Positions 1 to 64,000 of a DNA stretch of 64,000 nucleotides are shown in pieces. Made by a program: the position numbers and the translations under genes. Positions within the stretch are counted from its first letter, which is position 1, and each line of letters begins with the position of its first letter. Below the pieces are notes generated by a model. It worked only from the letters and a program-made list of their open reading frames with translations. It was not told where the DNA came from and ran no database searches. Origin of the DNA: an uncultured Clostridium sp. (GTDB taxonomy: Bacteria; Bacillota; Clostridia; TANB77; CAG-508); NCBI GenBank assembly GCA_946639585.1, contig CAMPBS010000004.1, positions 5,765 to 69,764 of the forward strand. The letters run 5' to 3'.

Positions 1-963
1 AAAGTATTCTTCAATTAATTGCAATAAAGCCTCACTATTTTCAGTATGATTAACCTGATTTCTAAATTCACTTGCATTTGGTAAATTTTTTGTATACCAA
101 GATACATGTTTTCTTATCTCATGTATTGCAACTTGTTCTCCTTTATGTTTTATTGAAAGTTCTATATGTTTTATCATTGCTTGTTTTCTTTCTTCTGGAG
201 TAGGTTGTGGCAATTTTTCTCCTGTTTCTAGAAAATGTTTTATATTTCTAAAAATCCATGGATTTCCTAGGCTTCCTCTACCTATCATTATTCCGTCTAC
301 TCCTGTTTTTTCAAACATTTCTAAAGCAGATTCTTCATCTACAATATTTCCATTTCCAATTACTGGTATGTTTACTGCTTCTTTTACTTTTTTTATTATT
401 TCTAAATCTACATTTCCACTAAAAAATTCTGTCCTTGTTCTTCCATGGATTGTGATTGCAGATACTCCACATTTTTCAGCTATTTTAGCAAGTTCTACTG
501 CTACTATATGGTCTTTGTCCCAACCTTTTCTGATTTTTAAAGTTACTGGAACTGTTGAGTTTTGTACTACTGCTTTGATTATTCTTTCAGCTTTTTCGAG
601 GTCTAAAAGTAATTTGCTTCCATCTCCGTTTTTTACAACTTTTGGTGCAGGACACCCCATGTTTATATCTATTATTTCTGCAAATTTACTAAACTCTTGT
701 GCAGAAAATGCCATGCTTTCTTCATCACTACCAAAGATTTGGTAACTTATTGGCCTTTTTTCTCCTGTTGTATCTATAAGCTGTTTTGTTTTTTCGTCAT
801 TGTGGAATATTGCCCTACTGCTTGCCATTTCTGTGCATACCATTCCTGCGCCTTGTTCTTTACACAAAATTCTAAAAGGCAGGTCTGTTACACCTGCCAT
901 TGGAGCTAGTATTAAATTATTTTCTAATTCTACATTTCCAATTTTTAATTTTTTTATATACAT
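1..963 (-). CDS. dusB: tRNA-dihydrouridine synthase (DusB-like); C-terminus runs off the window edge
   Basis: Minus-strand frame is open from position 1 to ATG at 963..961, preceded by a GGAGAAAC RBS. Translation MYIKKLKIGNVELENNLILAPMAGVTDLPFR...NMGCPAPKVV...IHGRTR carries Dus-family motifs. Absent from the ORF track because no stop lies in the window; the listed + ORFs 368..909 are its antisense shadows. Confidence 0.85.
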   Translation of the reverse strand, partial: MYIKKLKIGNVELENNLILAPMAGVTDLPFRILCKEQGAGMVCTEMASSRAIFHNDEKTKQLIDTTGEKRPISYQIFGSDEESMAFSAQEFSKFAEIIDINMGCPAPKVVKNGDGSKLLLDLEKAERIIKAVVQNSTVPVTLKIRKGWDKDHIVAVELAKIAEKCGVSAITIHGRTRTEFFSGNVDLEIIKKVKEAVNIPVIGNGNIVDEESALEMFEKTGVDGIMIGRGSLGNPWIFRNIKHFLETGEKLPQPTPEERKQAMIKHIELSIKHKGEQVAIHEIRKHVSWYTKNLPNASEFRNQVNHTENSEALLQLIEEYF

Positions 964-971
964 TGTTTCTC

Positions 972-2078
972 CTATTTAACAAAAATAGTTTTTTGACGTT
1001 TTCCACTTATGTTTAATAATAGTCCTATACATATAAAGCTTGTTATTAGTGAGCTTCCGCCATAACTAATGAACAATAGTGGAACACCAGTTATTGGTAA
1101 TAATCCCATTACCATTCCAATATTTTCCAACATGTGGAATAAGAATATTCCTGCTATTCCTGTTGCTATTACTGAACCTTTAGTATCTTTTGCTGTTTTT
1201 GCTATATATAGTGATTTGGTTACCAGAACTACATACAAAATTATAATTGCGCTTGAAACTACAAATCCCATTTCTTCACTAATTACCGCAAATATAAAGT
1301 CTGTAGTTTTAGGATACAAGAAACCAAGTTGAGTCTGATTTCCTTTTAATACTCCCATTCCCGTGAATTCTCCGGCTCCTATTGCAAGTTTTGATTGTAT
1401 TATATTATACCCTGCACCTCTAGGATCTGATTCTGGGTGTAAAAATACATCTATTCTTTGTTTTGCATGATCTGGCAATACAAAATTATATAATACTGGT
1501 ATTGCTATTGCTACTAATAATATTGTAACTATTATATATTTTTTATCTATTCCAGCTGTAAATAGCATCATTAAAGTTGCTACTATAAACGCTGTTGCTG
1601 TTCCATAGTCTGGCTCTTTTACAATTAGTAAAATTGGTATTCCTATTATGATTAGTATTAACAATAACCTTGAAAATTTATTTATATCTTCTTTTTGTTT
1701 TGCTTGTATTTTTGATATTACAAATGCTAAAAATAGTATTAGAAATATTTTTGCGAATTCACTTGGTTGAAAAGAGAAAAATCCTATATCAAACCAGCTA
1801 CTTGCACCATTTATAGGCCTTGTAAATAATACCGCTACCAGTAATATTAAAAAGACTATATAAAAAATTGGTGATGCTTTTACTATTTTTTCATAGTCTA
1901 TTACTGCAAATATAACCATTATCCCCAAGCTTATTCCAAGCCATAATAGTTGTTTGTAAAATGAGTCATAATTTGAATTTTGAGTTGCAGAAAAAAGTGC
2001 AACTAAACCTATGGCACATAAAATGAGGGCTATTATTAAAACCCACCATTCCATATTTTTTAATTCTCTTTTTCTCAT
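972..2078 (-). CDS. rodA: FtsW/RodA/SpoVE-family peptidoglycan polymerase, RodA by context next to minDE
   Basis: 368 aa polytopic membrane protein with SEDS-family motifs (PDYGTA, EEMGF, LPITGVPLLFISYGGSS). Sits immediately downstream of minD-minE. Confidence 0.85.
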   Translation of the reverse strand: MRKRELKNMEWWVLIIALILCAIGLVALFSATQNSNYDSFYKQLLWLGISLGIMVIFAVIDYEKIVKASPIFYIVFLILLVAVLFTRPINGASSWFDIGFFSFQPSEFAKIFLILFLAFVISKIQAKQKEDINKFSRLLLILIIIGIPILLIVKEPDYGTATAFIVATLMMLFTAGIDKKYIIVTILLVAIAIPVLYNFVLPDHAKQRIDVFLHPESDPRGAGYNIIQSKLAIGAGEFTGMGVLKGNQTQLGFLYPKTTDFIFAVISEEMGFVVSSAIIILYVVLVTKSLYIAKTAKDTKGSVIATGIAGIFLFHMLENIGMVMGLLPITGVPLLFISYGGSSLITSFICIGLLLNISGKRQKTIFVK

Positions 2079-2092
2079 TTTAAAATTCCTTT

Positions 2093-2683
2093 TTAATTAT
2101 TTTCTGTAGTAAGTTCTTCGTTTTCGTTTTGTTCTACATTTTCTTCTTTGCTATCACTATTTTCTGAGTTTTCTTCTTTGCTTTCGTTTTGTTCTACTTC
2201 TTCTTCCTTTTTCTCTTCTTTTTTATTTTCGTTTTCTTCTTTGCTATTTTCCTTATTTTCTATTTTTTCAGGTTGCTCATCTGATTTAACTTCTTCTTCA
2301 ACCTCTTTTTTAATCTCTTCTTTTACTTCTTCTTTTTTATCTTCTACTTTATTTTCTTTTATTTTTGAACTATCTACTTTTCTTGCTTCGTTTTTTATAT
2401 TTAAAATGGGAATATTAGCATATAATGCTGGCGCACCATTTGTTCCATCTTCATTTTCTATATTTGTTAATCTAACATCTATTGACTTTTCATCTACTTC
2501 TATATATTTTTTTATTACTTCTATTATTTCATGTCTCATTAAATCCAAAAAGTCTGCTGAAACATTGGCTCTATCTTGCATTAGAACTAATTGCAATCTT
2601 TCTTTTGCTGCACTTTTTGAATCTGTAATTTTCTTGTCTTCTTGTTTTGCTTTTTTGAAAAACTTAAATATGTTTTCAAACAT
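2093..2683 (-). CDS. minE: Cell division topological specificity factor MinE with about 95 aa Glu/Lys/Asn-rich C-terminal extension
   Basis: The N-terminal ~100 aa (FKFFKK...AKERLQLVLMQDR...DLMRHEIIEVIKKYIEVD) match MinE. The remainder is a low-complexity acidic tail. Downstream of minD. Confidence 0.85.
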   Translation of the reverse strand: MFENIFKFFKKAKQEDKKITDSKSAAKERLQLVLMQDRANVSADFLDLMRHEIIEVIKKYIEVDEKSIDVRLTNIENEDGTNGAPALYANIPILNIKNEARKVDSSKIKENKVEDKKEEVKEEIKKEVEEEVKSDEQPEKIENKENSKEENENKKEEKKEEEVEQNESKEENSENSDSKEENVEQNENEELTTENN

Positions 2684-2711
2684 TGTCCACTACTCCTTCG
2701 TTTATAATTTC

Positions 2712-3506
2712 TTATTTTCTTCCAAATAATTTTTTTAATTTTGCAAAAAAGCCTTTTTCTCTGCCTGGTATTGTTACTTCTATTTTTTCTCCTAATACTC
2801 TTTTTGCTATTTCTATGTATGCTTTACCAGATGGAGCTTTTCTATTTTGAATTACAGGTTCACCTTTATTTGTTTGTGTTATTATGTATTCATCATCTGG
2901 AACTACACCAATAAGGTCGATTGATAAAAGGTCAACAATGTCATCTACATCCATCATTTCACCTTTTCTTACCATGTTTGGTCTAATTCTATTTATTACT
3001 AATTCTGGATTTTTTAAATCTGATGATTCTAATAATCCTATAATTCTGTCTGCATCTCTTATTGCTGATATTTCTGCTGTTGTTACTACTATTGCTCTAT
3101 TAGCTCCTGCTATTGCGTTTTTAAATCCTTGTTCTATTCCTGCTGGGCAATCGATTAAAATATAATCAAATTCTTCTTTTAGTGTATTTGTTAATTCTTT
3201 CATTTGTTCTTCATTTACTGCGCTTTTATCTCTTGTTTGGGCTGCTGGTAGTAGGTATAATTCTTTGAATCTTTTATCTTTTATTAGGGCTTGTCTTAGT
3301 TTGCATTTTTTTTCTACAACATCTACTATGTCGTATACTATTCTATTTTCAAGTCCCATTACAACGTCTAGGTTTCTTAATCCAATATCTGTATCTACAA
3401 GACAAACTTTTTTGCCTTCTACGGCTAAGCTTGATCCAAGATTTGCAGTTGTTGTTGTTTTTCCTACTCCACCTTTACCTGATGTTATAACAATTACTTC
3501 TCCCAT
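2712..3506 (-). CDS. minD: Septum site-determining ATPase MinD
   Basis: Deviant Walker A GKGGVGKTT, 264 aa, C-terminal amphipathic helix KGFFAKLKKLFG. Followed by minE. Confidence 0.95.
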   Translation of the reverse strand: MGEVIVITSGKGGVGKTTTTANLGSSLAVEGKKVCLVDTDIGLRNLDVVMGLENRIVYDIVDVVEKKCKLRQALIKDKRFKELYLLPAAQTRDKSAVNEEQMKELTNTLKEEFDYILIDCPAGIEQGFKNAIAGANRAIVVTTAEISAIRDADRIIGLLESSDLKNPELVINRIRPNMVRKGEMMDVDDIVDLLSIDLIGVVPDDEYIITQTNKGEPVIQNRKAPSGKAYIEIAKRVLGEKIEVTIPGREKGFFAKLKKLFGRK

Positions 3507-3607
3507 AATTTTTTCCTTTCTAGGTTTTTGATTTAAAAACGATTATTTCGCTTTTTATGGTATAATAATACAACGAATTTGGCAAAATGTCAATGAATTC
3601 AACATAA

Positions 3608-3645
3608 AAAAACCAAAAACTCATGTAGCTAGTTTTTGGTTTTTT
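3608..3645 (-). terminator. Rho-independent terminator after the LPKTG protein gene
   Basis: Minus strand AACCAAAAACT-loop-AGTTTTTGGTT followed by TTTTATG, directly after the stop at 3656. Confidence 0.6.
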
Positions 3646-3655
3646 ATTTATTTTT

Positions 3656-4675
3656 TTACATTCCTGTTTTAGGTAATTTTTTCACAACAGGTTTTATTTC
3701 TTCCTTTGGTTTTTCTTCTTCTTTTTTCTCTTCCCTCTTTTCAATTTTCTTATAATCATCTTCTATATTTCCTTCGCCATTTTCATATTCAAATCCTGTA
3801 AGAGCATAATCTTGATATTCTGGATTTGGTGCTGTTCCATAGATTATAGGCTTTGTTTTTAATTCCGATTTTACATTTAATTTGAATCTTCCATCTGAAG
3901 TTAAAGATGATATCGGAATTATGATTTTGAATTTTTCTCCTTTATTAAATTCTGTTTTTTCTTTATTATTTAAATCGACAATTTTTATTTCTTTTGGTAA
4001 TTCATTTTTTTCTGTTTTTTCTATATTTATAAAGAATTTTTTGAAATCTGCATTGGCTTTTACGCTATAAGTTTTTGATACGTATTCATTGTTTATCGTA
4101 TCTTCTGACCATTCTGTTTTTGGCTTTTCTATGCTTATACTTGTTTCCAACTTTGTTTCTGTTGAATTTTGAGCATTTTCAACTATTATTTTTAATGCAT
4201 TCAATGTTCTTTCGCCAGCTTCTCCTATTGCTTCATAATCATCTGGATTGTTTCCATGAATATAGCAATATATTGCTTGTTTTGTTGCTGTAAATGCTTC
4301 ATATTTGTTGGCACACCCTAGTTCTTCTATTGTTTTATATGGATAACCATTTATAATTCTTCTCCATAATCCTACATCTGTTACATAATCATTTGTAGAA
4401 ACCGCATATGCATCAACTTTTCCAACTCCTTTTAAATTTCTATTTAAACAATATGCTGGGTATGTGTTGCCATTACTACTATTGTAAGTTACATATACTG
4501 TAATCACTTGTGATCCTTGAAATTTTAGTAATGCTCCGCAATCTCCTTCGTTTTGTAATTGAATATTTTTGCCTAAATCTGTGGCATACACACTATTTGC
4601 AAGTCCTAAAAAGTTCATTGCAAGTGTTACAAACATTGTCATTAGTGCTAGTATTATTTTTTTAATTTTTTTCAT
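3656..4675 (-). CDS. Secreted thioester-domain (TQXA-like) surface protein ending in LPKTGM
   Basis: Signal peptide MKKIKKIILALMTMFVTLAMNFLGLANSVYA. Candidate thioester Cys in PAYCLNRN and Gln in TATKQAIY. Lys/Glu-rich stalk, then LPKTG two residues before the stop. RBS AAAGGAG lies inside the end of the upstream sortase gene. Confidence 0.6.
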   Translation of the reverse strand: MKKIKKIILALMTMFVTLAMNFLGLANSVYATDLGKNIQLQNEGDCGALLKFQGSQVITVYVTYNSSNGNTYPAYCLNRNLKGVGKVDAYAVSTNDYVTDVGLWRRIINGYPYKTIEELGCANKYEAFTATKQAIYCYIHGNNPDDYEAIGEAGERTLNALKIIVENAQNSTETKLETSISIEKPKTEWSEDTINNEYVSKTYSVKANADFKKFFINIEKTEKNELPKEIKIVDLNNKEKTEFNKGEKFKIIIPISSLTSDGRFKLNVKSELKTKPIIYGTAPNPEYQDYALTGFEYENGEGNIEDDYKKIEKREEKKEEEKPKEEIKPVVKKLPKTGM

Positions 4676-4680
4676 ATTTT

Positions 4681-5382
4681 TTACTCCTTTTCTATTCCTT
4701 GAATTATTCTCCTATAATTAGGTTCATTCTCTACACACGTAATAAGCGTAATCCTGTTATCTTCAGTATTTTCTAGTAAACTCCAATCCTCATCACTTAT
4801 AATCTTTAAAGTTTTCACAACATACCTTTTTTCAAATTCCTTATATTTATAAATGATTTCGTCTCCTTCTTTTAGCTTTTTCAAGTCATGAAAGTAATTT
4901 ACTTTATATCCTCTGTTATGTGCTGCTAGTCCTATATTCCCTTCTCTTTTAACTGTTTCTTCAAAGTGTCCAACATATTCATCCATTACCTCTTTGGTTG
5001 TTCCTTCTTCAATAAGGGCATTTAAGTTAATCGCTGGAATTTCAATTTGCCACACAAAATCACGCTTTTTGTTTTGATTTTTTTCTTCGTTTTTTGTTTC
5101 TTGCTTGTTTTCTTGATCGTCAATATTTGCAACAATTGGCTGATTTTCTTGTTGCTGGTTTTCATTTTGCTGGCTTGTATTTAGTTTTTTTTCGTTTTGA
5201 TTAGATATTATTAAATTATTTTCATTTTCTATGTCTTTGGATATTTGTTGAATTTTACTAGATACTGAAAATTTCTGAATTTTATTTTCTACGTTTGAAA
5301 TCTGATTGTTTAAAAAACAAAATATTATTATTGAAATAATTAAACTTATTACATTTACATATCTCTTTGTAAAGCTAATCAT
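4681..5382 (-). CDS. Sortase (TLITC active site), membrane anchored
   Basis: N-terminal TM segment, a Gln/Asn/Glu-rich linker, and a catalytic domain with AAHNRG His, TLITC Cys and a downstream RR. Confidence 0.85.
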   Translation of the reverse strand: MISFTKRYVNVISLIISIIIFCFLNNQISNVENKIQKFSVSSKIQQISKDIENENNLIISNQNEKKLNTSQQNENQQQENQPIVANIDDQENKQETKNEEKNQNKKRDFVWQIEIPAINLNALIEEGTTKEVMDEYVGHFEETVKREGNIGLAAHNRGYKVNYFHDLKKLKEGDEIIYKYKEFEKRYVVKTLKIISDEDWSLLENTEDNRITLITCVENEPNYRRIIQGIEKE

Positions 5383-5604
5383 ACATATTGCTTCACCTAC
5401 TTTCTTTGAATAACTGAAATTATTAGTTCTTATTCATTTTTAAATTTTGGGAAATTATAGATTAAATTTTTTGAAAAAATTTGATTTGTTTTAAGCTTTT
5501 GACTAAAAAACTATGCTTAAAATTATATCTTGCAATTATGTTACCACATTATTTTGATTTTGTAAAGAATTTTTCATCGACAAAATTCGACAAAAGTTCC
5601 AAAA

Positions 5605-6246
5605 TCATATTAAAATATCGGAAAAATTAGAAACTGGAATTGCTCCATCTTTGATTAAATTATTTGTACCAACTGAATTTAATGAATTTATATTTCCTGG
5701 AACAGCATAGACTTCTTTTCCTTGTTCCATTGCAAATTCTGCTGTAATTAAAGAACCACTTTTTTCTTTTGCTTCTACTACCAAAACTGCTCTGCTCATT
5801 CCACTAATAATACGATTTCTTGCAGGAAAATGTTCTTTCTCTGGTCTTACTCCTAAAGGATATTCTGAAATAATTACTCCACCTTGTTCTATTATTTTTT
5901 TAGCTAATTGTTCATTTTCTTTGGGATAGATTATATCTAATCCGCTTCCTATTACTGCAATTGTTTTTCCGTTTGCTTGCAAGGCTCCAATATGTGAATA
6001 GCTATCAATTCCTTTTGCTAATCCACTTATAATGTTTATATTTTGTTTTGCAAGATTGTAAGCAAAATATGTTGCTGCTTTTTTTCCATATTCTGTTGCT
6101 TCTCTACAACCAACTATTGCTATGCCTTGATTATTTAAGATTTCAACATTTCCCATTACATACAAGCACTTTGGCGGGTCATAAATTTGTTTTAAAAGTT
6201 CTGGATATTTCTCATTTTCAATTGTAATCCTTTTAATATCGTTCAA
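5605..6246 (-). CDS. dprA: DNA processing protein DprA, short form (Rossmann-like core only)
   Basis: 213 aa with GLAKGIDSYSH and PARNRIISG motifs typical of DprA. No N-terminal SAM or C-terminal winged-helix extension is evident. Confidence 0.8.
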   Translation of the reverse strand: MNDIKRITIENEKYPELLKQIYDPPKCLYVMGNVEILNNQGIAIVGCREATEYGKKAATYFAYNLAKQNINIISGLAKGIDSYSHIGALQANGKTIAVIGSGLDIIYPKENEQLAKKIIEQGGVIISEYPLGVRPEKEHFPARNRIISGMSRAVLVVEAKEKSGSLITAEFAMEQGKEVYAVPGNINSLNSVGTNNLIKDGAIPVSNFSDILI

Positions 6247-6321
6247 ATTATCACACTCCTTTCTTAATTTGCATATTTATAACATGGATTTTTAAATTTG
6301 TAAAGACTTATAATTATAAAA

Positions 6322-6460
6322 AGCAAAATATATTAATTTTAAAACCCGCGTAAGCGACTAACCGGAGCGAAGCGCAGGGCGACTGGAGCAACTTACAGAA
6401 TAGTATTTTAAAAATCTGGAAGTTGCGACACCAAGGGTTTAAAAATTAATATATTTTGCT
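6322..6460 (+). repeat. Palindromic GC-core element, family A, copy 1 (139 bp)
   Basis: 26-nt AT-rich arms AGCAAAATATATTAATTTTAAAACCC / GGGTTTAAAAATTAATATATTTTGCT flank a GC-rich core (GCGTAAGCGAC...AGCGAAGCGCAGGGCGACTGGAGCAA...). A near-identical core occurs in reverse orientation at 11305..11443. Confidence 0.75.
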
Positions 6461-6475
6461 AAATTATTTACAAAT

Positions 6476-7858
6476 TTAAAATTCCATTTTAGAATCTAAC
6501 CAAGCTTTTAAATCAGCAATTGCAATTCTTTCTTGTTCCATTGTATCTCTATCACGAACTGTAACTTGTCCATCTTCTAATGTATCAAAGTCAATTGTTA
6601 CACAATATGGTGTTCCAATTTCGTCTTCTCTTCTATAACGCTTTCCAATAGAACCAGCTTCATCATAGTCACATGGGAAGTATTTTGAAAGTTCTTCATA
6701 CACTTCTTCTGCTTTTTCACTTAGCTTTTTAGAAAGTGGAAGTACTGCAACTTTGAATGGTGCTATTGCTGGATGTAAATGTAATACAACTCTTGAATCT
6801 CCTTCTCCTAAGTCTTGTTCTTCATAACCATTGCATAAAAATGCTAATGCTAATCTATCAACACCTACTGATGGCTCAATTACATAAGGAATGTATCTTT
6901 CATTTGTTTCAACATCTAAGTATGACATATCTGTTTTTGCATGTTCTTGGTGTCTTGTTAAGTCATAGTCTGTTCTATCTGCAATTCCCCATAATTCTCC
7001 CCATCCAAATGGATATAAGAATTCAATATCTGTTGTTGCTTTACTATAGAATACTAATTCTTCTTTTTCATGTTTTCTATATCTTACATTTTCTTTCTTT
7101 AAACCTAAGTTTAATAAGAAGTCTAAGCAATATTTTTCCCAATAATCAAACCATTCCATATCTGTTCCTGGTTTGCAGAAAAATTCATATTCCATTTGTT
7201 CGAATTCTCTTATCCTGAATGTGAAGTTTCCTGGTGTTATTTCATTTCTGAAGGCTTTACCTATTTGTCCCATTCCCATTGGAACTTTTTTTCTTGATGT
7301 TCTCATTACATTTTTGAAGTTTACAAATATTCCTTGGCATGTTTCTGGTCTTAAATATACTGTTGAGCTTGAATCTTCTGTTACTCCTTGGAATGTTTTG
7401 AACATTAAGTTGAATTGTCTTATTCCTGTGAAATCATGTTTTCCACAGTTTGGGCAATTAATTCCATTGTCATCTATATATTTAACTAATGCTTCATTGC
7501 TCATTCCATCTGCACACATGTCTATTCCATTTTCTTGTGCCCAGCTTTCTATTAATTTATCTGCTCTATGTCTTGTTTTACAAGCTTTACAGTCAATTAG
7601 TGGGTCATTAAATGTAGATACGTGTCCTGTAGCTACCCATGTTTCTGGGTTCATTATTATTGCAGCATCTAATCCTACTGAATCTTTTCTTTCTTGGATG
7701 AATTTTTTCATCCATGTTTTTTTTACATTGTTTTTTAATTCTACTCCTAAAGGGCCGTAGTCCCAACTATTTGCTAGTCCTCCATAAATTTCTGAGCCTG
7801 GATATATAAATCCTCTATTTTTACATAAGCTCACAATTTTGTCCATTGATTCTACCAT
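6476..7858 (-). CDS. glyQS: Glycine--tRNA ligase, homodimeric alpha2 type
   Basis: 460 aa and full-length. Class II aaRS motifs, and a T-box leader upstream. Confidence 0.95.
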
Positions 7859-7865
7859 ATAAAAT

Positions 7866-8093
7866 TCCTCCTATCTTTGCTAGGTAACAAAAAAACTCCC
7901 ATTCCTAGCATATTAAAATTTGCTAGGGACGAAAGTTATATTTCCGCGTTTCCACCCTAATTGATATAATAATATATCCACCTTAATTTATTTAATTTAT
8001 GCTCAAAAGCTCCACCATATATCTAAAATTACAAGTATTCCACCATCACTTGCTCTCTAAAAATTTCAAAATATATTTCTTCTTTCTCATCGC
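7866..8093 (-). promoter_or_regulatory. T-box riboswitch leader of glyQS, with promoter at 8128..8100
   Basis: On the minus strand: stem I TGCGATGAGAAAGAAG, an AGAGAG box, GGTGGA, the T-box core AATTAGGGTGGAAACGCGG, then the terminator TCCCTAGCA...TGCTAGGAATGGGAGTTTTTTT. Promoter TTGCAA-17-TAATAT upstream. Confidence 0.8.
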
Positions 8094-8146
8094 ATTATTA
8101 TATTAACACATATTAGCTTATTTTGCAATATTTTTTTGATATTTCA

Positions 8147-8986
8147 TTACATTTTTGCTGCTTTTATAACATTGTTCATAAGCATAGCTATTGTCATAGG
8201 TCCTACTCCGCCTGGGACTGGTGTAATGTAACTTGATTTTTTACTTACATTTTCAAAATCAACATCTCCACAAAGTTTGCCATCTTCTCCTCTGTTGATT
8301 CCAACATCTATTACAACTGCGCCATCTTTTACCATATCTGCTTTTAGGAATTTAGCTCTGCCTATTGCAACTATAACAATGTCTGCTTTTTTAGTGTATT
8401 CTGCTATATCTTTTGTTCTTGAATGACAAACTGTTACTGTTGCATTTTTGTTTAAACAACATTGAATTAGAGGTTTTCCTACAATGTTACTTCTACCAAT
8501 TATTACAACATTTTTTCCTTCTAAGTCTATATTGTATTCTTCAAACATTTTTATAACACCATAAGGTGTGCATGAAACGAAAGTATCTTGTCCAAGTGTT
8601 AGTTTACCTACGCTTACAGGATGAAATCCATCTACATCTTTTTTAGGTGATATTGTTCTAAATGCTTCGTTTATATCTAAATGTGCAGGAATTGGGCTTT
8701 GTAGCAATATTCCTGTAATATCTTCTCTTTCATTTAGTTCTTCGATTAAAGATATTAAATCTTTTTGTGTTGTTTTTTCATCCAGTAGAAATTCTTCGTA
8801 TTCTATACCAACTTCTTCACATGCCTTGCTTTTATTTCTTACATATACTTTTGAAGCTGGATTATCTCCAACCATTATTACTGCTAATTTTGGTACGATT
8901 CCTTGTGCTTTTAGATTATCACAATCTATTTTTAAATTTTGTCTTGTTTTTCTTGCTAATTCTTTTCCATCAATTATTGTTGCCAT
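8147..8986 (-). CDS. folD: Bifunctional methylenetetrahydrofolate dehydrogenase/cyclohydrolase
   Basis: 279 aa with typical FolD sequence (VGDNPASKVYVRNK, GRSNIVGKP, PVPGGVGPMT). Confidence 0.95.
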   Translation of the reverse strand: MATIIDGKELARKTRQNLKIDCDNLKAQGIVPKLAVIMVGDNPASKVYVRNKSKACEEVGIEYEEFLLDEKTTQKDLISLIEELNEREDITGILLQSPIPAHLDINEAFRTISPKKDVDGFHPVSVGKLTLGQDTFVSCTPYGVIKMFEEYNIDLEGKNVVIIGRSNIVGKPLIQCCLNKNATVTVCHSRTKDIAEYTKKADIVIVAIGRAKFLKADMVKDGAVVIDVGINRGEDGKLCGDVDFENVSKKSSYITPVPGGVGPMTIAMLMNNVIKAAKM

Positions 8987-9088
8987 GTTTATTTCTCCTT
9001 AATTCTTATGTTCTTTTGTAATATATAACAAATATAATAAAAAAACAAGCGAACATATAAAAAAAATCTCGAATTATTTTCGAGATTT

Positions 9089-9703
9089 TTAATTTGTTAC
9101 AAATGTTGTTCCTTCTTCTTTTTCTCTTATGGATGTAACTTGAATCGCTGGTATTTCAGCATCATACGAAATATCTTTTCCAATAACCCCAATCACTTCT
9201 ACCCAAGTTTTAACTTCTGGATATTCTCCATCATATCTTATATCTAATCCTGCTAATCCGTCATTACCACAACATCCTGGAGTGTTTCTAACAATTGAAT
9301 AACATATTTCGCCATCGTTATCTGAATAACTAAATAAAAAGCCTTCTATTTTTACAGTTTTTCCTAAATAATCCTTTAAATTGTAATATATATCATTAGT
9401 TTGCTCTATAAAGAAATTATCTTTTATTTCTAAAATATTGTTCATATCTGGTTCTACTTTTTGATTGGTTCTTCTTATTTTTCCTTCTTTCACTTCTGTT
9501 GTGGTTTCTGGTAGCTCATTCGTTGCAAATGTTTCACTATTTGAATTATTTTCTGTAATACTTATTTTTTCTTCTGCTACATTATTAGCATTTACAAAAA
9601 TAAATACAATTCCTATAACCAAAATTATTAAAATTATAATCATAATTATTTTCTTTGGTTTCATTTTTATCACGCTCTTTCTGACGTAAATTTTATTTTT
9701 CAT
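9089..9703 (-). CDS. Single-pass membrane protein with DUF1980/TIGR03943-like C-terminal domain (GCCGND motif), last gene of the zinc operon
   Basis: TM segment KIIMIIILIILVIGIVFIF. The C-terminal domain has PGCCGNDGLAG, resembling the CC motif of YcgQ-type proteins. The true start is possibly the internal MKPKK. Confidence 0.4.
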   Translation of the reverse strand: MKNKIYVRKSVIKMKPKKIIMIIILIILVIGIVFIFVNANNVAEEKISITENNSNSETFATNELPETTTEVKEGKIRRTNQKVEPDMNNILEIKDNFFIEQTNDIYYNLKDYLGKTVKIEGFLFSYSDNDGEICYSIVRNTPGCCGNDGLAGLDIRYDGEYPEVKTWVEVIGVIGKDISYDAEIPAIQVTSIREKEEGTTFVTN

Positions 9704-9704
9704 G

Positions 9705-9728
9705 CTTTTAGGGAGTGTCCCAAAAAGT
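9705..9728. repeat. Short GGGA-N-TCCC hairpin motif (family C half-site)
   Basis: CTTTTAGGGAGTGTCCCAAAAAGT is the reverse complement of ACTTTTTGGGACACTCCCTAAAA at 46325..46347. Confidence 0.5.
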
Positions 9729-9733
9729 ATGAA

Positions 9734-10555
9734 TTAGTCATGAATTATTTTTTCTATTATACTAAATAAAATAAATAAAACTAAGTTTACGATTACAATC
9801 ATTGCTCCTGTGCTTATATTGTATATGTAAGATAAGTATATTCCTATTAAGAATGAAATAACACTTATTATTGCTGAGCTTATTATTACTTTTTTGAATG
9901 ATTTGAATATTCTCATTGATGTTAATGCTGGGAAGATGATTATACTACTTATTAGCATAACTCCCATCATTCTCATACCTACAACTATTATTAATGCTGT
10001 TAATACTGCGATTATATTTGTGTATCTATTGGCTTTTAAGCCACTTGCTTTTGCAAAGTTTTCATCAAATGTTACTACAAATAGTTTTCTATAATAGATT
10101 ATAAATAAAACTGCTACTATAATACTAACAATAATACTTAAAATTACATCTGCTTGACTCATAGCAAGTATACTTCCAAACATGAAATTACATACATCTG
10201 TGTTCATCCCTGTTGAAAGTGACGTTGCTGCTACTCCTATTGCTAACGCAGAGCTTGATATTAATGCAATTGCACTATCGCTTTTTATTCTGCTGTTGTT
10301 CCCAATTTTTAACAAGATTATTGCTGATATTGTAACACATGGAATTGCTATGTAAAGCGGTGTTGCGGCTCCAAATGCTGTTGCAACAGTTAAAACTCCA
10401 AATCCAACATGTGATAGTCCATCACCTATCATACTATATCTTTTTAAGACAAGACTAACTCCTAAAAGTGCTGCACATAAACTTATTAAAACTCCTACTA
10501 ATACAGCTCTTTGAATAAATATATGTGACATCATTTCTGCTACATTTTGTATCAT
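9734..10555 (-). CDS. znuB: Zinc/manganese ABC transporter permease (ZnuB/AdcB family)
   Basis: 273 aa polytopic ABC-3 family permease. Overlaps the ATPase gene stop by 1 nt. Confidence 0.85.
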   Translation of the reverse strand: MIQNVAEMMSHIFIQRAVLVGVLISLCAALLGVSLVLKRYSMIGDGLSHVGFGVLTVATAFGAATPLYIAIPCVTISAIILLKIGNNSRIKSDSAIALISSSALAIGVAATSLSTGMNTDVCNFMFGSILAMSQADVILSIIVSIIVAVLFIIYYRKLFVVTFDENFAKASGLKANRYTNIIAVLTALIIVVGMRMMGVMLISSIIIFPALTSMRIFKSFKKVIISSAIISVISFLIGIYLSYIYNISTGAMIVIVNLVLFILFSIIEKIIHD

Positions 10556-11274
10556 TATTCAGCACCTCCATCTTTTTTATCTTCATCATGATGATGGCAA
10601 GGACATTCACAGTGTTCATTATGATATTTTTCTACATTTCCATTATAAGTAACTTCGCCATTTACAATCTCTATAACATTATCAGCATAATTTAAAGCTC
10701 TTTCTATATCATGTGAAACCATTAGCACTGTAATGTTTTCTTCTTTCTTTAATTTATCTAATAATTCATAAATTTGTTTTGCAATACTTGGATCTAATCC
10801 GTTGGTTGGTTCATCTAATACAATTATACTTTTTGTAGCGCATAATGCTCTTGCTATTAGAACTCTTTGTTGTTGTCCACCAGATAAATCTGCAAAACAT
10901 GTTTTTCTTACATCATAAATTCCAAGCTTTTTCATAACGTTTTTGGCATTTTCTTTGTCTTCTTTTTTATAAAAAATACTTCTTACATTATTTGAAATTG
11001 TACCAGAAAGTACTACTTCTTCTATTGTTGCTGGAAAATGTGCTTGTATTTCGCTTTTTTGTGGTAAATATCCAATGTGTTGTTCTTTTATTATTTCTCC
11101 TGAATATCCCTTATTCAAGCCTAATATACATTTTAATAATGTACTTTTTCCTGAACCATTTTCACCAACTATGCATGTAAATTTTCCTTGCTCTACGTTT
11201 ATGTTTATGTTTTTTAATGTATCCTTTTTAGTAGGATAACTGAAACTTAGATTTTTTATTTGAATTAGATCCAT
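10555..11274 (-). CDS. znuC: Zinc ABC transporter ATPase with Cys/His-rich C-terminal tail
   Basis: Walker A GENGSGKST, signature LSGGQQQR, Walker B ILDEP. The tail is HNEHCECPCHHHDEDKK. Confidence 0.9.
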   Translation of the reverse strand: MDLIQIKNLSFSYPTKKDTLKNININVEQGKFTCIVGENGSGKSTLLKCILGLNKGYSGEIIKEQHIGYLPQKSEIQAHFPATIEEVVLSGTISNNVRSIFYKKEDKENAKNVMKKLGIYDVRKTCFADLSGGQQQRVLIARALCATKSIIVLDEPTNGLDPSIAKQIYELLDKLKKEENITVLMVSHDIERALNYADNVIEIVNGEVTYNGNVEKYHNEHCECPCHHHDEDKKDGGAE

Positions 11275-11304
11275 TTTTTACCTCTTTTTTTTAATAATTA
11301 TATT

Positions 11305-11443
11305 AATCTAAATATATAATTTGTAAATCCTTGGTGTCGCAATTTCCATATTTTAAAATACTAGTATGTAAATTGCTCCAGTCGCCCTGCGCTTCGCTAC
11401 GGTTGGTCGCTTACGCGGATTTACAAATTTATATATTTAGATT
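11305..11443 (-). repeat. Palindromic GC-core element, family A, copy 2 (139 bp), inside the zinc operon
   Basis: Arms AATCTAAATATATAATTTGTAAATCC / GGATTTACAAATTTATATATTTAGATT. The core is the reverse complement of copy 1 with a few substitutions. Lies between the znuA stop and the znuC start. Confidence 0.75.
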
Positions 11444-12513
11444 TATTGTAATGCTTGTTTTAGAACTAAAACATTTCGTTCCATCAAAGAAACCCATGTT
11501 TCTCCCTTGTTGAAATCATCTAAAGAAACATTGTGTAAGCTTTGTATTTGCATTGCTTTGCATCCATTTCCTGCTTCATCTGCAATTGTTTTTGCTACTT
11601 TTCCATCATTCATTTCAATATATAAAACTACTGGGATTTTGTCTTGTTTTACTTTGTTTTCTAAATAAGCTATTGTTTTTGCAGATGGATCAGTTTCTGT
11701 GCTACATCCATTAAATGCTGCGCTTACTTCTAATTTATAATAATTTATAAAGTATTGCATTGGCATTTTATCACCAAATATTAATCTATTTCTAACTCTT
11801 TTGTTTACTACTTCTTGTATTCTTTTGTCTACATCTTGTATTTTTGCTATATATTTTTGAGCATTTGCTTGGTATTTTTCTTTGTTTTCACCATCTATTT
11901 GTTCCATTGCTTGTTCTAGTTTGTTTACCATTTTTATTGCATTTGAAGGTGATGTCCAAATATGTTCATCAAAAGCTCCTTCTTCATGTTCGTGATGATG
12001 TTCTTCTTTTTCTTCGTCTTCATGTTCTTCAGCCTCGTGTTCATGTTCCTCTTTTTCTTCTTCGTGTTCGTGTTCTTCTTCACCATGTTCGTGATGATGT
12101 CCTTCCTCTTCCTCAGCTCCATCAACTTCTTGTTCCTCTATTGTATCAACGAAGTTTGCAATACAAATTGTTTCTACATCTTTTTCTTCTTCTAATGAAT
12201 CTAGAACCTTATCTGCCCATTTTTCCATTTCTCCACCAATATATACAAATAAATCTGCATTTTGGATTGTTGTTAAGTCTTTTGCTGTTGGATCATAACT
12301 GTGAGCATCTTTTCCAGGTCCTAATAAGAATGTTAATTCAACATTTTCATTATCTCCTATTATTGCTCTTAGAAAATCATAACTTGCAAAATTACTTGCA
12401 ACAACTTGTTTTTTGCTTGTATCTTTCTTTTTATTATCTCCCATATTAAATAGTGCAAAACCCGCACCTACAACTATTAAAATAGCTAAAATTGTTAATA
12501 TTATTTTTTTCAT
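11443..12513 (-). CDS. znuA: Zinc ABC transporter substrate-binding lipoprotein with His/Glu-rich loop (ZnuA/AdcA family)
   Basis: Signal/TM N-terminus, cluster-9 SBP fold sequence, and a long GHHHEHGEEEHEHEEEKEEHEHEAEEHEDEEKEEHHHEHEE insert. Confidence 0.9.
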   Translation of the reverse strand: MKKIILTILAILIVVGAGFALFNMGDNKKKDTSKKQVVASNFASYDFLRAIIGDNENVELTFLLGPGKDAHSYDPTAKDLTTIQNADLFVYIGGEMEKWADKVLDSLEEEKDVETICIANFVDTIEEQEVDGAEEEEGHHHEHGEEEHEHEEEKEEHEHEAEEHEDEEKEEHHHEHEEGAFDEHIWTSPSNAIKMVNKLEQAMEQIDGENKEKYQANAQKYIAKIQDVDKRIQEVVNKRVRNRLIFGDKMPMQYFINYYKLEVSAAFNGCSTETDPSAKTIAYLENKVKQDKIPVVLYIEMNDGKVAKTIADEAGNGCKAMQIQSLHNVSLDDFNKGETWVSLMERNVLVLKQALQ

Positions 12514-12561
12514 TATTATCCTCCATTTTTTAAACTTTATTTTTGGTTTGAGATATTTTCC

Positions 12562-12861
12562 CTATTCATTCAATTGTACTTTATCAAATATTAAAGTTTT
12601 TTGTAGCGATATTATTTTTTCTTTTTTTATTTTATCTAACATTACAAAAATAAGAAAACCTATAAATGCCAATAAAATAATAGCATGTACAATGGTAATA
12701 AAATTTCGTGCTATTTGAATTATTTGACATTTTGCGCAATGCTCTTCATGGCAACTTTCTAAATGATGTTCATCTTGCGATACAATAACCATAAATAATA
12801 ATGAAATGCATATAACTGTTATTAACAAATATTTAATTGTTTTTAATAATTTATTATTCAT
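12562..12861 (-). CDS. Small two-TM membrane protein with HHLESCHEEHCAKC metal-ligand-like motif
   Basis: Start moved to MNNKLLK (RBS GAAGGTG 6 nt upstream). Lies between zur and znuA. No family recognised. Confidence 0.45.
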   Translation of the reverse strand: MNNKLLKTIKYLLITVICISLLFMVIVSQDEHHLESCHEEHCAKCQIIQIARNFITIVHAIILLAFIGFLIFVMLDKIKKEKIISLQKTLIFDKVQLNE

Positions 12862-12878
12862 TGTATCACCTTCCTTTT

Positions 12879-13268
12879 TTATTCTAAACAATCATCACAT
12901 AAGCCATAAATCATATTGTTATGGTCTAGATTAAACTTGTGCTCTGCTTTTATATGATTACTAACATTTTCAAATTCTTCACAATGTAAATGTATTGTTT
13001 TCCCACATTTTTTGCACTTTAAGTGAAAATGATTGCTACATTTTGAAGAAATGTATTGATAATGTTTTGTATGATTTATAATTTCTGTTCTTACACTATT
13101 GCTTTCTTCTAATATTTTTAAAAATCTATAAATTGTTGTTAATCCTACTATTTGATTTTTCTTTTTCAAATATTCCATTATTTGTTCTGCGTTAACAAAT
13201 TTATTTTCATTTTCTATTAAATAATCTTTTATTATTTTCCTCTGTTCTGTGTTATAGCTACTTTTCAA
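12879..13268 (-). CDS. zur: Fur-family metalloregulator, Zur by operon context
   Basis: 129 aa with an N-terminal winged helix and paired CxxC motifs (CKKCGK, CDDC). TTG start with a GGAGG RBS. First gene of the zinc uptake operon. Confidence 0.8.
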   Translation of the reverse strand: MKSSYNTEQRKIIKDYLIENENKFVNAEQIMEYLKKKNQIVGLTTIYRFLKILEESNSVRTEIINHTKHYQYISSKCSNHFHLKCKKCGKTIHLHCEEFENVSNHIKAEHKFNLDHNNMIYGLCDDCLE

Positions 13269-13400
13269 TCAAATCGCCTCCAAAAGAACAATAGTGGACT
13301 TATGATAATTGCATAAGATAAAATCTAATGCAAATGTCCACGTCATTGTTCGCGCGCGAAAATTTCGAAGAAATTTTCTGTGCATTTGTATTATCTTTCA

Positions 13401-13473
13401 AATTATAGAAAATGAAATTTTCTATAATTTGAAAATCGTTTTCAATTTTATCATGTTTTGCCTGAAAAGTCAA
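13401..13473 (-). promoter_or_regulatory. Promoter of the zur operon with overlapping palindromic operators
   Basis: On the minus strand, TTGACT (13473..13468)-17-TAAAAT (13450..13445). This is followed at once by the 7-3-7 palindrome TTGAAAACGATTTTCAA (13445..13429) and the 29-nt perfect palindrome AATTATAGAAAAT-N3-ATTTTCTATAATT (13429..13401). Confidence 0.55.
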
Positions 13474-13508
13474 TAAAAGCGATTAAGTTTTTTACTTAAT
13501 CGCTTTGT

Positions 13509-13545
13509 ATTTTGGGAACGGATCCTATTTTGGGGGACGGATCCC
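13509..13545. repeat. Tandem TTTTGGG(G)ACGGATCC(C) motif
   Basis: ATTTTGGGAACGGATCC is followed by TATTTTGGGGGACGGATCCC. Related to the GGGGACCGA and GGGA-N-TCCC motifs elsewhere in the window. Confidence 0.5.
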
Positions 13546-13555
13546 TAAAATATCA

Positions 13556-14128
13556 TTATATGTTTTTATTTTTTATATAGCTACCTTCAAATTCGCTTTC
13601 GAGTATATCCATATGTAGTTTATCGTGATATTTTCCATTTAAAAATATTGCTTCTCTACTTTTGCCAGTATCTTTAAATCCACATTTTAGATAGCATTTA
13701 TGAGCTCTTTCGTTTACGTCTAGAAGATCTAGCCTTACGCTATGTAAATTTAAATATTTAAAAGCATATTCTAGTAAAAGTTTTATTGCTTCTGTACCAT
13801 ACCCGTTGCCTCTATAATTTTCGTCACCTATAAATATTCCAAGTACAGCACTTCTTGCAATCCTATTGAAATTTTCCAAACCTATTGTTCCAATTAGTTT
13901 ATCATTATTTAAATCAATAATATCAAAATTTTTATTATCGTTGTTTTTTGCAGAATTTTCAAGCCATTCTTTTTCTCCAAGTAAAGTAGTAATTTCTCCG
14001 CTTCTTCCTATATAATCACTTACTTGAAAATCGTTCATCCATTCTGTAAATTTTTCTATTTCTTCTTCTGATACTCCTTTGGGAGATAAGTATATTCTTT
14101 CTCCTACTAATTTTTTAAAGTATTTCAT
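13556..14128 (-). CDS. GNAT family N-acetyltransferase (RimJ/RimL-like)
   Basis: 190 aa with motif A YRGNGYGTEAIKLLLEYAF. Confidence 0.85.
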   Translation of the reverse strand: MKYFKKLVGERIYLSPKGVSEEEIEKFTEWMNDFQVSDYIGRSGEITTLLGEKEWLENSAKNNDNKNFDIIDLNNDKLIGTIGLENFNRIARSAVLGIFIGDENYRGNGYGTEAIKLLLEYAFKYLNLHSVRLDLLDVNERAHKCYLKCGFKDTGKSREAIFLNGKYHDKLHMDILESEFEGSYIKNKNI

Positions 14129-14159
14129 ATCTTTCTACCTCTTTTCATAATTTATTCTC

Positions 14160-14585
14160 CTATTTTTTTATTCTTCTTATCATTCCATATCCAGTAAAAT
14201 CAAATGGTATTTTTCTAAATCCACATTTTTCATAAAATGTTTCTTTTCCTTGCATTGAAACTAAATTGATACTTGCTTTCTGTCCATCTTTTGTTTTATT
14301 ATAAACTTCCTTTACAATTTCTTCAATAAGTAATTTTCCCAATCCTTTTCCTTGATATTCTTTGATTATTACAACATCAACAATTAAGTAGTATAGCCCA
14401 TCTCCAATAGCTCTCGCCATACCAACTGTTTTATCATCGACTATTATTTTTTTGACAATAACACTATTTTTTATTGCTTCAATTATTACACTTTCATCTT
14501 TTGAATCCCAACCAACTGAATTTCTTAATTGGTTGTATTCTTTTGGTAGCAGATTATTTGCTATTTTATAATCCATGTTTATCAA
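14160..14585 (-). CDS. GNAT family N-acetyltransferase
   Basis: 141 aa with EYQGKGLGKLLIEEI motif A. Confidence 0.85.
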   Translation of the reverse strand: MINMDYKIANNLLPKEYNQLRNSVGWDSKDESVIIEAIKNSVIVKKIIVDDKTVGMARAIGDGLYYLIVDVVIIKEYQGKGLGKLLIEEIVKEVYNKTKDGQKASINLVSMQGKETFYEKCGFRKIPFDFTGYGMIRRIKK

Positions 14586-14596
14586 CTCTTTTCTTT

Positions 14597-15160
14597 TTAT
14601 AATTCAAATCTATTTTTTATCAACTTTGCTACTTCTTCAGCAGAAATATTTGTATTATTTATTTTCATATAGTTTTCAAAAAGCTCTTCTCCTTGTCCAG
14701 GTTCTGAATTCAATTTATGTTTATGAATTGAATTCAATAAGTCTCTTTCGCTCCATTCTAAGTCCCTTTTTGAAGCCTTATGTTCTAACCTATTTTCTGT
14801 TTTATTTCTTCTTAATCGTTCTTCTAAGTCTGCTTCTAATTCTATTACATATGATTTATCAAATCCCTCTGTCCATTCTTCAAAATAAGCTTTGTCTTCT
14901 TCTAATTCGTATTTAAAATCAAAACAACTTGTAAAAATAATACCCTTTTCATTGCTTTTTGCAAATTCCTCAAATACCTTTGTTCTAACTACATCATTCA
15001 TCTTTCTAAAAATTTTTTGGTCATAATCAAATATTAATCTTAACATTTCAATTGTCATATGATTATAAAATAATTTATAACCTGTTAATTTTGCTAATTC
15101 TTGACCTACTGTCATTTTTCCAACAGCTTGCGGTCCACAAATCATAATAAAATTTGGCAT
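14597..15160 (-). CDS. P-loop NTPase, small-molecule kinase-like
   Basis: N-terminal GPQAVGKMT P-loop, 187 aa. Size and layout resemble shikimate/chloramphenicol phosphotransferase-type kinases. Confidence 0.6.
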   Translation of the reverse strand: MPNFIMICGPQAVGKMTVGQELAKLTGYKLFYNHMTIEMLRLIFDYDQKIFRKMNDVVRTKVFEEFAKSNEKGIIFTSCFDFKYELEEDKAYFEEWTEGFDKSYVIELEADLEERLRRNKTENRLEHKASKRDLEWSERDLLNSIHKHKLNSEPGQGEELFENYMKINNTNISAEEVAKLIKNRFEL

Positions 15161-15190
15161 TTCAATCTCCTCCTTAATTATTTCTTTTTA

Positions 15191-15775
15191 TCATCTGAGT
15201 TCTATTTTTTCTTCATATATATTTGAATATTTCCCAATACTCTCATTAACATTTATTATATAATCCTTTACGATACAATTAGAATATTCATCATCGAAAT
15301 ATTCTTTTATCATTTGTCCACCTAAATCTTCCATAGTTTTCCATGATGCTGGGTTGTCCTTATCTGCATCCATCAAAACTTCTTTTATCCCGTATTTTTG
15401 ACAAATTTTTAAACCTAAATATAAATTTATTTTATTATATCCATTTCCTCTTTCGGTAGGTCTTATTGAATAGCCAATATTTCCTCCATACTTCTTCAAT
15501 CTCTCATTTAATGCTAATCTTATATTTATCATTCCAACAATTTTATTATCTTCCTTTCTTATCAGAAAATAGGTTCTTGCAGGTACTTTTTCTTCATTAG
15601 GTATTCTTTTATAATCTTCTTCTAATTTTTCTAACCAACCTTCATAGTTGTCTAAGAATCTTTGTAACCCACCTGTTCCATTTATTTCGGAATTATATGT
15701 ATAAAATTCATTTATAAATTCTATTGCTTCTTTTTTTCTTTTAATACATGGTTCTTCTAAATAAAACTTTTCCAT
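15191..15775 (-). CDS. GNAT family N-acetyltransferase
   Basis: 194 aa with RPTERGNGYNKINLYLGLK motif A region. Confidence 0.8.
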   Translation of the reverse strand: MEKFYLEEPCIKRKKEAIEFINEFYTYNSEINGTGGLQRFLDNYEGWLEKLEEDYKRIPNEEKVPARTYFLIRKEDNKIVGMINIRLALNERLKKYGGNIGYSIRPTERGNGYNKINLYLGLKICQKYGIKEVLMDADKDNPASWKTMEDLGGQMIKEYFDDEYSNCIVKDYIINVNESIGKYSNIYEEKIELR

Positions 15776-15792
15776 GTTATCACTTCCCCTTT

Positions 15793-16074
15793 TTATTTTA
15801 CAAATAGTGTCAAAATAATATATTTAGTACCTGTTTCATCCCCTCTTAGTTTGTTTATGCCTATAGTTCCTACTACTTCATTTTCTTCAATTGCAACATA
15901 ATTCTGTACCCTATTAGGATAATTCTTTTTTATTTCTTCTTCTGTAAAATGTTTTGATAATTTATCAATTATTTCTTTACCATGATCTTTTATATTTATT
16001 TCACACATATTTGTTATTATTATATCTGACATTTCTTTTGCATATTTTTCTTGATATTCTTTTATTTCAACCAT
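15793..16074 (-). pseudogene. Truncated GNAT N-terminal fragment
   Basis: The 93-aa ORF stops right before where the acetyl-CoA-binding motif A should begin (..VVGTIGINKLRGDETGTKYIILTLFVK*). Confidence 0.5.
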
Positions 16075-16094
16075 AATAATCTCTCCTGTTCTTC

Positions 16095-16190
16095 TTTTTT
16101 AATAACATTTTTATCCCAAAAAGTATAATTAAAATACCAACACCAATATTCATTATGCTTAATATATTTTCAGGTATAAAACTTGATATT
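16095..16190 (-). pseudogene. Remnant of the 3' end of a LysE-family transporter gene
   Basis: About 95 bp are highly similar to 20565..20659, the C-terminus of the intact LysE gene (..SSFIPENI..GILII.FGIKMLLKKE). No upstream part is present. Confidence 0.6.
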
Positions 16191-16211
16191 TTTTCATTAT
16201 TTACAACCCCT

Positions 16212-16730
16212 TTATAATTTGCTTAAATCATATCTATATCCTACTTCTTTATAATTCTTTCCACCTTTTTCAATTTCATTTTCTCCGTATAAAATGCCAC
16301 CCATTTTTTCATAGAATTTTCTTGAATTATAGTTTTCTTTCAAGCACCATAATATCATGTTTTTATTGTTATTTTTCTTTTGCTCTTGAATAACATAGTT
16401 AAATAATTCTTTTCCTATTCCTTGTCTTTTCAAATCAGGCTTTACATATATTGCACATAGTTCGCAATCAATATCTTTTACATCTTGTGAAAACAAATTA
16501 TTAATTGTATATCTGCAAAAACCTACTACTTCATTATTTTTTTCAGCTACAATAAATCCGTTTTCTTTATAGTCTTTAAGTCTTCTATTGTAATTATCTT
16601 CAATTTTTAGACTATCTAAAAACTCATCATCTATAATCCCTCTATATGCACTTTTCCAGCCCTCAACTACAATACTAGAAATTGACCATAAATCTTCTTT
16701 TTTTACATTTCTAATTATAATGTTTTGCAT
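16212..16730 (-). CDS. GNAT family N-acetyltransferase
   Basis: 172 aa with KRQGIGKELFNYV motif A. Confidence 0.85.
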   Translation of the reverse strand: MQNIIIRNVKKEDLWSISSIVVEGWKSAYRGIIDDEFLDSLKIEDNYNRRLKDYKENGFIVAEKNNEVVGFCRYTINNLFSQDVKDIDCELCAIYVKPDLKRQGIGKELFNYVIQEQKKNNNKNMILWCLKENYNSRKFYEKMGGILYGENEIEKGGKNYKEVGYRYDLSKL

Positions 16731-16906
16731 TTAAACTCACTCCTTAAAACTAAAATAAGCCTCACAAAAGAATCTTTTAAGACTCCTTTGCAAGACTTTT
16801 ATAATCTCACTTCGTGTAAACAACTAACTTATTTTTAATTGTCCTTTATCGCTCGGATTTATTTTTCCTAGATAAACTCTTAAATATTGTTTTATATTGT
16901 AACATA

Positions 16907-17581
16907 TTATTTGTCTTTTGTCAAATCTGTAAAATCGTGTATTATTTTATATTTTGATGTTTGTAACTCTTTATTTCTATCCATATGTAAAACTGATAGT
17001 CCTTTTTCAACTGCAATATCTAATAGTTCTTCATTATCATCTATAAATAATGCTTCATTTTCTTTTATATTAAATTCTTTTATTGGGTAATCAAATAATA
17101 CCTTGTCTTGCTTTCTTTTTCCGTATACTGAAGATATGTATATTTTTGTAAAATATTGATCTATATCATATTTTTTCAAATAATTAAATGCACATGGCCA
17201 ATTGTCTGATAACATAAGGATAGTGTATTTTTTTGATAATATTTCTAAGTCTTCTTTTACATGTTTATATAATATGTATTTAGAATCTTCTTTATCATAA
17301 ACAAAGTTGTTTACTATGTTTTCAAGATTTTCTTTTTCAATATTATAATCGATTTTCTGAAATACAGTCTTGTAAAATTCCATTATTAATTCATATTCTT
17401 CTTCCAAATTTACAGCTTGCCCATCTAGTAAGTATCTACTACTTTGTATTGCTTCTTTTAATTTGTCTTTATCTATTTTTTTCATGTCTACATTTTTTAG
17501 AAATTCATTTGTTACAAGCCAATCTCCAGTTGCTGGTTCTACTAAAACTCTTCCCATATCTAATATTAAATATTTTATCAT
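16907..17581 (-). CDS. HAD-superfamily hydrolase
   Basis: N-terminal LILDMGRVL (motif I-like), SDN (motif II region) and a C-terminal FIDDN motif. Confidence 0.7.
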   Translation of the reverse strand: MIKYLILDMGRVLVEPATGDWLVTNEFLKNVDMKKIDKDKLKEAIQSSRYLLDGQAVNLEEEYELIMEFYKTVFQKIDYNIEKENLENIVNNFVYDKEDSKYILYKHVKEDLEILSKKYTILMLSDNWPCAFNYLKKYDIDQYFTKIYISSVYGKRKQDKVLFDYPIKEFNIKENEALFIDDNEELLDIAVEKGLSVLHMDRNKELQTSKYKIIHDFTDLTKDK

Positions 17582-17603
17582 ATTCTCACTCCATTTGTTA
17601 AAA

Positions 17604-18221
17604 TTATATATTCCACTTTAAATATGCTTCTATTAAATCATAATCCATAATATCTTTTGGAATGTTTTCAGTATCAAAGAATTCTAATTGTTTTGTTTCG
17701 GAGTCACACTTTAAATTTGAAACTTTTTCATTTTTAATATCGGCTAAATATAATGATGTATTGTTATAAACAATATCCCCATTTGGATAGCTGTTTTTTC
17801 TTGTATTTCCTGACAATGTATCAATTAGTTTTATTTCGTTTGGTTCTATTTTTATCCCTGTTTCCTCATATGCTTCTCTAACTGCTGTATCTCTTAAGTC
17901 TTCTCCAAGTTCTTGGCATCCACCAGGTAATCCCCATTGATTTCTATCTGCTCTTTTTTGTAATAGTATTTGTCCTTCTTCATTTCTTATAATTATAGCT
18001 GCACCAGTTTGTATAAATGGTATGTGATTTATTCTCTCATCAAGCGACATTCTGAATAAAACTGGATAACCGCCATAATTAGCGCTTAATTCTAACAATT
18101 CTTTTTCATTTAAATTTTTAACTAACTCAACAAATTCATTATGGGAATATTCTCTCATATTCTTAAATTCCATATATATGCTAGCCTCCTTGCATGTTGC
18201 TTTTGAAATAAAGCATTTCAT
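17604..18221 (-). CDS. Nudix hydrolase
   Basis: Nudix box GGCQELGEDLRDTAVREAYEETG. The likely true start is the internal MEFKNM at 18173, which has an AGGAGG RBS. Confidence 0.85.
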   Translation of the reverse strand: MKCFISKATCKEASIYMEFKNMREYSHNEFVELVKNLNEKELLELSANYGGYPVLFRMSLDERINHIPFIQTGAAIIIRNEEGQILLQKRADRNQWGLPGGCQELGEDLRDTAVREAYEETGIKIEPNEIKLIDTLSGNTRKNSYPNGDIVYNNTSLYLADIKNEKVSNLKCDSETKQLEFFDTENIPKDIMDYDLIEAYLKWNI

Positions 18222-18238
18222 TCTTCTTTTTTATTAAA

Positions 18239-18283
18239 ATTATATATTAAAGGACGAATATTTGCAATAATTATTCGTCCTTT
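18239..18283 (-). promoter_or_regulatory. Promoter-operator cassette (copy 1): TTGCAA-17-TATAAT embedded in a 12-bp inverted repeat
   Basis: On the minus strand, -35 is at 18267..18262 and -10 at 18244..18239. The inverted repeat AAAGGACGAATA / TATTCGTCCTTT brackets the -35. A near-identical ~50-bp copy lies at 27629..27673. Confidence 0.6.
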
Positions 18284-18418
18284 TAAATCATTAAATTAAA
18301 GAATATTTTATTAGTCTATCTGTTCAGTTTCAATTCTCAAAAAATATGAACAAATGTATTGCTTTTTGTCAAAGAATATTGTATTATGATTTCAATATTA
18401 AAAAGGAGGTTTTTATCT

Positions 18419-19163
18419 TTGGATATATATTCTCAAAACATTTATGAAGTAATTCAAAATGGTACCAAAAAACACATTTTAATCATTTATAATATTTCAA
18501 AAAATCATTATGTTGGAATAACAGTACATACTATAGATGCTGAGCAATATACATATGTACAATCTATCGATAGGTTTATTGACATTAATGATTTACAAGA
18601 ATATAACAGAAAAAACATTAAACGGATTGGTCTATATTAAAGGAAAATTTTTAAGAATTAATAATAAAGAATTCTATAATATTTTAAAACTTTTAAAAGA
18701 AACTTTAATTAAAAAAATAGATAATGGAATAGATTATAAAAACATTGAAGATTTAAAATATCTAAAATGGTGCTATGATAAATTACTTTTAGATACTTCA
18801 AATAAAGGTATTTCTAAATTAAAACCAAGGTCTATATGTTGGGTTGACTTTGGACAAAACATTGGATCAGAGTTAAGGAAATTAAGACCTGCTATTTTAT
18901 GGCGTTCTTCTTCTGATAAAAAAATGTGGACCGTAATTCCTTTGAGTACAAAATGCTATAGCGATAAATATTATTTTCATTATGATATAGAAGCCTTGAA
19001 AAATAGTACTGCAAAAATAGAATCAATGGCTAATTTTAGTTATAAAAGAATCAAAGAACCTTATTTTTATAATAAAAAAATAGCACATTTAACAATAATA
19101 GATTATATTAATATAATCTTATGTTTACAAAAATATTACACATTTGCTGACCAATTTGAGTAA
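18419..19163 (+). CDS. MazF/PemK-like toxin-domain protein with a long N-terminal region; frame changes at CGG 18623..18625
   Basis: The C-terminal ~110 aa (RSICWVDFGQNIGSELRKLRPAILW...WTVIPLSTK) match the PemK/MazF fold. Frame 0 starts at TTG 18419 (GGAGG RBS) and stops 5 codons after an in-frame CGG. Skipping C18623 continues into the 18624..19163 frame. Alternatively these are two overlapping genes. Confidence 0.6.
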
Positions 19164-19168
19164 AACTA

Positions 19169-28321: not shown

Positions 28322-29437
28322 TTACATCAAATTTTCTGGATTTAAGCCCTCTAATTCAGGCAAAACAAATCTACCATCTTTTCTAATTAGCACATCATCA
28401 AAATATATTTCTCCTCCGCCATATTCAGGGGTTTGTATACATACTATGTCCCAATGTATATTTGACCTATTTCCGTTATCACTTTCTTCTAATGCTGTTC
28501 CTGGTGTAAAATGGAAACTTCCTTTTACTTTTTCATCAAATAGTGTATCTCCTATTGGTCTTTCTACATAAGGGTTTAACCCAAAGGCAAATTCTCCTAT
28601 ATATCTTGCACCTTCATCTGTATCTAGTATTTCATTTAATTCTTTTGTTTTATCTCCCGCTTCTGCCTTTACTATTTTCCCATCTTCTAGCTCAAAATTA
28701 ATTTTTTTAAAAGTAATTCCGTTATAAGTTGTTTCAGTGTTATATGTAATATATCCGTTTGCACTATACTTTGTTGGACATGTTGCTACCTCTCCATCTG
28801 GAATATTGAAAGTTCCATAGTATTTTTCTGCTGGTATTCCTTTTACACTAAATGTTAAATCTGTTCCAGGTCCTATAATATGAACTTTATCAGTATTTGA
28901 TAGCAATTGTTTTAATGGCTCCATTGCTTTTTCCATTTTAGAATAATCAATAGTACACACATTATAGAAAAATTCTGTAAATTCTTTTAAACTCATCTTA
29001 GCCATTTGTGCCATTGCTTCGTTTGGATATCTTAAAATACACCATCTTGTATTTTTTACTCTTTCTTCTAAATGCACTGGAGTTTGATATATTTTATTAT
29101 ATATTTCCATACTTTCTTTAGAAATTCCATCTAAGTCTTTTGGATTTGCTGAACGAATTCCGATATAACAATCTGCTTCTTGCATTCTTATTAAGTCATA
29201 TTTTCTATATGCCTCCATCTGTTCAACATTGCAATTCAAAAGCATTTCTTTTAATACTTTATAATCTATAATATTAAATAATGGTATTGCTCCAATTTCT
29301 TTTGCTTGTTTAATTAATTCAACTGCTAAATCTCTACAATCTGTTCCTAACATTTCTATTAGGATTTTTTCTCCTTTTTGTAGTTTTACTGAATGATTTA
29401 GCAAGTTAGATGCTAATCTATATACTTTATTTTCCAT
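28322..29437 (-). CDS. Aminopeptidase, M29 (AmpS/PepS) family
   Basis: About 371 aa with M29-type sequence throughout (..EGARYIGEFAFGLNP.., HWDIV). ATG at 29437 has an AAAGGA RBS, so I prefer it to the TTG at 29452. Confidence 0.85.
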   Translation of the reverse strand: MENKVYRLASNLLNHSVKLQKGEKILIEMLGTDCRDLAVELIKQAKEIGAIPLFNIIDYKVLKEMLLNCNVEQMEAYRKYDLIRMQEADCYIGIRSANPKDLDGISKESMEIYNKIYQTPVHLEERVKNTRWCILRYPNEAMAQMAKMSLKEFTEFFYNVCTIDYSKMEKAMEPLKQLLSNTDKVHIIGPGTDLTFSVKGIPAEKYYGTFNIPDGEVATCPTKYSANGYITYNTETTYNGITFKKINFELEDGKIVKAEAGDKTKELNEILDTDEGARYIGEFAFGLNPYVERPIGDTLFDEKVKGSFHFTPGTALEESDNGNRSNIHWDIVCIQTPEYGGGEIYFDDVLIRKDGRFVLPELEGLNPENLM

Positions 29438-29479
29438 ATTTAGTCCTTTCAATTTATTTTTTATTAATTATTTTTATAT

Positions 29480-29508
29480 TTGACAAAATACATTTATAGT
29501 AATATAAT
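29480..29508 (+). promoter_or_regulatory. Consensus sigma-A promoter on the otherwise non-coding plus strand
   Basis: TTGACA (29480..29485), an exact 17-nt spacer, TATAAT (29503..29508). Confidence 0.65.
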
Positions 29509-29514
29509 ATATGT

Positions 29515-29601
29515 AAAGGAATGAGTGCACAAACAATGTGTGCTACCGTAAACGGTTTTACACCACACAGCTCTGCAAAGCTAAATGTGGTGTATTTTTA
29601 T
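29515..29601 (+). ncRNA. Candidate ~85-nt sRNA
   Basis: Starts after the consensus promoter. Hairpins AGTGCACA/TGTGTGCT and ACCG-TAAA-CGGT. Terminator TACACCACA-loop-TGTGGTGTA followed by TTTTTAT. No ORF and no downstream plus-strand gene. Confidence 0.45.
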
Positions 29602-29688
29602 ATTTGTCTGTCAGTCCAGATTATGTATAAAATACACAATAAGGCGACATTTATGGTTATTGAAATTAATTCTTTTTAAATTAAAAAT

Positions 29689-30144
29689 CTAGTTACCTTT
29701 AAAAAAACTTCTTATTTTATTCCAAAATCTCTTAAATACAGATTCTTTATATTTCACCATTGCAACATTTTCATTTATTGTTTCAGTTTCTTGTATTGCA
29801 TCTAACGTTCTATTTTTGAATAAATTATTGGGATTATATTGTTCTCTTAATTCTTCTTCTTTTTTTCTATCATTATCAGCATAAATTGCAATTAACTCTT
29901 TTCTTTCATTTTCATCTTCACACCAATAATTTAGATTTAGCATTGCTAAAATAGCATAAGTTTTTTTCTGTAAATTTTGCTCATCCAATGGTATTTTGGG
30001 GTTAATATTAGGTGTATATCCTTGTAATTTCTCCTTTTTATACAATTCTCTTAACTTTTTTGGAATTTTTTCAACATAAATATTCGTCATATATGATAAT
30101 ATAATATCAACTTCTGCATACGCTTTCGATAATTCATTTTCCAT
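29689..30144 (-). CDS. Conserved small protein (151 aa), paralog of 23952..24413
   Basis: See 23952..24413. Last gene of the three-gene module 33393..29689. Confidence 0.6.
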   Translation of the reverse strand: MENELSKAYAEVDIILSYMTNIYVEKIPKKLRELYKKEKLQGYTPNINPKIPLDEQNLQKKTYAILAMLNLNYWCEDENERKELIAIYADNDRKKEEELREQYNPNNLFKNRTLDAIQETETINENVAMVKYKESVFKRFWNKIRSFFKGN

Positions 30145-30190
30145 AATAATCTCCTTTTTTATACTATGAAATAATTGACATTAAAATTTC

Positions 30191-32002
30191 TTAGTTACTT
30201 AACTCATTTTCCTTATTTATATCTTGCTCAAACACCATTCTTGTATATTGTGTAGTTTGATTGATTTCTAAAATTCCTATTCCAGCTCTTGCTGTTGCTT
30301 TTCCTATTTGCACAGGACTAAAATTTGCTAAAACAATCTCTAAATCTTCTTCATCCACTCTTATATTATCTTGTTCATAATATATTTTTCTTAATTCTTC
30401 TGGATCAGTTATTCCTGTATCTTTAAAGACTGCTTCTAAATACTCTATGTTATTCTCTCTTCTTCTACTTTCAATTCTTGCTTTTTCTTCATCAGTTAAT
30501 CTATTTACATCTTGTAAAAAAGCTGAAACTCTTTCAGAATTTTCAATCGCTTTTTCATCTAAATCTAAGAATAAAGATAATTGTTTTATATGTGCAAATT
30601 CATTTAATTCTGCTTCAAGTAACCTAAAATCTCTATATTCTTCTTTGTCCAATGTTCCCTCGTTATATCTTTTCTTTATTGTATTATACTCTAATAATTT
30701 TTCATTTGTTTTTTGTGATATATCTTCAAAATAATCTTTAAAATAATTTTTTGTAGCTGTTAAAATAGTTTCATAAGTTTGATCAGAAATTTCACCATCT
30801 GTATTTATTTTCATTTCCCTCATATCAATTTTTATACTACTATTTTCTTCTATGTTAGGTATAACATTCTTTAAATCTATTTTCGTACCTTGTTTTTTAA
30901 ATAATTGAGCATTTAAATCAGCATATATATTTCGTTTAATCTGAAATACTTGTTTTAATTCTTCCATTTGATTTTCTGAGATTACATTATTTTCTATTAA
31001 CCCATATAAAATAGCATACATTTTTGAATCTCTTCGTTTACCACCATTTTTTCTTTCTTCTTCTTCATCTAATCGTCTTTGTTCTTCTTTTGCTTTTTCT
31101 TTTTCAATTCTAACTTTTTCCTCTTTAGCTTTTTGTATTTGTCTTTTTCTTTCACTTTCTATCTCTTCATGCTTTACATGTTCAGCAACACTTGTTTCCA
31201 ACCTTTCAATTTCTTCTAATGCTATTTCTTCGACCGCTCCAATTTCTTTATATACCTTCTGTAGTATTTCTTTTTCTTCTAGCACCTGATTAAAAACATC
31301 TATATTAATACCTTGTTCTACAATAGCATTTTTATATTTTTCCATAATAACACTTAATCTTTTATCAACAGCTTGTTGTATTTCTGGATAACATTTATTA
31401 TATGTATTTAAATTAATTATAACAGCAAGTTGTTCATAAACTGTTGTTTGAATATCTGCTGTTTGATTTGATAAACCTAAATCTATAAAAGTTATATTTT
31501 TCCCTTTTTCATAAATAAAATTGCCAGGTTTTGATGGGTCAATTCGTATACCGGGTTTTTGAATTTCCATCCAGCCTCTTACAAAGTTCTTAAAAAAATC
31601 TTGTCCTTCTTGTGCTATTGAATCCATTTGTTTTAAATAATCTATTTGATATTTTTTTCCTTCTTCATTCCAATTTGTTCTATCTAATAGTGGTTCGCCT
31701 ATTGCTCTTTGTTGTAATACATATCCTTCTGAAATAAGCACATTTTTACCTGTATCCCATCCTTCAACATTTTGTTCTATTATCTCATAGTCCAATGTTT
31801 TGGCCACATTAACTCCATTCTTTTCAAGTTCTTTACCTATAATAATTATTTTTTCTATTTCATCCGTAGTAAATTTTTGCCTTAACAACGCATAATTATC
31901 AATTAAATAGCATTTTTTATTACCACCATGTGCATTAGATTCTTGTTGTTGTGCAATTTGTATAATATTTTCTATCAATCGTTCACTCATAGTATTTCTC
32001 AC
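30191..32002 (-). CDS. 603-aa protein with N-terminal protein-kinase-like domain, Glu/Lys/Arg coiled coil and C-terminal helical domain
   Basis: Kinase-like landmarks are GGNKKCYLI (Gly-rich), QQRAIGEPL (hinge-like), IRIDPSKPGNFIY (catalytic-loop-like D...N) and ITFIDLG (DFG-like). Residues ~270-320 are EEIESERKRQIQKAKEEKVRIEKEKAKEEQRRLDEEEERK. Confidence 0.5.
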   Translation of the reverse strand: MRNTMSERLIENIIQIAQQQESNAHGGNKKCYLIDNYALLRQKFTTDEIEKIIIIGKELEKNGVNVAKTLDYEIIEQNVEGWDTGKNVLISEGYVLQQRAIGEPLLDRTNWNEEGKKYQIDYLKQMDSIAQEGQDFFKNFVRGWMEIQKPGIRIDPSKPGNFIYEKGKNITFIDLGLSNQTADIQTTVYEQLAVIINLNTYNKCYPEIQQAVDKRLSVIMEKYKNAIVEQGINIDVFNQVLEEKEILQKVYKEIGAVEEIALEEIERLETSVAEHVKHEEIESERKRQIQKAKEEKVRIEKEKAKEEQRRLDEEEERKNGGKRRDSKMYAILYGLIENNVISENQMEELKQVFQIKRNIYADLNAQLFKKQGTKIDLKNVIPNIEENSSIKIDMREMKINTDGEISDQTYETILTATKNYFKDYFEDISQKTNEKLLEYNTIKKRYNEGTLDKEEYRDFRLLEAELNEFAHIKQLSLFLDLDEKAIENSERVSAFLQDVNRLTDEEKARIESRRRENNIEYLEAVFKDTGITDPEELRKIYYEQDNIRVDEEDLEIVLANFSPVQIGKATARAGIGILEINQTTQYTRMVFEQDINKENELSN

Positions 32003-32022
32003 CTTTTTATTATTAATATATT

Positions 32023-33393
32023 TTATCTACCTTTATCGTTTGTTTGTTGCTTTTGTTCCATTTTTCTTTTCATCTCCTCTATTTTTTGTGGATTTGACAT
32101 TCTTTGAATAGGTGGCAAATCTCTATATTGTCCGAAATTAGTTAGTGAATTTAAGAAGTCTTCTCTTTTTTTATTTGTTGGTGTAACTGAAATCCCAACA
32201 TTTTCTCTAGTTTCAGTGTGTTCTGGTAATATATCCATTTGTTTATGTACAAATTTTTCTACAAAAGATAAATTCAAAAATAAATTATTTTTTTGTAAAA
32301 ATCTTGCTACTTTTTGTTTTAGTGATAACTTATTTATATTCTGTTCTAGATTTATTTGAGATTCAACTATTGGCTCACCTATCATTTGCTTTAGCATTTT
32401 CAATTTGTTTCCTATATCTGGTAAATCTATATTCCCATTTCTTGATATTGTTTCTCTGTATTTATCTTGATATCTTGCATTTGCAAATTCTTGTATAAGA
32501 CCTTGTGCATTTTTAAATATTAATTCAAATTTATCATTACTTAAATTTGTATCATATAATTGCTCAAAAGCATTGTTTAAATCTCTCCACGCTCCTTTGC
32601 CTAAATACTTATCAAATTCATTTTCAACTAAACTAGAGTCATTTAAAATACCATAAAAAAATGTATTGGCCGACTCTTGTGTTCCATCTTTATGAGTAAT
32701 CATTGAATCAATTTTTTGCTCAATTAATTCTTCAAATGTAATTTCTTCTTCAAAATCATTTCTCATTGAAACAGCAAGTAATTTTACTAAATCATCACAT
32801 TTTTTATAAGAATTATATTCAGATAAATCTACTTTACCTGAAACAATATCATCAGCACTTATATTTCCTCTAATGGCTAGTTGAGCAATTAAATTGATTG
32901 CATTTTCTTGTATTTGCTCTCCATAAAATTGTCCTGTTTGTTCATCTCTTCTTATTAATCCTGAAACATGTCTAGAATTTGATTCTCTATCATATACTTG
33001 CCTTTGTGGATCAGCAACATTCAACATTAAATGTCCCATTTCATGAGCTAGTCTAAAATTAGCATCATGACCATCTATTTCTGGATACCTATATGCTAAT
33101 TCATAATAAAATCCATTTTCTTTCGTCGTTTTCCTTACTCTAACTTCTCCTTTAGCTATAAAATCCTCATCATATATAGCAGATTCTAAATCATTAAATT
33201 GTATATTTAACCTTTCCTCTGATGTATTAGTATTAAAATTCTCCAAAGCTTGTCCGTTTTGAGTTAATAAATTTGACATCAACTCTTTTATATTATCAAA
33301 TCTTTGTAATTCCTGACTTATTATTTTTCTAGCTTCTTGCTCATTTCTAGCATATACTACGAATTGACCTTCTCCGAAATTATATTTACTCAT
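32023..33393 (-). CDS. 456-aa cytoplasmic HExxH (HEMGH) metallopeptidase-like protein
   Basis: LAHEMGHLML, then QIQENAINL ~45 residues later (gluzincin-like spacing). No signal peptide. First gene of the module. Confidence 0.55.
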   Translation of the reverse strand: MSKYNFGEGQFVVYARNEQEARKIISQELQRFDNIKELMSNLLTQNGQALENFNTNTSEERLNIQFNDLESAIYDEDFIAKGEVRVRKTTKENGFYYELAYRYPEIDGHDANFRLAHEMGHLMLNVADPQRQVYDRESNSRHVSGLIRRDEQTGQFYGEQIQENAINLIAQLAIRGNISADDIVSGKVDLSEYNSYKKCDDLVKLLAVSMRNDFEEEITFEELIEQKIDSMITHKDGTQESANTFFYGILNDSSLVENEFDKYLGKGAWRDLNNAFEQLYDTNLSNDKFELIFKNAQGLIQEFANARYQDKYRETISRNGNIDLPDIGNKLKMLKQMIGEPIVESQINLEQNINKLSLKQKVARFLQKNNLFLNLSFVEKFVHKQMDILPEHTETRENVGISVTPTNKKREDFLNSLTNFGQYRDLPPIQRMSNPQKIEEMKRKMEQKQQTNDKGR

Positions 33394-33520
33394 TTGTTAA
33401 CCTCTTTCGTACATTTATACAACATAATTCTATCATAAAGAGCATTATTTGTGGGGATTGTTACAAAAATAACAAAAATGTAATGATATTGTATTATTGC
33501 TGTAATATTGCATAAAACTC

Positions 33521-33551
33521 AAAAAGGAGAAGTATCAACTTCTCCTTTTTT
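33521..33551 (-). terminator. Rho-independent terminator after the Nudix gene
   Basis: AAAAAGGAGAAG-loop-CTTCTCCTTTTTT, with T/A runs on both sides. Confidence 0.6.
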
Positions 33552-33554
33552 ATA

Positions 33555-34055
33555 TTATTCCTCCTTATTTTTTAACCATTCCAATAATATTTCAAATTCT
33601 TCATAATGATTGTCAAAGAATTTATCTTCTTTCATCAGCTGTTTTATTTCTTGTTCTGTAAGCCAACATACGCTATCTACTTCTTCTTTTTGAAGTTTTA
33701 ATTGTTCAATATTTGGTACATCCATTTTTATATAATAATCATCCCAGAATGCAAATCCTGTTTTACCACTATAATATAATTGTAAATCTTCTGCTTTTAC
33801 ATCTAATCCAATTTCTTCTTTTATTTCTGTCAGAATCCCTTGAATACTGCTTTCCCCTGTTTTGCAATGTCCTCCAGTTGTTGCATATTTTCCATTTTTT
33901 ATTTCACTTCTTTTTTGAATTAAAAATTCTCCTTTTGAATTTTGTATAAAAACTAATACTACTATTATGTATCTTCCTTCTGGAATTGCTTCGCCTTTAT
34001 AAATTGTTTCTCCTGTTAATTGTCTATTTTCATCATATAAATCTCTTTTTTCCAT
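33555..34055 (-). CDS. Nudix hydrolase
   Basis: Nudix box GGHCKTGESSIQGILTEIKEEIGL. 166 aa. Confidence 0.85.
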   Translation of the reverse strand: MEKRDLYDENRQLTGETIYKGEAIPEGRYIIVVLVFIQNSKGEFLIQKRSEIKNGKYATTGGHCKTGESSIQGILTEIKEEIGLDVKAEDLQLYYSGKTGFAFWDDYYIKMDVPNIEQLKLQKEEVDSVCWLTEQEIKQLMKEDKFFDNHYEEFEILLEWLKNKEE

Positions 34056-34168
34056 TTTGAATTCCCTCTCATATTTAATATTATTAATAAAATTATATTA
34101 TAAAAATTATTAGTATTCAATTAGTATATAATTTATGCTATCATCAATTATTTTTTTATTTGCCAAAA

Positions 34169-35176
34169 TCAAGTTTTATTTTCTGCTAAATATTTTTTAT
34201 ACATTTCATCCATAGAAGAAATATATTCTTTATCTTGCTTCACTCTGAATTTTTCATACTCTTTATTTGCTTTATCAATAGCTTGTTTATGGGAAACACT
34301 TCCAGCATCTATAAGCAAATCTTTTTTCCTAAATTTTATTAAATCATCTGTTGCATCAATCCATTTTTGCATAGTCATTATATTATGTTCATTCGCCATA
34401 TCTTCTGCATAATCTAAAAACAATGTTGTAAGACTTTCTAGCTTTTTTATTTCTTCTTCATTAAGATAATTCTTCGCAATACTTATATCATACTTCATTA
34501 TCTTTCCATTTGGGGAATTTTTCCAATTTGTAAGTCCCATATGTAATTTATTAGAATCAACTCTTTCATAGATTAATTCAGCTGCAGTATGGTTTGTAAT
34601 AGCATAGTGCAATTTATTTTGTACAATTTTAAAAAATGTATATGCTTCTTCTGAATCTTTATTATAATCAACACTAGTTGTTTCAAAAAGGTCAGTAATT
34701 TTTTGATATAATCTTCTTTCACTTAGTCGTATTTCCTTAATTGTTTCTAGCAATTCATCATAATAATCTTTGCCAAATTTTGGACCGTTTTTCATTCTTT
34801 CAACATCAATCTTAAAACCTTTAATAATATAATCTTTTAATACATTAGTCGCCCAAATTCTAAATTTAGTAGCTTTTTTTGAGTTGACGCGATATCCAAC
34901 TGCAATTATTGCATCAAGATTGTAAAATTCTATATTCCTTTTTATATTTCTATTACCTTCTTTTTGAACTATTTCCATTTTGGAAATAGTTGAATTCTTT
35001 TTAAGTTCTCCTTCTTCATAAATATTATTTAAATGCTTACTAATAGCAGGAACATTTACATCAAATAACTCTCCCATACTTTTTTGCGTAAGCCAAATTG
35101 TTTCATCTTTTAAAATAACATCAACATTTACTTTTCCATCTTCTGTTTCATACAAAATAATATTACTTTCGTTCAT
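34169..35176 (-). CDS. RhuM-family virulence-associated / DNA-binding protein
   Basis: MNESNIILYETEDGKVNVDV..TIWLTQKSMGELF..NLDAIIAVGYRVNSKKATKFRIWAT is characteristic of the RhuM family. Start set at ATG 35176, which has an AGGAGG RBS. Confidence 0.8.
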   Translation of the reverse strand: MNESNIILYETEDGKVNVDVILKDETIWLTQKSMGELFDVNVPAISKHLNNIYEEGELKKNSTISKMEIVQKEGNRNIKRNIEFYNLDAIIAVGYRVNSKKATKFRIWATNVLKDYIIKGFKIDVERMKNGPKFGKDYYDELLETIKEIRLSERRLYQKITDLFETTSVDYNKDSEEAYTFFKIVQNKLHYAITNHTAAELIYERVDSNKLHMGLTNWKNSPNGKIMKYDISIAKNYLNEEEIKKLESLTTLFLDYAEDMANEHNIMTMQKWIDATDDLIKFRKKDLLIDAGSVSHKQAIDKANKEYEKFRVKQDKEYISSMDEMYKKYLAENKT

Positions 35177-35416
35177 TTTGAAACCTCCTAATATATTATT
35201 AATTCTATACATGGGAATTGTTTTGAAAATTTTATTCAAACTTATATTCGTATATTATCATACTATTATTACTCTGTCAATTGTTTTTTATTTTTATTTA
35301 ACTATTAGAAAGTGTCGCAAAAAAAGATTTCATACCTTTTTTATTTTATAAAAAATAGCTAGGAAAGAATTTACTTTCCTAGCCCAAAAGTTATAAATCC
35401 TTTTAAACTCTAAATA

Positions 35417-35671
35417 TTATTGGACAAAATCTCCCGTTACTACCTTAAACTCGATATCTTCCATATGCGGATGCATTTCACGTATTCTTTTTAGTGTTAG
35501 CATACTCATTTTAGGTTGTGGGTTTTTGTCATTTGTTGATAATAGTTTTTGTGTGTAGCAATTTGGGGCTGTTTTAAATAATAAGTATCTGTTTCTTACA
35601 TAAGTGTAATATATTTGATATCCATTATTTAAATCTTCCCACATCATTTCAAATGTATATTCTTTCATCAT
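35417..35671 (-). CDS. Hypothetical 84-aa protein
   Basis: The ORF has an AGGAGG RBS before MMKEY. No family recognised. Confidence 0.4.
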   Translation of the reverse strand: MMKEYTFEMMWEDLNNGYQIYYTYVRNRYLLFKTAPNCYTQKLLSTNDKNPQPKMSMLTLKRIREMHPHMEDIEFKVVTGDFVQ

Positions 35672-35719
35672 TTTCCTCCTAAAGGTTGCCAAAAAGGTCT
35701 GTCCATTTTGGCAACTTTT

Positions 35720-37726
<2,007 letters not shown>

Positions 37727-37777
37727 TCATTCCTTATCTTCAATTTTTCTTTTCTTATTATATACAAATAAAGCAAA

Positions 37778-37810
37778 AAAGAAAAGGAATTTTTGAAATT
37801 TCCTTTTCTT
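37778..37810 (-). terminator. Rho-independent terminator after the second sortase gene
   Basis: Minus strand GAAAAGGAAATTT-loop-AATTCCTTTTC followed by TTTTTTGC. Confidence 0.6.
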
Positions 37811-37821
37811 TTATATAAAAA

Positions 37822-37861
37822 ACATAAGATATATTATTTTTGCAAACGCTGTGGGGACCGA
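37822..37861. repeat. Truncated family B element (left arm plus 5' core only)
   Basis: AACATAAGATATATTATTTTTGCAAACGCTGTGGGGACCGA aligns with the left arm and first 18 nt of the core of 54380..54517. Ends 2 nt before the sortase stop codon. Confidence 0.5.
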
Positions 37862-37863
37862 TT

Positions 37864-38565
37864 TTAATCTTCTTTCGCCAATACTATAAATCTTCCTGAG
37901 CTATCATCTGTACATGTTGATAAAGTTACTTCTGCTTTACCATTTGTATCTCTTTGATAGAATGATGTGTCATCCGGTGTTGTTACAAAGTGATGATATA
38001 CTGTATATGTTTTTTTCTTTCCTTCATAATCTGTAATATAGATTTTATCTCCATTTCCAACTTTCTTTAAGTTTGAAAAGAATTGTCCGTTTCTATAGTT
38101 ATGACCTATTATTACTGTATTTCCAACTTGGTTAAGCCCTGCACCATAAAGTATTGCAACTGAATTTTCTATTGAGCTTTTTGATACTTTATCTAATACT
38201 GGATATTTAAAATTTATTTTTGGTATTTCCATTGTTCCATTTACAATAAAACCATTGTATGTCTTTTTCTTTGATTTTACTGTACCAGTTGAAGATGATG
38301 ATGATGATTCGTCAATCTTTAAATCATCTAATTTAATATTTGATGTATCATCATCTGTTGGTTTATCTGAAATTGGTAGATTATCTCCACTATCATCTGT
38401 TAAACCCATATCTCCTCCAAAATCGTTTACAAATGTTTCCGCTTCTTGTGTGTTATTGTTATTTGAAACAAACTGGAATACTAAAAATCCTATTAATCCT
38501 ATTATTCCTATAACAACTATTACTAAAATTACTGTTAAAAGTTTGTTATATTTACTCTCAAACAT
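37864..38565 (-). CDS. Sortase (TLSTC active site), membrane anchored
   Basis: N-terminal TM segment, Ser/Asp-rich linker, IIGHNYRNG His motif, TLSTC Cys and a downstream GRF. No substrate gene adjacent. Confidence 0.8.
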   Translation of the reverse strand: MFESKYNKLLTVILVIVVIGIIGLIGFLVFQFVSNNNNTQEAETFVNDFGGDMGLTDDSGDNLPISDKPTDDDTSNIKLDDLKIDESSSSSSTGTVKSKKKTYNGFIVNGTMEIPKINFKYPVLDKVSKSSIENSVAILYGAGLNQVGNTVIIGHNYRNGQFFSNLKKVGNGDKIYITDYEGKKKTYTVYHHFVTTPDDTSFYQRDTNGKAEVTLSTCTDDSSGRFIVLAKED

Positions 38566-38702
38566 AATTTTATCCTCCTCTATCTTTTGCAGAACACTTA
38601 ATTATTATCATTCTAGCGTCGCGAATCCCTTAGATTTATGGAATTCATAAGTGTCTCCACTACTATTATTATAACATATTTTTATGTATTTTCATAGTGT
38701 TT

Positions 38703-39047
38703 TTAAACAAATTTTTTGCATAAATCTTCTCCAGCCAAAACATGATAATGTAAGTGCATTACTTCTTGTCCACCATCTTTACCGCAGTTTACTACAACTT
38801 TAAATCCTTTTTCTTTGAATCCCATTTCTTCTGCTAATTTGTTTATTACACTATAAATTTTTCCAACTAATACTTCGTCTTCTTTTTCTAGATGTGCAAC
38901 TGATGGTATGTGTTTTTTTGGTATTACCAAAATATGAATTGGTGCTACTGGATTGATATTATCAAAAGCAAGTATTTCATCATCTTCATAGAATTTTTTT
39001 GCTGGGATTTCTCCTTTAATTATTTTACAAAATATACAATCGTCCAT
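38703..39047 (-). CDS. HIT-family nucleotide hydrolase/transferase
   Basis: 114 aa with histidine triad HLHYHVL and N-terminal CIFCKI. Confidence 0.9.
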   Translation of the reverse strand: MDDCIFCKIIKGEIPAKKFYEDDEILAFDNINPVAPIHILVIPKKHIPSVAHLEKEDEVLVGKIYSVINKLAEEMGFKEKGFKVVVNCGKDGGQEVMHLHYHVLAGEDLCKKFV

Positions 39048-39056
39048 CTTTACCTC

Positions 39057-64000: not shown

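Follow-up and report, generated by a model that had tools for sequence, protein, structure and literature searches.

A previously undescribed repeat with a structured GC-rich core at gene 3′ ends in low-GC Clostridia from rumen and human gut

Family A is a small repeat, previously undescribed, that has become dispersed in low-GC rumen and human-gut Clostridia at sites following genes, and two copies of it lie in the window, as the whole 64-kb stretch of DNA analysed here is called. With moderate confidence it is regarded as a non-autonomous, MITE-like mobile repeat of this clade. Its conserved unit of about 115 nt consists of a GC-rich core and the inner parts of two arms that pair with each other. 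The two window copies and their surroundings comprise the following features, the neighbouring genes being named from Pfam matches.

6322–6347, plus strand: 5′ arm of copy 1 (AGCAAAATATATTAATTTTAAAACCC), paired with 6435–6460
6348–6434, plus strand: core of copy 1, 87 nt, 48% GC, asymmetric and GC-rich, with a four-way-junction fold
6348–6355, plus strand: P2 mini-hairpin of copy 1 (GCGTAAGC), GC stem and GTAA loop
6362–6378, plus strand: P3 of copy 1, with CC/GG closing pairs, a purine-rich internal loop and the GCGAAGC mini-hairpin at 6367–6373
6384–6430, plus strand: P4 of copy 1, with T-A and G-C pairs, tandem G·A/A·G and an AT-rich loop; its inner part is an 11-bp stem, GCAACTTACAG/CTGGAAGTTGC, with a conserved A·G mismatch
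6435–6460, plus strand: 3′ arm of copy 1 (GGGTTTAAAAATTAATATATTTTGCT)
11305–11443, minus strand: copy 2, in the window opposite in orientation to copy 1
11443–11417 and 11330–11305, minus strand: arms of copy 2, the former of 27 nt with one bulged A
11416–11331, minus strand: core of copy 2, 86 nt
11416–11409, minus strand: P2 of copy 2
6476–7858, minus strand: glycyl-tRNA synthetase (GlyRS) gene, beside copy 1
5605–6246, minus strand: DprA-family gene, beside copy 1
11443–12513, minus strand: ZnuA-family gene, beside copy 2
10555–11274, minus strand: ABC ATPase gene, beside copy 2
6277–6309 and 6462–6494 (span 6277–6494): outer 33-nt inverted repeat, in the GlyRS gene end and the conserved DprA promoter region

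A preliminary description of this DNA had reported two 139-bp copies, at 6322–6460 on the plus strand and 11305–11443 on the minus strand, and both were found there; a covariance model matches just these two places in the 64-kb window, with 163 and 159 bits. The copies are 87–88% identical, and the 13-mer CCGCGTAAGCGAC has two exact occurrences in the window, against 0.03 expected. The description's GC-rich core of about 87 nt measures 86 or 87 nt and has 48% GC, compared with 19% in the arms and 28% in the window as a whole. Also borne out were its CGC-GTAA-GCG and GCG-AAG-CGC elements within the core, an A·G mismatch common to the inner stems GCAACTTACAGA/TCTGGAAGTTGC (copy 1) and GCAATTTACATA/TATGGAAATTGC (copy 2), the paired arm changes between the copies (C-G to T-A and T-A to G-C), and the location of copy 2 in a zinc operon, between a ZnuA-family gene and its ABC ATPase gene. 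Each copy folds as a single long hairpin that is more stable than shuffled sequences on either strand (z = −6.3 to −8.2). The element ends read AGCAAAAT.../...ATTTTGCT and AATCTAAA.../...TTTAGATT, flanked by ...AAAA and AAAT... at copy 1 and by ...ATAA and TAAT... at copy 2. No consistent target-site duplication, for which the description had suggested looking, was found at the hairpin feet, where AT-rich flanks and outward-growing palindromes would mask one of 2–3 bp. The outer 33-nt inverted repeat around copy 1 is not part of the element, because relatives that do not have the element also carry it.

More than 150 further copies were found in metagenome-assembled genomes (MAGs) of rumen Clostridia and in rumen, human-gut and other metagenome contigs. 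An exact core 20-mer gave 35 matches in five rumen Clostridia MAGs of 25–32% GC, together with 8 additional chance matches in GC-rich genomes, and a looser two-block pattern matched at least 120 stretches of metagenome contigs, with about 100 true copies among the matches listed, from rumen, human-gut and other animal samples. The covariance model R1 recovered 107 copies, distributed over 94 loci. Every copy derives from a short-read assembly, a type of data that is poor at palindromic repeats, and the copies are related to one another, so that counts of copies are not counts of independent events; truncated copies exist, and several public contigs terminate within the core. Three features distinguish the subfamilies: the arms, the apical part of the long hairpin and an optional 53-nt module that follows P2. 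Copies of the human-gut type are set in mosaics with other palindromic units (TTGCCA-N17-TGGCAA modules). Families A, B, C and D share one architecture and take one another's place at a single terminator slot. No copy of Family A was found in viral contigs, GenBank phages or PLSDB plasmids, the single viral match having been rejected as a chance match in coding DNA. The preliminary description had also proposed a search of Rfam, of which no family matched: nothing reached the gathering score in the window, the two copies or seven related loci, and at E ≤ 10 the matches, all below threshold, were confined to one snoRNA and, on both strands, generic long-hairpin plant miRNA precursors.

Comparison of 132 unique cores resolves the fold into a four-way junction of the helices P1, P2, P3 and P4. 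P1 is the arm stem, whose core-proximal pairs switch among CCC/GGG, TCC/GGA, TTC/GAA, ACC/GGT, GCC/GGC and others. P2 is a two-pair mini-hairpin, GCGTAAGC in copy 1, with the variants GCGAAAGC, GCGCAAGC, GCGGTAGC, GCGTAGC and GCGCAGC elsewhere. P3 is a short hairpin of variable sequence whose stems (GC/GC, AC/GT, GT/AC, GTGC/GCAC, GCAG/CTGC and GCTTC/GAAGC) change in sequence and keep their pairing; tandem G·A/A·G closes it, together with one pair that is C-G in 100 cores and has switched to U-A in 11. The base of P4 (U-A, G-C, G·A, A·G) is invariant in 120–121 of 121 unique cores, and stem positions 5–7 of the same helix covary, being paired in 99% of cases compared with 67–76% in shuffles. 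A further helix, P5a, between the GG of AGGGCGAC and the CC of CACCAA, was rejected since the GG is absent in the wider family.

Among 14 window-type copies 90% of cells pair, compared with 77% in shuffles and 32–44% with slid partners, and 20 of the 26 arm pairs show double changes. For 105 distinct copies aligned to the model the corresponding values are 93.2%, 70.2% and 30–45%, with double changes in 41 of 44 pairs and a covariation score of 0.483 compared with 0.123, figures that lean toward structure because the alignment was fitted to the model. Paired substitutions, whose lack in other copies would have counted against the preliminary description, were abundant in all copies examined.

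The fold is also asymmetric between the strands. One strand carries all of the GNRA-type loops, the three tandem G·A sets and the purine-rich internal loops of P1 (GAA/AAA for copies of the gut type, GA/AG for those of subfamily V2), and its complement would have pyrimidine mismatches at the same positions; folded as single-stranded DNA, the core is more stable on its sense than on its antisense strand by about 3.5 kcal/mol in both window copies. Taken together, the conserved non-Watson-Crick motifs and the covariation of the core hairpins argue for a folded single strand. As to which nucleic acid this would be, the sequences of P2 and P3 fit the GNRA and GNA loops of RNA and the mini-hairpins of DNA equally well. 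The DNA mini-hairpin motifs GCGNNAGC and GCGNAGC are exceptionally stable and are found at single-stranded DNA priming sites (PMC13037366), and GCGTAAGC (6348–6355) and GCGAAGC (6367–6373) are exact instances of them. Counts of G·T versus A·C mismatches were uninformative for the choice of strand, the arms having 13 and 9, respectively, with no strand bias, and P4 having 7 and 30, a ratio dominated by related copies and loop positions.

Covariation had been taken in the preliminary description to indicate selection on the fold, and this is better supported for the core, through P3 with its C-G to U-A closing switch and the tandem G·A pairs, and is less secure for the arms, where homogenisation can also give rise to paired changes. 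Template switching between the arms of an inverted repeat homogenises the arms, inverts the spacer and expands the repeat, and is able to make "compensatory" changes in one step (PMC8604942, PMC13100816, PMC8794818). Family A bears all three signatures, so paired arm changes alone do not show selection on the fold. The arms range in length from about 25 to more than 80 nt, those of the gut type carry whole extra palindromic modules mirrored on both sides, and one strain variant of the window's species shows the double change ATTAAT to ATTGAT/ATCAAT in its arms. The core is inverted relative to its flanks at three orthologous pairs of loci (L010/L007, L009/L028 and L024/L025), and L073/L137 and L110/L147 have flanks that are 98–99.5% identical and identical cores in opposite orientation; the flipped same-locus pairs number 5 of 57, from 2 loci. 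After insertion, template switching or arm-to-arm recombination would thus homogenise and lengthen the arms and occasionally flip the core, and arms homogenised in this way would give the appearance of covariation. The persistence of the P1 internal-loop mismatches and the covariation of the 2–5-bp P3 stems are harder for template switching to produce and point to a constraint on the core. That the elements are more conserved than host genes was considered and dropped, as identity between the window and the genome RGIG8360, measured over 11 kb of synteny, is 85%, a value close to the 85–92% of the elements; the 5′ half of the core, taken alone, is clearly more conserved than the coding DNA of distant clades.

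The mobility of Family A is seen in related genomes. In a sister species that is 86% identical to the window over 10 kb, the znuA-znuC spacer is 14 nt and the GlyRS-DprA spacer holds a plain terminator (GTGAAAAAC-TTA-GTTTTTCAC-T5). RGIG8360 has an empty znu site, and its GlyRS-DprA slot is filled by a different repeat, of family C, whereas the slot in GCA_017511085 holds a diverged Family A copy in opposite orientation and in three further lineages it holds ordinary terminators. At a locus that has no similarity to the window (L026), the 26-nt arms of copy 1 recur, indicating that the arms travel with the core; the alternative weighed in the preliminary description, that the arms are pre-existing terminator hairpins, is thereby ruled out. 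A proposal that the outer 6–7 bp of the copy 1 arms are a remnant of the GlyRS terminator was rejected, L026 having the same arm ends elsewhere. Movement is not frequent, since in the window's own species both copies always have the same orientation, in at least 8 contigs. No near-identical strain pair that was cleanly filled versus empty for Family A was found.

Family A is thus a short, non-coding, multicopy sequence that is present or absent between related genomes, as is expected of a MITE, and the comparison with MITE- and Correia-sized repeats made in the preliminary description is supported. Conserved terminal inverted repeats shared with a parent insertion sequence were not found; the outer arms vary, and conservation in the arms extends to the inner 20 nt or so and holds solely within subfamilies. 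Among 614 open reading frames (ORFs) within 2.5 kb of copies there was no recurrent transposase, recombinase or reverse transcriptase, clustering of the ORFs in 35 loci, and then of these 614, returned housekeeping families only (ABC exporter, M23 peptidase, SufS/SufB, IF-2, ClpC, deformylase and AspRS clusters), and no full-length parent element was found in the flanks within 2.5 kb. The element would depend on machinery supplied in trans, for which the folded core may be the recognition module by which the element is copied or moved; recognition of this kind would account for a core that hardly varies beside outer arms that drift.

Copies lie at gene 3′ ends, which adjoin 91 of the 96 copies with both neighbours called, and the gap between the stop codon and the foot of the hairpin has a median of 27 nt. 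The neighbours of these 96 copies are co-directional in 72 cases, convergent in 19 and divergent in 5, and the baseline for gene pairs at the same loci is 82% co-directional, 10% convergent and 9% divergent; the sole departure is a modest excess at convergent 3′ ends (20% compared with 10%). A restriction to co-directional genes, suggested by 36 of 38 copies in a first sample, was dropped given that 82% of pairs at baseline are already in tandem. Orientation relative to the flanking genes is mixed, with 26 sense and 46 antisense copies (not independent of one another), and the genes themselves are unrelated housekeeping genes. In the window all four neighbouring genes are on the minus strand, so that copy 1 is antisense and copy 2 sense to local transcription. 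Promoter-like matches were at chance level and no conserved promoter was found. A simple terminator scanner called no terminator, because its rule demands a short stem, a loop of 3–8 nt and at least three G-C pairs, and a test for T-tracts at the hairpin feet was uninformative since the palindrome absorbs runs of A and T.

The position of the copies suggests what they might do once transcribed. A stem of at least 26 bp would form a 3′ stem-loop that could act as a terminator, a stabiliser or an RNase III target. On the minus strand, the sense strand of the genes, TTTTT comes directly after the copy 1 hairpin, which occupies the slot in which four related lineages have plain terminators and may stand in for the GlyRS terminator. 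Copy 2, the 5′ end of which overlaps the znuA stop codon (11443–11445), is not followed by a T-tract and could uncouple expression of the zinc-binding-protein gene from that of the genes for the ATPase and the permease. Stem-loops located behind the gene for the binding protein are known in Clostridia to determine ABC-transporter stoichiometry (PMC9045158).

Such effects raise the alternative that Family A is a host-selected, cis-acting RNA, a 3′-UTR terminator or stabiliser of the REP/ERIC type serving the upstream mRNA, whose spread is secondary. Classic features of RNA, namely the GNRA-type loops, the tandem G·A pairs and the purine-rich internal loops, are conserved here and would also fit this reading, as would the location directly after stop codons in the terminator slot, the enrichment of convergent pairs, the T5 that follows copy 1 on the gene strand and the placement of copy 2 between the genes for a binding protein and an ATPase, a position at which stem-loops have a known effect on stoichiometry (PMC9045158). 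The alternative is nevertheless considered unlikely. An invariant, asymmetric 87-nt core is unnecessary for the function of a hairpin, and the mixed orientation, which leaves at least half of the transcripts with the complement of the conserved motifs, speaks against a role of the core in host mRNA; moreover, sister species have plain terminators or no hairpin at the same sites, and copy 2 does not have a T-tract.

A further reading, held to be quite unlikely, is that the core is an active module of a new class, either a small ribozyme or an attC-like single-stranded DNA site, that spreads by insertion into hairpin loops, with families B, C and D as sister classes on the same chassis of AT-rich arms. 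The hairpins invaded under this reading are terminators and other palindromic repeats downstream of genes.

The possibility that Family A is a stand-alone structured non-coding RNA or a self-cleaving ribozyme present in many copies, the arms being a processing stalk that releases the four-way-junction core, is decidedly unlikely. It would account for the GNRA-type P2 loops (GUAA, GCAA and GAAA), the tandem G·A invariant in 121 cores, the covariation of P3 and P4, the optional 53-nt expansion hairpin, the retention of the purine-rich internal loop of P1 despite arm homogenisation and the better folding of the core sense strand. It sits poorly with the failure to match any Rfam family even at E ≤ 10, with promoter-like matches at the level of chance and no conserved promoter, with presence or absence between sister species and flips within species, and with neighbours that are unrelated housekeeping genes. 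The P2 forms GCGGTAGC, GCGTAGC and GCGCAGC also suit the rule for DNA mini-hairpins better than that for GNRA loops.

This last point would favour a folded single-stranded DNA signal, that is, a recombination site like attC or the hairpins of IS200 and REP, or a priming signal, which is considered very unlikely as a separate explanation and is in practice a sub-case of the mobile-repeat reading rather than a true rival. P2 and P3 match motifs known at single-stranded DNA priming sites (PMC13037366) and P2 switches between exactly the GCGNNAGC and GCGNAGC forms. The conserved mismatches confer a strand asymmetry comparable to that of attC sites, and the lack of a target duplication recalls HUH/Y1 enzymes. 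On the other hand, the copies do not share the orientation bias that IS200/IS605 elements have with respect to gene direction and replication, none of the ORFs within 2.5 kb of copies was found to be a Y1/HUH or integrase gene, and boxes of the attC R/L type are absent.

Finally, an inverton, in which inversion of the core within its arms by a site-specific recombinase would toggle expression of the flanking operon, is extremely unlikely: opposite cores do occur in the nearly identical flanks of L073/L137 and L110/L147, and orientation differs between species at three or more orthologous loci, but flips are limited to 5 of 57 same-locus pairs, from 2 loci, at least 8 same-species contigs of the window loci agree in orientation, no recombinase gene was found among the ORFs within 2.5 kb, the core has no promoter, and inversion mediated by the inverted repeat accounts for the flips without a dedicated enzyme.

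As a mobile repeat, Family A has parallels in several known families of small intergenic elements, from which it differs in that the structured GC-rich core is invariant and the ends are variable. The resemblance lies in behaviour: hairpins between genes, occurrence in both orientations, inversion, nesting, and candidate roles as terminators or RNase III targets. Correia elements (CREE/NEMIS) of Neisseria have conserved terminal inverted repeats, a TA target duplication and internal promoters or IHF sites. Family A resembles them in its size (about 100–200 bp), in inverted ends of about 26 bp, in having dozens of copies between genes and in the long hairpin that co-transcription would give. 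Judged against the description of Correia elements, it differs in that the outer arms vary, neither window copy has a TA duplication, promoter-like matches are at chance level, the invariant part is the GC-rich structured core and the host belongs to a different phylum. Inversion of Correia elements is reported, as is their cleavage by RNase III at the repeats (PMC10969869).

The ERIC/IRU and REP/BIME elements of enterobacteria are likewise imperfect palindromes found near the 3′ ends of genes, in intergenic DNA that is transcribed, and they occur in both orientations with no internal transposase, and the nesting of human-gut-type copies in mosaics of palindromic units recalls BIMEs in particular. 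There is no relation in sequence, however; Family A has no conserved GTAG-type REP head, and its core is a multi-hairpin junction instead of a single stem. Among the small repeats of Firmicutes, those of Streptococcus pneumoniae offer a parallel, SPRITE being an element like a rho-independent terminator and BOX, RUP and SPRITE clustering and inserting into one another (PMC10969869). The counterpart here is the common architecture of families A to D and their exchange at one terminator slot. Family A differs in sequence and hosts, in a core that is far more conserved and asymmetric, and in arms that are much longer.

Outside the chromosomal repeats, the natural variants of P2 and P3 all conform to GCGNNAGC or GCGNAGC, the mini-hairpin motifs known from the phage G4 origin, ssiA and the N4 promoters, although those are single hairpins in single-stranded DNA signals for replication or transcription and not dispersed chromosomal repeats. 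Integron attC boxes (RYYYAAC...GTTRRRY) are absent from the element ends, and the neighbouring genes are housekeeping genes that form no cassette array. The GC clusters of yeast mitochondrial DNA are short, GC-rich, palindromic mobile sequences in AT-rich intergenic DNA. They provide an analogy only, being organellar, much shorter and devoid of long AT arms.

Family A adds to the uncultured low-GC Clostridia of the rumen and human gut a widespread and previously unannotated repeat family, together with at least three sister families. The repeats break short-read assemblies, and they also bear on annotation and on how operons are read from MAGs, since they take the place of terminators and interrupt operons such as znuA/znuCB. 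They also provide a natural case in which the "covariation" of palindrome arms can be separated from true constraint on a core, and hence a caution for the discovery of RNAs by covariation. If the core is an active RNA or single-stranded DNA module, it would represent a new way for small elements to move.

At the site between the glycyl-tRNA synthetase (GlyRS) and DprA-family genes, different repeat families substitute for each other. The GC-cored palindromic Family A occupies this spacer in the window, and a third family, C, occupies exactly the same slot in RGIG8360, a relative 85% identical to the window. Family C carries motifs (TCTCCCCA ... CGGTCCCCAC) like those of family B, which is itself present in the window. 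The copies concerned are as follows.

50850-50985 (+), family B copy, a repeat of Family A-like architecture
54384-54516 (+), family B copy, of the same architecture
37823-37861, truncated family B copy in the window
L056:9803-9916, family C, in the GlyRS-DprA spacer of RGIG8360
L056:17750-17915, family D, a fourth GC-cored hairpin family, with arms AGCTTGGAAAATAATTAAG/CTTAATTCTTTTCCAAGCT

As in Family A, the outer ends of family B are self-complementary and differ by locus. Family B also has an AT-rich arm (ATATATTATTTTT) and a GC-rich core (GAACGCTGTGGGGACCGAC...GCAGTTGGGGGAGAAC) that encloses an inner hairpin and is unlike that of Family A. A search of Rfam at the gathering score returned no match to family B. 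The family D copy immediately adjoins a Family A copy of which a truncated half is present.

Several other repeats and structured sequences lie in the window.

46323-46398, hairpin with 34-nt arms, 88% complementary (AAACTTTTTGGGACACTCCC... / ...GGGGAGTATCCCAAAAAGTTT)
6277-6309 and 6462-6494, 33-nt inverted repeat around Family A copy 1, 85% complementary
11976-12129 (-), His/Glu/Asp-rich repetitive coding sequence within the ZnuA-family gene
47199-47269 and 47293-47363 (-), two neighbouring tRNA genes, 96% identical, the sole Rfam matches in the window

The first of these shares a GGGACAC motif with the AlaRS-HIT spacer of locus L062, and may represent one more hairpin family. The final GlyRS codons together with the promoter region of DprA, which is conserved (CTTTACAAATTTAAAAATCCATGTTATAA), make up the 33-nt inverted repeat; since this repeat occurs too in relatives without any element, it predates the insertion at the copy 1 site. 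The His/Glu/Asp-rich stretch is the usual metal-binding loop of the ZnuA-family gene and accounts for direct-repeat families D1 and D3.

Some Family A copies (L007:166-483, L027:710-1026, L011:2132-2452 and others) contain an optional 53-nt module, AGCTCGAACGCATACTGCCATTGTAACAGGCAGAGCCTTAACAATGGACAGCA, inserted after the P2 mini-hairpin, which may itself be mobile, or swapped among copies, because its presence differs at orthologous loci (L023 versus L027; L010 versus L007) and it is found in two different Family A subfamilies. Human-gut-type hairpins are lengthened by one or two mirrored modules, ATTGCCA-(CCGGTTCCGGGTTTAAA)-TGGCAAT, each a small palindrome in its own right, that occupy ∼90 nt on each side of the core (L137, L110, L073, L164, L109, and L087); the resulting composite hairpins of ∼300 nt resemble BIME mosaics. 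A distinct structured element of ∼141 nt containing GTGCGAAATTTGCAAAGCAAATTTCTGTGCA distinguishes L085 (2894-3035) from L081 (at 3314), being present in only one of these two contigs, whose surrounding sequence is 99.7% identical; another small element has thus been recently inserted or excised here. In some Family A copies (L043, L001:2179-2502, and L019:1095-1417), the apical extension consists of a related hairpin.

Public contigs assembled independently from the window's species break off within the Family A element (L050, L052, and L045, and at their starts L055 and L054), and three Logan contigs begin at the identical base of the P2 loop. These contig breaks are a practical sign of the Family A repeat fragmenting short-read assemblies.

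Follow-up and report, generated by a model that had tools for sequence, protein, structure and literature searches.

The locus considered here raises the question of whether three adjacent genes, encoding an HExxH protein (g1), a kinase-like protein (g2) and a small companion (g3), act together as one system, and of which kind, the original prediction having been a three-gene conflict module set in an accessory island. The open reading frames, their sizes, their common minus strand and their spacing (gaps of 20 and 46 nt) were confirmed by an ORF check. A hairpin search placed about 130 nt, including an AAAGAGG ribosome-binding site, between g1 and the hairpin that terminates the NUDIX transcription unit, and the trio therefore has an upstream region of its own, as had been stated (table 1). 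A promoter search in 33394..33520 gave weak consensus matches only, which do not fix a position, and no terminator was detected downstream of g3. The g2 frame opens with a GTG at 32002, but every g2 homologue begins at M5 instead, so that, on comparison of the homologues, the true start is probably the ATG at 31990, which shortens the protein to 599 aa and widens the gap to 32 nt. Matches to g1, g2 or g3 were sought in Pfam, NCBIfam, PADLOC, PHROGs and PDB sequences and none was found; the suggested PADLOC run thus brought no support for a named defence system.

Table 1. Features of the trio and of the neighbouring cassette; positions refer to the window, i.e. the whole 64-kb stretch of DNA that was analysed.
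Feature	Position	Strand	Remarks
g1	32023..33393	-	456-aa soluble HExxH protein, gluzincin-like signature
HEMGH, g1 aa 117-121	33031..33045	-	on predicted helix 111-124
ENAIN, g1 aa 163-167	32893..32907	-	on predicted helix 159-173
Upstream region of g1	33394..33520	-	RBS AAAGAGG ~8 nt before ATG
Terminator-like hairpin	33521..33550	-	13-bp stem then T run; ends upstream NUDIX transcription unit
g2	30191..32002	-	603-aa ORF, kinase-like
Kinase-like fold domain, g2 aa 1-245	31268..32002	-	AlphaFold model, Foldseek
Catalytic-loop-like D155-P-S-K-P-G-N161 of g2	31520..31540	-	D155, K158, N161 invariant
Metal-binding-type D174 of g2	31481-31483	-	invariant
Long charged helix, g2 aa 261-337	30992..31222	-	coiled-coil-like spacer
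Helical C-terminal domain, g2 aa 400-559	30326..30805	-	AlphaFold model
T1-type C-terminal tail, g2 aa 560-603	30194..30325	-	conserved FSPvQIGKaT...GIGIlEINQTTQ..R
g3	29689..30144	-	151 aa, member of very large uncharacterised family
Amphipathic basic helix of g3, aa 131-148	29701-29754	-	hydrophobic moment 0.56
153-aa g3 paralogue	23952..24413	-	T2-tail-associated g3 clade; part of neighbouring cassette
625-aa protein	24439..26316	-	HEMRH at aa 118; upstream partner of 153-aa paralogue
129-aa SUKH/SMI1-KNR4 protein	26343..26732	-	immunity-type family; first gene of neighbouring cassette

The window itself shows no evident accessory island. The GC content is flat, the trio being no different from the rest, a search with family representatives found no mobility genes, type IV secretion, relaxase and recombinase genes were likewise not detectable in the 64 kb, no repeats flank the trio, and its chromosomal neighbours are the housekeeping genes ligA, NUDIX, PepM29 and TspO. 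The statement that secretion signals are lacking stands for the N-termini, where no signal peptide or hydrophobic segment was found in any of the three proteins (Kyte-Doolittle 19-residue maximum <0.9), but it had overlooked the conserved C-terminal tail of g2.

The association of the three genes proved uneven across lineages. Among approximately 40 g1 loci, g1 occurs together with g2 and g3 in two lineages only: that of the window, with the close relatives L007-L009 and L048, and a second one, L074, in which g1 is 84% identical and split by a frameshift. In approximately 37 other loci g1 lies without g2 or g3 and with conserved neighbours of its own. Conversely, a g3 homologue immediately adjoins the g2-type kinase in nine of 10 lineages, and seven other lineages carry g2 and g3 without g1. 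Since g1 is rarely with g2 and g3, the proposal that the genes co-occur fails for g1; it holds for g2 and g3, and it is only the latter two that form a conserved pair.

The usual company of g1 consists of a 314-aa membrane protein, a 133-aa coupling-protein-like protein, which aligns to the all-alpha region of a coupling protein, and a convergent Mob_Pre (MobV) relaxase. H117, E118, H121, Q162, E163 and N167 of g1 are invariant in 48 homologues, and E163 is the candidate third zinc ligand. As in gluzincins, the HExxH lies on a helix, an invariant helix-borne Glu follows about 42 residues on, and a beta-sheet precedes the active-site helix. The gluzincin-like label thus fits the invariant HExxH...QE...N and the order of secondary structure, while the best structural match, ColH at E 0.027, hints only weakly at a zincin fold. 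M78 (ImmA/IrrE) and ArdC-type metalloproteases are found on mobile elements, and g1 is likewise found on transfer-related ones, but it scores 14.5 bits against the Pfam M78 cut-off of 22, is devoid of the ArdC N-terminal domain and differs from all three groups in its C-terminal half, which is large and helical and has a conserved terminal peptide not shared with them (LPPIQRMS.P...M.RKMEQ). g1 is an independent gluzincin-like HExxH protein, the normal home of which is a MobV-type mobilisable element; it has come to lie before g2 in this lineage and is probably co-transcribed with it. The trio consists of two separate gene sets, both of mobile-element origin, that stand side by side in particular lineages, and is not a dedicated three-component machine.

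For g2, the kinase-like assignment is correct at the level of the fold. In the AlphaFold model (pLDDT 83) the N-terminal part adopts a protein-kinase-like fold, all 29 Foldseek matches to the PDB at E <= 1e-3 are kinases, including AmiN, Rio1, PknB, PKR and APH(2''), and the bacterial effector kinase NleH2 comes next in the list (E 1.1e-3). Motifs are found at aa 25-30 (GGNKKC), 154-161 (IDPSKPGN) and 173-176 (IDLG), and 33 homologues all retain G26, N28, C31, D155, P156, S157, K158, N161 and D174; the last two are 13 residues apart, the same spacing as that of N171 and D184 in PKA. The fold, the invariant catalytic Asp and Asn, the invariant metal-binding Asp and the short N-lobe, with two strands before helix C, are shared with minimal or atypical kinases (Rio, APH/AmiN, NleH). 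The g2 domain departs from them in matching no kinase model of Pfam, in an Asp-to-Asn spacing of 6 where 5 is usual, and in having no assignable ATP-binding Lys or helix-C Glu; after it come a coiled coil, a helical domain and a tail. The domain is apparently active. The charged coiled coil and the helical C-terminal domain that had been predicted are both present in the model, the former as a single helix of 77 residues with 52% D/E/K/R.

The C-terminal region carries the more general observation. The helical domain recurs in proteins with other N-terminal heads, and the tail is predicted to be disordered (pLDDT <50 from residue 564). A tail HMM retrieved 31 distinct proteins of at least eight architectures, all within g2/g3 loci, and gave no matches in g1-only loci of comparable organisms (357 kb searched). 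Besides the kinase, the tail is borne by at least eight other enzymatic heads, among them Fic, several HExxH families, transglutaminase-like and NTase-like domains, with Fic and Transglut_core above the curated Pfam cut-off and an NTase-like domain below it. These proteins, of 350-860 aa, are large, contain long spacers and end in tails rich in Q, K and E; the same arrays also hold Sel1 and LRR proteins, and two g3-adjacent kinases, P0039 (366 aa) and P0037 (540 aa), are without a recognisable tail. The family is polymorphic: the N-terminal enzymatic head is swappable, and the C-terminal region, with a disordered tail of approximately 40 residues at its end, is conserved.

The family of g3 comprises more than 4,000 clusters of proteins of about 150 aa. 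g3 itself is built of a core of approximately 115 aa with YNP.NLFK at its end, followed by a variable linker and, C-terminally, the amphipathic basic helix, and most of its homologues are paired with proteins other than g2. A tail protein lies within 5 kb on the same strand in 21 of 32 species-level g3 loci, and in nine of the remaining 11 the downstream flank is shorter than 2.5 kb. The g3 clades track the tail type (T1, T2 or T3) of the neighbouring protein and not the type of head: the kinase head itself is found with all three tails, each beside the matching g3 clade. Stoichiometry of the genes varies: in L003 a single g3 precedes four tail proteins, in L024 three g3 genes accompany five large proteins, and in one fusion protein (P0415) a transglutaminase head and a Q-rich tail are followed by g3. 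The paralogy between g3 and the small protein encoded at 23952 was verified (35% identity, E 2e-19), and the 625-aa partner of that paralogue has a T2-like motif, TQKLGKETL, near aa 530.

The 'conflict' flavour of the original prediction is reasonable in view of the relatives of all three genes, whose neighbours include recombinases and relaxases, a cluster for type IV secretion, an immunity-type gene (SUKH) and a defence-like ATPase pair. MobV relaxases and tyrosine and serine recombinases lie within 10 kb in about half of the g3 loci, cassette paralogues form tandem arrays adjoining mobility genes, and one array is inserted between tsf and pyrH. The L024 array immediately follows, in the same direction, a set of coupling-protein ORFs, a DUF87 VirB4-like ATPase and a sortase, and that of L003 comes after a coupling protein, type IV secretion genes being present in the fetched flanks of only two of approximately 40 array loci. 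By eye, the only ORFs longer than 1,000 aa in the approximately 850 kb of flanks encode dehydratase-activator-type and AddB-like proteins. In sequenced plasmids and phages no match to g3 or g1 was found, so that the mobile-element origin is drawn from neighbourhoods in metagenome-assembled genomes only.

Several known systems resemble the g2/g3 pair in part. In Bartonella, Bep effectors combine a Fic head with a BID domain and a charged tail, and VirE2/VirE1 is an effector-plus-chaperone pair of type IV secretion. The g2 family also has enzymatic heads (Fic included), a putative C-terminal bipartite signal and a small partner next door, but no BID or VirE1 similarity was detected, hosts and type of secretion system differ, and translocation is putative here. 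In the Xanthomonas X-Tfe effectors variable heads are joined to a C-terminal XVIPCD, which has a Gln-rich tail and, by binding the all-alpha domain of VirD4, serves for recognition by the secretion machine (PMC8740702). As in these Xanthomonas/Stenotrophomonas proteins, unrelated heads share a common C-terminal region with a terminal disordered tail, and coupling-protein genes or a stand-alone all-alpha-like fragment lie near relatives of the trio. The likeness is one of architecture and not of demonstrated sequence relationship: in these Gram-positive Clostridia the corresponding element is a helical domain and a short tail, and the nearby secretion genes are of conjugative-element type. Moreover, X-Tfes have cognate immunity genes and need no small adaptor, whereas the majority of the tail proteins here adjoin no immunity-like gene, and the small conserved g3 varies together with the tail.

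On these grounds, we tentatively propose that g2 is a mobile-element-derived effector, with the tail as a recognition or export signal and g3 as an adaptor. From the tracking of tail type by g3 clade, we infer that g3 would bind g2 through its core domain, at the tail or the C-terminal region, and would bring the g2-g3 complex to the membrane by means of its amphipathic basic helix. As cargo, g2 would be presented by its C-terminal signal and by g3, acting as adaptor or chaperone, to a machine for export or translocation, for which a conjugative Gram-positive type IV secretion system from an integrative conjugative element is the best candidate; export by a co-resident element is assumed, since the window contains no type IV secretion, relaxase or recombinase gene. 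The kinase may then phosphorylate a target outside the producer, either in a bacterium that acts as recipient or, possibly, in a host cell. Against this reading stand the g3-adjacent kinases with no recognisable tail, the few array loci with type IV secretion genes, the absence of matches to g3 and g1 in plasmids and phages, the defence-type neighbours of g2 and g3 in L005 and the toxin-type heads. The covariation of g3 and tail could instead reflect co-inheritance of a regulatory or sensor module.

A different and less probable account is close to the original idea, but with two genes instead of three: g2 and g3 would form an abortive-infection, toxin-antitoxin-like or defence cassette, in which g3, as a promiscuous inhibitor or sensor partner, holds killing heads inactive through the conserved C-terminal region, the arrays being defence islands carried by integrative conjugative or mobilisable elements. 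Kinase, Fic, protease, NTase and HipA-like heads include classic toxin domains, the Sel1 and LRR proteins could be sensors, the absence of an N-terminal signal peptide fits, and the genes adjoin recombinases and relaxases as cargo would. In L005 g2 and g3 lie beside an AAA_15/AAA_21 and RloB pair typical of defence loci, and in L087 HipA-like fragments and an M78 peptidase adjoin g3 and a kinase. There is also the precedent of Panacea, in which one small conserved antitoxin domain, PanA, pairs with dozens of unrelated toxic-type domains (PMC8832971). However, PanA (DUF4065), of which no match was found in g3, neutralises the heads in 1:1 bicistronic pairs, whereas the g3 clade follows a common 40-residue disordered tail and not the toxic head, unlike head-specific antitoxins or immunity proteins, the ratio reaches 1:4, and the partners are large multi-domain proteins with long spacers. 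Arrays co-directional with a type IV secretion operon, and the lack of PADLOC matches for the six window proteins tested, also speak against it.

The remaining readings carry far less weight. Joint action of all three proteins, for example with g1 as a protease that processes or activates either the kinase or its partner, would suit the tight spacing, the one apparent transcription unit and the recurrence of the trio in the relatives, but it is improbable given the many g1 loci without g2 or g3, the lineages with g2 and g3 without g1, the frameshift in L074 and the empty PADLOC result. Slightly less probable still, the tail proteins would be type VIIb substrates of reverse domain order. Firmicute toxins of this kind, such as TslA/TslM, likewise have an N-terminal enzyme, a C-terminal helical targeting region and small partners encoded alongside (PMC10730906, PMC13560087); the modelled C-terminal domain of g2 is helical, and g3, small and helical-looking by eye, would be a Lap-like partner completing a composite signal. 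Against this, LXG, WXG100 and other type VII-related Pfam matches are absent from g2, g3 and the array proteins, and an EssC-like ATPase from all ORFs in the flanks; the g2 domain is made of short helices and not of a long LXG-type hairpin, no cognate immunity genes lie between the array tail proteins, and the secretion genes actually seen nearby are of type IV. Least probable of all is an everyday role without conflict or export, in which a sporulating Clostridium would use the proteins in the cytoplasm for signalling or housekeeping, for instance as a regulatory kinase and a protease; the housekeeping neighbours and the unremarkable GC content agree with it, but not the patchy distribution, with only 40 database relatives of g2, the polymorphic heads on a common tail, the tandem cassettes beside mobility genes or the array between tsf and pyrH.

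A further point against the proposal of g2 as a tail-directed effector with g3 as its adaptor is that protein substrates of Gram-positive type IV secretion beyond relaxosome components are essentially uncharacterised (PMC6540685). The family delineated here, with swappable heads on a shared tail in uncultured gut Clostridia, is both large and undescribed.

The kinase-like protein g2 and the small protein g3 belong together, whereas the HExxH protein g1 is not part of their unit. Domains of the g2 kinase type occur in 10 lineages, and in nine of these a g3 homologue lies immediately beside them. By contrast, among 39 metagenome loci and four further contigs, g1 accompanies g2 and g3 only in the window lineage and at one relative's locus (L074), and elsewhere it has conserved neighbours of its own. 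The three-gene system put forward in the original prediction does not survive this comparison, in which the g2-g3 adjacency stood and g1 was found mostly apart. Upstream of the g1 homologues elsewhere is a protein of 314 aa for which membrane segments are predicted, and downstream a 133-aa protein (L077 and 20 other loci) matching residues 444-511 of a type IV coupling protein (E 2e-7), by our reading the start of its all-alpha region; it is a stand-alone all-alpha-like fragment and its gene adjoins that of a MobV relaxase. This relaxase (Mob_Pre, Pfam E 4.5e-42) is convergent and is present in 14 g1 loci. With such neighbours, the normal residence of g1 is a mobilisable element. Neither g1 nor g3 was found in IMG/VR viral contigs or, by tblastn, in INPHARED phages and PLSDB plasmids, so that the database name of the g1 homologue P0223, '[Caudoviricetes] IrrE-like', is not backed by its context, which is a chromosomal neighbourhood, and was rejected.

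In the window, the three ORFs occupy their predicted minus-strand positions exactly, with gaps of 20 nt (g1-g2) and 46 nt (g2-g3). A terminator-like hairpin closes the upstream NUDIX gene, and the approximately 130 nt before g1 include a good ribosome-binding site, so that the trio looks like a transcription unit of its own; a terminator was sought downstream of g3 and none was detected. No hydrophobic segment or N-terminal signal peptide was found in g1, g2 or g3. The gene order NUDIX-g1-g2-g3-PepM29-TspO is repeated in near-identical contigs. The g3-PepM29 spacer contains an imperfect hairpin (CACCACA...TGTGGTG) with neither a T tract nor an Rfam match. The window is chromosomal DNA of approximately 27% GC, with ORFs recognised by eye that we take to be rodA, minDE, polA, ligA and sigF/spoIIAB-like genes, and its host is among the uncultured, small-genome gut Clostridia; its relatives come from the guts of humans, rabbits and chickens as metagenome-assembled genomes, one of them a circular chromosome of 1.57 Mb. 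The window GC profile has no shift at the module, around which no convincing flanking repeats and near which no Rfam element or tRNA were found, and a search with family representatives gave no relaxase, recombinase or coupling-protein homologue among the window ORFs. Between ligA and the NUDIX gene there is a RhuM-family gene (Pfam E 2e-104), at whose position the closest relative (L007) has just an 82-aa ORF, so that the two differ by a small insertion or deletion at strain level. The window also carries two tandem tRNA-Gly(TCC) genes.

Coordinates of the features discussed (window positions unless a relative's locus or protein residues are indicated)
Feature	Location	Strand	Remarks
g1, HExxH protein	32023-33393	-	ORF, 456 aa
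g2, kinase-like protein	30191-32002	-	ORF, 603 aa
g2, kinase-fold domain	aa 1-245		Foldseek against the PDB
g2, one long helix	aa 261-337		AlphaFold model
g2, helical domain	aa about 400-560		AlphaFold model
g2, low-confidence tail	aa 564-603		AlphaFold model, pLDDT below 50
g3, small protein	29689-30144	-	ORF, 151 aa
g3-PepM29 spacer	29453-29688		236 nt
Terminator-like hairpin after NUDIX gene	33521-33550
RhuM-family gene	34169-35239	-
Second cassette	23952-26732	-
SUKH gene of second cassette	26343-26732		129 aa
HEMRH protein of second cassette	24439-26316		625 aa, HEMRH at aa 118
Tandem tRNA-Gly(TCC) genes	47196-47363	-	two genes
g1 homologue with insert	L077:8001-9491
133-aa coupling-protein-like fragment	L077:9782-10183
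Array between tsf and pyrH	L037, L038, L040, about 9900-13400
g3 homologue with kinase P0039	L087:4959-9101
ATPase, RloB-domain protein and recombinase	L005:10475-12326

All the motifs originally quoted for g1 and g2 were found and are conserved among the homologues (48 for g1, 33 for g2). In g2, Foldseek comparison of the N-terminal domain of the AlphaFold model (pLDDT 83) with the PDB gave 29 matches at E <= 1e-3, all of them kinases (probability 0.99-1.0; AmiN, Rio1, PknB, PKR, APH(2'') and WbdD are included), followed by NleH2 at E 1.1e-3, and the modelled domain has the bilobal fold of the PKL superfamily. Residues G26, N28, C31, D155, P156, S157, K158, N161 and D174 are invariant in the 33 homologues; D155 and N161 would correspond to the catalytic-loop Asp and Asn, and D174 to the metal-binding, DFG-equivalent Asp. 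The N161-to-D174 spacing is 13, as in PKA and APH (reference numbering), and the D155-to-N161 spacing is 6 rather than 5. K29, beside the Gly-rich HGGNKKC, is nearly invariant, and the ATP-binding Lys and the helix-C Glu are not assignable. Neither g2 nor any of the 33 homologues matched a Pfam or NCBIfam model, the curated kinase models (Pkinase, APH, RIO1 and similar) included. Given the modelled fold and the invariant D155, K158, N161 and D174, g2 is a probable active atypical kinase, which strongly upholds the initial kinase assignment. Its true start is probably the ATG at 31990, because the equivalent of M5 is the first residue in all 32 homologues, and the GTG start (31990-32002) is probably an over-extension.

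For g1, the invariant residues among the 48 homologues are H117, E118, H121, Q162, E163 and N167. In the AlphaFold model (pLDDT 79) the HExxH helix (111-124, with H117, E118 and H121) comes after a beta-sheet and before a second helix (159-173, with E163) bearing the invariant QE...N, which is the layout of gluzincins with their downstream Glu ligand. The best fold matches were the collagenase ColH (E 0.027, probability 0.63) and an M32 carboxypeptidase and BepA (E 0.8-3), none of them significant, and the viral structure library returned nothing, so that the peptidase assignment rests on motif and topology. With moderate confidence g1 is a gluzincin-like peptidase, in line with the zincin call of the earlier reading. 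Identification as a Peptidase M78 (ImmA/IrrE) was discarded, because PF06114 scored 14.5 bits, below its cut-off of 22, and did so over no more than 40 residues around HExxH. When g1, the 625-aa HEMRH protein of the neighbouring cassette and the families F2, F13 and F108 were compared by hhalign for a shared ancestry of their HExxH heads, probabilities were 0.1-11%, except for 52% for the L042/L027 pair. Most g1 homologues contain an insert, PEGYSINEFGEIIRP (INEFGEIIRP), which the window g1 lacks; it resembles EFEINQSGEIIRKGR (INQSGEIIRK) in the 625-aa protein, near aa 558-572, and, only loosely, the tail type that ends g2.

When 1.84 billion representative proteins in public data were searched with a profile, 4,125 clusters of the g3 family were retrieved at E <= 1e-3 (clusters counted at 50% identity), nearly all of them stand-alone proteins of approximately 150 aa; g3 is therefore, with more than 4,000 such clusters, a very common protein of gut Clostridia with no known role. 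The architecture is that of a core of approximately 115 aa, with YNPDNLFK at its end, then a variable linker and a C-terminal amphipathic basic helix; tandem-core forms occur, and some members follow a Transglut_core or a VWA protein as part of a fusion. The proposed paralogy with the 153-aa ORF at 23952 was confirmed (35% identity, E 2e-19). PDB sequence and profile searches with g1, g2 and g3 returned nothing, and scans of the trio and the neighbouring cassette against Pfam, NCBIfam, PADLOC and PHROGs gave SUKH for the 129-aa ORF as the sole meaningful match. As judged from sequence, the families of g1, g2 and g3 are entirely new.

In the 33 g3-bearing species-level genome loci surveyed, g3 lies within same-strand arrays of large uncharacterised proteins, which also hold Sel1-repeat (E 9e-50) and LRR proteins. 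The C-terminal domain of g2 is found behind other heads too, and its last 40 or so residues read (F)SP.QIGK.T...GIG[IL].EIN..TQEI[RK] before a stretch rich in Q, K and E. An HMM of this tail recovered 31 distinct proteins with at least 8 architectures, so that diverse heads share a C-terminal region in the manner of X-Tfe/XVIPCD-like effectors; g1-only loci totalling 357 kb, from organisms of a like kind, gave no match to this HMM. When proteins with a tail-like end that the HMM did not score (Fic and P0415) are included, the heads comprise the kinase, three or more HExxH families, Fic, transglutaminase-like Cys-proteases (Transglut_core in P0415, which is fused to g3), an NTase-like head with Pfam matches below the curated cut-off, and a head with a HipA/PI3K-like motif (GNYDAHIENF) seen by eye only. 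A CHAP-type hydrolase identity, suspected by eye for a 478-aa protein of L024, was not confirmed by Pfam. A tail protein lies within 5 kb of g3 on the same strand at 21 of 32 g3 loci, and at nine of the 11 others the downstream flank is shorter than 2.5 kb.

Three tail types were distinguished, each with a kinase-headed example: T1 (GIGLxEIN; the window g2), T2 (FSEQEIGKxT only; 601 aa in L003) and T3 (LEEMERQ...ENRKGQGQLH; 405 aa in L024). In a neighbour-joining tree of 37 g3 homologues the clades track the tail type of the neighbour and not its head. Thus, the kinase head is seen with T1, T2 and T3, the matching g3 clade being adjacent every time, and the F108 HExxH head bears T1 in L016 and T2 in L024, with g3 clades matching both. 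In the second cassette (SUKH, then the 625-aa protein, then the 153-aa g3 paralogue) the paralogue belongs to the clade associated with T2, and a T2-like motif, TQKLGKETL, is present in the 625-aa protein. The evolutionary unit is therefore g3 with the C-terminal region, onto which heads are swapped, and this covariation is the strongest argument for g3 acting on the tail or the C-terminal region, pointing to an adaptor, chaperone or regulator rather than to an antitoxin or immunity protein specific for a head. No homologue of the 625-aa protein was found in any relative locus examined.

Mobility genes are frequent around the arrays, with MobV relaxases, tyrosine or serine recombinases and DUF6076 proteins within 10 kb of approximately half of the g3 loci. 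The L003 array comes after a coupling protein, and that of L024 is preceded, on the same strand, by split coupling-protein ORFs (T4SS-DNA_transf, E 1e-14 to 1e-17), small membrane proteins, a DUF87 VirB4-like ATPase and a sortase. At three loci (L037, L038 and L040) g3, an LRR protein and F1/F2-family proteins are inserted between tsf (EF-Ts) and pyrH, interrupting the conserved rpsB-tsf-pyrH-frr cluster. At L087, just downstream of the spoIIIA operon, a g3 homologue and the distant, tail-less kinase P0039 lie beside HipA-like fragments and an M78 peptidase.

We tentatively propose, at somewhat less than even confidence, that g2 is an effector-type kinase whose C-terminal region and tail would serve as a recognition signal, that g3 would be the adaptor for this signal, its core binding the tail and its amphipathic helix targeting the membrane, and that a conjugative type IV secretion system, brought in by an integrative conjugative element, would be the most probable destination; this is the best-supported reading. 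Among precedents the X-Tfe/XVIPCD effectors come closest, with diverse heads that precede a common C-terminal domain and a Gln-rich tail that binds the all-alpha domain of VirD4 (PMC8740702); the likeness is one of analogy only, and the published XVIPCD fold is alpha-alpha-beta-beta-beta, whereas the C-terminal domain of g2 is predicted to be all-helical. The terminal position and predicted disorder of the tail, the several tail proteins that can come after one g3 with no immunity-like genes between them, the presence of Sel1, LRR and Fic proteins and the type IV secretion genes adjoining some arrays all speak for such export. However, secretion genes, including those for a coupling protein, are lacking in the window and were found within the flanks at only two loci (L003 and L024), some g3-linked kinases have no tail, and Gram-positive type IV secretion systems have been characterised only for conjugation (PMC6540685).

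The main rival, which we consider rather unlikely, is that the genes form an intracellular cassette of a defence, abortive-infection or toxin-antitoxin-like kind, with g3 restraining variable toxic heads through the conserved tail. It has a precedent in PanA (PMC8832971) and is also supported by the defence-like neighbours in L005, where g2 and a frameshifted g3 are followed directly downstream by an AAA_15/AAA_21 ATPase and a RloB-domain protein, together with a serine recombinase. A type II toxin-antitoxin arrangement would call for 1:1 pairing and specificity for the toxin domain, whereas ratios of g3 to tail proteins reach 1:4 and g3 clades go with the type of tail, not with the head. The defence link suggested for the trio was not seen in PADLOC-DB v2, where g1 matched RmrA at chance level (E 0.026), g2 and g3 had no match, and no component thus fitted a model of a known anti-phage system. 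No immunity gene of a known superfamily lies next to g1, g2 or g3; the second cassette, with its SUKH gene beside the 625-aa protein as in polymorphic toxins, is the sole one here with an immunity-type gene. Type VII secretion receives a small share of our confidence, there being no LXG/WXG Pfam domains, as expected of type VIIb LXG or reverse-LXG substrates, and no EssC-like ORF anywhere in the flanks. Small shares also go to a housekeeping role and to the literal three-gene model, and the three-gene 'system' is best not propagated as an annotation unit under the export and the defence reading alike.

Taken more widely, g2 and g3 would exemplify a new protein-delivery repertoire of Gram-positive gut Clostridia, a joint reading that we regard as unlikely as a whole. 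It would comprise dozens of effector families (kinase, Fic, zincins, transglutaminase-like proteases and NTases, with Sel1 and LRR proteins alongside), each bearing one of a few interchangeable C-terminal tails to be read by the matching clade of the approximately 150-aa adaptor family, and conjugative-element type IV secretion systems would deliver them to host cells or to recipient bacteria, where they would act as establishment or anti-defence factors. The kind of family to which g2 would belong, that of polymorphic effectors with a C-terminal recognition region, is already known, and the mechanism is an unproven proposal. Beyond a single orphan operon, the analysis brings out a very large unannotated g3 family and a head-swapping, effector-like family whose tail code is mirrored by g3, with links to Gram-positive conjugation machinery that add to their interest. 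A swappable head, one of three tails and the matching g3 clade make a concrete and testable recognition code. Were the cassette a defence or toxin module, it would represent a new modular architecture with a partner that reads the tail rather than the toxin. If, instead, the tail is an export signal, it would give access to protein translocation by the conjugative systems of Gram-positive bacteria and suggest that abundant uncultured commensals of the gut have a repertoire of kinase, Fic and protease effectors, and the delivery repertoire, if true, would provide Gram-positive type IV secretion with its first defined signal-and-adaptor code for protein substrates.
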